Source of the DNA: Sulfolobales archaeon | GTDB taxonomy: Archaea; Thermoproteota; Thermoprotei_A; Sulfolobales; AG1 | Assembly (NCBI GenBank): GCA_038867615.1 | Contig: JAWBYA010000002.1 | Coordinates: 367,331 to 431,330 of the forward strand | Length of the DNA stretch: 64,000 nucleotides | Reading direction: 5' to 3' | In this document: piece after piece, positions 1-64,000 of the stretch | How the letters are laid out: each line of letters starts with the position of its first letter | How positions within the stretch are numbered: the first letter of the stretch is position 1 | Program-made: the position numbers and the translations under genes | Notes under the pieces: model-generated | What the model was told of the DNA's origin: nothing | The model's database searches: none | Seen by the model: the letters and a program-made list of their open reading frames with translations, nothing else

Positions 1-884
1 TATATGAGCTTATTAAGGATCTAAAGGTTTCTGACGCATTAGTTGATGTTCCTTCATGCTATGTTGATGACCCGCTAGCTATAGCTTTAGATATACTGGC
101 TGCAAAGAGATCTCCCAGGAGGATTGTTATAATAGATAGGGAGAGGAAGGTTAGAGGTGTGATCACCTCCCTCAGGATCCTTGAGATCCTCTTAGGCTTC
201 AGGGGTTCTGTGATGGTTAAGCTGAGAGGCTTGACCAGGGTTCTCAGGGAGAAGGTGATCCTTTTCTCCGACGAGGCACCCTATACAATGGTTCGGGACA
301 CACCCCTAATATCGGTTATAAAACATATGGGTGAGAATAGCATACCAATGATACCGATAGTAGATGATCTGGGCACATATATGGGTGTAATCGACGAGAC
401 CCGCGTGCTAAAACTCCTCAAGGGGAGAACATTCGGAGAAGAAGTGTCAATAGCCATTGAGGCCGTATTCCCATCAGTATTTATGAGAGACACTGCTTTG
501 AAGGCTGCCGAGGCTATGATAAAAGAGGTGAAGGGCAAGGCTGTGGTTCTTAACGATAAGAACCTGCCAGCCGGTGTTGTTACTGCGAAAGATATACTCA
601 AACTACCCCTCGTGACTGAGGAGATAATAGAGCTTCTGAGAACAGATGTTGAGGTTGGTTTCGCAGATATACTTGGCAAGGTGGGTGTTACTAAAGTGAT
701 GAGCTCGCCAGCGATCATAGCTAGAGAGGGTGAAGATATAGGCAGAGCCATAGACACCATGATCGATAGCGATGTGGGGCTCTTACCGATTGTAAGCGAG
801 AAGGAGGGAAGATTCACCGGGGTTTTAACAAGGATGAGTGTGATAAGAGCGATAGTGAGAGAACATATAAATCCCCTGGGGTAA
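1..884 (+). CDS. Multi-CBS-domain protein (5' truncated by window edge)
   Basis: Frame is open from nt 3 (YELIKDLKVSDAL...); repeated CBS motifs (IPIVDDLGTYMGVI, LPIVSEKEGRFTGVLT). Confidence 0.85.
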   Translation, partial: YELIKDLKVSDALVDVPSCYVDDPLAIALDILAAKRSPRRIVIIDRERKVRGVITSLRILEILLGFRGSVMVKLRGLTRVLREKVILFSDEAPYTMVRDTPLISVIKHMGENSIPMIPIVDDLGTYMGVIDETRVLKLLKGRTFGEEVSIAIEAVFPSVFMRDTALKAAEAMIKEVKGKAVVLNDKNLPAGVVTAKDILKLPLVTEEIIELLRTDVEVGFADILGKVGVTKVMSSPAIIAREGEDIGRAIDTMIDSDVGLLPIVSEKEGRFTGVLTRMSVIRAIVREHINPLG

Positions 885-889
885 GGAGT

Positions 890-2107
890 GTGGATATAAC
901 AAGAAGGATCGAGGATTATATTGGGATCGTTGATAGAGATGAGATCGAGTATATCAAGGAGTTGGCAGAGAACGTAAAGGGAGCCAGGGTTCTCCATATA
1001 AACTCAACAAAGAAAGGTGGAGGAGTTGCCGAGATCCTTAGGAGTGTCGTTCCACTAGCAAACTCTCTAGGGCTTAAGGTTAGGTGGGAGGTGATAAGCG
1101 GGGATAGAGAGTTCTTTGAAGTAACTAAGAGTTTCCACAATGCTCTCCAGGGCAATAAGGTGCTAAAGCTTGGAGGAGACATGATTAGAAAGTATCTAGA
1201 AACTAACGAGATAAATGCTGGGAAAATCGATACTGATGCCGATGTTATCGTGATCCACGATCCACAGCCTGCAGCCCTGATATCTTATAAGAATAAAGGG
1301 AGCTCGAAGTGGATTTGGAGGTGCCATATAGACCTCTCGGATCCCAATGAGCAGTTCTGGAGCTTTCTAAGGGGCTTTGTGACCATGTATGATGCAGCTA
1401 TATTCTCCCACGGTATATATGTGCCCAGGGATCTCAGAGGGATCAAGATCTATATATCCCACCCATCAATAGACCCTCTGACCGATAAGAATAAGCCGCT
1501 AAGCCAGACAGAGATTGAGAGAACTATATCTAAATACGGAATAGATCCTGAGAAACCCTTGGTAGGACAAGTAGCCAGGTTCGACCCTTGGAAGGATCAC
1601 CAATCAGTGGTTAGGGTTTATAAGGCTTTGAGACAGAAGGTGGAGAATCTACAGCTAGTGCTCCTAGGATCCTTTGCCGACGACGATCCAGAGGGGGAAA
1701 GGATCTATAAAGAGGTTCTTAAAGAAACCGAGGGTCTTAGTGATGTGTATGTTATAAACGAGCACAACGATTTTCTGGTAAACGCTATCCAGAGATCCAT
1801 GGTTTTCGCATTCCAACTATCAATAAGAGAAGGTTTCGGACTAACAGTAAGCGAAGCTCTCTGGAAATACACACCAGTTATAGGGAGAAGAGCCGGAGGA
1901 ATACCACTACAGGTAATAGATGGTGTGACAGGCTATTTAGTCAATAATATAGAAGAGGCATACGAAAAAGCCCTCATGCTCACAAAGAAGCCATGGCTAG
2001 CAAGAATGCTTGGTGCCAATGGACACCAACATGTTAAGAGGAACTTCCTGATCACAAGAGACCTAAGAGACTATCTAAGAATACACATAGATCTCGTTGC
2101 CAGATAA
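890..2107 (+). CDS. treT: Trehalose glycosyltransferring synthase (GT4)
   Basis: HINSTKKGGGVAEIL, IHDPQP, WRCHID, ARFDPWK and EGFGLTVSEALWK motifs typical of TreT. Confidence 0.88.
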   Translation: MDITRRIEDYIGIVDRDEIEYIKELAENVKGARVLHINSTKKGGGVAEILRSVVPLANSLGLKVRWEVISGDREFFEVTKSFHNALQGNKVLKLGGDMIRKYLETNEINAGKIDTDADVIVIHDPQPAALISYKNKGSSKWIWRCHIDLSDPNEQFWSFLRGFVTMYDAAIFSHGIYVPRDLRGIKIYISHPSIDPLTDKNKPLSQTEIERTISKYGIDPEKPLVGQVARFDPWKDHQSVVRVYKALRQKVENLQLVLLGSFADDDPEGERIYKEVLKETEGLSDVYVINEHNDFLVNAIQRSMVFAFQLSIREGFGLTVSEALWKYTPVIGRRAGGIPLQVIDGVTGYLVNNIEEAYEKALMLTKKPWLARMLGANGHQHVKRNFLITRDLRDYLRIHIDLVAR

Positions 2108-2422
2108 CCTAACCACCACCGCTCTCCACGATCTTGCCACACAGAGATCATCCTATTAACAAGACATTCACAACAGTTTGACCCTGGATGCTAATTCTAC
2201 TCATTTTATTATTCATGGTCACATCCAAGGACTTCCGCCCCAACCCGCAGGATCTCTAACCCTGCGGGGTCATGGGAGTCTGTCGAGCCAAACAGCACCT
2301 GCCTCCCATCTACTAAGAGATCATCACCTAGATGGCTTGGAGCTTTGCTTCCATCGCTAGTCAATATGGAGACAAGTCCTACCAGCAGAGATAGATGTAT
2401 ATAGTTGATAGGGAGAGATCGC

Positions 2423-2465
2423 AATGATCGGGTTTGCAGAAAACTGCAAACCCAGAATATATAAT
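2423..2465 (+). promoter_or_regulatory. Palindromic operator GGGTTTGCAG-AAAA-CTGCAAACCC (2430-2453) plus TATA box ATATATAAT (2457-2465), copy 1
   Basis: Perfect 10-bp inverted repeat; 40/43 nt identical to 52181-52223 with the same spacing to TATA. Confidence 0.8.
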
Positions 2466-2496
2466 CTTTCTACCACCGGGGGAGTTGGTGAATATA

Positions 2497-3999
2497 ATGG
2501 CGAGAATCGGTCGTGCCGGAAAGATACTACCCATTATATTGACAGCCATCCTAGTTTCTGGACTGCTATCCCCAATGATCAGTATAACCACAGCCCAGAT
2601 TCAGAGGGATATAAATCTAACCATAATGCTTGAGAAAGTAAGATCTTCTGTGGTGCTTATAATAACAATAGTAAAGGCGGTGATAATATGGGAGGACTTT
2701 ATACCACAGCTTCGAGAGGTTAGGATGGATCCTGTGGTGGAAGTAAGCACCATAGCCTTTGGCTCGGGGTTCTTTGTATCTAGCGATGGCTATATAATAA
2801 CAAACGGGCATGTTGTTAACGACTACCAATCAGAGTTCCAAAGAGTCCTCCCCCTTCTGAAGGACTTTGTGCAACAGTATCTTGAAGCAAGGACAAAGAC
2901 CACCGGCCAGCAGCCGAGCCAAGAGGAGATGCAACAACTATTTAGAGAAGTTATTAGGGCGTACTTAACTAATAGGTTGAAGATCCAAGACTATACTGTA
3001 GATGTGCGTGTTGGTGCTGGCAGGGTTGTTTCAGGCTTCGCCAACATAGGTAAGCTCTATACAGCAAGGATAGCATATTCCTCCCCCTTTGAAAAGGAAG
3101 ATCTAGCTTTACTAAAGATAGAGATAAAGAATGCCCCGTCTATCCGAGTGGCTCAGGAGAACATAGCCAGAGTAGGAGAGAGGGTTTGGGCTTTAGGATA
3201 CCCAGGTGTTGTTACTTTCCATCAACTGCTGGGTGTGGAAACGCTCTTAGAGCCTACTATAACAGAGGGTACCGTGAGTGGTTATAGGACGAAGACAGCT
3301 GGTGTGAGTGTTTTGCAATCTGACGTAACAGTTACGCATGGGAATAGCGGTGGGCCTGTTGTTAATTCAAACGGTATCGTGGTTGCTGTAACGTCTTTCG
3401 GATCAGCGGATCCTTCGGATAGCGGTAGAGAGGTTCCTGGGTTCAATTTCTTCGTTCCGGCATCGTATGTCTATGATATTATCAGAAGGTTTTCCGTTAA
3501 TAATGTTGAAAGCGAGACTATAAAGTTCTATGAGGAAGGTCTCAGGCTATTCTATCAGAAACAATACAGAGCCGCTATAGAGAGGTTCCAGATAGTCAAG
3601 AACCTATACCCAGGATTCCCATTCGTGGATGACTACATAACCGATGCCCAGAAAGCCATACTCAGAGGTGAAGAAGCCTCCCAGTTCCCCATAGACATGA
3701 CAATGATAGCCATAATAGCGGTTGGAGCAGCTGCTGGTGGGGGAGCGGGGTATATGTTTCTAAGGAGGAGGAAAGAGGCGGTTGGTAAGGTAAAGGGACA
3801 GCAGGGTCAGTGGCAATACGGGCAACAGTGGGGATATCAGCAGCCTCAGCAACCGCCGAGCCCAGCCCAGATGCCATTGCAATCGCCAGGGCCTCAGCAA
3901 CCACCCAGACTTCCTCCGGGCTATAAGTTCTGTATAAACTGTGGTAAGATCATACCTGAGGATAGCACTAAATGCCCATACTGCAATGCGGATCAGTAG
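2497..3999 (+). CDS. Membrane-anchored trypsin-like (S1) serine protease with TPR-like helix pair, TM, Gln/Pro linker and C-terminal zinc ribbon
   Basis: GSGFFVSSDGYIITNGHVV, DLALLK, HGNSGGP triad; signal peptide; TM followed by RRRK; CINC...CPYC. Start moved from 2434 to ATG 2497 (downstream of TATA, GGTGA SD). Confidence 0.85.
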   Translation: MARIGRAGKILPIILTAILVSGLLSPMISITTAQIQRDINLTIMLEKVRSSVVLIITIVKAVIIWEDFIPQLREVRMDPVVEVSTIAFGSGFFVSSDGYIITNGHVVNDYQSEFQRVLPLLKDFVQQYLEARTKTTGQQPSQEEMQQLFREVIRAYLTNRLKIQDYTVDVRVGAGRVVSGFANIGKLYTARIAYSSPFEKEDLALLKIEIKNAPSIRVAQENIARVGERVWALGYPGVVTFHQLLGVETLLEPTITEGTVSGYRTKTAGVSVLQSDVTVTHGNSGGPVVNSNGIVVAVTSFGSADPSDSGREVPGFNFFVPASYVYDIIRRFSVNNVESETIKFYEEGLRLFYQKQYRAAIERFQIVKNLYPGFPFVDDYITDAQKAILRGEEASQFPIDMTMIAIIAVGAAAGGGAGYMFLRRRKEAVGKVKGQQGQWQYGQQWGYQQPQQPPSPAQMPLQSPGPQQPPRLPPGYKFCINCGKIIPEDSTKCPYCNADQ

Positions 4000-4023
4000 C
4001 GATAAGATCTAGGGGAGCTTGTT

Positions 4024-6672
4024 ATGAATAGATATAGACAAGGCCGAGCAAAGATCCAGAGGATAGTATTATCACTACTCCTACTCCTAGCCCTATTACC
4101 AAACATCTCTATGAATATACCCAGCGTGCTGCTTACAAGCGGGGATACACAGCCCAAGATAGGGGATCAGTGGTTCTTCGAGATCTATAGCAACGAGCGA
4201 GTATATAGCCCCCGGGGTCCTGATAACTTCGTCTTAGTAGGCTACACCATAAATACTATTCAGGCAGCTAGTGGTGGTTACTATACACTCAACCAAACAA
4301 CATTGAACTCCGATCGTGATGTGATAAACACAGTCCTATATACCCTCTACCCCGACTGGAAGATTAAGGAGGAGAGACAACCCACGGGATATGGCGAAAC
4401 AATCGTTTACACCTACAAGCAACCACTACCCTTTGCCTTCATAGTACATCCAAGATCATCACAGGATTCGGGTAGCATTACCGCGGTGGCTGACAAGTAC
4501 CAGGAGAGTAGCAGTGGTAGGACTTATCTTGGCAACATAACATATAACCTGAGATACCGTGTTAACGGTACCATCCAGGTGGATTTCAAAGGCGTTAAGG
4601 TTCCAGCATACATGGTTGTTGAGAGTATAGATTACGAGGAATATGATGTTGAGCAAGGATACTCCAGCGGCTCTTTAGCGTTAATTTATCTGATCAACAA
4701 TGACTTCAAACTACCCTTCAGCTACCAGTTCGTGGAAAACATAGAGGGCGTTGATATCGTTAGCAGCAAGGAAGAGCTGAAGGAATACAGGCTAGATCCT
4801 GACCCTATTGCTAAGTATAGAGGAACCACCACATATACCACAACGACTACCACAACCACGACGACCGGGACTACCACGACTACATATACGCCGTCAGGGT
4901 CTATACAGCCCAAGGTAGGGGATCAGTGGTTTTACAATAGATATAGTAATGAGAGAGTATATAACCCCCAGGGTCCGGATAACTTCACCTTAACAGCAAA
5001 CGACATATATACCATCCAGTCAGCAACTGGCGATTATTATATTCTCAACCAAACATCTGTTTTTAATGAGACCGGGATCAGGGGAAGAGTTGTGACCATG
5101 ATCGCCATGTACCCTAACTGGAGCGTTAAAGAGATGGATATATTATTCCTGCTGACTGCTAAAGTCATCTTCAAGCAACCCATGCCATTCGTGATCCATC
5201 CAAGATCGTCCCAGGATTCAGGGAGCATTATCGCAATAGCAGAGACGTATTTGTTTGGCAGCTACACAGGCAATGTCACATTCTATATAAACTATCGCGT
5301 GAATGGCACCACCTGGGTAACGATCAAAGGGGTTAAGGTACCAGCATACATAGTTATCCAAAAAGTCGATGTTCAGACGTACACGGTCTCTGAGGGTCAA
5401 GAGAGCTATTCCAACGACTCCTACACCGAAGTCTATCTGATTAACAATGATTTCAAACTACCATTCCAACGCCAAACTATAAGAACCATCAACGGGGTTG
5501 AAGTCGTTACAGAGAAGAGTGAGCTAGTAAGATATAACCTAGACCCAGATCCCATCGCTAAGTATGGAGGTACAACTACGACTACAACGACAACAACCAC
5601 GACGATTGCTACGACTACCACAACGACAACAGCTACAACCCCGCCACCGGTTACTACTACAACCACAGCAACACCAACGACAACAACTATAGGGCCTGCT
5701 CCTAAGAGTTATTATGTGTCTTTCATCCTTAGAAAGGAGGGTAACTATTCGGCTGCAAGTGTTCAGGTGCCTATAGAGATCACTGATCTTGATTCTGGCG
5801 ATGTTGTTTCGACGTTCAATCTAACTGGTTCAAGGATTCTGAGGCTTCAGGAGTCTAGCTATGCCATTGCGGCATTGGTAACCGAGGATGCTACAAGCGA
5901 TGGTAAGGGTTATTATAGGTTTATCAAGTGGGTTGTTGGTTCAAGGGAGTATACAGACCCTGTATTAGAGCTAGATCTCAGGCAAAACATAACAATAACA
6001 ATGGTTATCGAGGTCTATACATTACAAGCCCAGGTACAGCCGGCGCAAACCCAGACAACAACCACAGCGGCAACGACAACAACACAGACCCCGAGAAACA
6101 CAACAACCACAAGAACAGAGGTGGTGACGCCGCCTAGAACAACAGCACAGACAATACCAGGGAGTGGGGATACAGGCAAAGGCAGTGGAGGCGATATAGG
6201 TGCAATACCACCCCCACAGGCAACCCAGACACAGGCCTGGTACTCTAACCCGCTTATAATAGGCTCCATAGCTGGTGGTGGCGCAGCAGCGATAGCCCTC
6301 TTTATACTGAAGAAGAGAAATACACTCAGAAGAGACGGCTATGCTAGGCCGGCTCCACCACCCCCACCACCTCCTACTCCCTACGTCCCTCCACCCCAAC
6401 CCACAACTCAGCAAGCCCAAACACCGCTGCCTCAACAACCACATGTCTCTCAAGCTCCTCCACAGCCATCAACCCAGCTGGGGATCATATGTCCTGTCTG
6501 TGGATATCAGAACCCGCCTTCGGCTAGGTTCTGCAGAAGCTGTGGATCCCAGTTACAACAGCTGCAACAGGCAGCACAGACTGGAGGGCAGAGGATATGC
6601 CCCCACTGTGGAACGCCTATAAGTTCTGCAACTGCCAAGTTCTGTCCTAAATGCGGTTCTAGGCTATCCTAG
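4024..6672 (+). CDS. Surface protein: two ~220-aa tandem domains, Thr-rich linkers, Ig-like domain, TM, Pro/Gln linker, double zinc ribbon
   Basis: Signal peptide; repeats QPKxGDQWF...LDPDPIAKY; poly-Thr; TM followed by KKR; CPVC/CRSC/CPHC/CPKC. Confidence 0.8.
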   Translation: MNRYRQGRAKIQRIVLSLLLLLALLPNISMNIPSVLLTSGDTQPKIGDQWFFEIYSNERVYSPRGPDNFVLVGYTINTIQAASGGYYTLNQTTLNSDRDVINTVLYTLYPDWKIKEERQPTGYGETIVYTYKQPLPFAFIVHPRSSQDSGSITAVADKYQESSSGRTYLGNITYNLRYRVNGTIQVDFKGVKVPAYMVVESIDYEEYDVEQGYSSGSLALIYLINNDFKLPFSYQFVENIEGVDIVSSKEELKEYRLDPDPIAKYRGTTTYTTTTTTTTTTGTTTTTYTPSGSIQPKVGDQWFYNRYSNERVYNPQGPDNFTLTANDIYTIQSATGDYYILNQTSVFNETGIRGRVVTMIAMYPNWSVKEMDILFLLTAKVIFKQPMPFVIHPRSSQDSGSIIAIAETYLFGSYTGNVTFYINYRVNGTTWVTIKGVKVPAYIVIQKVDVQTYTVSEGQESYSNDSYTEVYLINNDFKLPFQRQTIRTINGVEVVTEKSELVRYNLDPDPIAKYGGTTTTTTTTTTTIATTTTTTTATTPPPVTTTTTATPTTTTIGPAPKSYYVSFILRKEGNYSAASVQVPIEITDLDSGDVVSTFNLTGSRILRLQESSYAIAALVTEDATSDGKGYYRFIKWVVGSREYTDPVLELDLRQNITITMVIEVYTLQAQVQPAQTQTTTTAATTTTQTPRNTTTTRTEVVTPPRTTAQTIPGSGDTGKGSGGDIGAIPPPQATQTQAWYSNPLIIGSIAGGGAAAIALFILKKRNTLRRDGYARPAPPPPPPPTPYVPPPQPTTQQAQTPLPQQPHVSQAPPQPSTQLGIICPVCGYQNPPSARFCRSCGSQLQQLQQAAQTGGQRICPHCGTPISSATAKFCPKCGSRLS
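4150..5565 (+). repeat. Intragenic tandem domain duplication (4150-4818 and 4906-5565)
   Basis: Shared blocks GDQWF, YSNERVYxPxGPDNF, HPRSSQDSGSI, KGVKVPAY, YLINNDFKLPF, LDPDPIAKY. Confidence 0.9.
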
Positions 6673-9170
6673 AGGTTTTTATCCCTCCTGATACTTGATA
6701 TTTGTTTTTTCAGCCTCTCTATGAATAGGCGTGCTTCTTCTTCTCTCCCCTTTGCAGCGTTTTCAAGCATATCTAGTGTTTGGGCTAGTATATCCTCGCC
6801 CCTCTTTTTCATACTATCTATACTCCATAGGATGGCTCCACAGATAGCCATCACATAGATCTTTCTATAAAAGCTACATCTATGGATATTACCAAGGCTC
6901 CATGCAACATCTTCCGAAGGATCTTCGCCTCTTAGATACTTAACCAACGCCCTACCAGTTCTAGCAAGCACTAATGGTTCGCCCATCTTGATCTTGTTAT
7001 TAGTCATGATCTCCTCGGCCTTGTCTAGATCTCTCTCGCCAGCCTCTAGATCTCCTAAGAGGAGCTTTGATATTGACATATCTATATATATGCTAGCCTC
7101 TAAATATGGGTAGCCGGGCCCTAGGATTGTTGCTGCTTTTTCAAGCATCTCCACAGAGCCCTTAAGATCCGCTAACATGAAGAGGGTGCTAGCCAACTCT
7201 TTATACCCTATCGCCAGGCTATGCTTCGCACCGAGATCCTCAAAGATCTTCATGGCCGTTTTAAGGGAATCGATGGAATCCCCATACCTAAGCATAAGCC
7301 TATAAGCCATGCTAAGCCATCCCCTAGCCAGTGCTTCTCCAAACCTATTCCCAAAGACCATGTATCTCTTCACAATATGCTCAAGAATCTCTACAGCCTT
7401 CTCTAGATCCCCCATCTGCTGGTAAGTAGCTGCAATGTTATAGAGAGCACTATCACGGGCCTCACGATCCCTGAGTTCCATTGACATCCTTAAAGCTTGG
7501 TTGAGCTCTCTAAGCGATTCTTCATATCTATCCAAATGTCTGTATATAATACCCATCTCGATCTTAACTCGGAGCAAGAGTCTCTTGGAATAAGCCTCAC
7601 CTATCTCCCTAGCCCTTTCAAGATGATCCAGGCTGCTCCACGGATCTCCTCTAAGCTTCTCAACAATAGCCAGAGCAAGCTCAAACCAGCCGAGGTTTGT
7701 GGGGCTTTTCCACCTAACCGTATTTCTCGAAATCTTGTTGAGCACCTCGCCATATAGATGCAGACCGATCTTTCCTTGACTGATCGACTCAACAAGTTTG
7801 GGGAGCATCTCAGCAGCCTCTTCATACATGCCAGCATCTACATAGTGTTTCATAGCTACTAGATAGTCCTCGACGTATCCTCTAGATCTATGGTATGAGG
7901 CTATAATAGCGTGAAGCTCCTCGGGATCCTCTGTAACCCGTGCACATGTCTCTCTGATAAGCTCGTTAGCAGTATATCCTTCCCCTAACCTCTTGACCAG
8001 AAACATTCTCTCAAGCGTGCGGACAGCCTGTTTCGGATCGCTGATCCTGAGAAGCTTGATCATTGAGAAAGGCACTGGCCTCTCCGCTATCGAGATCAGC
8101 TCCAATACTCTACGCTCATCAGGAGATAATGCATCTATAACCTCGCTTACTATATATTCCATGGTTTTTGAGATCGCCTCGGAGCCTCTATGGCTCTTTA
8201 GTAATGATGAGTATAGCAATAACAGGTGGGGATGCCCACCAAATACGCTATAGAACCTCTCGAAATCCTCCAGCGATAAGCCTACCCTTTCAGCAAGGTC
8301 TCTAGCCTCTCCATACCCCATACCCCTCACCTCTATTGATGCACATCTTCCCAGGCAGTCTCTAGGCATCGTTCTCGATATTATGATCAGTTTGCTCTTG
8401 ATCCTCCCAAGCTCTGATACGGACTTAACAAGATCGTGTATAACGGGATCGGTGTTTAGGTGATAGTCATCAATAACTATAACCAGCTCCCTTGTCGAAA
8501 GCTCCTCAAGCAATAGGTTCATTAAGAGCCTCTCATCAGTAACACCACTATCAAGGGCTTCTAGTAGTCTTGGATATCCCAGTAAGTTGAGGAAGAGCGA
8601 GATCCTTCTAAGAAGCTGTATGAACGTGATCCCCCTATAGATCTGGTTCCAAAGCACAGGGATCTTAGAGTCGCTCAGAGCCCTAGCCACTAGAGAGGTT
8701 TTCCCTATCCCTGCAATGCCTACTACAAAAACAGGGTTTCCAACAGCCTTTTTCAAAGCATCTATATAGCTATCTCTACCCACGAAAACAGGTGTAGGGG
8801 GTGGGAGGAAATACATGTCATGCGCGGCTTTCCCGCCAGGCCTGCCAAGATCTATGCTAACGCCCCCAGCACCTACCCTGATCAAGATCTCAGGGGATCT
8901 AGCATAGTAGAGCTTAACATTAACACCCTCCCTTCTAACCCACCTACCCTCTACCAAACCGAGCTTCTCTAGCTTAGAGAGCCTTCTAGATACTGCTGTC
9001 TCATCAGCACCTAAAACTGTGCTGAGCTTCCTGGGGTTAGATGGCATTGAGGAGAGCACAATTAAGATCTTTAGCGATAAATCATCGGCTAGCGTGGAAA
9101 GGATCTCACCGGATCTCTCACGCCCCTCCTCGCTCCTGGGATTGTCGCTAATCATCTCGTTCGGAGCCAC
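6669..9170 (-). CDS. ArsR-type wHTH + STAND (NB-ARC/MalT-like) NTPase + TPR transcriptional regulator
   Basis: N-terminal HTH (LSTVLGADETAVSRRLSKLEKLGLV); FVGR; Walker A GIAGIGKT; Walker B IVIDDYH; GxP (GGHP); C-terminal TPRs. Confidence 0.85.
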   Translation of the reverse strand: MAPNEMISDNPRSEEGRERSGEILSTLADDLSLKILIVLSSMPSNPRKLSTVLGADETAVSRRLSKLEKLGLVEGRWVRREGVNVKLYYARSPEILIRVGAGGVSIDLGRPGGKAAHDMYFLPPPTPVFVGRDSYIDALKKAVGNPVFVVGIAGIGKTSLVARALSDSKIPVLWNQIYRGITFIQLLRRISLFLNLLGYPRLLEALDSGVTDERLLMNLLLEELSTRELVIVIDDYHLNTDPVIHDLVKSVSELGRIKSKLIIISRTMPRDCLGRCASIEVRGMGYGEARDLAERVGLSLEDFERFYSVFGGHPHLLLLYSSLLKSHRGSEAISKTMEYIVSEVIDALSPDERRVLELISIAERPVPFSMIKLLRISDPKQAVRTLERMFLVKRLGEGYTANELIRETCARVTEDPEELHAIIASYHRSRGYVEDYLVAMKHYVDAGMYEEAAEMLPKLVESISQGKIGLHLYGEVLNKISRNTVRWKSPTNLGWFELALAIVEKLRGDPWSSLDHLERAREIGEAYSKRLLLRVKIEMGIIYRHLDRYEESLRELNQALRMSMELRDREARDSALYNIAATYQQMGDLEKAVEILEHIVKRYMVFGNRFGEALARGWLSMAYRLMLRYGDSIDSLKTAMKIFEDLGAKHSLAIGYKELASTLFMLADLKGSVEMLEKAATILGPGYPYLEASIYIDMSISKLLLGDLEAGERDLDKAEEIMTNNKIKMGEPLVLARTGRALVKYLRGEDPSEDVAWSLGNIHRCSFYRKIYVMAICGAILWSIDSMKKRGEDILAQTLDMLENAAKGREEEARLFIERLKKQISSIRRDKNL

Positions 9171-9284
9171 CGCCTGACTCTTTAATAACTAACCTTCTAT
9201 ATATATAACGAGATAATATATGATAACATCACTTGCTCGAAAGCGGGTTATAACTGTCCTAGCGATAGATATACCAGAGGGTAT

Positions 9285-10415
9285 ATGAAGCAAGCAGAAC
9301 TATATAGAAAGCTTGAAGATAAGCGGGTTGAGTGCCTAGCCTGTGCGAGGAGGTGCAGGCTAGCCCCGGGACAGATAGGTTTCTGTGGGGTTAGGGGTAA
9401 CAAGGAGGGGGAGTTATATTTATTGGTATATGGTAAGGTTATAGCGATGCATGTAGATCCTATTGAGAAGAAGCCTTTAAGCCACTTCCACCCAGGATCG
9501 ATGGTTCTCTCGATAGCCACTACAGGTTGTAGCTGGGCATGTATGTATTGCCAGAACTTCGATATATCCCAAAGGAGGGTTGTAGAGGGTTTCGAGGTAT
9601 CGCCAGAGGAGATTGTCGACATAGCTTTGAAGGTGGGCGCACAGGGGATAACGTATACCTATAACGAGCCAAGCATCTTCGCCGAGTTTGCCCACGATGT
9701 TGGGGTTGCTGCTCACAAGAGGGGTCTTTTCAACAATTTCGTCTCTAACGGCTATCTAACGGATGAGGCTGTTGACTATTTATCAAAATTCCTCGATGCT
9801 ATTACAGTTGATTTTAAAGGGAATGCCGATGATACCTTCGCAAGGAAATTCATACTTATACCAAGCTATAAACCTGTTTTCGATGCTCTCTTGGAGCTTA
9901 AGAGGAAGAAGATCCACATAGAGATCACAGATCTAGTGATTCCGAAGGTTGGAGACGATCTGGAGAAGGCCAGAAAGCTTGTGAAATGGATCCACGATAA
10001 CCTTGGTCCCGAGACACCTATCCATTTCCTAAGATTCCACCCCGACTACAAGATGATGGATTACCCCTGGACCCCTATAGAGACTCTTGAGAAGCATATC
10101 AAAATAGCTAGGGAGGAGGGGATGAAATATGTCTATATAGGCAACGTACCAGGCCATCCAGATGAGCACACATACTGTCCAAAATGCGGTAATGTAGTGA
10201 TAGAGAGATACGGCTTCGAGATAGTGAGTTGGAGACTTACGAAAGATAATAGGTGTAGATTCTGTGGCGAGAAAATACCAATAGTAGGAACGCTCCACGA
10301 GACATATAGGGATAACAGGTTTTTCCCAATACCGATCTATAGGCTTAAGAGATTCGAAAGAGTAGATGCCAAAAAGATCTTGACATCGTCGAAGGAGCAG
10401 AGCAAGCGCAACTGA
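9285..10415 (+). CDS. amrS: AmmeMemoRadiSam system radical SAM enzyme (PFL-activase-like)
   Basis: [41 protein letters not shown]-terminal CPKC/CRFC. Confidence 0.88.
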
Positions 10416-10455
10416 TCTATAAAAGCTTATAATCAAGCTAACACTATCACACATT

Positions 10456-10797
10456 GTGATGAGCTTGGTGAAAGTTTTGCTCTTAATCATGTCAGGCGAC
10501 GAAAAAGCAGATCTTGGAGTTAGGTTCGCCTATAGATCAATAGAGAATCAGAGGTTCGAAGACCTGAAAGTCATATTCTTCGGCCCTAGCCAGAAGAGGA
10601 TCCTAGAGTACAGTGGTGAGATGAAGAAAATGCTGGATGAACTAAAGAAAAGAGGAGCTGTCGATGCTGCATGTATAGGCGTAGCCAAGGATCTAGGGAT
10701 CGAAAAGCCTCTGGAAGATCTCGGGCTCGCCTTAGTACCTGTGGGCAATAGAATCAAGTATTTCTTAGAAAAAGGATACCAGGTTATATCTTTCTAG
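10456..10797 (+). CDS. DsrE/DsrF-like protein
   Basis: VIFFGPS, AAC..VA and GYQVISF C-terminus typical of the DsrE fold. Confidence 0.7.
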   Translation: MMSLVKVLLLIMSGDEKADLGVRFAYRSIENQRFEDLKVIFFGPSQKRILEYSGEMKKMLDELKKRGAVDAACIGVAKDLGIEKPLEDLGLALVPVGNRIKYFLEKGYQVISF

Positions 10798-10799
10798 CA

Positions 10800-11090
10800 C
10801 TATTTAGTAGCAAGCTCCTGCTCGGTTTTTCTCCTCTTAACGGCGGCGTCAAACACTATCCAGTTTCTATACCACTCCTCGTTTTCCCTCCTCAAGAGCT
10901 CTAGAACCATTCTAGTAAGATCTTTTGCAGATACCTCCTTAACACCTTGATCTAGAAGCCTTCCCTCAATTATTTTAGCGATCTTTCTAGCGGCATCAAG
11001 CGTAGCCCCTGCCTTCATACAGCTCACAACGATTTTTTCGAACACGAATTCCTCCTTACTACCATCTCTTTTTACAACATATATGGTCAA
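10800..11090 (-). CDS. Stand-alone ATP-cone domain protein
   Basis: YVVKRDGSKEEFVFEKI ATP-cone signature. Confidence 0.85.
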   Translation of the reverse strand: MTIYVVKRDGSKEEFVFEKIVVSCMKAGATLDAARKIAKIIEGRLLDQGVKEVSAKDLTRMVLELLRRENEEWYRNWIVFDAAVKRRKTEQELATK

Positions 11091-11461
11091 GACCCGATCA
11101 CCATAACAATATCTTCAATTAAAAATATATCTATCATACTAATGTATCATAGATCCTTGACAATAATAAGACACACATGCCATAGCCCCGCGCTCTGCCC
11201 TAATAAGCTGATTTCTATGTCAACCCTTGATTGGTTGAAGAATACCACTTAGGCGGAAAGAGCTTATCCTAGAGATCTTCATATCGCTTGGCTCAGCGTT
11301 AGCATCACGAACGTGTGATAGAGCTTCCTTAGAGTATGTAAGAGTTTTTAGATGGGATGTAGAAGTATGTAGAAGAAAACAAATAATATCAACAAATATC
11401 AAGAGACAAACAGATAACAACATATATCTGACTAGTATGAACTATATACTGGTGGTTTGAA

Positions 11462-12655
11462 ATACTGGTATTCGCACTCGTGAAAGGAGTTCCAGCGAAC
11501 ACAGCAAGGGTTGTGACTGTAGGCGGTATCCTGAGGAGGGAGGAGATGGATATAGTTCTGAATCCTTATGATAGGAAAACAATCGAGGCTGCTGATTATA
11601 TGAGGAGAAGGGTTGGGGGAAAGCTTGTGGCAATGTCTATGGGTCCCCACCCAAAGATCATACCTATAATGAGAGAGATCTTCGATGCAGAGGTTTCTGG
11701 AATAGATGAGGCATATATATTAAGCGACAAGAGAATGGCTGGTGCTGATACATGGGCTACATCATATACGCTCTCTAGAGGGATCTTAAAAGTATTATCT
11801 ATACATAGAGAAGCGGTTGAGATGCTGGCTAACGCCATAGAATCTGGCGAGGCTATAGATAAGGTTGAGGCCCTAGCAACAGATCTATATAGGAGGAACC
11901 TTATACCCAACAAGATCTATAGTGATAAGCCATCAATAAGGGATACCCTTATTAATATGCTTAGAGAGGGAAAGATCTCTAGGAGCGATGCTGTAGAGCT
12001 CCTCAAGGAGGAGGCGAAGAGAGTTACAACGAACTTCGTTATTTTCTGTGGGATGAAAGCAGCTGATGGAGAGACTGGTAACGTTGGCCCCCAGGTTGCT
12101 GAGGCCCTTTCACAGGAGCTTGGGCTCACAATACCCCATGCGTCCTTTGTGGTTGATTATGAGTATATCGGTGAGAGGAACTCTCTCCTAGTTAAGAGGA
12201 GGCTCATAAACGTCATGCAGATCATAGAGTTAGATCTCCCGTCTGTTCTAACAATACATGTAGACTACTCAGCACCGCCTGTACCTCTCTCTGGCAGGAG
12301 AGCTTCTCTTATGAATTCATATAGGGGCAAAAACACCAATATAACTATATGGTCTGCTGACGATATAAAGGCTGATCCAAGATATATAGGACTTGCTGGA
12401 TCGCCAACCGTGGTTGGCCCAGGTATTGATATTGGTAGACCTCATGTTAGAAAGATTGTTGGATTATCTATCATAGCTGCCAAGGATATCGATAAGATCA
12501 GCTATGGTGATAAGACCTATGGTCCCTTCAAAAAAGGAGATCTTCTTGACAGCCTGCCCGAGGATCTTAAGAGGGATCTAGCAGCAAAGGGGCTGGCTAA
12601 GACCTTTGATTACGAGGATCTTGCTGAAGAGATCATAAACATATTGAGGGGGTAG
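11462..12655 (+). CDS. fixA: Electron transfer flavoprotein beta subunit (FixA/EtfB) with internal insert and C-terminal extension; start uncertain
   Basis: VKGVP, NPYD, SMGP, GADTWATS, G..AADGETGNVGPQ, GLAGSPT. Confidence 0.85.
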   Translation: MLVFALVKGVPANTARVVTVGGILRREEMDIVLNPYDRKTIEAADYMRRRVGGKLVAMSMGPHPKIIPIMREIFDAEVSGIDEAYILSDKRMAGADTWATSYTLSRGILKVLSIHREAVEMLANAIESGEAIDKVEALATDLYRRNLIPNKIYSDKPSIRDTLINMLREGKISRSDAVELLKEEAKRVTTNFVIFCGMKAADGETGNVGPQVAEALSQELGLTIPHASFVVDYEYIGERNSLLVKRRLINVMQIIELDLPSVLTIHVDYSAPPVPLSGRRASLMNSYRGKNTNITIWSADDIKADPRYIGLAGSPTVVGPGIDIGRPHVRKIVGLSIIAAKDIDKISYGDKTYGPFKKGDLLDSLPEDLKRDLAAKGLAKTFDYEDLAEEIINILRG

Positions 12656-12663
12656 ATGGTTCT

Positions 12664-13815
12664 ATGCAGCCGCAAAACCGGCAGGCACCGACTCTCAACA
12701 TGCTTCCATCAACTCCAGATATAGAGAGCTATAGGGATGTCTGGACATTCGTCGAGATCTTTAGAGGAGAACTGATAAGCTATAGCCTTGAGGGGATAGC
12801 TGCTGCTAAAAAGATAGCTTCTAAGGTTGGCATGAAAGTAGGGGCTCTCGTAGCTGGCGATAAAGTTAGCGATGATATTGCTAAAACACTGATAGAACAC
12901 GGCGCAGACTATGTAGTTGCTGTAGAACACCAATACCTAGCTGATTACGAGCCCCTCGCCTATACCGAGGCTTTGGAAGAGATTGTGAGGCTTAGGAAGC
13001 CGTGGGCTCTTATATTTATGGCCGATGAGGTGGGCAGAGATCTAGCCCCAAGACTTGCCTACAGGCTTGTCACAGGGCTTGCTACAGATAATATTGATTT
13101 CGATGTCGAGGACTTTTTCCACGGACTCTTGAAAGAGAAGTTCTCAAACATACTGGCTCAGATAAGGCCTGACTTTGCTACAAGGATAGCTAAGATATAT
13201 ACGCCGAGACATAGACCCCAGATAGCGTCTCTCCGACCGGGCTCTTTCAAACCACTCCAGAGAGATCCATCTAGGGTTGGGGATGTATATAGATACACAC
13301 CAGCACTTAAAAATTACCAGAAGAAAGTAAGGATCGTGGACTACGAGAAGATCGAGGATAGAGGCGCTGAGCTCCTAAGCGCGAAGTTGATAGTGGGTCT
13401 AGGGCTAGGGATCTTGAGGGATGCCGAGGGAAACGCCAAGAACCCTCTAGAGGCTGTCGACATGGCTAAAAAGATCCTAGATCTTGTCAGAAGAAAACTC
13501 GGTGTGGAGACAGCACTGGGAGCTTCTAGAGCACTTATACATGCAGATGTAAAGGAGCTGAGGGAGATCATAACACACGATATACAGATCGGACAGACCG
13601 GAAAGACAGTATCGCCCAAGGTATATATAGCTGCTGGTATAAGTGGTGCGATACAACATAGAGTAGGGATCCTGAGGGCCGGCAGTGTGGTTGCCATAAA
13701 TATAGACTCCAGAGCACCGATACACGAGATAGCTCACTACTCAATAATAGAAGACCTATATAGAGCCTTACCTAAGCTTTACGAGGCGTTGCAGAAAAAG
13801 CTTGAGAGTAGGTGA
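12664..13815 (+). CDS. fixB: Electron transfer flavoprotein alpha subunit (FixB/EtfA)
   Basis: GRDLAPRLA, QIGQTGKTVSPKVYIAAGISGAIQH. Confidence 0.9.
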   Translation: MQPQNRQAPTLNMLPSTPDIESYRDVWTFVEIFRGELISYSLEGIAAAKKIASKVGMKVGALVAGDKVSDDIAKTLIEHGADYVVAVEHQYLADYEPLAYTEALEEIVRLRKPWALIFMADEVGRDLAPRLAYRLVTGLATDNIDFDVEDFFHGLLKEKFSNILAQIRPDFATRIAKIYTPRHRPQIASLRPGSFKPLQRDPSRVGDVYRYTPALKNYQKKVRIVDYEKIEDRGAELLSAKLIVGLGLGILRDAEGNAKNPLEAVDMAKKILDLVRRKLGVETALGASRALIHADVKELREIITHDIQIGQTGKTVSPKVYIAAGISGAIQHRVGILRAGSVVAINIDSRAPIHEIAHYSIIEDLYRALPKLYEALQKKLESR

Positions 13816-15539
13816 GGATAGTGGTAGATAAGCACGATGTAATAGTAGTAGGGGCAGGACTGGCCGGGAGTGCTGCTGCATATTATCTAGCTAAGAGGGG
13901 CTATGATGTACTCTTGGTTGAAAAAGCCAAAGTACCTGGGCAGAGGAACGTTACTGGAGGCATTCTCTACGGATCCTTTATCCCGGGGTATGGATTAATA
14001 GACCTCATACCGGATTTTGAAAGCGAGGCCCCCCTCGAGAGGAAGGTGGTAAAATACAGGCTTGCAATGATATCAAGCCCCACATACCCCGCTGAGTATA
14101 GATATAGGGCTGTCGCTCCTAACGAGAGATCATATATGGTTCTAGAGATAGATGAGACGTCAGTGCTCGATAGATTTATCCATAGAGGTATATCCACAGG
14201 GCATGACTACACAGTGATCAGGGCTAAGTTTGATAGATGGTTCGCAAGAAAAGTTGAAGAAGTTGGGGGAATTGTGGTCACAGCAACAGCTGTCGAGGAT
14301 CTCGTTATCGAGGATGAAAAGGTAGTTGGTATAAGAACAAATAAGGAGGAGATACACGCGGATCTCGTTATCGATGCTAGCGGTATTACAAGCAAGCTCG
14401 TAATAAAGGCTGGGCTTAGAAAACCCCTAGATCCTAGCCAGGTTTACCATGGTATCAAACAGGTTTACCAACTGAGTGAGGATGAAATTAACAAGAGGTT
14501 CGGGCTTAAAAACGGTGAGGGGATGGCTATAGCTATAATGGGTGATTTCCTCAGAGGAATGATCGGTGGTGGCTTCATATATACAAACAGGGATACGATC
14601 TCGGTAGGCCTTGTTGTTACAATGAGCAGCATGCTCAAGAGTCTCAGAAAAAACGTCGAAGAGATTGGAAAGCCGTTGGACGTGCTAGAGGATATGATCT
14701 CGCACCCGTATGTGAGCAGATTTATAGATGGTGCAAAGCTTGTTGAGTACTCAGCACACAACATTCCCAAAGGACCCATGACTTTTCTAGAAAAGCCTTT
14801 GAGAAGCGGCTTTCTAGTAGCTGGGGATGCTTTGGGAGCGTTTGTAAAGATAGGAGGTCTTATAGACGGTATGAGGAGAGCCATAGCTACAGGGATCATG
14901 GCTGCCCAGACCTATATATATGCTAGGAAGAACAACGACTTCAGCGAAAAGACTCTCTCAATATACCTAGATCTCCTCCAACCGATCTATAGGGATATCA
15001 GGAGGGCTGCTAGAAACAGCACCCTATCCGAGAGCAGGATTCTGTATGGTCCCGGGTATAGGCTTCTCCTAAGATTTCTCGGGAAAAAGGTCTTGGGAAC
15101 CATAGGGGAGAGGATAAATAATAAGGATGCCTTACAGAAGATCCAGGAGAGAACAGGGCTCCTAGTATATGAGGAGGATAAGAACTACTCACACATAAAG
15201 ATAGACTACGCCGCAGCTAATAGAGATCCGTATAAGCTCTGGGTCCCAGCATGCCCAACCAACTGCTACACATTATCGGTTCCCGGAAAGGGTATATTCG
15301 CCTCATATAGGGATCTATATAAACATAACCTAGAGAGGCTTAAAAAAACAGGATCTAGTGGTAAGGATCTCGAGAAAAAAGCCCTCGAAGAGACATGGAG
15401 AGACGTTGCTAGAGCTGAGATCAGGTTTGATCATGTTGCGTGCGTCTCATGCGGAACATGCTGGGTGATCGGTCCTCCAGATGTCATTTCATTCAACCCA
15501 GAGAGAAGCGGACATGGAGTTAAGTTTAGATACGGCTAG
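13812..15539 (+). CDS. fixC: FixC-type flavoprotein (ETF-quinone oxidoreductase) fused to FixX ferredoxin
   Basis: GAGLAG FAD motif, RAKFDRW, LVEYSAH, GDA; C-terminal ACPTNCY...CVSCGTC...GVKFRYG. Confidence 0.85.
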   Translation: MRIVVDKHDVIVVGAGLAGSAAAYYLAKRGYDVLLVEKAKVPGQRNVTGGILYGSFIPGYGLIDLIPDFESEAPLERKVVKYRLAMISSPTYPAEYRYRAVAPNERSYMVLEIDETSVLDRFIHRGISTGHDYTVIRAKFDRWFARKVEEVGGIVVTATAVEDLVIEDEKVVGIRTNKEEIHADLVIDASGITSKLVIKAGLRKPLDPSQVYHGIKQVYQLSEDEINKRFGLKNGEGMAIAIMGDFLRGMIGGGFIYTNRDTISVGLVVTMSSMLKSLRKNVEEIGKPLDVLEDMISHPYVSRFIDGAKLVEYSAHNIPKGPMTFLEKPLRSGFLVAGDALGAFVKIGGLIDGMRRAIATGIMAAQTYIYARKNNDFSEKTLSIYLDLLQPIYRDIRRAARNSTLSESRILYGPGYRLLLRFLGKKVLGTIGERINNKDALQKIQERTGLLVYEEDKNYSHIKIDYAAANRDPYKLWVPACPTNCYTLSVPGKGIFASYRDLYKHNLERLKKTGSSGKDLEKKALEETWRDVARAEIRFDHVACVSCGTCWVIGPPDVISFNPERSGHGVKFRYG

Positions 15540-15578
15540 GCTTTAGTATTTACCGACGCCTGTTTTACCACGGTGTTT

Positions 15579-16289
15579 TCAGGACTCCTCCTGGGATTCT
15601 TCGTAAACTTTTCTCTCGAGGGGGGGTGTCATAACCCTCTCCCTGAGATAGTTAACTATCTTCCTAGCCTCATCCTCAGCAACGTGCCTACCTATCTTTT
15701 GGGCTTCCAGTATCTTCTGCGCCAGCACGCCCTCAGGCGACTCTCCCTCTTGGATAGGGATTCTTAGTCTCTCAAACACCATTGGGCTTGGATGCAATAT
15801 CGCCCCTTTCTTTATAAACAGTTCGTTATCAAGCCGGGTTACAACAAGCGAACCGACCTCTTCATCACCTAGTTTTAGAGTATATACTAGATCGCCATCC
15901 AGGGTCTCGCCAAGCTTTACAACCTGATACTCAACGCCTTTTCCAAAAGCCTCTTGCCAAAGCATTGCACCACCAATGGATCTGACTATATTATCGATCT
16001 CCTTATCCCTCCTGAATACTTCTATCGATAATCTAGAAGGATCCCATACGATCTTTCCACCCTCTATTTGATAGTCTATCCTTATCCTGACTACATCGCC
16101 CTTATCAACCTTAAACCTATCAACAAGAATCTTATACAACGTACTGTTGAGCTCACCAATTGCTCTCGCAACCTCCTGCGACGAGATAACTCCTCCCCTA
16201 ATCTCGTCTCTGAGCTGGGCAAACGCTGTTCTCCTAAGCTTATCAGCATACCCACCAGCTATTACATAACCAGAGCTTAATGTTGGCAT
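15579..16289 (-). CDS. DUF2258 / ThermoDBP-related nucleic-acid-binding protein
   Basis: MPTLSSGYVIAGGYADKLRRT...KGDVVRIRIDY signature; ATG after GGTGA SD. Confidence 0.75.
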   Translation of the reverse strand: MPTLSSGYVIAGGYADKLRRTAFAQLRDEIRGGVISSQEVARAIGELNSTLYKILVDRFKVDKGDVVRIRIDYQIEGGKIVWDPSRLSIEVFRRDKEIDNIVRSIGGAMLWQEAFGKGVEYQVVKLGETLDGDLVYTLKLGDEEVGSLVVTRLDNELFIKKGAILHPSPMVFERLRIPIQEGESPEGVLAQKILEAQKIGRHVAEDEARKIVNYLRERVMTPPLERKVYEESQEES

Positions 16290-16503
16290 AGTATCACCAT
16301 AGATCACTTATATATAAGGGGATAATAAATCGAACATACTGTTAATAGCAGTTTCATAATAGTAAAGTTGATAGTACGCCCATGAATCAACAGGGATAGA
16401 GATCCTGCGGGCGGTGGAAACTCCTGGATATAACTATGAATAAAGATAAAGTGATTGAAACTAACACCCAGGTATAAACAGGCTGTGCAGCCAGAACTCT
16501 TAA

Positions 16504-16926
16504 CTAGGGGTATGAGACTCTACAGAAGTAGCTGGCTCCCTCGTATAGGGTTACCCTTACAATTATATCTTTTCTTCCAATCAGCTTGTATATATTCTCG
16601 GCTATCATCAATGCCATGTTCTCTAGGGTTGGATTACCTTTATCACATATCGTGATTTTTCTAAATATCGTCTGGACCTCGTCGCTGATCGTATAGCCTT
16701 TAGGTACTATCAAAGATCTGTCTAGATTGCTTGCCACACTTCTCACGATTCTCTCAAGCTCTCTAAGATCTAATATATAGCCCTCAGAACCCGGCTTCCC
16801 ATAAATCTCTACAGATAGCCTATAGGTATGTCCATGCGGTATCAAGTCTATATCTAGAAAACCATGTGTTATATGCATAGCCTCAAAGTATATACCGTCA
16901 ACTCCAATGCTGATCTCTAAAGCAAT
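16504..16926 (-). CDS. 6-pyruvoyl-tetrahydropterin synthase / QueD-family (COG0720) protein; start uncertain
   Basis: FEAMH...HGHTY, NPTLENMA, YEG motifs; the FEAxH motif begins upstream of the first ATG (16878). Confidence 0.75.
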   Translation of the reverse strand: MALEISIGVDGIYFEAMHITHGFLDIDLIPHGHTYRLSVEIYGKPGSEGYILDLRELERIVRSVASNLDRSLIVPKGYTISDEVQTIFRKITICDKGNPTLENMALMIAENIYKLIGRKDIIVRVTLYEGASYFCRVSYP

Positions 16927-17159
16927 ACACCCCTTAATATGAATAGCAGTCCCGAATTAATAGCGAAGTCTATAATCTAGCCCTGGTGCGGGTCGTCTAA
17001 ACAACATATAGAGAGGGGTTTAGAGATACAGACGTTCTAGCCAAGATCTTCCAAGTATTAGTTATGATCGGAAACAAGAGCTTTTATCTAGAAGAGAGAT
17101 TCGAGGCTATTTTAAGCCCAGACGCCAACGCCTCTTTTAGCAATCTTGTCTGCAGAGAC

Positions 17160-17771
17160 CTAGGGTAGAGGCAGTGCTATAAGAACCATATAGCCCTTGG
17201 GGTCAGTGATTCTTAGGCTTATCATTGTACCGCTGGTGAATCTCTTATCGCTAAAGACTATAGCATCGCCACCCACGGTTCTGGGATCATCGTGATTGAT
17301 GATAACTATCCTAAGAACCTTTAACTCGCCTGGCATAACCGCCGGTGTATGAGTCCTTGTATTGGGAAATCCCGTAGGTGTAACAATATCATCGTTAATC
17401 ACTATATCTATGTAGGGGATCTCGAAGGCCACGCCTCCATTATTCCTTATACTAAGCACTACATCCCACATAACCCTATCCTCTACAACAGCAACCTTAG
17501 AGATCCTCATAACCTTTACATCGATCATAGGCTGAGAAGCGCTTCCTTGGAAGACCCCAAGGATGAATGATGCAAATAAAGCGGAAAGTAACGTGGCAAG
17601 CAGAGTAAGGCCGGTTACAACTATGACTTGACTGTTGGCAGCATTCTTAAGAGCTTTACACCTCAGAGGGATAGACAAATCAGAAATAACCGGATAATGA
17701 TAACGCACATTACCCTTAGAGGACATACCATGACCCATATGTCTTACCCTCTCGACAGCCATACAGATCAT
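17160..17771 (-). CDS. Pilin/archaellin-like membrane protein (start probably downstream of the ORF call)
   Basis: Basic stretch, then hydrophobic helix (NSQVIVVTGLTLLATLLSALFASFILG), then beta-rich domain with IRNNG. Confidence 0.5.
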   Translation of the reverse strand: MICMAVERVRHMGHGMSSKGNVRYHYPVISDLSIPLRCKALKNAANSQVIVVTGLTLLATLLSALFASFILGVFQGSASQPMIDVKVMRISKVAVVEDRVMWDVVLSIRNNGGVAFEIPYIDIVINDDIVTPTGFPNTRTHTPAVMPGELKVLRIVIINHDDPRTVGGDAIVFSDKRFTSGTMISLRITDPKGYMVLIALPLP

Positions 17772-18584
17772 TTACTATTGATCTGTAGAGGAATATATTA
17801 AGCAACCGCGCGAAAATCGCAGAATACCATATGAAAAGATTTTAAGCATCACCAAGAAAAATAGAATTAACACTACATAGCCTCTCACAATAATAAGCCA
17901 AGGCGTAAATAATAATTTATCATTATTAATAATATTGATTTCTTTTTTACCAAGTATCCCTGCCTCTCTACGCTTGTTAATTCACACCGATATAATCGTG
18001 CTAAATCGAATCGCGGCTTCTACACAAACATTGTAGGACAACAAGGGCAACAGTGGATTTAGAATCGATACCCATCATCAGTTCTATTGAGAGAATCCCA
18101 TAACATAGGGGCCGTTAACGTTCAATACAAAATACCCGACCACATAAAAACAACAAAACAATTAAAGGTTAGACGTGACGAACCATTAACTAAATATGAT
18201 AGAAATCACTTATACAGAGTCGGGCTTTCATAGGGATTGGTCTTCTTAGTACCAACCGCTCAGTTCCTAGCTTCACACGTAGTACTTCTTTTATCAGAGC
18301 CCCCATCGCTAACCCCCACCTATTCAGAGAGACCCCAACCCACAGCCCCCAATAATATGCCTCAGATCCACCGCTGTGAAAAACCTCTATATCCTGGATC
18401 TCTTTTAACCCGCCTACTCAGGTTCTCTATCTTTACCATCATTGTTGGACGGGCATCTCCATAGAATAACAGGGCTTATATAATGTTCCATTATTGCAGA
18501 ACTGCGAGTTAATATCATCATTATAAGCCTCATGAAACAAGAAACAGACGACCTGGCCAAATAAGACTCTTGGGAGACTAGGGT

Positions 18585-19121
18585 TTAGCCGCATGAAACC
18601 ATTGCTATTCCATCTATTATTGGTAGAAGCTCTTCTAAGGCCTTCTGGTTGCAAGTCTCCACCAGAATCCTACCAGCTGCCGCCCCCGCGTATATCTTGA
18701 GATCCCTGGTTATGGATATTGCTCTTAAAGGAATGATTGTTATGTCGGGGACTAGAAGGGCTATTATGCCTAGACTATATTGCAAATGATCTTCGTGGAT
18801 TCTTATACCTATGCTCTTATACGCCTCCTGAGCAATCCTCAATGTCTCCACAGTTTTAAGCAGCTTTAGGTCTAGTGCTACTACGAAGTTCCAGAGAGGT
18901 GTTATGAGATCTAGGCCTCTTGGTGGTTTCTCTGGATCTATGAGGGCTATGATCTCAAGCTCCCTCGCAGGCTCTTTAGGATCGACTCCGCAGCTCTTCA
19001 TAGCATCAACAATCATGGCTGGAGATACAGAGTCTACACCCCTCAGATCTATGTATACACCATCAACCCTAGAGGGGCGTTCACCAGCATGCGGCTCCAT
19101 ATATACCTTCAAATGCTTCAT
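18585..19121 (-). CDS. Hypothetical protein
   Basis: 178-aa ORF with SD, co-oriented downstream of the phosphoesterase. Confidence 0.6.
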   Translation of the reverse strand: MKHLKVYMEPHAGERPSRVDGVYIDLRGVDSVSPAMIVDAMKSCGVDPKEPARELEIIALIDPEKPPRGLDLITPLWNFVVALDLKLLKTVETLRIAQEAYKSIGIRIHEDHLQYSLGIIALLVPDITIIPLRAISITRDLKIYAGAAAGRILVETCNQKALEELLPIIDGIAMVSCG

Positions 19122-19138
19122 AAAAACACACCTTAGTG

Positions 19139-19648
19139 CTAAATCTCAACTATCCTTGCTTCCATCCTACTTATATCAAGAACCGCAACTGTAGATCTCC
19201 CAGTAAGGATTCCGTAAACCTCTCCCGGATTTATGATCAGGGTTCCTTTCTCAACCCTTACATCTGGTTCATGTGTATGTCCATAGAGAACCAGATCATA
19301 GTCACCGCTTTTGGCAATACTATTGATAATAGCCCTCGTCCTTTCCTTAGAGCCATATCCATGGACCATGAAGACCCGTTTACCCCCGATCTCTAACTCG
19401 AACGGTGGTTCATAGAGCTCCTGACCAGCCCTCACAGCTATCTCCCTTAAACCCAGCTTCTCTCCATCATTGTTACCAAAGATCCCGACAAACCTAACCC
19501 CGCTTCTCAGTATCCTTGCAAGAGAAAACGGCGCCACATAATCTCCTAAATGTATTATCATCCTAACCCCACTGCTAGAGAAAAAGCTCATAGCAGCATC
19601 TATTTTGGCAATATTATCATGGCTATCACTCATAATGCCTATGAGCAT
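19139..19648 (-). CDS. YfcE/MJ0936-family metallophosphoesterase
   Basis: SDSHDN, HLGD, GNND, VHG, GHTH, INPG motifs. Confidence 0.9.
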   Translation of the reverse strand: MLIGIMSDSHDNIAKIDAAMSFFSSSGVRMIIHLGDYVAPFSLARILRSGVRFVGIFGNNDGEKLGLREIAVRAGQELYEPPFELEIGGKRVFMVHGYGSKERTRAIINSIAKSGDYDLVLYGHTHEPDVRVEKGTLIINPGEVYGILTGRSTVAVLDISRMEARIVEI

Positions 19649-19913
19649 AGAACCACCATCGATCCTCTACCACTAACGCTTTTAAGCAGAAAACCGTTGG
19701 CCAACGCTTCGAAACCTACTAGGGTTTACAAAAACCAATACTAAATCTATGGTTCTACGAGAACACAAGACCCGGTGAAATACTCTACAGAGATGCCAGC
19801 CCACGGTTTACTTCATAAAGACCAAAGCAATCAAGGAATATAAGGATTGGCGTGATAGTGGTTCGTATCAAAGCTTTCTGCCGGTCAAAAATCTAAAGTG
19901 TGGTGGTTATGTT

Positions 19914-20813
19914 TTGAAGGTTATTCTTGACATGGATCCTGGTATAGATGATGCTGTGGCGCTCGTAATGGCTTTAGGGTCTAGAGATGTAGAGATCCTC
20001 GGAGTAACAGTTGTCTCAGGCAACGTTCATGTGGATCAGGGTGTTAGGAACGTGCTTAGAATAACGGATTATCTAGGTAAGAAGGTTGATATCTATAAAG
20101 GCTCTGAGAAACCTCTCATAAGAGATTTGGTGACCTCTGAACATGTACATGGTTCCGATGGTCTTGGTGATTCTGACCTACCTCTTAGAAAAGAGATCAC
20201 CGCTAGAGAGAATGCTATTAAATTCATCGTCGAATCGACCCTTAGTGAGAGGGTCTCTATAGTGGCTACGGGTCCCCTTACCAATATAGCTAAAGCCATC
20301 CTTATCGAGCCAAACATCTCCTCTAAAGTCGAGGAGATCGTTGTTATGGGCGGGTGCTTTGGGTTAACAAGATACGCTAAGGGTAATGTAACGCCATATT
20401 CTGAATATAACTTCTACGTAGATCCCGAGGCTGCTAAGATTGTGATCAGGTCAGGGGCTAGGATCAGGATCGTTGGCTTAGACGTGACCCAAAACCACTC
20501 ATCGATGCTCACCAGAGAAAGGGCCGAGGATCTTAGGAGGATTGGTAAAGGTGGGGATCTTATATATAGAATAACCCGCAAACCACTCATCGATAGAGGA
20601 TATTTCGAGCTCCACGACGCCATTGCTATGGCGTCGAAAATAGACCATAGCATTGTTGCGTTCAAAGACTTGTATATTTCGATAGATACATGTTATGAGA
20701 GGGGCAGAAGCTATGCATATACAGAGCCTTCTAACTCTGATGGGAAAGCGCTGGTGGGATACGATATCGATTCGGAGAGGTTCTATAGCCTGCTCAGAGA
20801 GACACTAAAATAA
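19914..20813 (+). CDS. Inosine/uridine-preferring nucleoside hydrolase
   Basis: DMDPGIDD, GNV, HGSDGLG, TGPLTN, EYNFYVDPEAA, LHD. Confidence 0.92.
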   Translation: MKVILDMDPGIDDAVALVMALGSRDVEILGVTVVSGNVHVDQGVRNVLRITDYLGKKVDIYKGSEKPLIRDLVTSEHVHGSDGLGDSDLPLRKEITARENAIKFIVESTLSERVSIVATGPLTNIAKAILIEPNISSKVEEIVVMGGCFGLTRYAKGNVTPYSEYNFYVDPEAAKIVIRSGARIRIVGLDVTQNHSSMLTRERAEDLRRIGKGGDLIYRITRKPLIDRGYFELHDAIAMASKIDHSIVAFKDLYISIDTCYERGRSYAYTEPSNSDGKALVGYDIDSERFYSLLRETLK

Positions 20814-20952
20814 TATATTCAAGCATCACCATGAAAAAATAACTGTTATTCTTATGTCCCGCTTGGATGGAATAATAACCTTTATCGGAACAATATGGAC
20901 CACGGTATCCCTTAAAACAACCTGTGAAACATACTATGGTGAAGGTGAGAAG

Positions 20953-21561
20953 ATGCAGAGCATGAAAAAGATCCTAGCAATAGGAGTTCTGCTAGCAGTA
21001 TCGATAGGACTCGCATATCCATTAGCAGTCTCAGCTCTCTCTATAGCGACCAGCAACATAAGCAAGCAAAGCCCCCACAGCTATGTAGCAATCTCGGACG
21101 ACGATCTAGAAAATGGCTATTACGCATTCGCTAAACATATCGCTACTCAGAAACGTGGTGAAGGCCATGATGACGATCATGATGATCGTTACTATCCTTC
21201 ACACATGTTTGGGAGAACAGTGCTTTCGGCATTCATCAATATAACCGATACAAATATACCCAACACCTCAGTTGGTGATAAAGCCTCACTGGTGCTTCTC
21301 AAGAAAGGAGGCAACCACAGCCTGTTATTGACTGTAAAAGCTAAGAGTAGTAAACACGTATACCTAGCTATGGTGAATGTGACAAGCCTCACGGTGAATT
21401 CTGATAAAATTTCGATAAGTGGTTCCATAAATAGGAGCAACATACCTGGGTTCAGCACCGGCTCCCAGATATCTATAGAGATCAAAATAGGGTTTGCCAG
21501 CATTACATCAGGATCCTATCAGCTTAGCGGCGATGTTCTAAGCCTCATATTTAAGAGATAG
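20953..21561 (+). CDS. Secreted hypothetical protein with His/Asp-rich patch
   Basis: ATG after GGTGA SD; signal peptide; GHDDDHDD; N-X-S/T sequons. Confidence 0.6.
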   Translation: MQSMKKILAIGVLLAVSIGLAYPLAVSALSIATSNISKQSPHSYVAISDDDLENGYYAFAKHIATQKRGEGHDDDHDDRYYPSHMFGRTVLSAFINITDTNIPNTSVGDKASLVLLKKGGNHSLLLTVKAKSSKHVYLAMVNVTSLTVNSDKISISGSINRSNIPGFSTGSQISIEIKIGFASITSGSYQLSGDVLSLIFKR

Positions 21562-21632
21562 AATAAGATTTTTTATAAACTATAGATACAAATGTTTTTT
21601 TAACGCTCTATCACAAGCCAATCAAGAATCCA

Positions 21633-21911
21633 TCACCTAGTCAGATCATGACCACTGATCTTGCCATCATCCGAACTCCCTAGACTCTTTATGGCACTGT
21701 TTATTAACATGAGTATCTCGTCAACCGTTGATCTGCATGTGAGTATCCTATTTTCATGACATTCAAAAACCATATATATAGATCTATTTCTCTTCTCCAT
21801 ATGTATAACAACCCCCATGGGTATATCTATGTTATCAGGTTCTAGAGATCTGATCACGATATCTGGGTCTAGATCTTCTGTACTTATCTCTACCTCAACC
21901 CTGATGATCAC
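21633..21911 (-). CDS. pcc1: KEOPS complex subunit Pcc1
   Basis: SLEPDN, RSTVDEIL motifs; conserved rps15-recJ-pcc1 synteny. Confidence 0.8.
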   Translation of the reverse strand: MIIRVEVEISTEDLDPDIVIRSLEPDNIDIPMGVVIHMEKRNRSIYMVFECHENRILTCRSTVDEILMLINSAIKSLGSSDDGKISGHDLTR

Positions 21912-23086
21912 TGTAATAAGCTAACCACCTCAGCAGCCTCTTGGACACTCTCGACAATAGCCAGCCCGCCTTGTGTTATTCTCAACCCCTTCATGGATAC
22001 GGGGTCTATTGTTTTATCAACAGGTACAGCGTAGCCTCCCTCTATCTCGTAAACAGCATAGCCATTATAGTGTGAAAGTAGTGCTAATACTCTATGCACG
22101 GGCCATATTATGTTCACAGAGACCTTCGGATATATGGTCACCATCCTGCCCTTTACCGAGTATGTGGATACTCTCTTACTCTTATCAATAATATCCTTTA
22201 GATAGTCAATAATCATTCTTTTATGATCTAGACACCTATATGCTATTCTAGACAGCCCCGGCATGCCTGTTGATATATAGGATGAAACCTCCGGGGATCC
22301 GCTAGCTATAGAGGCTAACAAGCATATGTGGAGCTCATAAGGATCCACAAAAGGATATTCATCCCAGTATATAGGTTTTAACCCTACCGAGACAAGCTCC
22401 AACCCCGTGAGATCGTTGATAGCTTTTGAGAGTTTCTTAAGCGACTCTTTATCACTCTGCTGTATAGAACCAACAATCTCAGAAACCTTGGAGGGGTTGC
22501 CCGTGACTCCTGGTATATATGGATCCAGAGTGTTTTCAAAAACATATGATAAGCTGTCCCAGACCCCAAAGCCCATGACCTTCAACCCCTCCTTTATATG
22601 ACTAGCATCAGATCCAAAGATCTCTCCAAGAGCGGAGATAATCTTATCATCAACACTTGATAGGAGATTCTTTGAAAAAGAAGCCATATGACCAGCCACA
22701 GCCGCGCCCCTAAGCTCTCTCGGAACTTGGTAGAACTGCGAGACCGCTCCTAAGACTTCCTGAGATATAGATCCCGACGCATATGCTATAACCCACTCAC
22801 TGATCTTCGAGCTCTCATCCCTCCTCCTAAGGATAACAAGGCCTCCTCCGCCCCTAGGAGGTTTTGAGCCTATCACGAGCGAGGTATCAGGCGGTATTGT
22901 TGTTAAAAGTGTTGATGCGGAGGAGACTCCTACATCGATCCTATGTGCGCTCATCAACCTTATAACTATGGATGCTGCTATCACGGAATCTACATCATGC
23001 GAAACATAGATCTCACAATACTTCTTATCAAGAAGCTTTTTAAGAAACTCACCGATAATACCTTGACTACCACTCTGCTGATCCAA
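21908..23086 (-). CDS. Degenerate DHH-family RecJ/Cdc45 (GAN-like) protein
   Basis: SHDVDSVIAA remnant of motif I, TLDPYIPGVTG; position between rps15 and pcc1. Confidence 0.6.
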   Translation of the reverse strand: MDQQSGSQGIIGEFLKKLLDKKYCEIYVSHDVDSVIAASIVIRLMSAHRIDVGVSSASTLLTTIPPDTSLVIGSKPPRGGGGLVILRRRDESSKISEWVIAYASGSISQEVLGAVSQFYQVPRELRGAAVAGHMASFSKNLLSSVDDKIISALGEIFGSDASHIKEGLKVMGFGVWDSLSYVFENTLDPYIPGVTGNPSKVSEIVGSIQQSDKESLKKLSKAINDLTGLELVSVGLKPIYWDEYPFVDPYELHICLLASIASGSPEVSSYISTGMPGLSRIAYRCLDHKRMIIDYLKDIIDKSKRVSTYSVKGRMVTIYPKVSVNIIWPVHRVLALLSHYNGYAVYEIEGGYAVPVDKTIDPVSMKGLRITQGGLAIVESVQEAAEVVSLLQ

Positions 23087-23089
23087 TAG

Positions 23090-23569
23090 CTAGCTCCCAG
23101 CCTTTCCGACAGTTACCTGCTGCGCGACTAGAAGCTTCGCCCTTTCCCTATCATACTCCCAATCTGGTGGTAGTTTTCCGACCCTTTTGTAGTACTTAAC
23201 CAGCCTCCTTATCTTTGACTCTATTTCTATCAAACCCCTCTTCGAGTGAATATCCTTGGGGTGCTCCTCAAGATGTCTTAAGAGGTTCACAGCACGCTTT
23301 ATAAGGTTAAACAGATCCTCTGGGATCTCTGGAGCAAGCCCGTGCTTCTCGAGAACCTTTGTTAGCTTCACACCAAGAACCGATTTCGTGAGGGGAACAC
23401 CATACTGGTCCCTTAGTATGAGGCCTATCATTGAGGGCGGATACCCCATCTTGCTAAGCTCAACAATAACAGTCTCTATCTCCTCTGGCCTCATCTTAAC
23501 CCATTTTGGTGGCCCAGCCCTCACAGGCCTTGTTGAGTGCGACTGCCCCTTATCCCTCTTTCTATTCAA
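23090..23569 (-). CDS. rps15: 30S ribosomal protein S15 (uS15)
   Basis: [40 protein letters not shown]; TTG start. Confidence 0.97.
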
Positions 23570-23681
23570 ACAAACACCAAAAGAAGAATAGTGTGGAGAA
23601 ATATAAAAATTCTCTAGAAAGCAGGGTAAAAAGGCGACAGTGCTATTTATAAGGAACATCACTTGAGCTCTACTTTTAAGT

Positions 23682-24335
23682 CTAGGAAACCTTCGTTTCA
23701 GCTTTACTCTCGGTTGCAGATACAGAGGGTAGCTCTGGGAAGCTCTCCTTCATCCTCTGTTCGGCAACGATTCTGGCTTCCTCGAGGATCTTTCTAGCCT
23801 CTGGCGATGAGTATGTAGCCTCTGTGAAGCCTACGCTGAGACCCTCACCGCTCTCTGTCACTACTTCTCTCAGGTTCTCCTCGAGCTCTATCATCTCGTA
23901 TGAGAACTCAGGCATTATCCCCCTAACAAGGCCTCTGAGCTCTCTAACAACACCTATTACTGGTGCTAGCTGCACGAAGGCCTCACCCATTAGAACCACT
24001 GTCTCTATCCTCATCGAGATCTGCTCAAGCGCGATCTGAACCACCGTCAGCTGTTTGACAGCCTTCCTTATCTCAGCTATCTCGTTGGCAAGCATAGTGG
24101 CTCTAGTCGTATCCTTAGATATGAGGGCATCAACCACCCTCTCGAATAACACTCTATCCCTCTCCTTCATCCTCTCAAGCTGGATTCCTATCCTGCTAAC
24201 CAGCCCCTTTATCTTGTAATTAGCCATGAGGAGCTTGTACTTTATAGGCTCTCTCTTGGCAAAGGCCTTTTTAATCTTCTCACCAACACTTTCTCCACCC
24301 TCCCATCTCTTGGCAATGTCGACTATGTTTCCCAC
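23682..24335 (-). CDS. cdvB2: ESCRT-III / Snf7 cell-division protein, CdvB1/CdvB2-like
   Basis: [51 protein letters not shown]; lacks the C-terminal wH domain of CdvB. Confidence 0.85.
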
Positions 24336-24473
24336 CTATCTACACACCTCGAATAGTATGCTTTTACCCTCCGGGGTATTTAAGACAAACCCCCAATTGT
24401 GCTGCTAATTACCCACTATACCTTAACACACATCTAACAGATCTACAGATCTCTAGAAAAACCTATAGATCAT

Positions 24474-25475
24474 CTATGGTAGAATCATTATCTTACCGTC
24501 TCTCTCACTAGAGAAGAGGTTTTTAAGAGCATCAACCCCGTTGTCTAGATCATAGCTTCTCCACACCTTCACCCTGAGCTTCCTCTCCTCACCCATTCTA
24601 ACGAGATCCAGCATCTCTCTTCTCGTACCACCCGTCGACCCTATTACCCTCAGTTGTTTTGAGAAAACCTCTCTTATCGAGATCCTGAGCTCATCGCCTG
24701 TTAGAGCACCAAATGTCACGACTCTTCCGTTGGTCCCCAAGAGTTTAATGCTCTTCGATATTGTCTGGGTTCCCTGAGGATCTATCACCACATCAGCCAT
24801 AGAGCCACCCGAGATCCTCTCCACAGCTTTATACGCATTATCGAGATCAACAACCTCATCGGCACCAAACTCCCTCAACCACTGCTTCCTAGTAACTGCA
24901 ACAACTTTAGCCCCCATGATTTTAGCAAGCTGGACAGCGAAGATGCCGGTATTGCCTGAAGCACCAACCACAACAACAACCTCTCCAGGTGATACCGAGG
25001 CTAGTCTGAGGGCGTGATACGCTGTTAAAGCCCCAATCGATAGACTTGCAGCAAGCTCCCACTCAATATTATCACCCACTCTAAACACGTTCTTGGCAGG
25101 GACTACAGCATACTCAGCATAACCACCGTTGGAGACTATCCCTATAAGCCCTCCCCTTCTGCACAACATCTCCTGACCCGCGAGGCACATATCACACGAA
25201 CCATCGAATAGCCTGCTGTAAACAGCAACTCTATCACCAGGCTTTACATCTCTAACATGGTCGCCAACAGCTTCCACGACCCCTGCAAACTCCGCCCCTG
25301 GAATATGCGGGATCGGTGTTACATTCCTTATACTCACTACAGTGGCATAGTCAACCGGATTAACACTCGCTGCCTTCACTCTTATTAGAACAGAGTGTGG
25401 ATCTAGCTGGGGTTTCTCGACATCCATTACTTTTAGATTCTCTAACCCATTCTTATCAAAAACCAACGCCCTCAT
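24474..25475 (-). CDS. Zn-dependent alcohol dehydrogenase / quinone reductase family protein
   Basis: VNPVD, PGAEFAG, CDMC...C, GASGNTG. Confidence 0.88.
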   Translation of the reverse strand: MRALVFDKNGLENLKVMDVEKPQLDPHSVLIRVKAASVNPVDYATVVSIRNVTPIPHIPGAEFAGVVEAVGDHVRDVKPGDRVAVYSRLFDGSCDMCLAGQEMLCRRGGLIGIVSNGGYAEYAVVPAKNVFRVGDNIEWELAASLSIGALTAYHALRLASVSPGEVVVVVGASGNTGIFAVQLAKIMGAKVVAVTRKQWLREFGADEVVDLDNAYKAVERISGGSMADVVIDPQGTQTISKSIKLLGTNGRVVTFGALTGDELRISIREVFSKQLRVIGSTGGTRREMLDLVRMGEERKLRVKVWRSYDLDNGVDALKNLFSSERDGKIMILP

Positions 25476-25523
25476 TGTAAAACCCTCTATATATCGTCTC
25501 TTGAGAAAAATAAATATAGTCTC

Positions 25524-25940
25524 CTATTTACCTGACGAGATGAGCTCTATGATCGTTGATAGCAGCTTCTCCGACGCCGATACCCTCTTCTCGAGGCTAT
25601 ATATGCTCCTATTAATGCTCTGCATATACTGGGACTCAACGCTCCTCTTAAGATCCTCTACTTCTCTGTTGATATTGTTGAGAACAACCTGGTAGGCGTC
25701 TACTAAGCTTCTAAGCCTTTTGAGATCCTGAGAAATAGCCTTATACCTCGCATCTAGATCATGTGTTAACATATAACCCAGTACCAAGAACGGTACAAGG
25801 ATCGATATATAGAGAGATACAAGCGATCTAGGATCGTTGAAAACCACGCCTATAGATGGGATCCCCAGGAATTCCCACGAGATATATAGCATGGCAATGG
25901 CTGAGAACGACGCTACAAGTGATGAGACAAGCCACCTCAT
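25524..25940 (-). CDS. Two-TM protein with C-terminal coiled coil
   Basis: Two hydrophobic helices then heptads; ATG after GGTGAGG SD. Confidence 0.6.
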   Translation of the reverse strand: MRWLVSSLVASFSAIAMLYISWEFLGIPSIGVVFNDPRSLVSLYISILVPFLVLGYMLTHDLDARYKAISQDLKRLRSLVDAYQVVLNNINREVEDLKRSVESQYMQSINRSIYSLEKRVSASEKLLSTIIELISSGK

Positions 25941-26161
25941 CTCCTCACCAGTACCGCAGTATCCCAAAGGCTAATAAGGGTTAGGGCTCAAAACCACATA
26001 TCCCTACTCTCTATAGATTCAAACTCACCGACATAGAGATATAGTTTTAACATCTATTTCACACACAGATCTCCTAGCCCTCCAGATCACTCTAGCCCAG
26101 AGCATCCGGCCGAACGTTTAAAATATTAAAAGTTAAATCGCCACAAGCGCTATTAACAAAC

Positions 26162-26216
26162 GATGATGAGTGTAGCCCGCAATTACGAGCGATGAGTAAA
26201 CTTGATCCCACTGAAC
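26162..26216 (+). ncRNA. Box C/D sRNA candidate
   Basis: C ATGATGA 26163, D' ACGA 26185, C' GCGATGA 26189, D CTGA 26211; AT-rich promoter upstream; intergenic. Confidence 0.7.
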
Positions 26217-26694
26217 CTATTTCTAAGTTGTTTCGCCTCCAAAATAGCCCTTCAAAGTTTATTTGATATTAATAAGAACAAATACCTAAGCAAACCAGAG
26301 CTTATCTTTGCGGAAGCCTTTACCATCAGGATACCTATAGGCTAGGCAGAAGTTACTAAATACGAGAGAGCATCAATACACATAAATAAACAGCGGATAA
26401 ACGATAGTAGATCCACTTTCTGCACAGCTAAAAGCTTCCCTCACAACAGTTAGCTAGAGGCATTCTATGAAGGAAAAGCAATCGAAATCAAAAATAACAA
26501 CAATGAAACACAGACTTCCAGATGCACCTAGCTAACCGATATTTATGTGATGACCACGCCTATTTTATATAGCTCCTTGCCTTTAATAGTATGAAAAGTG
26601 TGACTGAGATGGGATGGTCTCATCTGTTCGAGATCTATGGTGACTGCCGGCTCTTCATAACGAACTCCGACACTAGCCACGGGGGTGTTAATGG

Positions 26695-27588
26695 GTGGAG
26701 GAAGCCATCTATGCTGAGCTTGATAGGCTGAGAGAGGATCTCAGGATTCTTATGGAGAGGAGAGATAAAGCTGGAGAGAGTTTTTTAAAACTGGTTGAGG
26801 AGAGAAGGAGACTCATATCAGAGATCAGGGAACTAAGAGGGAGTCTAAGAGAGGTTAGAGAAAGCAAAGCCAGGCTTATAGAGATGGTTAGAGATCTCAG
26901 GGAAAGACTTAAACAGGCTAGGGAGAAGCTGAGAAACAGTGTCGCCAGGCTTGAAGAGATTAGGAGAACATACCCGGATCTTGAGAGGATAGCAGGGGTC
27001 TCTATATCTTCCCTTAAGAGGAGAATAGATTCTCTTGAATGGAAGATCATAACAGGACAGGTAGATCCTGAAGAAGAGGAGGAGATCATTAGACAGGTAA
27101 TGAGGCTTGAAACACAGCTTGACAAGATCTTGAAGGCTAAGAATGTTAAAAACATGGTCACCGAGATAAGGGCTGAGATAGCATCCTCAAGGCTAGAGAT
27201 AGACGATATAAGGAGATCCATCGCCGAGGTCTCACGCGGCATTAACGAGATCAAGAAAAAGGAGAGCGAGCTTATAGAAGAGATAGGGAAGAGAAGTGCA
27301 AGAATAGATGAGATCTCAAAGGAGCTTGACAGGCTAGCCACAGATAGATCGAAAATCTCTGAAGAGATCAGGAGAAAGAGGGAAGAGATACAAGCGCTTA
27401 GAAGCAGGCTAAGAGAGATCAGGACAGGACAGGACAAAAAATCCAGGACTGAGCGGCTGGAGATCCTGAAAAAGAAGGCTGAAGAAAAGCTATCCTCTGG
27501 AGAGAGGTTAACATTCGAAGAGCTACAGGCGCTCTATGGAGGGCTAGACGGAGAGAGCAATGGTACGAGTGGTGGAGAAAACCCCTGA
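26695..27588 (+). CDS. Archaeal coiled-coil protein (COG1340-like)
   Basis: Long E/R/K heptads, LEWKIITG, GERLTFEEL; adjacent to DUF373 gene. Confidence 0.75.
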   Translation: MEEAIYAELDRLREDLRILMERRDKAGESFLKLVEERRRLISEIRELRGSLREVRESKARLIEMVRDLRERLKQAREKLRNSVARLEEIRRTYPDLERIAGVSISSLKRRIDSLEWKIITGQVDPEEEEEIIRQVMRLETQLDKILKAKNVKNMVTEIRAEIASSRLEIDDIRRSIAEVSRGINEIKKKESELIEEIGKRSARIDEISKELDRLATDRSKISEEIRRKREEIQALRSRLREIRTGQDKKSRTERLEILKKKAEEKLSSGERLTFEELQALYGGLDGESNGTSGGENP

Positions 27589-28681
27589 AAAAATATTGAT
27601 AGTCGTTATAGATTATGACGACGATCTAGGAAGGGCAGGGATAGATACCCCGGTAGTTGGTGTAAAGAGAGTATCCGAAACAGCTTTTAACTATGCCCTA
27701 GAGAGACCAGAAGATCCGGATGTAAATGCTCTCTTCACAGCTATAAAGATATATAGAGACATGGTGGATCAGGGATATAGGGTTGAGGTGGCAGCGATCT
27801 CAGGCGATCAGAGGGGAGGGTTGAAAGCTGTTGAGAGGATCAGGAGCCAGCTAATAGATGTGATCAATCTAACAGATTCTAAATCAGTTATAGTGGTATC
27901 AGACGGGGGCGAGGATGAGAAGGTTATCCCCGTAATAGAATCCATAGTACCGATCTTCTATGTCAAGACAGTTGTTATAGAGCAGGCAAGGGCTGTTGAG
28001 CAAACCTATATTCTTATCTGGAGATATGTTAAAAAAGTACTCAGCGAGCCAAGACTCTCGAGGCTCGTTATAGGATACCCAGGACTTCTTCTTATACTCG
28101 TAGGCCTCATGCTTTTCTTCGATCTGCTCCAACAAGCGTTAATGGTATCGCTGATCTTCCTCGGCATCGTAATGATAATCAAGGGCTTTAACCTAGAGGA
28201 TTCTTTGATAAACATGTGGAAGAGAAATCCCAGCGGAACCATACTAGCCGCGGTGGGGGCTATCGTTATGGGCATAGCTATAATGCTTACATGGTTCAGC
28301 CTGGCCCAGGCCTTGCAACACCCCCAGAGGGATTTCAAGATCGTTGGTAATATTCTTGAAAATGTCTCATGGCTATACGGCCTATCAATATCAGTCCTTC
28401 TCCTAGGACCCTTGATAAAAAGAATCCTCTCCAGATCTATTAGGGCGTGGAGATATGCAGTCATCTTAACAATGGTTGCTATGTTCACATTACTACTAAG
28501 AGACATAGGATTAGTGCTCCTCTCACTCCCTGACACGGCCACTGCTAGGGATATCGTTGATGCTATGTGGAGCAGCAACACATTCCAGGGGCTTATAACA
28601 ATAGTTGTGACAGTAATAATAGCGTCCTCCTTGCTCCAACTCGTAGAGGTCACAATAACCAGGAGGAGAAAAAGCAAATAA
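27560..28681 (+). CDS. DUF373 family membrane protein
   Basis: IDYDDDLG, PEDPDVN, SDGGEDE, IEQ motifs plus multiple TMs. Confidence 0.85.
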   Translation: MVRVVEKTPEKILIVVIDYDDDLGRAGIDTPVVGVKRVSETAFNYALERPEDPDVNALFTAIKIYRDMVDQGYRVEVAAISGDQRGGLKAVERIRSQLIDVINLTDSKSVIVVSDGGEDEKVIPVIESIVPIFYVKTVVIEQARAVEQTYILIWRYVKKVLSEPRLSRLVIGYPGLLLILVGLMLFFDLLQQALMVSLIFLGIVMIIKGFNLEDSLINMWKRNPSGTILAAVGAIVMGIAIMLTWFSLAQALQHPQRDFKIVGNILENVSWLYGLSISVLLLGPLIKRILSRSIRAWRYAVILTMVAMFTLLLRDIGLVLLSLPDTATARDIVDAMWSSNTFQGLITIVVTVIIASSLLQLVEVTITRRRKSK

Positions 28682-28922
28682 CCAATGATAATAGGTTACA
28701 GAGCTTCCACATGTTTATCTGGGCGATTTAAGTACCGATCAGCAAGAGTCCCCGCTATAAATGATAACTAAAACTGTTAGAGAAACAGGATCAGGCTATC
28801 ATCGAAATTCATTATCGGATAGAACTAGAACCAGGTATACTGCACAATTACCATTCCTTTGTATCTTTATCGAGCATAGCGATGGTATTCTGCTAAAAGC
28901 AGGAGGTTTCTAAGCTTTAGGT

Positions 28923-29795
28923 TTAGCATGGGCTTTCGTGTGCGGCAAGGGATTTTGGAGCTTTCAAGCCTTTTCCAGCTATAGCTAATGCTATTATTGC
29001 TGATATGTACGGCATTGCTAGGGCTAGCTGATACGGGATCTGGATCAGGCCTGAGGCCTGCATTCTTAATTGAACAGCATCGAGAAAACTGAATGCTAGT
29101 ATAGCTGGTAAGAGCTTCATAGGATTCCAGCCAGAGAGTATTACGAGAACTACGGCTAGATAGCCCCGCCCAGCCGTCATGTTATCCATATAAAGCCCTG
29201 AGAACCCTATGCTTAAAAGAGCTCCTGAGAACCCTGCAAACCCGCCCTCGATGAGCAGTAAATAGAGCCTGAGCCTCGAGACTCTAATTCCTAGCCTACA
29301 TGCCCTCTCAGGATCCTCTCCAGACGCTCTTATCAAGATACCAAGCCCGGATCTATGTAGAAGGAGCCATATAGCTAGGGGCATTGCAAAAGTGGCAATG
29401 GAGAAGAAACCAAGATCCCCTAGAGTAGTGGTAAGCTGAGGAGGCTTCCCAGCACCTATGAAGAGCCTATAGAGATACGCTGTAAGCCCTATGGTTACTA
29501 TGCTTATTGAGAGCCCGGAGACCATCTGATCAAGTCTCATATTGATTGCAAGTATAGCCAAGACCCCAGAGATTATGATGCCAGAGAGAACCCCTAGGAG
29601 AACTCCGATGAGAGGGTTACCGCTATACAGAGTCGCTAGATAGGCTGAGAATGCGCCGAAAAGCATAGCGCCCTCAATAGCTAAGTTGATCATACCGCTC
29701 CTCTGGACTAAAAGCTCTATCGATGCTACCAAGAGTAATGGGGCTGCTATCACTATTGTGCTGCTTAGGAGCCCTGCCAATAGCCCTTGTTCCAT
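28923..29795 (-). CDS. Nucleoside/purine-type ABC transporter permease 2
   Basis: RSGMINLAIEG, RASGEDP, GRGYLA. Confidence 0.9.
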   Translation of the reverse strand: MEQGLLAGLLSSTIVIAAPLLLVASIELLVQRSGMINLAIEGAMLFGAFSAYLATLYSGNPLIGVLLGVLSGIIISGVLAILAINMRLDQMVSGLSISIVTIGLTAYLYRLFIGAGKPPQLTTTLGDLGFFSIATFAMPLAIWLLLHRSGLGILIRASGEDPERACRLGIRVSRLRLYLLLIEGGFAGFSGALLSIGFSGLYMDNMTAGRGYLAVVLVILSGWNPMKLLPAILAFSFLDAVQLRMQASGLIQIPYQLALAMPYISAIIALAIAGKGLKAPKSLAAHESPC

Positions 29796-29799
29796 AAGA

Positions 29800-30876
29800 T
29801 CAGCCCCTGATCTTGATGATAATTAATGCCATGATTAGAAGAAAACCTTGAAGTATATACATCATGCCAGAAGGTATGCCTGTAATCATCTGGGCAACAG
29901 TAACACCGTTGGTGACACCCCCAAGACCTATGGAGGCTATTAGGAGCATAGGGGCACTAGGCCCTGAAACCATAGCCACAGGAATTGCTAGATAGCCATA
30001 TCCCTGGGATATTGTTGGAAGAGCTCTATGATGGACTCCCAGCACCTCAAGCGAGCCTGCAACGCCTGCCATGAATCCGCTGAAGATCATTGATAGGATC
30101 ACTATGAGACCTGAGTTGAGCTTGAAGTATCTTGCTTGAACCTCACCGGCACCAATAATCCTGAGCCTTAGTCCAATGAGACTCCTCCCAAATAATATGT
30201 GGATTGCTAAGGGTAAGAGTGCGAGAGAGATCAGTATCCCAGCATGAATCCTTGTCCCAGGAAAGAGAGGATCTAGCCATAGATCCCTTCCAACGAGATC
30301 AGTCTCAGGGAAAAGAGAAGCTTTACTCTTAAGGGGACCGTTAAGCAGGTAGCTAGCCATATATATAGCTATATAGTTCATCATGAGTGTCGTGAGCACC
30401 TCATTAGATCCTCTATAGACTCTCAGAAGCCCTGGTATTAGAGCCCAAACAAGACCGCATAGACCCCCAAATAATACTGCTATAAGAATCCCAAAAGATC
30501 CCCAACCTGATAGATGAATACCTATCCATGCAGTGCCAATAGCGCCAAAGATCAACTGGCCTTCAGAGCCTATATTCCAGACTTTGGCCATATAGGGGAT
30601 GGCGAGACCCGATGCTATAATCAGGATTGGAGAGGCTCTTAAAAGAGTCTCAGGAATCTGTTGCGGTGAGAAGCCTCCCCAGAGGATCCAGTACAGCACG
30701 TTAAGAGGATTGGCGCCTGTTATTAACGCTAATAACCCTACAATAGCAGCCAAGATTATTAAGAAAAGGAGTGCTAGGAGAAAATTGTTGAGCATACTGT
30801 GTAATTTGATCCTCTTGGTTGATCTTAACAATATAGTTTCCCCACTGCTAGATCCCCTGTACCTGGCTCTTTTCAA
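29800..30876 (-). CDS. Nucleoside/purine-type ABC transporter permease 1 (start uncertain)
   Basis: WNIGSEGQ, NEVLTTLMMNYIA, GYGY. Confidence 0.9.
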   Translation of the reverse strand: MKRARYRGSSSGETILLRSTKRIKLHSMLNNFLLALLFLIILAAIVGLLALITGANPLNVLYWILWGGFSPQQIPETLLRASPILIIASGLAIPYMAKVWNIGSEGQLIFGAIGTAWIGIHLSGWGSFGILIAVLFGGLCGLVWALIPGLLRVYRGSNEVLTTLMMNYIAIYMASYLLNGPLKSKASLFPETDLVGRDLWLDPLFPGTRIHAGILISLALLPLAIHILFGRSLIGLRLRIIGAGEVQARYFKLNSGLIVILSMIFSGFMAGVAGSLEVLGVHHRALPTISQGYGYLAIPVAMVSGPSAPMLLIASIGLGGVTNGVTVAQMITGIPSGMMYILQGFLLIMALIIIKIRG

Positions 30877-32302
30877 GCCCCACTAAAGCCCCCTCTCTCA
30901 AGAAAAATACCCTGCACCTCAGCTCCTTTAGATCCTCTGGGTCGCTTGTAATTATCACAACAGCTGAGCCCCTCATAGCTAGATCCTTTATTAATTCTTT
31001 GAGCAACTCTATAGAGCTTATATCCAGATTGGCTAATGGCTCCTCAAATATTATGAGATCTGGTTTTCTAAGTGCTTCTCTCCAGATCACAAGCCTTCTA
31101 GCATTGCCTCCCGAGAGGCTTCTCATAGAACTCCAGATCGATGGTACCTTGATGCTCGACTCTCTTATCAAGGACTCAGCATATGATCTAAGATCCTTGT
31201 GACTTATGAGCACATCCCCGATCCTTAAGGGTTTTTCAAGCAATCTCCTCATAGACGCATTAATAGCTATGCTCATGCTCATAACAGAACCACGCTCAGT
31301 ATCGCTTGGTACATAGCTGATCCGAGATCCCGGTTTAACCCAGATCTCTCCAGATAGCGGGCTTCTAATACCATATATGGTCTCAGCGATCTCCCTAACA
31401 CCCCTACCATCAAGCGATACTATAGCCACAACCTCTCTCCTAGAAACTTTGAAGCTAGCGCCTCTCATCACATAGATACCTCTATCATCAATCACCGTGA
31501 GATCCTTCGCACTAAGTATCTCTTCACCATTACCAATAGAAGAATCAGTGATCCCTGCTACAGATCCTTGTCCATCATTGTTAATGACATGCGGAAAGAA
31601 TTCTTCGAAGCACTCTCCGCACGACCCAACTTCAGCAACCTTTAACCCTCTCTTGAGTATTGTGAACCTATCGCCAAAGCCTATTACCTCTCTGATCTTG
31701 TGGTTTGTCATAACTACTGCCTTCCCATCCATAGAGACCTTTCTAAGGATTCTTAGGATCTCCTTGGAGATCTCGGGGCTTAAGAGAGAGGTAGGCTCGT
31801 CGAGAAGGATAACCCTCCTCCCAACAGCCACAGCTATTAGAACCTCGAGAAGCTGCCTCTCACTAGGAGACAGGTTTGACACCTTTACACTAGGATCTAT
31901 CTCCCTAAGCCCCATCTTACCCAACGTATTTTCGACATTCTTAAGAATCCCTCGAGGATTCATTCTACAAGATCTCGAGATGATCGATATATTCTCCTCT
32001 ACAGTTAGTTCTCCTATCAATGATGAACCCTGGTAGGCCATAGATATGCCTTTCTCCAGCGCTACTCTGGGCGATTTGAGAAATACCTTCTCACCATCAA
32101 TCCTGATCTCCCCGGCTGTTGGTCTCATATACCCGCTTAGTATTTTGAGAAGCGTTGTCTTCCCAGCCCCATTCTCGCCAAGGATCACATGGATTTCTCC
32201 TTCGTATATCGAGAGATCCACGCCAGATAATGCTGTATAGCCTCCCGGATAGACCGCCCAGATATCTCTGGCTTCTATTATGGGCGCCTTAGCCTCGCTC
32301 AT
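30848..32302 (-). CDS. ABC transporter ATPase with tandem NBDs (CUT2/nucleoside type)
   Basis: GENGAGKT, LLDEPT, LSGGN; second Walker A degenerate. Confidence 0.9.
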   Translation of the reverse strand: MSEAKAPIIEARDIWAVYPGGYTALSGVDLSIYEGEIHVILGENGAGKTTLLKILSGYMRPTAGEIRIDGEKVFLKSPRVALEKGISMAYQGSSLIGELTVEENISIISRSCRMNPRGILKNVENTLGKMGLREIDPSVKVSNLSPSERQLLEVLIAVAVGRRVILLDEPTSLLSPEISKEILRILRKVSMDGKAVVMTNHKIREVIGFGDRFTILKRGLKVAEVGSCGECFEEFFPHVINNDGQGSVAGITDSSIGNGEEILSAKDLTVIDDRGIYVMRGASFKVSRREVVAIVSLDGRGVREIAETIYGIRSPLSGEIWVKPGSRISYVPSDTERGSVMSMSIAINASMRRLLEKPLRIGDVLISHKDLRSYAESLIRESSIKVPSIWSSMRSLSGGNARRLVIWREALRKPDLIIFEEPLANLDISSIELLKELIKDLAMRGSAVVIITSDPEDLKELRCRVFFLREGALVGLEKSQVQGI

Positions 32303-32310
32303 ATAGATCC

Positions 32311-33378
32311 CTAGCTCCACCTAGAATCGTCCCAATTCTCCATAATAGGAACCTTGAGCACTCCTTCAAGTATATCCTTCTTAGCCCCCTCGACATGGTT
32401 AACTATCTCGGGAAACTCTCTGGCAAAACGGGTGTTCCACATGAGCTTAGCCCAACCCTCCTTCATGCCCCACTCAAGGATCCCGCTGGTCCATGACCCG
32501 TTCTTTCTCAGCTCAACGAGGTGTTTTATAAAGGGTCTCAGATCCCATACAATGCTGGCAACAAGGGTATTTGGCGCTATATTACTGTAATCTATCACCG
32601 TTCCAAATGTATATATCACTCTACCCTGTTTATACATGTCTTCAGCAGCGTCTGTTGCGCCGTAGCTCTCTGAGTATATTATATCAGCCCCAAGATCTAT
32701 AAGGGCTTTTGCAGCCTCCTTAGCCTTTACAGGATCATACCAGCTCTCTATAAAGACAGCTCTTATCTTCACAGAGGGATTCACAGACTTTGCACCATAT
32801 GCAAAGGCATTTATAAGCCTAACAACATCCGGAACCGGATAGCTTGCAACAACGCCTATGACATTGCTCTTGGTAAGCTTGCCAGCCGCTATACCCGCGA
32901 GATAAGCAGCTTCTTGGATCCAATAGTCGTATACAACAACATTAGACGGATACTGAATATTAGTGGGGCCCGAGCCTTGTGCAAAGAAGACATTGGGGAA
33001 TTCTCTTGCAACCTTGATTGTTGTCTGGTAATACCCCCAACTGTGGGGTATTATTATGTCGTAGCCCGCTTGGATATACTGTCTTATAACCCTCTCAACG
33101 TCAGATTCGGAGACCCTCTCGACATAGCTATACTCGATTCCAAGGTTATCCCTAGCCCATTTCATCGCCTCATGCATAGCCTGGTTCCATGGCTCTTCAA
33201 TTGGTGTCACATAAATCACAGCCACCCTTATCTTGCTTGGTTGCGCAGGTGTCTGGGTAGTATTAACCCCAACCGCGATACCCCCAGGGCTTTTTAATAA
33301 ATAAACCGAGGCTATGGCACTTACAGCGATTATGATTACCACAATCAGAGCTAGGATCGATGTTCTCATGCTATCCAC
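32311..33378 (-). CDS. BMP-family ABC substrate-binding protein
   Basis: N-terminal anchor; YLAGIAAG, NAF..GAK.VNP, WYDP.KAKEAA.ALID.GAD. Confidence 0.9.
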   Translation of the reverse strand: MDSMRTSILALIVVIIIAVSAIASVYLLKSPGGIAVGVNTTQTPAQPSKIRVAVIYVTPIEEPWNQAMHEAMKWARDNLGIEYSYVERVSESDVERVIRQYIQAGYDIIIPHSWGYYQTTIKVAREFPNVFFAQGSGPTNIQYPSNVVVYDYWIQEAAYLAGIAAGKLTKSNVIGVVASYPVPDVVRLINAFAYGAKSVNPSVKIRAVFIESWYDPVKAKEAAKALIDLGADIIYSESYGATDAAEDMYKQGRVIYTFGTVIDYSNIAPNTLVASIVWDLRPFIKHLVELRKNGSWTSGILEWGMKEGWAKLMWNTRFAREFPEIVNHVEGAKKDILEGVLKVPIMENWDDSRWS

Positions 33379-34350
33379 CTACGCTGTACCAAAAGTTATT
33401 CCAAGCTCTCTAAGCCACATCCTATATGCTATTGACACTCTATCTGATCTTAAGTGAAGCTCTGCCTGGAGATCTAGAGGTAATAGCTCGGGTCTCTGGG
33501 ACTCGACTACAGGAACATCTTGAGATACTATTTTGTCTTGGAACCTTCTGATCTCATCATCAGGGATCTCGTGTGCATAGTTCATCGCGATTATCATCCA
33601 ACCAATGCTCTCAGTCTGTTCTACCGGAGTCACTGTATAGAATATAGAGAACCTCTTACCACCAGATTCCTTAGTAAAATATGCGACGAGAGGCCTTAGA
33701 ACCATATAGGTATAGGTCTCCCACTTACCAACACCTGTACCGTCTGGATTTGGCTGCCAAACCCTTATATCCTTTGCAATAATACCCTCCTCGCTCTTTA
33801 TCACATCATAATCCGGAATCTCAGGTTTAGACGGATCCCCAAGAATCCCTGTGTGGACGAAGGGGAAATGGGCTACATCGAGGAAGTTCTCTATAGCTCT
33901 GGGACCGCTGCTTTTTATTCTATAAGGTCCGCAATAAATCTTTCTGAAAGAAGGATCCGACCACTCAGGAAACCGAGGTACTTCCCTGCTAGGATTCCCT
34001 AGCGAGACCCATATATACCCGTACTTTTCAACAGCCCTATACACACGAACCCTCGCCTTCTCAGGAGGTTTTTGATCCGGGTGTGCCGGTATCCTTACAC
34101 ATCTACCGCTTGTATCATACTCCCAACCGTGGTATGGGCATACGAGCTTGTCGTCACTTACCCATCCAAGCGAGAGCCTGGCACCTCTATGTATACAAAG
34201 ATCTTGCCAAGCCATCGCATCCCCATTGCGAGATCTCCACACAACAAGATCTTCTCCAAGAACCCTAGCCCTGAGGATCCCACCTACAGGGAGATCGGAG
34301 GTTCTAGCCACAACAAACCAGTCATTGACGAGCACCGGATCCCGGATCAA
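33379..34350 (-). CDS. Rieske non-heme iron oxygenase alpha subunit (VanA/NdmA-like demethylase type)
   Basis: DLCIHRG...CPYHGW Rieske ligands; ENFLDVAHFPFVH iron site; QD..VVESQRP. Confidence 0.9.
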   Translation of the reverse strand: MIRDPVLVNDWFVVARTSDLPVGGILRARVLGEDLVVWRSRNGDAMAWQDLCIHRGARLSLGWVSDDKLVCPYHGWEYDTSGRCVRIPAHPDQKPPEKARVRVYRAVEKYGYIWVSLGNPSREVPRFPEWSDPSFRKIYCGPYRIKSSGPRAIENFLDVAHFPFVHTGILGDPSKPEIPDYDVIKSEEGIIAKDIRVWQPNPDGTGVGKWETYTYMVLRPLVAYFTKESGGKRFSIFYTVTPVEQTESIGWMIIAMNYAHEIPDDEIRRFQDKIVSQDVPVVESQRPELLPLDLQAELHLRSDRVSIAYRMWLRELGITFGTA

Positions 34351-34818
34351 GTTTATCCCTCACTCAACATTCATGTAAAAAGCTTATAAGCATAATACTT
34401 AGTTGAATCTTGTTTTTAAATAAAATATGTTAAAAATCAGTTATCCCTGATGCATGGAAACCGTGTCCAGAAATCATAGATCCTGCGACGAGAATTAGCC
34501 CCACAATAATCTATGAAAGATAGAAAGAGATACTGCTTTGAAGTGTTTAAATAACCTGGTGTTTTGGCCTCACAGACCATGATGCTAGATATTTCATGGT
34601 TTAAACACCCAGAAGAACCTCTCTATAACTCTGGGTAAGTCAAAAATATGCTCCAACTCATAAGAAAAATATTTCCCCGGTATAGAAATCTCTTTCTGTT
34701 GAGCTTAATAATATCCATGATTCAGCAGGTGATAAAGAAACTCTCCAGGCTTATCTCGTGATGTCTAAACCCCTATACATACAACAATCAACAATAGTTA
34801 GTAAATAGCAAAATGTAG

Positions 34819-35667
34819 TTATGGAGGTTCTACTCTATAGAATCTGGTTATATTTTCTACATGTATCTTATATACTGCTTCTTCGTTGAGGAAACCTTCT
34901 TTAGTTGCTTTTAATGTGTTTTCAGAGATCTCCCATGGGTAAAGGACTTTTCCTGGTCTTGCTGGGTCATCTATATAGTCGCTTTCGAACATATAGAATC
35001 CTTGGTATTTGCTTGCAATCTGGATCACCTGGTAGATCGCTGGCACGGTAGCCGGGATCCCCATTGATATAGCGTGTTCTAGAAGCCCTGGTTTTGCGTG
35101 GTGCATGGCAACCCTATCCTTACTAATCCCTATTCTTCTGATCCTGTCCTCGATATCCTTGGCAGTGATCCACCCGCCTTCTTCTAGGTGTAGGTGCACA
35201 ATAGCCCCAAGATCCTTAGCCTTTGTTAAGGCATGGTCGAGAACCATTTCGGCGAGAACCACATAGTGGGGTTTAACCTGGTAGTGGGGTCTCCCAACCT
35301 CGGCGATTCCGTGTAAAAGTCCTTTCTCTATATAGGTGCATGCGAGATCTATGATCTTGATGGAATATCTATAGGCATCCTCGGGCTTCATCCCAAGCCT
35401 ATCTATCATCTTATCAATCATAGCTGGGTGGTATCCGCCCAGACATGCCACCCTTAACCCTGCCTCTCTAGCAGCTCTGCACTCGGATATAACCAACTCT
35501 ATGGATCTTTCAAAACCTTCTGGGCTTGGGTTAAGCCCAAGGCTGGTCGGTGGTAGAGAGACAAGTGCTATGAACCAGCCCCCGGATTCTCTGAACCTCT
35601 CGGAAACCGTTTTCGCTCCTAACCCCTTGAGAGGGTTTGTGTGGGCATGGGCGTCTGCAAATATCAA
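34819..35667 (-). CDS. TatD-related metal-dependent hydrolase
   Basis: DAHAH, G.HP, EVGRPHY, HLHLE, ESDYIDDP.RPG. Confidence 0.85.
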   Translation of the reverse strand: MIFADAHAHTNPLKGLGAKTVSERFRESGGWFIALVSLPPTSLGLNPSPEGFERSIELVISECRAAREAGLRVACLGGYHPAMIDKMIDRLGMKPEDAYRYSIKIIDLACTYIEKGLLHGIAEVGRPHYQVKPHYVVLAEMVLDHALTKAKDLGAIVHLHLEEGGWITAKDIEDRIRRIGISKDRVAMHHAKPGLLEHAISMGIPATVPAIYQVIQIASKYQGFYMFESDYIDDPARPGKVLYPWEISENTLKATKEGFLNEEAVYKIHVENITRFYRVEPP

Positions 35668-35676
35668 TCCAGATCC

Positions 35677-36114
35677 TCACCTTATATATCCAGCCCACTC
35701 GCTAGGAGGCTTTATCCCGAGCTCCTCCAGGATCTTCATCACTTTCTCGGATGTTGTTAGATAGTATAGAGGCCAGTCCCTCAGCTTTGAGAGGAGAGTC
35801 TTGCTCTGAACACCCTCGATCCCAGCTATTCTTCTAAACCTAAAAGTAGGCTCCCCCTTATCATTCACAACAACATCGTCAACCACTAGAAAGCTTGGGG
35901 GGAGTGATGTGTAGTCAACCCTATCTGTCCTAGTACCCCTCCTGATAGGCCCCTTACCATATATACCTATAGCTGGTATTGGCAATAATCCCCTTATCTC
36001 CTGCAATAGCTTCTCATCAATACTCGTTCCCTGGTAATGAACCTCGCCATCCTTTTCCCACTGGCTCGGATTGAAATGAGTGTTTAGGATTAGTATAAAG
36101 CCCATAGAGATCAT
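35677..36114 (-). CDS. Hypothetical protein
   Basis: 145-aa ORF tightly packed between ndk and the tatD-like gene. Confidence 0.6.
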   Translation of the reverse strand: MISMGFILILNTHFNPSQWEKDGEVHYQGTSIDEKLLQEIRGLLPIPAIGIYGKGPIRRGTRTDRVDYTSLPPSFLVVDDVVVNDKGEPTFRFRRIAGIEGVQSKTLLSKLRDWPLYYLTTSEKVMKILEELGIKPPSEWAGYIR

Positions 36115-36116
36115 CT

Positions 36117-36545
36117 CTAGACGAGCTCCTCATGGTTGAAGAAGAGGGAGATTTCGTACTTAGCTGCTTCAGGACTATCAGATGCATGGGCTATGTTCTC
36201 GCTAACCGACAGAGCATAGTCTCCTCTTATAGTACCCGGGGGAGCCTTTCTACCATCTGTAGGGCCAAGGAGATTTCTTACAACACTTATAGCCGAGTCG
36301 CCCTCTATCACCATAAGCACTACAGGCCCTCTTGTGACGAAACCCACGAGCTCCTCAAAGAAAGGCTTACCCTTATGCACAGCGTATAGCTTCTCCGCCT
36401 CCTCCCTCGATAGCTTTTTAAGCTTCATACCAACGATCCTTAGACCTTTTCTCTCCAATCTAGATATTATCTCGCCAACAATTCTCTTCTCATAAGCATC
36501 TGGCTTTAGCATGAAGAATGTTCTCTCAACCGGCAATAGCGTCAC
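36117..36545 (-). CDS. ndk: Nucleoside diphosphate kinase
   Basis: [26 protein letters not shown]. Confidence 0.97.
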
Positions 36546-36730
36546 CTCCTCTGCCTACCCATATAGCTTGAAGTCCACGGAAGCTTCTTCGAATCTCTCC
36601 CCATTCTATAGTATTTAAAACACTTAGAGGAGCAGAACCTTAGTATGCTTCCATCGTTCCTTACAAACATGATCCCCGTTCCGGGGGATACCTGGCCGCC
36701 GCAGAAACTGCACCTATGGATGCTGACCAT
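36542..36730 (-). CDS. rpl24e: 50S ribosomal protein L24e
   Basis: CSFCG...PGTG.MFVRNDG..FCSSKC...WT. Confidence 0.95.
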
Positions 36731-36800
36731 CTCCCCACACCATGCATAATTATGTCTAAAGCTCTTTAAAGCGTCCACAAATATATCTATGGGGCTGCGA

Positions 36801-37049
36801 TTGTCACAGCAAGCTGAGAAGGCTTCGAAATCAATAATAGAGGAGATAGGAATACCAGCCGAGGTTATACAGATCATAGGAAGGACAGGCGTTACTGGAG
36901 AGATAACCCAGGTCAGGGTAAGGGTTCTTGAGGGAAGGGATAAGGGCAGAATCATTACACGCAACATCAAGGGTCCCGTGAGGATAGGGGATATAGTGAT
37001 CCTGAGGGAGACTGAGAGAGAGGCTAGAAAGCTAACAACAAGGAGATAA
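36801..37049 (+). CDS. rps28e: 30S ribosomal protein S28e
   Basis: [34 protein letters not shown]. Confidence 0.96.
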
Positions 37050-37057
37050 CTCTATAG

Positions 37058-37300
37058 GTGCTGCTATTGACGGTGTACAACGTATATATAGTTTCTTATA
37101 GTGAGAAATCTATTGAGGAGGTGGAGAGAGAATTATCCAGGATAGCCAGGATAGTGCAAAAGGTTAGGAGCGGTGTTGTCCATAGCTTCTACTACTACAG
37201 AATAGAGTGTAGCTCCGAAGATAGCATAAACAATATATTGAAGAGTTATATAGATAAAGGGCTCATCTCCTGGGCGAAGGTTGAGAAAACTCTGGGGTGA
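37058..37300 (+). CDS. Small hypothetical protein (possible ferredoxin-like/ACT-like fold)
   Basis: 80-aa ORF filling the rps28e-ileS gap. Confidence 0.55.
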   Translation: MLLLTVYNVYIVSYSEKSIEEVERELSRIARIVQKVRSGVVHSFYYYRIECSSEDSINNILKSYIDKGLISWAKVEKTLG

Positions 37301-37304
37301 GAGG

Positions 37305-40300
37305 ATGGCTCACCTTGGGTCTAGATATGCCCCGGAAGAGGTAGAGACAAGGATCAAGAGGTTCTGGGAGGAGAACAAGATCTATGAGAAAGTAAGGTCT
37401 AGGAAAAGTGACAAAATCTTCTTCTTCCTAGACGGTCCACCATACCCCAGTTCCCCTACATTCCACCCGGGAACAGGATGGAACAAAGTGATCAAGGATG
37501 CTGTTCTCAGATACTATAGGCTCAAGGGATACTATGCAATGGATACACCAGGCTATGACACACACGGACTCCCAATAGAATACCAGATCGAGAAGAGATT
37601 AGGGATATCAAGTAAGAAGGAGATAGTTGAGAAGATAGGAATCGATAGGTTTATACATATGTGCAAAGAGTTCGTGTTAAACAACGTAGAGTCTCTATCC
37701 AGAGGCTTCAAGGATCTTGGCGTGATGATGGATTGGTCCAACCCCTACATGACTCTGAACAACAGCTACATAGAGGAAGCCTGGAGGTTGATAAAGGCTG
37801 CAGAGACTAAAGGCCTCCTCGACATAGATATAAGGGTTCTCCATTGGTGCCCCAGATGCGAGACTGTTCTAGCCGATTACGAGGTTACGCAAGAGTACGT
37901 TGATCTAGAGGATCCATCGATATATGTTAAACTACCCGTAAGAGGGGCTAAGAACGAGTATATAGTTATATGGACCACAACCCCGTGGACTCTTCCCGCA
38001 AACACATTTGTCATGGCCAGGAGTGACGCGATCTATGCTAAGGTGGAATACATGGGCGAGATCCTCATAGTTGCTGAGAGCACTATCGGGAGGATCGCTA
38101 AGGAGGTTGGTATGGAGAACTATAAAGTGATCACAAAGATCCCTGGTAGAGAGCTTGAGGGGCTTGAATATGACCACCCATTAGAGGACATAATACCCCT
38201 CCAAAAGATCCTGAAGAGCTATCACAAAATAGTCCTCGCCGACGAGTATGTGAGTCTCGACGAGGGAACGGGGTTTGTCCACGCCGCACCAGGGCATGGG
38301 CCTGAGGACTTCGAAGTGGCTAGGAAGAAAGGCTTCCCGGTATACTCCCCGCTAGATGATTCAGGAAGATTCACTGAGGAGGCAGGTAAATACAAGGGTA
38401 AAGGTGCTAGAGAAGCTAACCAAGAGATCATAGAGGATCTAAGGGCCAGAGGGGCGCTCCTCTCATACTCAAAGATCACTCACAGATACCCCGTGTGCTG
38501 GAGGTGTAAAACACCACTCCTACTCAGAGCAACTAAACAATGGATCATAAGAACCTCGAAGCTATCCTCAAAAGCCCTCGAAGAAGCATCCAAAGCAAAG
38601 TGGATACCCAGGTGGGGGCTAGATAGAATAAAACCCCTCCTCGAGAACATGCAGGACTGGGTCATATCGAGACAGAGGTTCTGGGGAATACCCCTCCCAA
38701 TCTGGATCTGCAAGTCATGCGGACATAGAATAGTGATCGGGGATCTTGAGGAATTAAAGGCATATGGCGCTAGCGAGCCTCCGGAGGATCTCCATAGACC
38801 CTGGATAGATCGTGTGATTCTCAGATGCCCCAAATGCGGCGGGGCTGCCGAAAGAGTACCAGATGTAGCTGATGTGTGGCTCGACTCAGGAGTCGCTTTC
38901 TACGCATCTCTAGGCAAGGGTGGGTTGGAGAGGTTCAAAGAACTAGGGCCTGTCGATTTCGTCGTAGAGGGGCATGACCAGACCAGGGGTTGGTTCTTCA
39001 GTATGCTGAGATCCGGGGTTATAGTCCTGGATTCCGTGCCCTACAAATCTGTCCTTGTACACGGTTTCGTTCTCGACGAGAAGGGCAGGGAGATGCATAA
39101 ATCCCTAGGTAACTATGTAGAGGTATCGCAAGTTGTTAACATGTATGGGAGAGACGCCTTCAGGCTGTTCGTGTTATCCAACACCACCTGGGAGGATCTC
39201 AAGTTCTCTATGAAGAAGCTTGACGAGGTAACAAGAGACCTCAATATAGTCTGGAACGTTCTCCTCTTCGCCAAATCCTATATGGAGATAGATGGGTATA
39301 GATACTCGGAAGACGATCTGGAGAAGCTCTCAGACCACCTGAGACTAGAGGATAGATGGATACTCTCTAGACTAGCATCGCTGGTAGATGGTGTAACAAG
39401 GGCTATGGATGAGTATAGGGTGCACGAGGCTGTCAACATGTTGAGAGATTTCTTAATCGAGGATCTATCGAGAACATATCTAAAGATAGTAAGGAGAAGG
39501 GTATGGGAAGAGAAAAACACACCAGATAAGATAGCTGTATATGCAACACTCTTCAAAGCGCTCAAAACATGGAGCATTATGGCCTCGATAGCAGTACCCC
39601 ATATATCAGAGCTAATCTATCAAGAACTTGTCAGAAGCCTATACGAAGGCGCTGTGGAGAGCGTCAACCTAGAGAGATGGCCAGACCCTCTGGAACTAGC
39701 GAGGTTCAAGGATCAGGAGCTGGAGAGGGTGTTTGAAAAACTGAGAGAGATATTCGAAGCCCTAGCCTCGGCCAGGATGAATGCAGGGATAAAGCTCAGA
39801 AGACCTGTAGAGCTCTGTGTAATAGCAAGCAGCGATAAAGGCTTCCTCGAGGCTGTCGCAAAGGCCTCCAACGTTATCAAGGAGATGCTAAACTGCCAGC
39901 AGACAATCCCGATGGATCTTAGTGAGGCTGTTGGTAAGATCTTTGTGAGAAGGGCTAAGCCTGTTCTCTCATCAATAGGTAGGGAGTTCAAAGGTCTTGC
40001 CAGAGAGATCATATCATATATAGAGGCGAGGAGCGAGGATATAGCAAGAGATCTCGAGGCAGGTGTTATAAAGATCCCCGTGCAGGGTGGTGAGGTAACA
40101 CTCACAAGAGACCATGTGGAGATCGTTGAAGAACCCCTCCAGGGATACTCAGTAGTAAAGAGGGATTGGGGATATGCCGCTATATCCACAAGGGTTTCTG
40201 AAGAGCTAGCCCTTGCTGGACTAGCGAGAGAGATCATAAGAAGGATCCAGGTTATGAGGAAGGAGCTAGGTCTAAGCCTCACCGATGTCATCTCGGTCGA

Positions 40301-40493
40301 GATCTATGCTGAGGAGGATGTTGCAAGATCGATCGAGAAGGTGAAGGATCACATAGCGAGGGAGACTAGAAGCGCGTCAATAACTATCAAGAGATCTAGT
40401 GGCGAGGTCAGAGGATCTTTGGTGAGGGAGTGGGAGATCGATGGAGAGGTTTTTGTGATAGGGATCACACCAACCAGTAATACTGCTCAATAG
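37305..40493 (+). CDS. ileS: Isoleucine--tRNA ligase
   Basis: DGPPYP, GYDTHGLPIE, WTTTPWTLP, DWVISRQRFWG, GHDQTRGWF, MHKS. Confidence 0.97.
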   Translation: MAHLGSRYAPEEVETRIKRFWEENKIYEKVRSRKSDKIFFFLDGPPYPSSPTFHPGTGWNKVIKDAVLRYYRLKGYYAMDTPGYDTHGLPIEYQIEKRLGISSKKEIVEKIGIDRFIHMCKEFVLNNVESLSRGFKDLGVMMDWSNPYMTLNNSYIEEAWRLIKAAETKGLLDIDIRVLHWCPRCETVLADYEVTQEYVDLEDPSIYVKLPVRGAKNEYIVIWTTTPWTLPANTFVMARSDAIYAKVEYMGEILIVAESTIGRIAKEVGMENYKVITKIPGRELEGLEYDHPLEDIIPLQKILKSYHKIVLADEYVSLDEGTGFVHAAPGHGPEDFEVARKKGFPVYSPLDDSGRFTEEAGKYKGKGAREANQEIIEDLRARGALLSYSKITHRYPVCWRCKTPLLLRATKQWIIRTSKLSSKALEEASKAKWIPRWGLDRIKPLLENMQDWVISRQRFWGIPLPIWICKSCGHRIVIGDLEELKAYGASEPPEDLHRPWIDRVILRCPKCGGAAERVPDVADVWLDSGVAFYASLGKGGLERFKELGPVDFVVEGHDQTRGWFFSMLRSGVIVLDSVPYKSVLVHGFVLDEKGREMHKSLGNYVEVSQVVNMYGRDAFRLFVLSNTTWEDLKFSMKKLDEVTRDLNIVWNVLLFAKSYMEIDGYRYSEDDLEKLSDHLRLEDRWILSRLASLVDGVTRAMDEYRVHEAVNMLRDFLIEDLSRTYLKIVRRRVWEEKNTPDKIAVYATLFKALKTWSIMASIAVPHISELIYQELVRSLYEGAVESVNLERWPDPLELARFKDQELERVFEKLREIFEALASARMNAGIKLRRPVELCVIASSDKGFLEAVAKASNVIKEMLNCQQTIPMDLSEAVGKIFVRRAKPVLSSIGREFKGLAREIISYIEARSEDIARDLEAGVIKIPVQGGEVTLTRDHVEIVEEPLQGYSVVKRDWGYAAISTRVSEELALAGLAREIIRRIQVMRKELGLSLTDVISVEIYAEEDVARSIEKVKDHIARETRSASITIKRSSGEVRGSLVREWEIDGEVFVIGITPTSNTAQ

Positions 40494-40545
40494 ACTATCT
40501 ATAAATAGATTTATAAGCATATAATCAACTGATCTTTGATCCGCA

Positions 40546-41358
40546 TTGAAGGTCTTGGGGGAGGATATAGCTAGAGATCTGGAAGAGATCAGAAGAAAAA
40601 GACCCCTGATACATCATATAATGAACTATGTTGTCATGAACGATGCTGCAAACGTTGCCCTAGCAATAGGAGCCTCACCAATAATGGCACACGCGATAGA
40701 GGAGGTTGAAGAGCTTGCAGCAATTGCAGATGTGATCTACATAAACATAGGAACCCTTGACAACCACTGGATACCATCAATGATAATCCTAGCCAAAGCC
40801 GCTACAAAGAATAACAAACCCCTAGTCCTAGACCCCGTAGGCGCCGGGGCTACAAAGCTAAGGACAGAAACAGCTATAAAGATACTTAGAGAGGCTGAGG
40901 TAACAGTGCTTAAAGGAAATGGGGGAGAGATCGCGGCACTCGCAGGAAGCCAAGGGCTTGTTAAGGGCGTCGACTCCCTCGGCAAAGCCACCGTGGAGAT
41001 CGTTGAGAAAGTTGCTAGTGAGTTCTCCACCACGGTCTTCGCAAGCGGTGAGGTTGATATAATATCAGATGGCTCTAGATATGCAGAGATCAGTGGAGGC
41101 TCCTACCTCTCTAAATATGTTACGGGGATGGGCTGTATGCTGGGAACCATAGTCTCGGCCTTCACAGCCGTTAATACAGACCCCCTGAGATCCTCGATCC
41201 ACGCTTCAGTCTTCTTCAAAAGAGCTGCAGAGCTCGCATCTAGAAAAGCCTCAGTACCAGGAAGCTTTAAGGTTGAGCTTATAAACGCCATCTATAGCAT
41301 AGGTCGCGAACACCTAGGAGATGTCGAGGTGCCTGTGATACAGGTTCGCAAGTCCTAA
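40546..41358 (+). CDS. thiM: Hydroxyethylthiazole kinase
   Basis: NYVVMND.AN..LA.GASPIMA, INIGTL, LDPVG.GAT, TGMGC. Confidence 0.93.
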   Translation: MKVLGEDIARDLEEIRRKRPLIHHIMNYVVMNDAANVALAIGASPIMAHAIEEVEELAAIADVIYINIGTLDNHWIPSMIILAKAATKNNKPLVLDPVGAGATKLRTETAIKILREAEVTVLKGNGGEIAALAGSQGLVKGVDSLGKATVEIVEKVASEFSTTVFASGEVDIISDGSRYAEISGGSYLSKYVTGMGCMLGTIVSAFTAVNTDPLRSSIHASVFFKRAAELASRKASVPGSFKVELINAIYSIGREHLGDVEVPVIQVRKS

Positions 41359-41373
41359 CAAACCCTTAATCTT

Positions 41374-42306
41374 CTAGGAACCCCTAACCGCTTTTAGAAA
41401 TATCTCATCAATCGTTACTGGTTTTATCCTCATATCGATAATGATCCCCCCTCTACTTTGGATCGTTTCTGAGATGTTTTTCCTCACAATCCTATCTCTA
41501 TCCTCGTCTCTCAAAATAATTTTTATAATATTCCCTGTGGAGCGTGCCTCCAAAACACCATCGATCCCTTTGATAAGCTCCTCTATGCCAGGGATATCTC
41601 TGAAGAGCTCTATTTCAAGCACCCTTCCTCCCCCAATGAGTCCTGAGAGTTCTTCTTTGGAGCCGCTTGCAACTATCCTTCCCTTGTTCATTATAGCTAT
41701 ATGGCTACTAACCCTTTCAACCTCTTCCAACACATGGGAGGAGTAGAGGATCGTCTTTCCCTTCGATGCTAGATCTATGAATAGATCTCTAAACTGTATC
41801 CTAGCCTCGGGGTCTATGCTCATGAGAGGCTCATCAAGTATCAAGAGCTCTGGATCCGGGAGGAGGGCCTGGGCTATGGCGAGTCTCTGAACCATACCCT
41901 TGCTATAGGAGCCTATCTTCCTCTTAGAAGCTTTCTGTAGACCCACGATCGAAAGTATCTCTGAGACCCTCTCCCTAGAACCCCTTCCGAGACCATATAG
42001 ATCTGATACTAGTTTCAAATACTCCTCACCAGTCATGAACTCGGGAAAGGATGGTGTTTCAGGAACATACCCCACCCTATGGAGGATCTCCTTGTGATTG
42101 GATATAGGATCGAGACCGAGAACCTCTATAGATCCTTGATCCTGTCTCAAAAGCCCCACAGAAATCCTTATAAATGTGCTCTTACCAGCACCGTTGGGGC
42201 CAAGGAGCCCGAAGAGAGAGCCTCTAGGCACCTCGAGACTCACATCATTGAGGGCCACTATGTCTCTATATCTTTTAACAAGCCCTGAGGCTTTGAGAAC
42301 TGCCAT
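41374..42306 (-). CDS. ABC-2 type (multidrug-like) ATP-binding protein
   Basis: GPNGAGKS, YSKGMVQR, LILDEP, SSH. Confidence 0.9.
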   Translation of the reverse strand: MAVLKASGLVKRYRDIVALNDVSLEVPRGSLFGLLGPNGAGKSTFIRISVGLLRQDQGSIEVLGLDPISNHKEILHRVGYVPETPSFPEFMTGEEYLKLVSDLYGLGRGSRERVSEILSIVGLQKASKRKIGSYSKGMVQRLAIAQALLPDPELLILDEPLMSIDPEARIQFRDLFIDLASKGKTILYSSHVLEEVERVSSHIAIMNKGRIVASGSKEELSGLIGGGRVLEIELFRDIPGIEELIKGIDGVLEARSTGNIIKIILRDEDRDRIVRKNISETIQSRGGIIIDMRIKPVTIDEIFLKAVRGS

Positions 42307-42388
42307 CCATCTCTCTCCCTTCCAAATAATGGTTATCCATGGCAATGTATAAAAGGAGAATAAGGATAGCTAGACTAAGGGGTCATTA

Positions 42389-43228
42389 TTGTGTAGAATG
42401 TTTGTAATGATCGGTGGTTCAGATGCTGTGGATAGGGCTAGAGATAGCATGATTACAAGTCTCGTGAACGCGGCTAAGAAAGACCCGCACGGGCAAGCCC
42501 TCTTTGGCAATGCGGAGATAAGCCATAGGGATGGGTGGGGCTGGGTTGCACTACATCTAGATAGTAAGGGAGCGGCTCTCCATTTTGGTAGATCAACTAC
42601 ATCCATATACGAAGATCCCTCTATAAATGCCCCTAGACTGGTGTATCTCCCGTCAAGTGGGAAAGCAGTACTCATGATCCATGCCAGAGCCGCTAGCAAG
42701 GGCATGCCTATAAATATTTTCTCCACCCACCCAGTAGAGGCTACTACAAGCAATGGTTACAGATTATTCTTAATCCATAACGGGACTGTTGATAAAGAAG
42801 AACTACTAAGGATTCTTAATATCAATGCCGAGAGTAATGAGGCAAAGATCTATAATGATACGTATTTCTTAGCGCAATATATGGCGAAAAAGATCTCTAA
42901 GGGTATAGATCTAAGTATTATCCATGAGGCGGTGAGGCTTACAAAAACAGCCCTCAACATAGGCGTAGTTCTGATAAAGGAGCAAGAAGCCTGGGTGGCT
43001 GTAGGAAGCTTCTACAAAGCCAGAGATGATGAGGTAAGGAGAAAGTATTACAAAATATATAGAGGAGAAATCGAGGATCTGGTTATATATAGCTCATCAA
43101 CACTAATAGATTTCTATAACCCAAACATAGACATGGAATGGAAAGAACTCGAAAACGGCCGCTTCGAGATCTATAGGATAAGTGGAGAGAAAATAGATAT
43201 TGTGGAGAGCGTGATAATAAAAATATGA
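42389..43228 (+). CDS. Class II glutamine amidotransferase (Ntn hydrolase)
   Basis: N-terminal Cys2 (MCRM), HRDGWG, HARAAS, THP, HNG. Confidence 0.85.
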   Translation: MCRMFVMIGGSDAVDRARDSMITSLVNAAKKDPHGQALFGNAEISHRDGWGWVALHLDSKGAALHFGRSTTSIYEDPSINAPRLVYLPSSGKAVLMIHARAASKGMPINIFSTHPVEATTSNGYRLFLIHNGTVDKEELLRILNINAESNEAKIYNDTYFLAQYMAKKISKGIDLSIIHEAVRLTKTALNIGVVLIKEQEAWVAVGSFYKARDDEVRRKYYKIYRGEIEDLVIYSSSTLIDFYNPNIDMEWKELENGRFEIYRISGEKIDIVESVIIKI

Positions 43229-43250
43229 TACATAGAGTAACACATACACG

Positions 43251-43325
43251 GGGCCCGTAGCTCAGCCAGGATAGAGCACCGGCCTTCGGAGCCGGGGGTC
43301 GGGGGTTCGAATCCCCCCGGGCCCG
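43251..43325 (+). tRNA. tRNA-Arg(UCG), intronless, CCA not encoded
   Basis: Cloverleaf GGGCCCG/CGGGCCC; anticodon arm CCGGC-CTTCGGA-GCCGG; TTCGAAT. Confidence 0.97.
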
Positions 43326-43412
43326 CTATAGCGAGATGGAGCCCTACTCCAGCATAGAAAATGGAATAGCCATTATTTAGTCCCTACATCATATTAATCT
43401 GGTGAAATCTTT

Positions 43413-45194
43413 TTGGCCGTGGATCCTACCGAGATTTCTAGAATAATTAGCAAGATAGTATCCATTCCGAGATACAATGTTGAGGGGGTCGCTAGAGATC
43501 ATCTCATCTATAGCTCCACCGAGAGAGGCGATTACAGCGTATATGCGATAAACATAAAAAGTGGTGAGAAGAAGCTGGCCGCACCAAATATCCATATGCT
43601 AGTAGCTACTCACGAAGCATCTAGCAAGGTTGTGTTTGTTAGGGATGTTAGCAAGGGTTTCGAGCTCTCCAAGGTTATGATGGTTGATATAGAGGAGGGC
43701 TGTGAGATCGATGTGGCTGAAAATATCGAGCCGCAGAGAATAGCTGGGCTAGCCTTTGATGGTGAAAGGATCGCGTGGTCAGGCGCCACTAAAGCCTCTG
43801 GAGGCGTCTACCTAGCAGAGATATCGGAGAGAAGGGCTGAGAGGGTCGCGGCCACCAGGGGGAGAGAGTTTGTAAGCGATGTCAACGATAAATACATCGT
43901 GGGCTATGGTCGTCTCAAGGGAGATCCCTACTCAACAGAGATATTTATAATTAATATCAAGGAAGGGAGCTTCGAGATCTATACTCCGAAAGAGGGTTCC
44001 AACAACACATCGCCAAAGCTATATGGAGACAGGGTGCTCTTCATAAGCAACTTCGAGGATGGTGACAAGATGAAACCCTATATACTCAACCTTTTGACTA
44101 GAGAGCTAGAAGAGGTTAGGTTTAAATACGACGACATCTATAGATTCGATCCCGTAGAGTTTATCAGCATTGGCTGGACTAGCGATGGGAGAGTATGGAG
44201 TATAGGTAAGAAACGCGGCACCTCAAGGCTATTTCTAGACGGACGCGATCTTGGTATAGGCTTTGGAATGGTATCCTCAGCAGCGATTAAGGATAACATG
44301 GCCTTCATAGCCCACTCAAGCCTCAAAACACCGCCGAGAATACTGGCGATAGATATCAATAGAGGAGATGTTAGAGAGATTGTAGGAAGCAGACTCCCAA
44401 GAGATATAGAGGAGAGGCTGGGCGATGTGGCCTTTATAGAGGTGGAGTCGTTTGACGGGCTCAAGATACCCACGTTTGTATTAGAATCTAGAGCCGCTCC
44501 CAAGCCTGGACCAACGGTAGTATATCCTCATGGAGGCCCGTGGAGCGAGGTGGCAGACTCCTGGTCGCCCATAATAGTGTCGTTAGCAGCGCTAGGATAC
44601 CATGTAGTGGCGCCAAACTACAGGGGATCAACGGGCTATGGTGCAATTTTCAGGAAGATGGATATAGGAGACCCGGGCGGGGCTGATATGGAGGATGTCG
44701 CAGCAGCTAGAAACTGGGCTATAAAGAATGGACTGGGGAGAGAAGGTCTTATATCTATAGTGGGCTATAGCTATGGAGGCTATACAACACTGATGCAGCT
44801 TACTAGAAAGCCAAAGCTATGGAGATGCGGTGTAGCCGGGGCACCTGTGGCTGACTGGGAGAAGATGTATGAGCTAGCAGATGCGTATTTCAGATCGTTC
44901 CAGGAAACTCTCTTCGGAGGGAAGAAGGAGCTGTTTAGAGAGAGATCACCTATAACCTATGTAGAGAACATAGAGGCTCCTCTATGTATAGTAGAGCCTC
45001 AGAACGATTCGAGAACACCTATCCAACCGGTTCTCGACTTCGTTGAGAAGCTTGTCAAGCTTGGCAAGAGCTTTGAGCTACATGTTATACCAGATATGGG
45101 TCACAGGGTGTCGCTCAACGATGAAGCGCTGGCTAGATTTCTCCTATATACGGCTCTCTTCCTAGCTAGATGTTATAAAGTAGACCGGAGCTAA
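43413..45194 (+). CDS. S9 family peptidase (acylaminoacyl-peptidase-like)
   Basis: Beta-propeller plus HGGP, NYRGSTGYG, GYSYGG, DSRTP, GH. Confidence 0.92.
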   Translation: MAVDPTEISRIISKIVSIPRYNVEGVARDHLIYSSTERGDYSVYAINIKSGEKKLAAPNIHMLVATHEASSKVVFVRDVSKGFELSKVMMVDIEEGCEIDVAENIEPQRIAGLAFDGERIAWSGATKASGGVYLAEISERRAERVAATRGREFVSDVNDKYIVGYGRLKGDPYSTEIFIINIKEGSFEIYTPKEGSNNTSPKLYGDRVLFISNFEDGDKMKPYILNLLTRELEEVRFKYDDIYRFDPVEFISIGWTSDGRVWSIGKKRGTSRLFLDGRDLGIGFGMVSSAAIKDNMAFIAHSSLKTPPRILAIDINRGDVREIVGSRLPRDIEERLGDVAFIEVESFDGLKIPTFVLESRAAPKPGPTVVYPHGGPWSEVADSWSPIIVSLAALGYHVVAPNYRGSTGYGAIFRKMDIGDPGGADMEDVAAARNWAIKNGLGREGLISIVGYSYGGYTTLMQLTRKPKLWRCGVAGAPVADWEKMYELADAYFRSFQETLFGGKKELFRERSPITYVENIEAPLCIVEPQNDSRTPIQPVLDFVEKLVKLGKSFELHVIPDMGHRVSLNDEALARFLLYTALFLARCYKVDRS

Positions 45195-45291
45195 GAATGG
45201 ATCGCGTGAGAAGAGATCCTTGCTACTATTTTTACACCATGGTGGTGTAAAGCACTAAAGAACGTTAGCTACATTATTAGTGGTTGTGTTA

Positions 45292-45660
45292 ATGAGGCTA
45301 GACGAGTTTAAACAGGTCATAGCTGTGAGAACAGATCTCAAGATGAGCCCTGGAAAGCTAGCCGTCCAGGTTGCCCATGCCTCTGTAGACGCTGCTCTGA
45401 GATCTTTAAGGAATGAGAGATGGAGGAGATGGCTTGATGAATGGATATCCCAGGGTATGAAGAAGATTGTCGTTAAGGGCGGTGGTGAGGAGGATCTGCT
45501 GAGGATCTATGAAGAGTGTGTTAGGAGAGATCTACCATGCTCTATTGTGAGGGATGCTGGGAGAACAGAACTTGAACCAGGAACCCTTACTGCGGTTTGT
45601 GTAGGGCCTGCCCCCTCAAACATAGTGGACGAGATCACTGGAAAGTTGCAATTATACTAG
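45292..45660 (+). CDS. pth2: Peptidyl-tRNA hydrolase Pth2
   Basis: KQVIAVRTDLKMSPGKLAVQVAHA, DAGRTE, ITGKL. Confidence 0.95.
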   Translation: MRLDEFKQVIAVRTDLKMSPGKLAVQVAHASVDAALRSLRNERWRRWLDEWISQGMKKIVVKGGGEEDLLRIYEECVRRDLPCSIVRDAGRTELEPGTLTAVCVGPAPSNIVDEITGKLQLY

Positions 45661-45673
45661 ACTGGGGATATCT

Positions 45674-46885
45674 GTGGGGGCTAAATGTACTGAGACAAGA
45701 TCTCGTTTAGATACTATTCTGGGTATGGAGTGCTATCTCACAGCTTCCGAGTCGATAAGGCCTAAAGGGGTTCTTAACCATGATAACTTCTATGTATACG
45801 AATATATCGGTGGCATAGGCGTTTTAAAACCACCCATAGCTTTTCACGGAACCCGCGGAGAACTATATGCTTATCTTCTGATCAAAAGAGGGGTTGATAC
45901 CTATAGAGCTATAAATAGGGTCAAAAAGATCTTGAAACCTAAGAGAATCTCATACCACGGACTTAAAGACTCTAGATCTACATCATACCAATTAATAATT
46001 GTCGAGAAACCCGAGAATACCGAGACCTATGTGTTTGATAGAAATATCGAGGCCGTAATGCTAGGGATTTCTGGTAAGCATGCAAGGAGGGGAGGCAATA
46101 TTGGAAACTGCTTCAAAATCCCCCTAGAACCCCTTATTAATTATAACGATACGCGAAAGATCTCTGAAGTTCTGGACGAAATTGAGAAGACAGGATTTAT
46201 ACCTAACTATTACTCATACCAGAGGTTCGGGGTTAAGAGACCTATAACCCATGTCGCTGGTATGGGGATTCTGTGCGGCTCTTATGAGAATGCTTTGAGG
46301 GCTATAGTTACTGGAGACCCCTATGCAGACCCCAGCGTAGATCTTGTAGAGATGTGTGGCGAGATAATTACAAAGGGGGCGGGGTGGATGAACATAGAGA
46401 GAATTGTGTGTAGGAAGTATATAGAGACCAGAGATCCTGGAAAAGCTGTTAAGAGTCTCCCGAAGAGCTATCAAGAGCTCTACATATCAGCCCTGCTATC
46501 ATACATCTTCAACCTATACCTAAGCCTCAGGTGGAGAGATTATGGATTAGGTTTAGAGCCTGTTGGAGGGGAAGTTCTTCTGAGATCTCATATATATGGT
46601 TCAAAGATCCCGGGCGTTAGGATCTCTATAAGCACGGGCGGAGAGCCCAGCTATATTGTTATAGAGGCTCTGGATAGATACGGGATAAAAAGCTGTAAAC
46701 CGAGAACCAATAGATCCATATCAAGACCACTAGTACTCCCGATAGGCTTTAGAAGCAGAGCCGAGATCCTGGAATTCTGCCTAGATAGCGGCGGCTATGC
46801 CACTAACCTTTTAAGGGAGGTTTTTAAGGAACACACACCTACTCTACTCTCCCCTGATCTGAACCTCGGATCCTGCTATCATTGA
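45674..46885 (+). CDS. truD: tRNA pseudouridine(13) synthase
   Basis: GLKD, GN.FKI, PNYYSYQRFG, SYIFN, GGYAT..LRE. Confidence 0.85.
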   Translation: MGAKCTETRSRLDTILGMECYLTASESIRPKGVLNHDNFYVYEYIGGIGVLKPPIAFHGTRGELYAYLLIKRGVDTYRAINRVKKILKPKRISYHGLKDSRSTSYQLIIVEKPENTETYVFDRNIEAVMLGISGKHARRGGNIGNCFKIPLEPLINYNDTRKISEVLDEIEKTGFIPNYYSYQRFGVKRPITHVAGMGILCGSYENALRAIVTGDPYADPSVDLVEMCGEIITKGAGWMNIERIVCRKYIETRDPGKAVKSLPKSYQELYISALLSYIFNLYLSLRWRDYGLGLEPVGGEVLLRSHIYGSKIPGVRISISTGGEPSYIVIEALDRYGIKSCKPRTNRSISRPLVLPIGFRSRAEILEFCLDSGGYATNLLREVFKEHTPTLLSPDLNLGSCYH

Positions 46886-47359
46886 GAGTATCTTTTCAGC
46901 AGCATCGAGGGGAAGAGAGAGGTACTTGAGATCCCTCTTGGGGATCCTGAGAATATGGAAGCTAGTCCCGTCTGGTAGCCATACGATATTTATGCCAAGG
47001 ATCCTTGCTGGGAATAGGAGTTGTGACGCAATGCTCTTAAGATCCCTGGAGGATCCGTTGATAACCCTCACTTTAGCGTTAAGGCTCTCGCTAAGGTATC
47101 TCGAGATCCTCTGATATATATCGTAGGGAACCTCACCCATCCTCTGTATAAGAATAACTATAGAGTCCCTGAACCTATATGCTTTTACATAGCTCAGATT
47201 CTGCATATATTTCTTTAGATCCTGGTTCTCCTCAAGATCTATCAAGTTCCTCATAACCTCTATCTCAAACTCCTCAACCGCACCCGAGGAGACTAAACGC
47301 TCGCACCTGGGACAAAGAATCCCTGTCTTCACACACACATGATCCAGGGGGAGCCTCAA
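46844..47359 (-). CDS. nusA: NusA-like KH transcription factor (crenarchaeal NusA2 type)
   Basis: LPLD.VCVKTGILCPRC, LLFPARILGIN.VWLPDG. Confidence 0.75.
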   Translation of the reverse strand: MRLPLDHVCVKTGILCPRCERLVSSGAVEEFEIEVMRNLIDLEENQDLKKYMQNLSYVKAYRFRDSIVILIQRMGEVPYDIYQRISRYLSESLNAKVRVINGSSRDLKSIASQLLFPARILGINIVWLPDGTSFHILRIPKRDLKYLSLPLDAAEKILSMIAGSEVQIRGE

Positions 47360-47644
47360 TAGCAACACCACTACTACTAGGAGCACTAATTCATAGATAC
47401 TTTGAACGCTTTTAAACGAAGCATGCTCTAGGACTCCCGCCTTAAATTATTAGTTTACAGAGAAAACATGCCAGACATATATATCCAGCCCAGAGCTTGT
47501 ACGCGATATAACTTTCACCATCCCAGGTTATCGATTTTTTATGTTCTTCTATATCGATACCCCTTAATCTGGTTCAGAGGGATCCCAAAGATCCATATGG
47601 ATCTATAGTATCGCTAGAGTAAACCACAAGATCTTATTGATGCA

Positions 47645-48547
47645 TCAGAGACTCTCTGATCCAGGGCCTGTATCTTTTCTCCTCAGTCTATATAGCTTTC
47701 CCTTTCCAGGCCCCTCGAATTCCTCAACCACGCCTTCCTCCACCAATTTCCGCAGTTTTTTCCAGGTGTGTTGTTTTGGTATATTGAGAGTCTTAGAGAT
47801 CATAGAAAGCGACATGCCCCTTGGGTTCTTTGATAGCAGCTGCACTATCTCTTCCTCTATATCTCTTCCTCTGAACCTAGATCTGGCTATTGATAAGAGC
47901 CTTACAGATATGCCACCTATCAGCACTCCGACCGCTAGGAGGGCTACTTGATAGACCAGATCGTTATATGTATTACTGCTACCCACTTCCTCCTTCTGGA
48001 TCGCTTGTGTAGGTATGATCCTGCCGATTATATATATAGTGCTCGTCGTGTTAAACTCGAAAACATAGCCCTCACCATTAGATGTAGAGATTCTTATGGG
48101 GTTTGGCGCTGTCGATATGTTTGCAACATAATGTGGAAACCAGATCTTCTTTACAGTAGCCGCACTGCCATTAATCAGCGGGGGTGGTATAACGGCTTCT
48201 AGAGAATTGTTATAGATAGATATAGTTGATATCGCTATGCACGTCACGACACTGGAAGCCCCACTAATCCTAGCTATATAAGTTGATGCCGAGACCTGCT
48301 GAACCCTGGCATCCCCATTGGAAGAGCATATAGCTATAGAGTCCGGGATCCTTATCTCGAGCTCTACAAGAGCCCCACTCCGGTTTATATCTATATAGTA
48401 TTTTATAAGAGGCACCTCGAACCTCACATCAACCTCTACACCACCCACTCTCTGGGCGTATAGCAATCCTGCGAATCCTGTCAACATAACCTGTAGCATG
48501 AACAATGAGAATATAGAGAGAAATATATAGAACGTTCTTAGCCTCAA
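47645..48547 (-). CDS. Membrane-anchored protein with extracellular domain and C-terminal wHTH
   Basis: Signal peptide, TM, then GMSLSMISKTLNIPKQHTWKKLRKLVEEGVV. Confidence 0.7.
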   Translation of the reverse strand: MRLRTFYIFLSIFSLFMLQVMLTGFAGLLYAQRVGGVEVDVRFEVPLIKYYIDINRSGALVELEIRIPDSIAICSSNGDARVQQVSASTYIARISGASSVVTCIAISTISIYNNSLEAVIPPPLINGSAATVKKIWFPHYVANISTAPNPIRISTSNGEGYVFEFNTTSTIYIIGRIIPTQAIQKEEVGSSNTYNDLVYQVALLAVGVLIGGISVRLLSIARSRFRGRDIEEEIVQLLSKNPRGMSLSMISKTLNIPKQHTWKKLRKLVEEGVVEEFEGPGKGKLYRLRRKDTGPGSESL

Positions 48548-49920
48548 GACCTTTTCTCACCGAGTGCCGCAACTCCTAGGAGGAGGTATGCTGTGTATCT
48601 AGCTATACCCGGTATAGTGTCTACCGTTATATACTCATTTGGTGCATGGGCCCTTCCACCATGCCCGGGACCTGTGGCTATCATGGGGATGCCTATCTTT
48701 CTTGTGAAGAGATAGCTTGGCGCAGATCCTGGGATTATTGGTATTATGTATGGCTTAAGCCCCATATCGCTATAGGCTTTCCTAGCTATATCTACGTATG
48801 GGGATCTAGGGTCTGTCTTGCCCCATGTATATGAATCCATGACCCTAATCTCAACCAGATCCGTTAACCCAAGCCTTTTAACCAGATCCCTTAACCCCTC
48901 GATCACATCCTCAGGCTCTATGTTTGGAACAAGCCTGAAGTCGAGTCTCATAACAGCCTCGCCAGGTGTTATGGTTTTAGTTCCAGGGCCTGTATAGCCT
49001 GAGGAGAAGCCATCTATATTAACGGTTGGTTTGAAGTGGACAGCAATATACCAATCCCTCCCCCTAAGCCTTGGTCTCTGAACCCCGTAGAGCTCTAAAA
49101 GCTCTTCGAGCGGTGTAGCCTCCTCTATGTCGCTTAGATACTTGAGATCCTCTTCAGTCGGTCCTACGGTTTTCTCTTCGAGCCATGGTATCCTGGGCCC
49201 CTCGAGAGGATCTATTAGGTGTGATGCTATCCTTGCTAGCACAGCTGCTGGGTTATAGAGACCCCTGCTATAGCTGCTATGAACATCATATTTAGAAACC
49301 CTGCACCTAAGCTCTACAAAAACTATCCCCCTATTACCCAGTATTATTGTCGGCTTACCCCTAACCCTCTCGGAGGGGAATGGGAAGTAGGCTAGATCAG
49401 CCTTCTTCAACTCTGAGAGCTTGTCCTCAACAAGCTTTGGCATTGAGGGGCTTCCAAGCTCTTCCTCACCCTCTAGAATGAAGATCAAGTTTACTGGGAG
49501 TCTATCTGCTCTGGCTAGGATCTCGATGCCGAGGAGGCTGCTCATCAACGCTCCTTTTGTATTGAAAGCACCCCTAGCTATGATCCTATCGCCAACGATC
49601 CTTGCCTCGAATGGAGGCACCTCCCAAAGCTCCAGCGGCTCTACAGGCTGAACATCATACATGTTATAGATAATAACAGTTCTCTCAGCACCGACATCTA
49701 GTGCACCATACACTATGGGGTGCCCACCATATCTTAGGAGAGACGCTCTAGCCCCAAGCCTATTCTCAAGCCACTCCTTGAGGTAGGAGGCCGTCTCCTC
49801 GATACCCTCACCACTCCCGGATATGCTGGGCATTCTGAGAAACTTTCTAACCTCCTCAACCAGATCGTTTTTCTTTTTATTAACAATATCATCGATCATA
49901 ACACGAAGATCCCTGGACAT
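48544..49920 (-). CDS. M20/M25/M40 family metallopeptidase
   Basis: YDVQP, ARGA..KG, EGEEELGS, DVHS, HAPNE. Confidence 0.9.
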   Translation of the reverse strand: MSRDLRVMIDDIVNKKKNDLVEEVRKFLRMPSISGSGEGIEETASYLKEWLENRLGARASLLRYGGHPIVYGALDVGAERTVIIYNMYDVQPVEPLELWEVPPFEARIVGDRIIARGAFNTKGALMSSLLGIEILARADRLPVNLIFILEGEEELGSPSMPKLVEDKLSELKKADLAYFPFPSERVRGKPTIILGNRGIVFVELRCRVSKYDVHSSYSRGLYNPAAVLARIASHLIDPLEGPRIPWLEEKTVGPTEEDLKYLSDIEEATPLEELLELYGVQRPRLRGRDWYIAVHFKPTVNIDGFSSGYTGPGTKTITPGEAVMRLDFRLVPNIEPEDVIEGLRDLVKRLGLTDLVEIRVMDSYTWGKTDPRSPYVDIARKAYSDMGLKPYIIPIIPGSAPSYLFTRKIGIPMIATGPGHGGRAHAPNEYITVDTIPGIARYTAYLLLGVAALGEKRS

Positions 49921-50047
49921 AGAGCTACACCAAGAATATTGGTGGAAGGGCTATATAATAAAGCAACCGCTATAAGCATGCTATGCTCCTCTCAACAGGA
50001 CTAAAAATATAAGTATGCCCTCACTTGAGAGAAATATGTGAGTTTAA

Positions 50048-51346
50048 GTGTCCAGAGACTCGTTCGATCAAGCTGTGGCTCTTGCCGTTCTATTATTCCT
50101 GATCTCGGCGCTGATCCTTAGGGCTAGAAAGCCCGGAATCCCCGTGTGGTCTATAATGGCCATGACTTCTTTCATAATCGTTGTAAGCGGTATTATACCT
50201 ATAGACGAGCTAGGCTCGGTCATAGATCTCAATGTTATCCTTTTCCTAGTGGGTATGTTTAGCCTTGTATCGCTTGCAGAATCCTCTGGACTCCTTGGGG
50301 CCATTGCCTCTAAATTCATATCTAGGTTTAGGAGCGTCTCTCCACTGATCTACGCCTCCTCAATACTCTTTGGATTTTTATCAGCGATGGCTGTTAATGA
50401 TACCATAGCCCTTATGGGTCCTCCTATAGCGTTCTCTATAGCCAGGACAGCTGGGATCCATCCTGAGGCTATGTTTCTCCTCCTAGCCTTCTCAATAACG
50501 ATAGGGTCTGTAATGACACCTATAGGTAATCCTCAGAATGTTCTAATAGCAATACAGTCGGGTATGAGCGCACCATTTATCCAGTTCATGAAATATCTAG
50601 CCATACCAACGCTGGTTAATCTCCTCCTAACGGCTTATATAGTTAAAAAGATCTATGGGATAGGATCCTCAGGGCTTGAGTTATCAGCAGTCCCTAGAGA
50701 GGAGATCATCGATAGGAGGGATGCGATACTAGCTGGGGCAGGGCTTGTCGCGGTGATCACATCCCTCGTGATCAACGATGCTCTAGAGCTCGCCGGCCTC
50801 CCCCATATAAAGGAGAGGGGTTTTATACCCTTTATCATAGCCGCAGGGATCTATATGCTCTCAAGCAATCCTAGAAGAACACTTGCAGGTGTGGATTGGG
50901 GAACCATTGTTTTCTTCATAACTATGTTCATAACAATGGAGGGGATATGGAGGAGCGGGATCCTCCTACCACTCCTATCAATAGTCCTTCCAGAGAAGCT
51001 AGGCGAGATCCAAGGGATCCTCTCTATCTCGCTCCTCTCACTAGCACTCAGCCAGATCCTTAGCAACGTACCCTTCACAAAGCTATTCATACAATATATG
51101 CATCAACTCGGCTACAGCGGGGCTGATACATCGAGCTGGATAGTCCTGGCTATGGCATCAACCATAGCCGGGAACCTCACCCTCCTCGGGGCTGCATCAA
51201 ACATGATAATTCTCGAAGCGCTTGAGACCAGGATGGGGGTTACTATTTCTTTCATCAGGTTCGCCAAGATAGGCTGTATAGTGACTGCTACAAACATAGC
51301 GATCTACATACCATTTATACTTGCAATAAACGCACTTCATGGATAA
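50048..51346 (+). CDS. ArsB/NhaD/SLC13-type anion permease
   Basis: NDT, TPIGNPQN, SNVP, AGNLTLLGAASN; ~12 TMs. Confidence 0.85.
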   Translation: MSRDSFDQAVALAVLLFLISALILRARKPGIPVWSIMAMTSFIIVVSGIIPIDELGSVIDLNVILFLVGMFSLVSLAESSGLLGAIASKFISRFRSVSPLIYASSILFGFLSAMAVNDTIALMGPPIAFSIARTAGIHPEAMFLLLAFSITIGSVMTPIGNPQNVLIAIQSGMSAPFIQFMKYLAIPTLVNLLLTAYIVKKIYGIGSSGLELSAVPREEIIDRRDAILAGAGLVAVITSLVINDALELAGLPHIKERGFIPFIIAAGIYMLSSNPRRTLAGVDWGTIVFFITMFITMEGIWRSGILLPLLSIVLPEKLGEIQGILSISLLSLALSQILSNVPFTKLFIQYMHQLGYSGADTSSWIVLAMASTIAGNLTLLGAASNMIILEALETRMGVTISFIRFAKIGCIVTATNIAIYIPFILAINALHG

Positions 51347-51413
51347 CCAGATCCTAGCAATAATAGCCACCCTATTTATTAACCCAGTAGCCCTCCACAT
51401 AGCGGGAGGCACC

Positions 51414-51701
51414 ATGGCTAGTGAGATAACTCTGAACACTATAGCTGATGTTATCATAAGCGTCTATAACTGGCTAACAAACTTCCTAACACAGATCCTC
51501 CAACAAACAATACTCAAAGATGATCCATCAATAGCTCAGGACTATGGCTCTGCAATAGCTATGCTAGTATCCCTCACAGCCATCTACATACTCCTCGTGC
51601 TAGTATCATCATTTAAGAAAATCCTGGGAATAATACTAGCCCTGGGATGGGTTCTCCTAATAGTGGCACTGATCATGAGGGCCTTCTCAGGAACGAGATA
51701 A
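51414..51701 (+). CDS. Small membrane protein
   Basis: ATG after GGAGG SD with own TATA (TTTATTAA); two TMs. Confidence 0.65.
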   Translation: MASEITLNTIADVIISVYNWLTNFLTQILQQTILKDDPSIAQDYGSAIAMLVSLTAIYILLVLVSSFKKILGIILALGWVLLIVALIMRAFSGTR

Positions 51702-51779
51702 TCGAAACAACGATCGTGAGGACAGAGACAGAAACACTCGGGATAAAGTTAATAAAGCTAGACGCATAGATAAGATAGG

Positions 51780-51866
51780 GCCGGGGTCGCCTAGCCTGGT
51801 AGGGCGCCGGCCTGCTAAGCCGGTGGGGGAAACCCCGCGCGGGTTCAAATCCCGCCCCCGGCGCCA
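51780..51866 (+). tRNA. tRNA-Ser(GCU), CCA encoded
   Basis: GCCGGGG/CCCCGGC acceptor; CCGGC-CTGCTAA-GCCGG; long variable arm. Confidence 0.97.
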
Positions 51867-52180
51867 GGCCGAAGATTCAGCGCTCCAAGATCCTTAATAT
51901 CTATAACCAGCGGGCTGACTGCTTGTTGGTATTCATAGAAGATTCGTACCTTTGATCTATATGTTTTTGGCTATACATCGATCCCTGTATCGATTCTGGT
52001 ATATTATAGTAGAGGCAATGATACTAATCACCAGATGATGCTCTCTTGGTAAATGGGAGCCCATACCGTTGGGCTAGCAGAAATCATAACCCGCAGGATA
52101 AAGAGACTCCTGTGGGCTATATATGAAGATCCCCTAGATATAGAAGAATGCCAACAAACACCCATAAACTGTCAGGCGTA

Positions 52181-52223
52181 AATGATCGGGTTTGCAGATA
52201 ACTGCAAACCCGGGATATATAAT
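52181..52223 (+). promoter_or_regulatory. Palindromic operator CGGGTTTGCAG-ATAA-CTGCAAACCCG (52187-52212) plus TATA ATATATAAT (52215-52223), copy 2
   Basis: Near-identical to 2423-2465. Confidence 0.8.
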
Positions 52224-52253
52224 GCCGCTATTTCCCCTTGCGTTGAGGTGGTT

Positions 52254-55200
52254 ATGGTGGGTTTGGTTGGTGTGAGATCCAGGATCTTCTCTATAGTCTT
52301 TCTAGCCCTCCTAGTAATATCCTTCTCATACAACCTAGGCTTTGCAACCATATCAACTGCAGACTCACTTATAAAAGAGACCCTAAGAGTTAGAAAAGAG
52401 GTTATAATACCCCTAGGGAGAGAATCATACAAACCACTCGACTATATCCACAGAACACTACTCTACCTAGAAGATCCCTCTAGAAACGTATCATCCCTAC
52501 TAGGAATAATAGGCAAACAAGACCCCGAGGGAAAAAGACTGGGATGGGATCTAGCAATACCCCTAAAAGACAGAAAATTCATAGTCATAAAAACCGAGAT
52601 CCTCGAGGATAGATGCTACATATACTACACACTCTACAACGACTACACAGACGAGGTCGAGAGAACCCATATATATCAAGCAGACCCGATACTATGCTCC
52701 TACGACTATGGCTATTATAGAAGTAATAAAGAAAGAGCCGGGTTATCATATGTCGTGCTAAGCAACTACACAATAGCTCTAATAACAAGAAACCCATCAC
52801 TCACAGGGATTGTTGCAACGCCTGGCTGGAGCAATGACACCTCTTATATGAAAAACTTTAACAGGGATAATGTCCTCGTGATCCTAAAACTAGGCGATGA
52901 GAAACCCGAGGCCAGGGTAATAATACCAGGATCTTCAGCTTCAGACTCGGTTTTAGGAACAGCTAACGAAAATATATACTACTCTAGCTCGCTAGGATAC
53001 TCAGCAATCTCTATCAGCAGGCTCTCTCCTTATATATATCAGAGATATTATTACTGGGTCGATATATCCTCAGGTTCGGAAACAAACAACGATGTAGATG
53101 TGCAGTATAGGAGCAGGGGTGTTGCAATGCTAAGAGTTTATAACAACATGAGCCTAGAGGTAAACCTCTTCAGACTTGTCAGAAACGATAGCATAGGTTT
53201 TTACGGCAAGGTTATTAGGACAAGCGATGGTGGTTATCTACTAGCCGGCAGCAGTGGTTTCCTACGAGATGGTTATAATCGTGATGATTGGAATAGGTGC
53301 AGATTCTATGTTGCTAAGCTCAACAGCTCCATGGGGCTTGAATGGCTTAGGAATTACTATGTGAATCTAACAGCATACTACGAGGATCTAATGGATATAG
53401 CGTCAAAGAGCTGGGGTAATAGAAGTCAGGCATACGTTACAGCCTACCAAGCCTATCAAGAGATCCTTAAGCTCGATCCAAGTGTGAGGGCTAAGCTTTG
53501 CGGAGGCCTCTTGCTCTATCAATATGCAGCAGGGCTGGCGAGTATACCGATGATTGCCCCGGTTGATAACTACTACCCCCATGTCAGGGAGGTGAGGACT
53601 GGCAACGGATCTATACTGGGGTATTTGATAGGCACCAATATAGGTGGAGCACCATATGGTTTCGGAACATACCCCGGGGGATATTATTATGGATATGTAG
53701 CCTTCATGATAGATCCTAGGGGTAATGTGGTCTGGAATGTTCTTCTAAGCAATGGTGCGGGAACCCAGCTGTATTATCTGGAGAGACTAGGGAGCGATCT
53801 GGCTGTGATGGGTATCACGGGGGCTACTGCTTATGGTCCCTATGGTCAGTTCGGTTTGATCAATATGAGCAGCGGTGTTTTCACAACATCATGGTATGAT
53901 CCTGGTGTATGGGATTCTATTGATTTCAGGGCTGCTGCCTCAATGATCCTTTGGGGCTATGGTAGGGCTGTTGAGACCGAGGATGGTGATGGCTATCTAT
54001 ACACAGATCTTGGTGAATGGCAGTTTAAAGATATTTTTAGTGGTTATGGTCTTGAGATTGGCTATGCTAGGAAGAGCGATCTCCTTGCGATCTTCTCAAA
54101 CGTGAGGAGCTTCTCCTTCAAGAAATGGGTTATAAGTGAAGAGATTCCTGAAAGTGTTGCCAACATAAGTGTTAAGAGCTACAGCCCCCTGGTAGTCGGG
54201 GAGGATGGTGTCACAATACCTAATACATCGTATAAAATAACACTATCCAACCCCAATATATTAAGGATAAAATACCTAGGAGGAGACTTCAAACTTGAAA
54301 CTATATTCAGATACCCACAATACCTCATGCCAGGCTACGAAGGATTCAGATCTCTCCCAACAGGGGCTGGCATAGATACTAGGGATACCACTATTTATAG
54401 CAGCGATGGTTTTATAGCAGCATCCAATCTCTTCCTAACAACCATTGATCTAGGATCTGTTAAGGTGGGGGATGAGGTCACCTATAAGATCGAGGGTATA
54501 AAGCTCACCAAACTAGGCAAACCCCTATCGGAGAAAATACTCTCAGGAGGGTTCAGAGATATAGCATATTCTTCTGAGGGCTTCACAATCCTTGGAGGAA
54601 ACTTCTCAAAAGCAGGGTATAAGGAGAGATTCATCCTCGACGTAAAGTTAAAGCCAAACGTGGCAGGACCAAGAGCCTACACACTGAGACTCCCGGCCGA
54701 GAGCCTCTACCCGCCCAACAATCCTAGCAAAAGCCCACCAGTAACGCTATACGGCTATAGAGTCCTATTCATAGGCCAAGTAACAAACTATGTAGCTATA
54801 ACAAACCACAGCTCCTATAATATCAGCATAAAATACGCCATCTCAACAGCAATAACAAGCCCCCCACCAACTGCAAGGGTAGGCGTACCAACACCATATA
54901 ACTTCTACATAACAAACGTAGGTAATATAGAAGCAGTATTCATATACGCATTCCTAATGCCATTCTACATGAGAGCCCAGAGCGTCCTAGGAGCAGACCT
55001 CTACCTAATCCCAAGAGAGGTTGAAGACGGAGACATGGTCGCACTAGCAGCAATCAAAATACCACCAGGAGGTATGAGAACAATACAAGTAATAGCAGTA
55101 GCACCAAGCAACTATATATATGAATTCAACCCACAAGGATCCTGGAAAGGATTCTCAATATCGATCAGCGGAGCAGGCTTCACAAACGGCTACAACCCAC

Positions 55201-58200
55201 TCCCAGTCCAAGTAGCAACCCTACCCCCAGACCTATGGAACAACCTAACAAAGAAACATAGAAACAACATACCAACAATATTCAACGAATCAATAGAGAT
55301 AGGGCTAGAACTTGAGGAGAAATTCTTCGACGACCTTATAGATAGGTGGTGGAGTAACAGCTCAGAAGCCTCAAAAATAGTGAAAGACCTAGCCATGTTG
55401 GAAGACTCAGGCACCTTTGGGAAAAAACTAGCGGAAGCTATAACAAGCAAGTTTTATAGAAAACAGATATGGAGCTACGTAGAGGATTTTAAGAGAAATG
55501 GGAGACCCGGCGGCTTCTACACCTCCCCCCTCGATATAGTGCATGAAGAGACTGTGTATAGATATAACAAGGTGCTTGACAAAAACCCAGAGCTCCTTAC
55601 AACAAGCAGAGGATCCAAACTGCCGATAAACATAGAGATGATCGTAGAGGTGTCTCAGAGCTATAGCTTTATGCAGCTACTCTCAAAAGCAGTGAGCCCT
55701 AAGTATAGCTACATACCAGTAGCTATCGAGAACACACCACAATCAGCATCCCTCCAAACACCACAACAAGGAGCAGGATCATCATCCACAATCTCACACC
55801 TCTCCCTCGGAAGCGCATTCAAATCCCTTTCCTCCATCGCACTCCAAAGCCAGGGCCAGGGATCCACAGTGATAGGCTATATGGATGCAATGACAAAGAA
55901 CTGTCTAGACCTCTATGCAAAGTTCGGGATAAAAGCAGCCCTACTCAGCCCCGAAGAAATCCGCAAACTCAATGAGGCCCTTAAAAACCTACCCATATAC
56001 AAAGACCCCGACGCCCTTGCCCGCTACCTAGTTGACAAGATCCTCTCAGCCATTTTCTCCAAGAGAGCAAAACTAGTCGAGAAATACGGCACAGCAGACC
56101 CCTCACTGATCCTCCAAATGGCTCTAGAGAGGTTAAAGACCAACCCCAACGACCCAGTGGCGCGGGATATGGTGAACGAAGCCATCGACCTTCTAAAAAG
56201 CACAAGCCTAGAGAACCAGTTATACTACTTACTCAAAGGCACCCCTATTTTTGTCCAGGCTACTGCCCAGGGCTTGGATGAAGCCGCCAAGACTCCCCTG
56301 ATGGGCCTGTTAACAGGCATATTATCAAGCGCACTTGACACCGTCCTAGTTGGTTATCTCGATAACAGCGGCGTCTCAGCAGTCCTAGCTAGGTACGGGA
56401 TCTATGTAGGGGGTTCTGAGTACGCCTACAAGGGAGACCCAGGCGTTATTCTCTATAATATGGCTAGCATCGGTATAGCATTATACGACCTAGGCAGCTT
56501 CGCCAAATCCCTACCCGAGGATCTGGTAAAAGCTGGTACCATGTATACGGCTAGCACTAAGGGTATCGCTGTGCAGTTTGGTAAGCTTGCAGACGAGCTT
56601 GATCTCAGCAACACCAGGATCCTTTCGGTGAACGAGATCTCTATAAACAGCCTGGAGGACTCCTTGATCAAAATACTCTCACAGCGTAAGTGGGGAGAAG
56701 GTAGCGAGGATATTCTGAAAAGTATCTTCAGCGAAGCCGCCGCTACAAGCCAGCTCAAGGATCTAAAGAAGGTTGGCGATAAGAAGGTTGTGAGTAAGAA
56801 TGGATACGAGATCTTCGAGCAAAGCTTGAAGAAGGCTAAAGGAAACATTATTATAGATGTTAGAAGTTCCGGCGGTGTTGAGTCCGCAGGAGGCTTCACG
56901 ATCACACTGTCCAGGCAGGCTGACGATACACCAACACTCTCCATAGTATCGAGTTCAAGCGTCGCCAAAACAGTTGAGATCGATGGCGATACGATCAAGC
57001 TCTCCGACATTACTATTTACAAGAGCATCCTGCCCGGTCCGAAGAAAGAGATTATCCCCTACGCCTACTCCCAGAGCGCAGATACCTTCTTCATCAGTGC
57101 CGATGAGGTGAAAGACTATGTGAAGTATATAAAATCCAGCGACCCCAACTACAGAAAGATTAAATATCTCATGGATAAGCTTGGAGAGAATAAGATGGCT
57201 GCGATCTCCCAGTACCTAGATTTCCTAAGAAATGAGGGTAAGGTTGATAACTACGCCATAGAAGCCCTTAAGTTCTATGGCTTCTATAAAAAACTCCTCT
57301 CCCTCGATCAAGACGCGATCTCTCCAGAACTGTTGAAAGCATTTAGAGATAAATACGGCGACAAGGGGTGGGAAGAGGTTTTCCAGAGCCTTATGATAGA
57401 GGGTAATTTCAAGGAGATCCTTGACTGGGGGAGTAGGCTTGGCCTCAGCCCAGACAAGATCAACGTAAAGACACTTAATAATAAAGATATCAGTAACCTT
57501 GTCAAAACCCTAACATCAGGCAACGATCTAGGAAGCATTGATGCTCTAGACCCTGCAGAGCTGGCGAAAAAAGCCTACGAAACTCAATCCTCCCTCGATC
57601 AGCTTGGATCATCGCTAGAAGCTCTCATCAATAATCCATTACTATCAGGTGGTGATGTAAATGCATATATAAGCCTCCTCAAGGCTGCCGCAAACTATAG
57701 AGGTAAAACCCTAGAGGATTGTGCAAAATATAAACAAGTTGGGAAGGAGGGGGATACTGTTAACCTTAGAATAGGTGATAACATCTACACACTCAAAATA
57801 GCCAGAGATCCTGACAAGGCTCCTATGAGATCCTCTTCTGTGAGGATCATAGCCTCCAGAGATCCCAACCAGGTTTCTGTAACACCCGAGAGGTTTATAA
57901 GGCTTCCAGGCCAGGAGCTCAGTATACTTGCTGAGTTTGAGAACTATGCAAATGCTAGTGCTGAAGCCGTGAATGTCACCGTGAACCTCGTGATCAAGGG
58001 ACCCGTAGATCCGAGATCTGTAGAGGTTGTTGACGTTAGTAGGAGGGATGCATACATATCATGGTCAATAAACACCTCCACCGGATCTATAGTGTATAGA
58101 ATCATCTTCGAAAACATAAACCTACCACCCAATAAGAAACCCCCAGAGGGTCAGGGCTGGGTCCTATTCAAAGCAAAAACACTAGACAGCATAAAAACAG

Positions 58201-58784
58201 GAGACACCATCGAGATCTACGCCGACATAGTATTCGACTACAACCCACCCCTAAGAACCAATATCATAACACTCCTAACAGATCTAGAACCTCCTAAAAC
58301 GATCCTTACGAATACCAGGATCGATGGAAAAACACTCACAATAGAAGCCCAATGCACAGACACAGGATCAGGATGCCTCGAAACCCTAATAACCCTCAAA
58401 AACACACAAGGCTTCGAAAGAAACTTCGCAACAAACACAACAACAGGAACTATAACCCAAACAATAGATCTAAGCAATATAGAGCCAGGAAGCTACACAA
58501 TAACAATAATATCAAAAGACGCCGCAGGAAACATCGAGAGCAAGAACACACCAGACACAACAATAACAATACAGAAGCAAGAAACAATAACACCAATAGC
58601 AACAAAAACCATAACAACAACACCTACAATAACAACAACACAATCCCCGACGCAAACACCAACCCAGACAACAAAACCCGAGGACGGAAAGCCGCCAATA
58701 GATATAATGATAGTAGTAACAGTAATAATCCTAGTAGCAGCCGGTATCGCCATATATATGGTTAAGAGGAAGAGGATAGGGTAG
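52254..58784 (+). CDS. Giant (~2175 aa) membrane-anchored surface protein: propeller-like N-terminus, Ig/DUF11-like domains, helical insert, SRDPN-initiated Ig-like domain, Thr stalk, TM
   Basis: ATG after GAGGTG SD; signal peptide; TSDGGYLLAG and IDPRGNVVW blades; ITNVGN; NLPP..PPEGQGWV.F...ADIVFDYNPP.TN; TM followed by KRKR. Confidence 0.8.
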   Translation: MVGLVGVRSRIFSIVFLALLVISFSYNLGFATISTADSLIKETLRVRKEVIIPLGRESYKPLDYIHRTLLYLEDPSRNVSSLLGIIGKQDPEGKRLGWDLAIPLKDRKFIVIKTEILEDRCYIYYTLYNDYTDEVERTHIYQADPILCSYDYGYYRSNKERAGLSYVVLSNYTIALITRNPSLTGIVATPGWSNDTSYMKNFNRDNVLVILKLGDEKPEARVIIPGSSASDSVLGTANENIYYSSSLGYSAISISRLSPYIYQRYYYWVDISSGSETNNDVDVQYRSRGVAMLRVYNNMSLEVNLFRLVRNDSIGFYGKVIRTSDGGYLLAGSSGFLRDGYNRDDWNRCRFYVAKLNSSMGLEWLRNYYVNLTAYYEDLMDIASKSWGNRSQAYVTAYQAYQEILKLDPSVRAKLCGGLLLYQYAAGLASIPMIAPVDNYYPHVREVRTGNGSILGYLIGTNIGGAPYGFGTYPGGYYYGYVAFMIDPRGNVVWNVLLSNGAGTQLYYLERLGSDLAVMGITGATAYGPYGQFGLINMSSGVFTTSWYDPGVWDSIDFRAAASMILWGYGRAVETEDGDGYLYTDLGEWQFKDIFSGYGLEIGYARKSDLLAIFSNVRSFSFKKWVISEEIPESVANISVKSYSPLVVGEDGVTIPNTSYKITLSNPNILRIKYLGGDFKLETIFRYPQYLMPGYEGFRSLPTGAGIDTRDTTIYSSDGFIAASNLFLTTIDLGSVKVGDEVTYKIEGIKLTKLGKPLSEKILSGGFRDIAYSSEGFTILGGNFSKAGYKERFILDVKLKPNVAGPRAYTLRLPAESLYPPNNPSKSPPVTLYGYRVLFIGQVTNYVAITNHSSYNISIKYAISTAITSPPPTARVGVPTPYNFYITNVGNIEAVFIYAFLMPFYMRAQSVLGADLYLIPREVEDGDMVALAAIKIPPGGMRTIQVIAVAPSNYIYEFNPQGSWKGFSISISGAGFTNGYNPLPVQVATLPPDLWNNLTKKHRNNIPTIFNESIEIGLELEEKFFDDLIDRWWSNSSEASKIVKDLAMLEDSGTFGKKLAEAITSKFYRKQIWSYVEDFKRNGRPGGFYTSPLDIVHEETVYRYNKVLDKNPELLTTSRGSKLPINIEMIVEVSQSYSFMQLLSKAVSPKYSYIPVAIENTPQSASLQTPQQGAGSSSTISHLSLGSAFKSLSSIALQSQGQGSTVIGYMDAMTKNCLDLYAKFGIKAALLSPEEIRKLNEALKNLPIYKDPDALARYLVDKILSAIFSKRAKLVEKYGTADPSLILQMALERLKTNPNDPVARDMVNEAIDLLKSTSLENQLYYLLKGTPIFVQATAQGLDEAAKTPLMGLLTGILSSALDTVLVGYLDNSGVSAVLARYGIYVGGSEYAYKGDPGVILYNMASIGIALYDLGSFAKSLPEDLVKAGTMYTASTKGIAVQFGKLADELDLSNTRILSVNEISINSLEDSLIKILSQRKWGEGSEDILKSIFSEAAATSQLKDLKKVGDKKVVSKNGYEIFEQSLKKAKGNIIIDVRSSGGVESAGGFTITLSRQADDTPTLSIVSSSSVAKTVEIDGDTIKLSDITIYKSILPGPKKEIIPYAYSQSADTFFISADEVKDYVKYIKSSDPNYRKIKYLMDKLGENKMAAISQYLDFLRNEGKVDNYAIEALKFYGFYKKLLSLDQDAISPELLKAFRDKYGDKGWEEVFQSLMIEGNFKEILDWGSRLGLSPDKINVKTLNNKDISNLVKTLTSGNDLGSIDALDPAELAKKAYETQSSLDQLGSSLEALINNPLLSGGDVNAYISLLKAAANYRGKTLEDCAKYKQVGKEGDTVNLRIGDNIYTLKIARDPDKAPMRSSSVRIIASRDPNQVSVTPERFIRLPGQELSILAEFENYANASAEAVNVTVNLVIKGPVDPRSVEVVDVSRRDAYISWSINTSTGSIVYRIIFENINLPPNKKPPEGQGWVLFKAKTLDSIKTGDTIEIYADIVFDYNPPLRTNIITLLTDLEPPKTILTNTRIDGKTLTIEAQCTDTGSGCLETLITLKNTQGFERNFATNTTTGTITQTIDLSNIEPGSYTITIISKDAAGNIESKNTPDTTITIQKQETITPIATKTITTTPTITTTQSPTQTPTQTTKPEDGKPPIDIMIVVTVIILVAAGIAIYMVKRKRIG

Positions 58785-58831
58785 AGCTATTCTTACAATG
58801 CTTTTTCTCTCCCTATATATTATTTTATTTG

Positions 58832-58915
58832 GCGGGGGTGCCCGAGCGGGTCAAAGGGGGCGGACTTAAGATCCGCTGGCGTAGGCCTGCGTGGGTTCGA
58901 ATCCCACCCCCCGCA
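58832..58915 (+). tRNA. tRNA-Leu(UAA), intronless
   Basis: GCGGGGG/CCCCCGC acceptor; GCGGA-CTTAAGA-TCCGC; variable arm. Confidence 0.97.
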
Positions 58916-59019
58916 CTTGGAGCTAGCTAAACCTATAGTGCTCCTGGATCTCCGTCTTCATAGCTCTCTGGTGTTATATGTTAATATGGCTTCTTACACT
59001 ATATAGTCTCCGGTGGGGC

Positions 59020-60444
59020 TTGCTGAGGCTCTATAACACTCTTACCAAGCGTGTCGAGGAGTTTGTTCCATCTTCTAGGGGTTATGTCAAGGCTTATTTC
59101 TGCGGCCCTACTCCTTACGATTATTTCCATCTAGGCCATGCTAGGGCCTATGTTTCGTTCGATATCTTGAAGAGGTTTTTGATGGTTAAGGGTTATAGTG
59201 TTATCCATGTGCAGAATATAACGGATATTGATGATAAGATTATTAATAGATCCAGAGAGCTCGGGATCTCTTGGAGAGAGCTTACTGATATCTATACGAA
59301 AGATTATCTAGACGCTATGAAGCTCCTCAGGATCTCTATAGATCTTCACCCGAGGGTTACGGACCATATAAACGATATCATAGCATTCATCCAGGGGCTT
59401 ATAGAGAAGGGTCATGCATATGTTGCCGAAAGCGGCTCTGTCTATTTCGATGTATCAACATACCACGACTATGGGAGGCTGAGTGGTAGGGGTTATTCTG
59501 AGGAGTGGAGGCAGGAGGAGGAATACCTGTCTGAGAAGAGAAACCCGTATGACTTCGCATTATGGAAGGCTGCAAAGTCTGGGGAGCCTTACTGGGATTC
59601 GCCGTGGGGGCGTGGAAGGCCTGGGTGGCATATTGAGTGTAGTGTTATGAGCTCTAAATATCTTGGAAACGAGATCGATATACACGGCGGAGGCCAGGAT
59701 CTAATATTCCCACACCACGAGAATGAGAGGGCTCAGAGCGAGGCTTATTTCGGAAAATCCCCTTGGGTTAGATACTGGTTCCACGTAGGCTATCTAACGA
59801 TCTCTGGTGAGAAGATGAGCAAGAGCCTCGGCAATATAGTCACATTCAAAGAAGCATCCTCTAAATGGGGCGCCGAGGTTATAAGGCTATGGATAGCCTC
59901 TGCAAGCTATAGGAAAAGCCTTGACTATAAAGAGGAGGCTCTCGAACAGGCAAGAATAACCTATAGAAGGATTGTTGAGGCCCACCAGCTCCTCAGATCC
60001 ATAGTTAGGGAGAGGGGGGTTGAGCACAGCCTGGGGGAGAAGGATATAGAGGTTTGGATGGGGCTATCGAGGACATGGGAGAGTTTTCTAACAGCGTTGG
60101 AGGATGATCTAGACACGCCGAGGGCCATGGCAAGCCTCCACGAGCTATTATCGATAATCTATAGTAATGTGATCAGGAGGGATAGCGGCTCCCTAGCTCT
60201 CAAAGCCCTCTCGGTGCTCGAAACAATGGATAAGATTCTAGATGTACTGCCAAAGCCTGAGCAGAGATCTATTATTGCGAACATAGATCCCGAGGACCTT
60301 GTGAGACTCCTGGTCGAGGTGAGGCAGAGGCTTAGGCAGAAGAAGATGTACGAAGAGACAGACTGGATTAGAGAACAGATGATGAGGCTAGGCATAAAAC
60401 TCCTTGATGAAAAGGATAAGACTAGGTGGGTTTATACTTCCTAG
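59020..60444 (+). CDS. cysS: Cysteine--tRNA ligase
   Basis: [45 protein letters not shown]. Confidence 0.97.
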
Positions 60445-60727
60445 TCCTCTTCTCCTTAGCAATTTTCCTAATACTCTTCTCGAGATCGGGGTTTTCAGCT
60501 ATAATCTCTAGAGGGGAGTTATCCTCGGAAACCATGTTCTTCTCTCTCAGAAACTCCACCATATATTTAATATCGACGGAATCAAGCTTAACAGGATCCA
60601 CATGTCCTCCGAGCTTTATGCTAAGCCACCTTATAAACTCATCTAGAAGGCCGGCATTAACTATTATCGAGATCAAATCCTCCTTAACCAAGTTTTTAAG
60701 CCCGCCCTCATCCGACACTAAGGGCAC
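60422..60727 (-). CDS. Hypothetical protein
   Basis: 101-aa ORF with upstream TATA (TTTATAC); basic C-terminus. Confidence 0.5.
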   Translation of the reverse strand: MPLVSDEGGLKNLVKEDLISIIVNAGLLDEFIRWLSIKLGGHVDPVKLDSVDIKYMVEFLREKNMVSEDNSPLEIIAENPDLEKSIRKIAKEKRTRKYKPT

Positions 60728-61379
60728 CAGCCTCTAAGATAAAACCTTGGGAGTATAAATAGGTTTCTCAACAGATCTTAAACCTTAGCCAACTATCCCA
60801 GATTTCGTATTACGCCACAAATCGACATGGATTCTTGGTTAGGGAAGTATATGGGGATCTAGGAAGATATGAGAAACCGGTGATCAGTCATAACTCTGGG
60901 ATAGAGAACATATAAACCCGCAATGCTAGGGAACTATAAGTGAATGTTTAGATGAGATGTCGAGAGGATTATAGATATTGCCAAACTAAGAACAACTTGC
61001 ATGAGGTTCTGAGTCCGGTTAGAAATTAATAATACTAACCATTACCTAAATCTTGAAGATGCAGGAGCTAAGCTAAACATAGTATTGTATGTTGATAGAA
61101 ACACCACGTAGGGGTTATAACTATGGGTAAAAACTATGGAAAACTCATTAAAGTCCCGCGAGATTGCTAATAGACATAAATCTAAGATACAGTAGATTCG
61201 GGAGTTTCTCATCAGCACCCCGCTTATGAAGATCTATAAAGATGGTTGGAAGAGAGACACCCCGAACAAGTAGAAGCAGGGGATAAATCCAATGATAGGG
61301 GCTCCCGAGGCCCAGAAAGTAGTGAAATGAGCTACCGATATCAAAAGATATCAACCACAACGCGGGGAAATCCTAACCC

Positions 61380-61634
61380 CTACTCAGGGATCAGAGTCGA
61401 TATGAGTACCAAGACCAATCCTAGCGAGAACATCATGAGAGCGAAATAGTGTGGTCTTTGTCTTAAAGCATAGATGCCAAGCTTATATGTGCCATAAAGG
61501 GCATATGAGATTATCACAGCCCCAACTATCACTAGCCCTGCATATAACATGATATCCTTAGTACTAGATAATACCCTGACGAACGAGCTTAGTATGTTTA
61601 TCACTTCAGATGACATCAGTAGCATTGCTTCCAC
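61380..61634 (-). CDS. Small two-TM membrane protein
   Basis: Hydrophobic helices; divergent from the sRNA at 61695. Confidence 0.55.
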   Translation of the reverse strand: MEAMLLMSSEVINILSSFVRVLSSTKDIMLYAGLVIVGAVIISYALYGTYKLGIYALRQRPHYFALMMFSLGLVLVLISTLIPE

Positions 61635-61691
61635 CGTTTATTATCATCAGAGAGGGATCTATATAAAAGCTCGCCCCCACATACTATTCAT

Positions 61692-61744
61692 GAGATGATG
61701 AGGGTTAAAAGCGGTGATCGGTGAGCTAGCCCAGCATCCTGATA
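61692..61744 (+). ncRNA. Box C/D sRNA; D' guide complementary to the tRNA-Lys(UUU) anticodon loop
   Basis: C ATGATGA 61695, guide GGGTTAAAAGCG, D' GTGA 61714, C' TCGGTGA, D CTGA 61739; TATATAAA at ~61660. Confidence 0.8.
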
Positions 61745-62619
61745 GATAATAATATTAGCAAATATTGCTACATAGATAGAACCAAGATCGGGTTGGTTTT
61801 TAACTGCTTTTAAACCATGCACAAATACCCGGGCAAATATCACCAATAAAGACCAAACAGTATTATACCCGGTATGCATGAATCGAGCTTGCCATACACT
61901 ATAGAGAGCAGAGTATATCAATACTAATATCCACATCAATGGCGTCTCTGCTACGGGAGACTAGAGACAATACTGCCTAACTGTTAATCCCAAGACAGCT
62001 CTATAATAAATGAAACAATAGATCCGTTTGGGGTGGTTAAAGACCGCAACTTAGATCTAAAATTGTTTCCATCATCTAAAATTATCCTTTAGCTATACCC
62101 AAATTACCATAGAATAATGGAAGATGCATTTCAACCGCCCAGAGCTAAGCCCCTACGAAAAGAAACCCGGTGCTATGAAAGCTAATACCACTTAGGAGCA
62201 ATTATGATTCTTTCTTCAAAAACTAGATCATCAATCGATATTCATTGATTCCTATACATATACTGCACCTATATACCCATGATCTCTAAGAAAACATTGT
62301 AGCATAGTAGTCTGCTGTTTGTCCCTGAATATAGAAGAACATAAAGGAGTATCAATAAAAATCAAAGGATCCCAATATCGTCCATAGAAACCTAGGGATC
62401 CCAATAAGTTCGTGAGCTACTATTGAGCCCGACAACATAGAACCCAGCCTACCAAGAGATAACCCCCAGAAGGTTGAAGCAAGCCCCCAACCCCAGAGGA
62501 ATCAAGGGGTCAATACCGTAAAACAAGCCATCCCAAGAACAAATATCAAAAAGCCTCAAATCTCCTTCCAAACGGCAAAAATAAAACAGCCCTATAGTAT
62601 ATTTGTTATTAGAGAGCGG

Positions 62620-62675
62620 CGTATGAGGAGGAATCCGGGATCTGATTATGTGATGAGTAAAATGCTTGCTGAACG
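62620..62675 (+). ncRNA. Box C/D sRNA candidate
   Basis: C ATGAGGA 62623, 12-nt guide, D' CTGA 62642, C' GTGATGA 62650, 12-nt guide, D CTGA 62669; CGT/ACG terminal stem. Confidence 0.75.
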
Positions 62676-62998
62676 TTGATATGAGCATGCTATAATGCTC
62701 TATCCAAATATCTATAAGACAGCCTAGATAATATGCTCAATAAACCTGTACTGATGAACCCGACCCAAAAGAAACCAAGCTCAGCACCATTGATAACGGT
62801 TAGGCCCTTGTGATCGCAGAGCATAGCTATATACTATTCAGCTCACCATAAGGTCTGCATAGTGATCTATAACGCTAATTGACTGAAGCTTGTGGATAGA
62901 TCTTGCAAGCTTGAAAGTCTGTGATTGTATATTGGTCAAGAATATATTGAGCTATAATCTCTCATATATATGGGGCAAAGCTTTAAGGGTGTGTTTTC

Positions 62999-63724
62999 TT
63001 GGATGTCCAGGTGTATATAACATATATAGTTGCTACGGCTGCATCGATAATGCTCTATGTAATATCTAGTGTAACTCTGTTTAAGCAGCTGGCAAGGGTT
63101 CTTGGGAAAGAGATGTTGATTGTGCTAAGAATAGCCATGATCCTGCTCTCGATCTCTGTCTTCCTAGCATTCACCTCATATCTCTATGGAGCCCACGAGA
63201 TCTTTGTCCTAATATTCACACTATTCATAATAAGCTTCCTCGTGATCGTCATGGGTGCTAGACATGTTCTCGAAGAATATGTTACCGGGATCTTTGCGTC
63301 GAAAGCCTATGACCTGAGGGTTGGTGACTATATAGAGGTAGGCAGCATAAAGGGGTACATAACTGCTCTAGACGACACATCAATAATAATAAAGGACTCC
63401 AGGAAGGGTCTTATCCACATACCATATACAATGCTTACTCACACACCATTTAAGAGGGTCAAGCCTGAAGAGGGCTATGAGATAAGGATCCAGGTGTTCT
63501 TGCCGCACGAGGTTGATGTAGACAGGATCTTGGAGGATGCTAGAAAAATAGCAAGAGAACTAGGGCTTGATGATGTGAAGGCCGATATAGAATCTATAGA
63601 GAAATCCGGCGTGGTAATACTTGTGAGAGGGCTCATAAGAGACCCCAGAAGAGAAGATGAGATCAAATACTCTATCCTAGATAAGCTATATAAAAGCCTT
63701 AGCCAACCGTTTCGTGTTTCATGA
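62999..63724 (+). CDS. mscS: Small-conductance mechanosensitive channel family protein
   Basis: Three TMs followed by LRVGDYIEVG.IKGYI...IHIPY. Confidence 0.8.
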   Translation: MDVQVYITYIVATAASIMLYVISSVTLFKQLARVLGKEMLIVLRIAMILLSISVFLAFTSYLYGAHEIFVLIFTLFIISFLVIVMGARHVLEEYVTGIFASKAYDLRVGDYIEVGSIKGYITALDDTSIIIKDSRKGLIHIPYTMLTHTPFKRVKPEEGYEIRIQVFLPHEVDVDRILEDARKIARELGLDDVKADIESIEKSGVVILVRGLIRDPRREDEIKYSILDKLYKSLSQPFRVS

Positions 63725-63875
63725 AAGTTCATAGTGAGTTTTGCTGTATGGATACGGGGGTTTCCCACATCATTGATCAGAGCATGCTATGAAGGAGAGC
63801 TGTGGCTCGGGATCACCCCGAATGGGTAGAGGCCAACGAAGCCAAGGGAAGAGCAGTTGGTATAAAAATCAACAG

Positions 63876-64000
63876 CTATGAACCCCGAACCCCTTTGGAC
63901 TCTCTGCGACTCATATAGATAACAAGCCCGAGGATGAGCCAGAGACCAAGAATCCATAGAGAACTCCACTTGACAACAATGTTAAAGGCTAGCCCGATAA
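63876..64000 (-). CDS. C-terminal fragment of a membrane protein (gene starts beyond the window)
   Basis: Open frame IGLAFNIVVKWSSLWILGLWLILGLVIYMSRRESKGVRGS*. Confidence 0.6.
   Translation of the reverse strand, partial: IGLAFNIVVKWSSLWILGLWLILGLVIYMSRRESKGVRGS

Follow-up and report, generated by a model that had tools for sequence, protein, structure and literature searches.

The window examined in this study, a 64,000-nucleotide stretch of the genome of a Sulfolobales archaeon (G000 in our genome set), contains two copies of a palindromic operator-promoter element on the + strand, at 2423..2465 and 52181..52223. A sequence-only reading of this DNA had paired them as one duplicated element, and they are identical at 40 of 43 positions, far above chance. 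Each holds perfect 10-bp arms around a 4-nt spacer (2430-2453 and 52188-52211); the half-sites that are conserved elsewhere occupy 2431-2436 and 2447-2452 in copy 1 and 52189-52194 and 52205-52210 in copy 2, and the TATA boxes occupy 2458-2465 and 52216-52223. When the 24-nt palindrome was subjected to a shuffle test, two matches were reached in 0 of 100 shuffles, even with 3 mismatches allowed. The TATATAAT box begins 4 nt past the palindrome, and the 3-nt gap given earlier holds only if the box is read as ATATATAA. The remaining particulars of that description stood: the probable ATGs, at 2497 and 52254, lie 74 and 73 nt from the start of their respective elements, and the starts chosen by the ORF caller (2434 and 52182) fall within the elements.

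No MITE- or REP-like scatter, which had been named as evidence that would speak against a regulon, was seen: the genome has three copies, each before a TATA box. The third copy lies on contig C1 at 307349-307391 (- strand), has one arm mismatch and the same 4-nt gap to TATATAA, and precedes the gene for a 2058-aa surface protein. At spacer 4, nothing else in a genome scan came within 3 mismatches in 20, and an Rfam search of the window returned tRNAs only, with no match at the element. Another hairpin, lying ahead of each window copy (2244 and 52090), was rejected, since its 7 matches, against 3.84 expected, were equaled in 16 of 100 shuffles. Window positions 2244-2279 and 16376-16411 form an inverted 36-nt match (83%) whose 10-nt core is not above chance. 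The genome also carries a separate dispersed palindrome family with common flanks, in about 10 copies (for example, at C1:12655, 51698, 141636, 235521, and 253922 and at C3:94588), which are probably the ends of insertion sequences or MITEs.

Copy 1 precedes the gene for a 500-aa membrane-anchored trypsin-like (S1) serine protease with a zinc-ribbon tail (2497..3999, + strand; Pfam Trypsin_2, E = 2.9e-24). After a gap of 24 nt follows the second gene of the operon, which encodes an 882-aa surface protein with tandem domains, Thr-rich linkers, and a double zinc-ribbon tail (4024..6672, + strand) and is convergent with a gene for an HTH-STAND-TPR protein (hereafter the STAND gene). Copy 2 precedes the gene for a 2176-aa surface protein with a variable N-terminal part and a DUF7619 domain near its C-terminal anchor (52254..58784, + strand). 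As had been stated, the genes directly downstream of the two elements are unrelated, each of the two proteins matching only itself in the genome by tblastn, and both proteins carry a hydrophobic stretch near the N terminus and a membrane anchor late in the sequence, which in the protease is followed by a Gln/Pro-rich zinc-ribbon tail. The 2176-aa giant is the longest open frame of the genome, and the giant behind copy 3 ranks second. Compared with G002 and G003, its identity is lowest at residues 200 to 500 (50 to 70%) and reaches 91 to 96% at residues 1800 to 2000; its central part matched three near-identical proteins only and had no match in the Atlas. The gene stands alone between tRNA-Ser(GCT) (51780-51866) and tRNA-Leu(TAA) (58832-58916), a typical gene-gain spot. 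Divergent from the third site is the gene for a 524-aa exported protein (L030:9535-11109) without a match among the families tested. In one of four metatranscriptome runs, 48 stranded reads, all in the coding orientation, covered the protease gene, the 882-aa gene, the 5' part of the STAND gene, and the gene after it; none of these reads fell between 800 and 2554, and no start site was visible. Overall, the sequence data support a local regulon of at least three operons in this genome.

The candidate regulator is encoded at 6669..9170 on the - strand. It is an 833-aa protein of the PH0952 clade that combines an ArsR-like winged HTH, a STAND NTPase, and a TPR sensor (Pfam HTH_24, HTH_5, and TPR_12), and the closest solved structure is PH0952 (PDB 6MFV; E = 3.7e-32). 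The core motifs G151/G154/G156/K157, D234/D235, R266, and G312/P314, which cover Walker A, Walker B, the conserved Arg after strand 4, and GxP, were invariant in 10 of 10 aligned rows. The gene is present in a single copy in this genome, and no site was found in its own upstream region. By profile search, 69 of 351 genomes of the class have a STAND protein of this clade; a contig search returned 80 loci, of which 4 were close and the others distant STANDs. The STAND tree (FastTree) has many long branches, and clade assignments were not based on it. An antiviral STAND (Avs) was considered and rejected, as PADLOC matched just Csa3/CasR-type HTH and TPR models and no Avs model. Protein-kinase-like genes, recognized by eye, adjoin or lie near the STAND gene in two loci (L178 and L233, from G135 and G136). 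In two others (L280 and L281) a tandem pair of STAND paralogues stands right behind a giant gene, which in L280 exceeds 2600 aa.

PH0952 of Pyrococcus horikoshii has the same architecture and belongs to the same clade, with an N-terminal ArsR-like HTH, a STAND core, and a TPR sensor, and the available sections of its description present it as a structural model for STAND autoinhibition and as a putative regulator, giving no binding site, target, or inducer (PMC6468293). Proposals for all three are made here; the likeness rests on protein comparison. Our literature search found no site or regulon for the PH0952 clade, within a coverage that excluded most subscription papers and supplements, whose neighborhood tables could link STAND to surface proteins.

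Of the 61 genomes of the relatives set, 4 contain the full palindrome: G000, G002, and G003, in orthologous promoters, and G048, in a single match within coding DNA. Among seven promoters compared, the palindrome and the TATA box were nearly invariant, and the DNA further upstream had diverged. In orthologous promoters (L002, L005, and L006), the spacer at window 52198-52201 is ATAA in one species but appears as the reverse complement in a second species, which looks like an inversion of the loop between the perfect arms. In G004, whose STAND protein is 40% identical, the inner bases are altered, and the outer arms are retained before the protease gene and a broken giant gene, as is the TATA gap; that giant-gene copy (L158:1-865) is interrupted by stops, yet its site and TATA box are still there. 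In G004, another DUF7619 giant directly precedes the protease operon. Relatives retain only the outer half-sites, GGTTTG-N10/12-CAAACC, and a 5- to 7-nt gap to the TATA box. This refines the operator proposed earlier: conservation in the recognition element is confined to the outer GGTTTG/CAAACC pair and does not extend to the entire 10-bp arm. Retention of the outer half-sites and the TATA gap while the rest varies is as expected for a protein operator. Two familiar kinds of site were rejected. MalT boxes are asymmetric and arranged as direct repeats, whereas a single inverted repeat is present per promoter here. Lrp-type boxes, such as that of Ss-LrpB, have TTGCAA-like arms, but the inner TTGCA arms are not conserved, and other lineages keep the outer GGTTTG/CAAACC.

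In other families, homologues of all three G000 targets lie behind the site, often adjoining the STAND gene. Protease homologues (49 to 53% identity) follow immediately after the STAND gene in G149, G150, and G153; homologues of the DUF7619 giant are found behind the site in G147, G280, and G034, the copy in G034 being divergent from the STAND gene; and a homologue of the C1 giant in G113 is likewise divergent from it. Further genes led by the site encode clostripain-family proteases, beta-helix, CARDB, and Ig-like proteins, cupredoxins, and an exported protein of 540 to 580 aa without a Pfam match. Among 54 hand-picked site rows, 51 lead an ORF, and 35 of the 37 ORFs of at least 250 aa look exported, compared with 79 of 377 neighborhood ORFs. 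The genes led by the site are mostly those of exported proteases and very large surface proteins. One exported protein led by the site (L033:8304-10040 and L284:3242-4876) matched the NCBIfam anti-phage ProA model far below its cut-off (E = 1.9e-15 and 6.7e-11) and by eye looks like a transglutaminase-type cysteine protease.

For the class-wide scan, a core pattern derived from G000 relatives including G004 (GGTTTG-N10/11-CAAACC, 5 nt, TATA) was searched with up to 1 mismatch in the 351 genomes. Matches were obtained in 49 genomes, against 14 for the reversed control; they were present in 21 of 69 STAND genomes and 28 of 282 others, and exact matches in 9 of 69 and 0 of 282, respectively. After removal of the 8 training genomes, the counts were 13 of 61 against 28 of 282 and, for exact matches, 2 of 61 against 0 of 282; because the genomes are related and not independent, Fisher values on this co-occurrence are overstatements. 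The pattern was missed in 48 of the 69 STAND genomes, which counts against the regulator link. The positional evidence near STAND genes is the stronger test. In 64 STAND neighborhoods (852 kb), a site with an AT-rich box occurred in 18 and the reversed pattern in none, and 46 did not pass the strict rule, with the qualification that spacer 12 was added to the pattern post hoc. For loci outside the motif training, the figure was 13 of 57. A relaxed intergenic scan gave 66 clusters versus 15.

Inspection of matches in genomes without STAND covered 14 loci from 14 of the 28 genomes; none lay before an exported-protein gene, and the three checked further were inside ORFs. DUF7619 giants occur in 8 of 281 genomes, 7 of which have STAND. 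In the remaining one, G243 (92% complete), no STAND was found, and the giant gene is intact with no site before it. Likewise, G005, which retains a 72-aa STAND scrap, has a truncated protease gene with no site before it. Three genomes go against the association: G065 (95% complete) has a perfect site and TATA box before a small companion gene, and no STAND was found; G340 (87% complete) has a variant site, and no STAND was found; and G339 has a variant-type STAND, with no site seen.

Sequence variation in the site points to the same protein. In most STANDs, the recognition helix is ETD(V/I)SRRL, and it is paired with GGTTTGA-N9/10-TCAAACC. The STANDs of families f13 and f17 have ESHVS, EPHVS, or ESNVS instead (G075 left out) and are paired with GGTTTAC-N8/9-GTAAACC. 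This variant pattern was found in 5 of 9 genomes with a changed helix and in 13 of 342 others, a comparison in which the pattern was mostly derived from the same sites. The site in G329 and the second site in G071 were new, and both lie in promoter position with exported proteins behind them. The site sequence varies together with the STAND recognition helix. As had been proposed, a shared regulon with the adjacent STAND protein as its candidate regulator is supported by the site-STAND association and by the homologous targets behind the site.

Among 21 metagenome loci, three with close relatives of PH0952 (L279, L282, and L284) show a perfect site ahead of an operon encoding an exported protein, a membrane protein, a small protein, and STAND. 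The STAND protein of L283 matches PH0952 at E = 2.9e-208 and is 82% identical to that of L284. Perfect sites are also present in L294 and L295, and one-mismatch sites in L290 and L296; 10 of the 21 loci have no site, and in 3 of these the upstream giant gene runs off the locus. Five of the 21 pass the strict TATA rule, of which 3 duplicate known genomes and 1 is not a true STAND locus. The small protein belongs to a group of unannotated 50-aa two-helix proteins encoded beside STAND genes, usually behind a site (for example, L152:565-723 and L284:5503-5646). Its gene is present in 22 of the 69 genomes with STAND and, among the 282 others, in G065 only, and it was not found in G000 or its genus. 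The predicted structure consists of two helices (pLDDT 90), no Pfam, PDB-sequence, or Atlas family match was obtained, and the helical part of HU topped the fold search with all E values above 1. By analogy with MalT, our guess is that the companion may be a feedback inhibitor.

Taken as a whole, we consider it reasonably probable that the repeated palindrome serves as operator for the HTH-STAND-TPR protein encoded at 6669-9170, which would activate a regulon of exported proteins through a MalT-like switch. The comparisons above make it very likely that the HTH of this protein binds the site and, if it does, activation is considerably more probable than repression. It can be envisioned that each of the inverted half-sites, GGTTTG and CAAACC, is contacted by one of two winged-HTH domains. 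The TATA-proximal half-site ends 5 nt short of the TATA box, a position from which the protein, once bound, would most likely activate transcription by recruiting TFB/TBP. The resting state would be an ADP-bound monomer, as in MalT, and a ligand at the TPR sensor would lead to ATP binding and multimerization, again by analogy with MalT as outlined in the available sections of PMC6468293. The regulon would consist of exported proteins, in this genome those of the surface protease operon and of the two giant genes that exceed all others in length.

The same regulator could instead be a repressor that covers the edge of the BRE and blocks TFB until it is released by a ligand. We regard this as unlikely, but it draws on several observations: ArsR-like HTH proteins are often repressors, several of the TATA boxes are canonical, and the proximal half-site reaches to -6 relative to the TATA box, where the BRE has its 5' edge. 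The gap to the TATA box argues the other way; of the 21 rows (33 in total) that have a canonical box, 19 show a gap of 5 to 7 nt, and the gap is unchanged where the spacer is 12 instead of 10, as would suit a contact to the basal machinery. Moreover, the canonical box is absent from 12 of the 33 promoters, and the STAND regulators MalT, GutR, and AfsR are activators, according to the sections available (PMC6468293, PMC13581612). Sites immediately upstream of the BRE and TATA box are typical of archaeal activators, and TFB-RF1 (PF1088) of Pyrococcus furiosus has a palindromic site in just this position; however, its motif, TCTG-N5-CAGA, and the regulator itself differ from those described here, and TFB-RF1 needs a weak BRE (PMC5937170, in part). 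Activation is favored because of the fixed upstream geometry and this precedent. A crude score of the BRE, which would be expected to be weak under TFB recruitment, did not distinguish the site promoters from 19 tRNA promoters (p = 0.28), and repression therefore keeps a minor share of the probability.

That another protein traveling with the STAND gene, such as the 50-aa companion, reads the site and that STAND acts only upstream is considerably less probable still. The distribution of the small gene, the G065 site, and the resemblance of its model to HU would fit such a reader, but G000 and its genus carry sites and no small gene was found there, the site changes with the STAND recognition helix, and the small gene is itself mostly downstream of a site, as a target would be. 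Least probable of all is that no regulator is involved and that a promoter block was copied between loci or that the element is a small mobile or hairpin element. Copies 1 and 2 have 7 additional bases in common 5' of the palindrome, and their perfect arms fold strongly (z = -6.5), so that recent copying or palindrome correction has probably shaped the window copies. In G328, an identical variant site and promoter occurs twice, 1.1 kb apart (L249:5457 and 6571), one of them with no ORF behind it; recent promoter copying is suspected there, as for the window copies. Nevertheless, there are only three copies in G000, all before a TATA box, and the true dispersed palindrome family of this genome has a different sequence. 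In other lineages, the inner bases are noncomplementary and the hairpin is weak, yet the half-sites and geometry persist, and viral contigs contain no STAND relative or exact site. Explanation without a regulator is largely refuted by the sites in STAND neighborhoods and the homologous targets behind them.

The activator proposed here is reminiscent of MalT of Escherichia coli, and also of GutR and AfsR, in which a STAND switch and a TPR sensor likewise serve a transcription regulator; however, the DNA-binding domain of MalT is C-terminal, unlike the N-terminal HTH of the present protein (PMC6468293, available sections). MalT controls sugar uptake, whereas the present system would act at an inverted repeat, through the TBP/TFB machinery, on genes for exported proteins. 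The VARTIG modules of Thermococcales are large variable surface proteins that have been proposed to act in conflict or recognition (PMC8416519), but they vary at the C-terminal Ig domain and the giant of the window varies at residues ~200 to 500, and this identification was rejected; the main text of that paper makes no mention of STAND or MalT.

The ligand is probably a peptide or a protein, given the TPR sensor and the protease targets. As to purpose, an inducible cell-contact or surface-arming program is the leading candidate, at somewhat less than an even chance; protein scavenging is a doubtful second and envelope repair slightly more doubtful. Plain scavenging is weakened because neither a clear peptide transporter nor a clear catabolic gene is among the targets, and a classic polymorphic toxin is weakened because a tRNA, and not an immunity-like gene, stands behind the giant of the window. 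A more speculative and rather unlikely extension is that the regulator is an NLR-like sensor used as an archaeal transcription switch, in which the TPR would sense a protein of foreign origin or one derived from damage, such as a zinc-ribbon tail freed by the regulon's own protease, and would switch on the genes for surface proteases and giant contact proteins; the companion would be a feedback inhibitor. If true, this would represent an inducible innate-immunity-like or contact-attack program common to Thermoprotei and PH0952-type organisms.

The element is very probably a genuine operator, and it probably defines a regulon for a known archaeal regulator clade. The predicted operator and regulon make the function of PH0952-type proteins directly testable, and they would place secreted proteases, several giant surface proteins that lack annotation, and a 50-aa protein without a known family under common control; if the proposal is correct, a STAND switch would be driving the archaeal TBP/TFB machinery.
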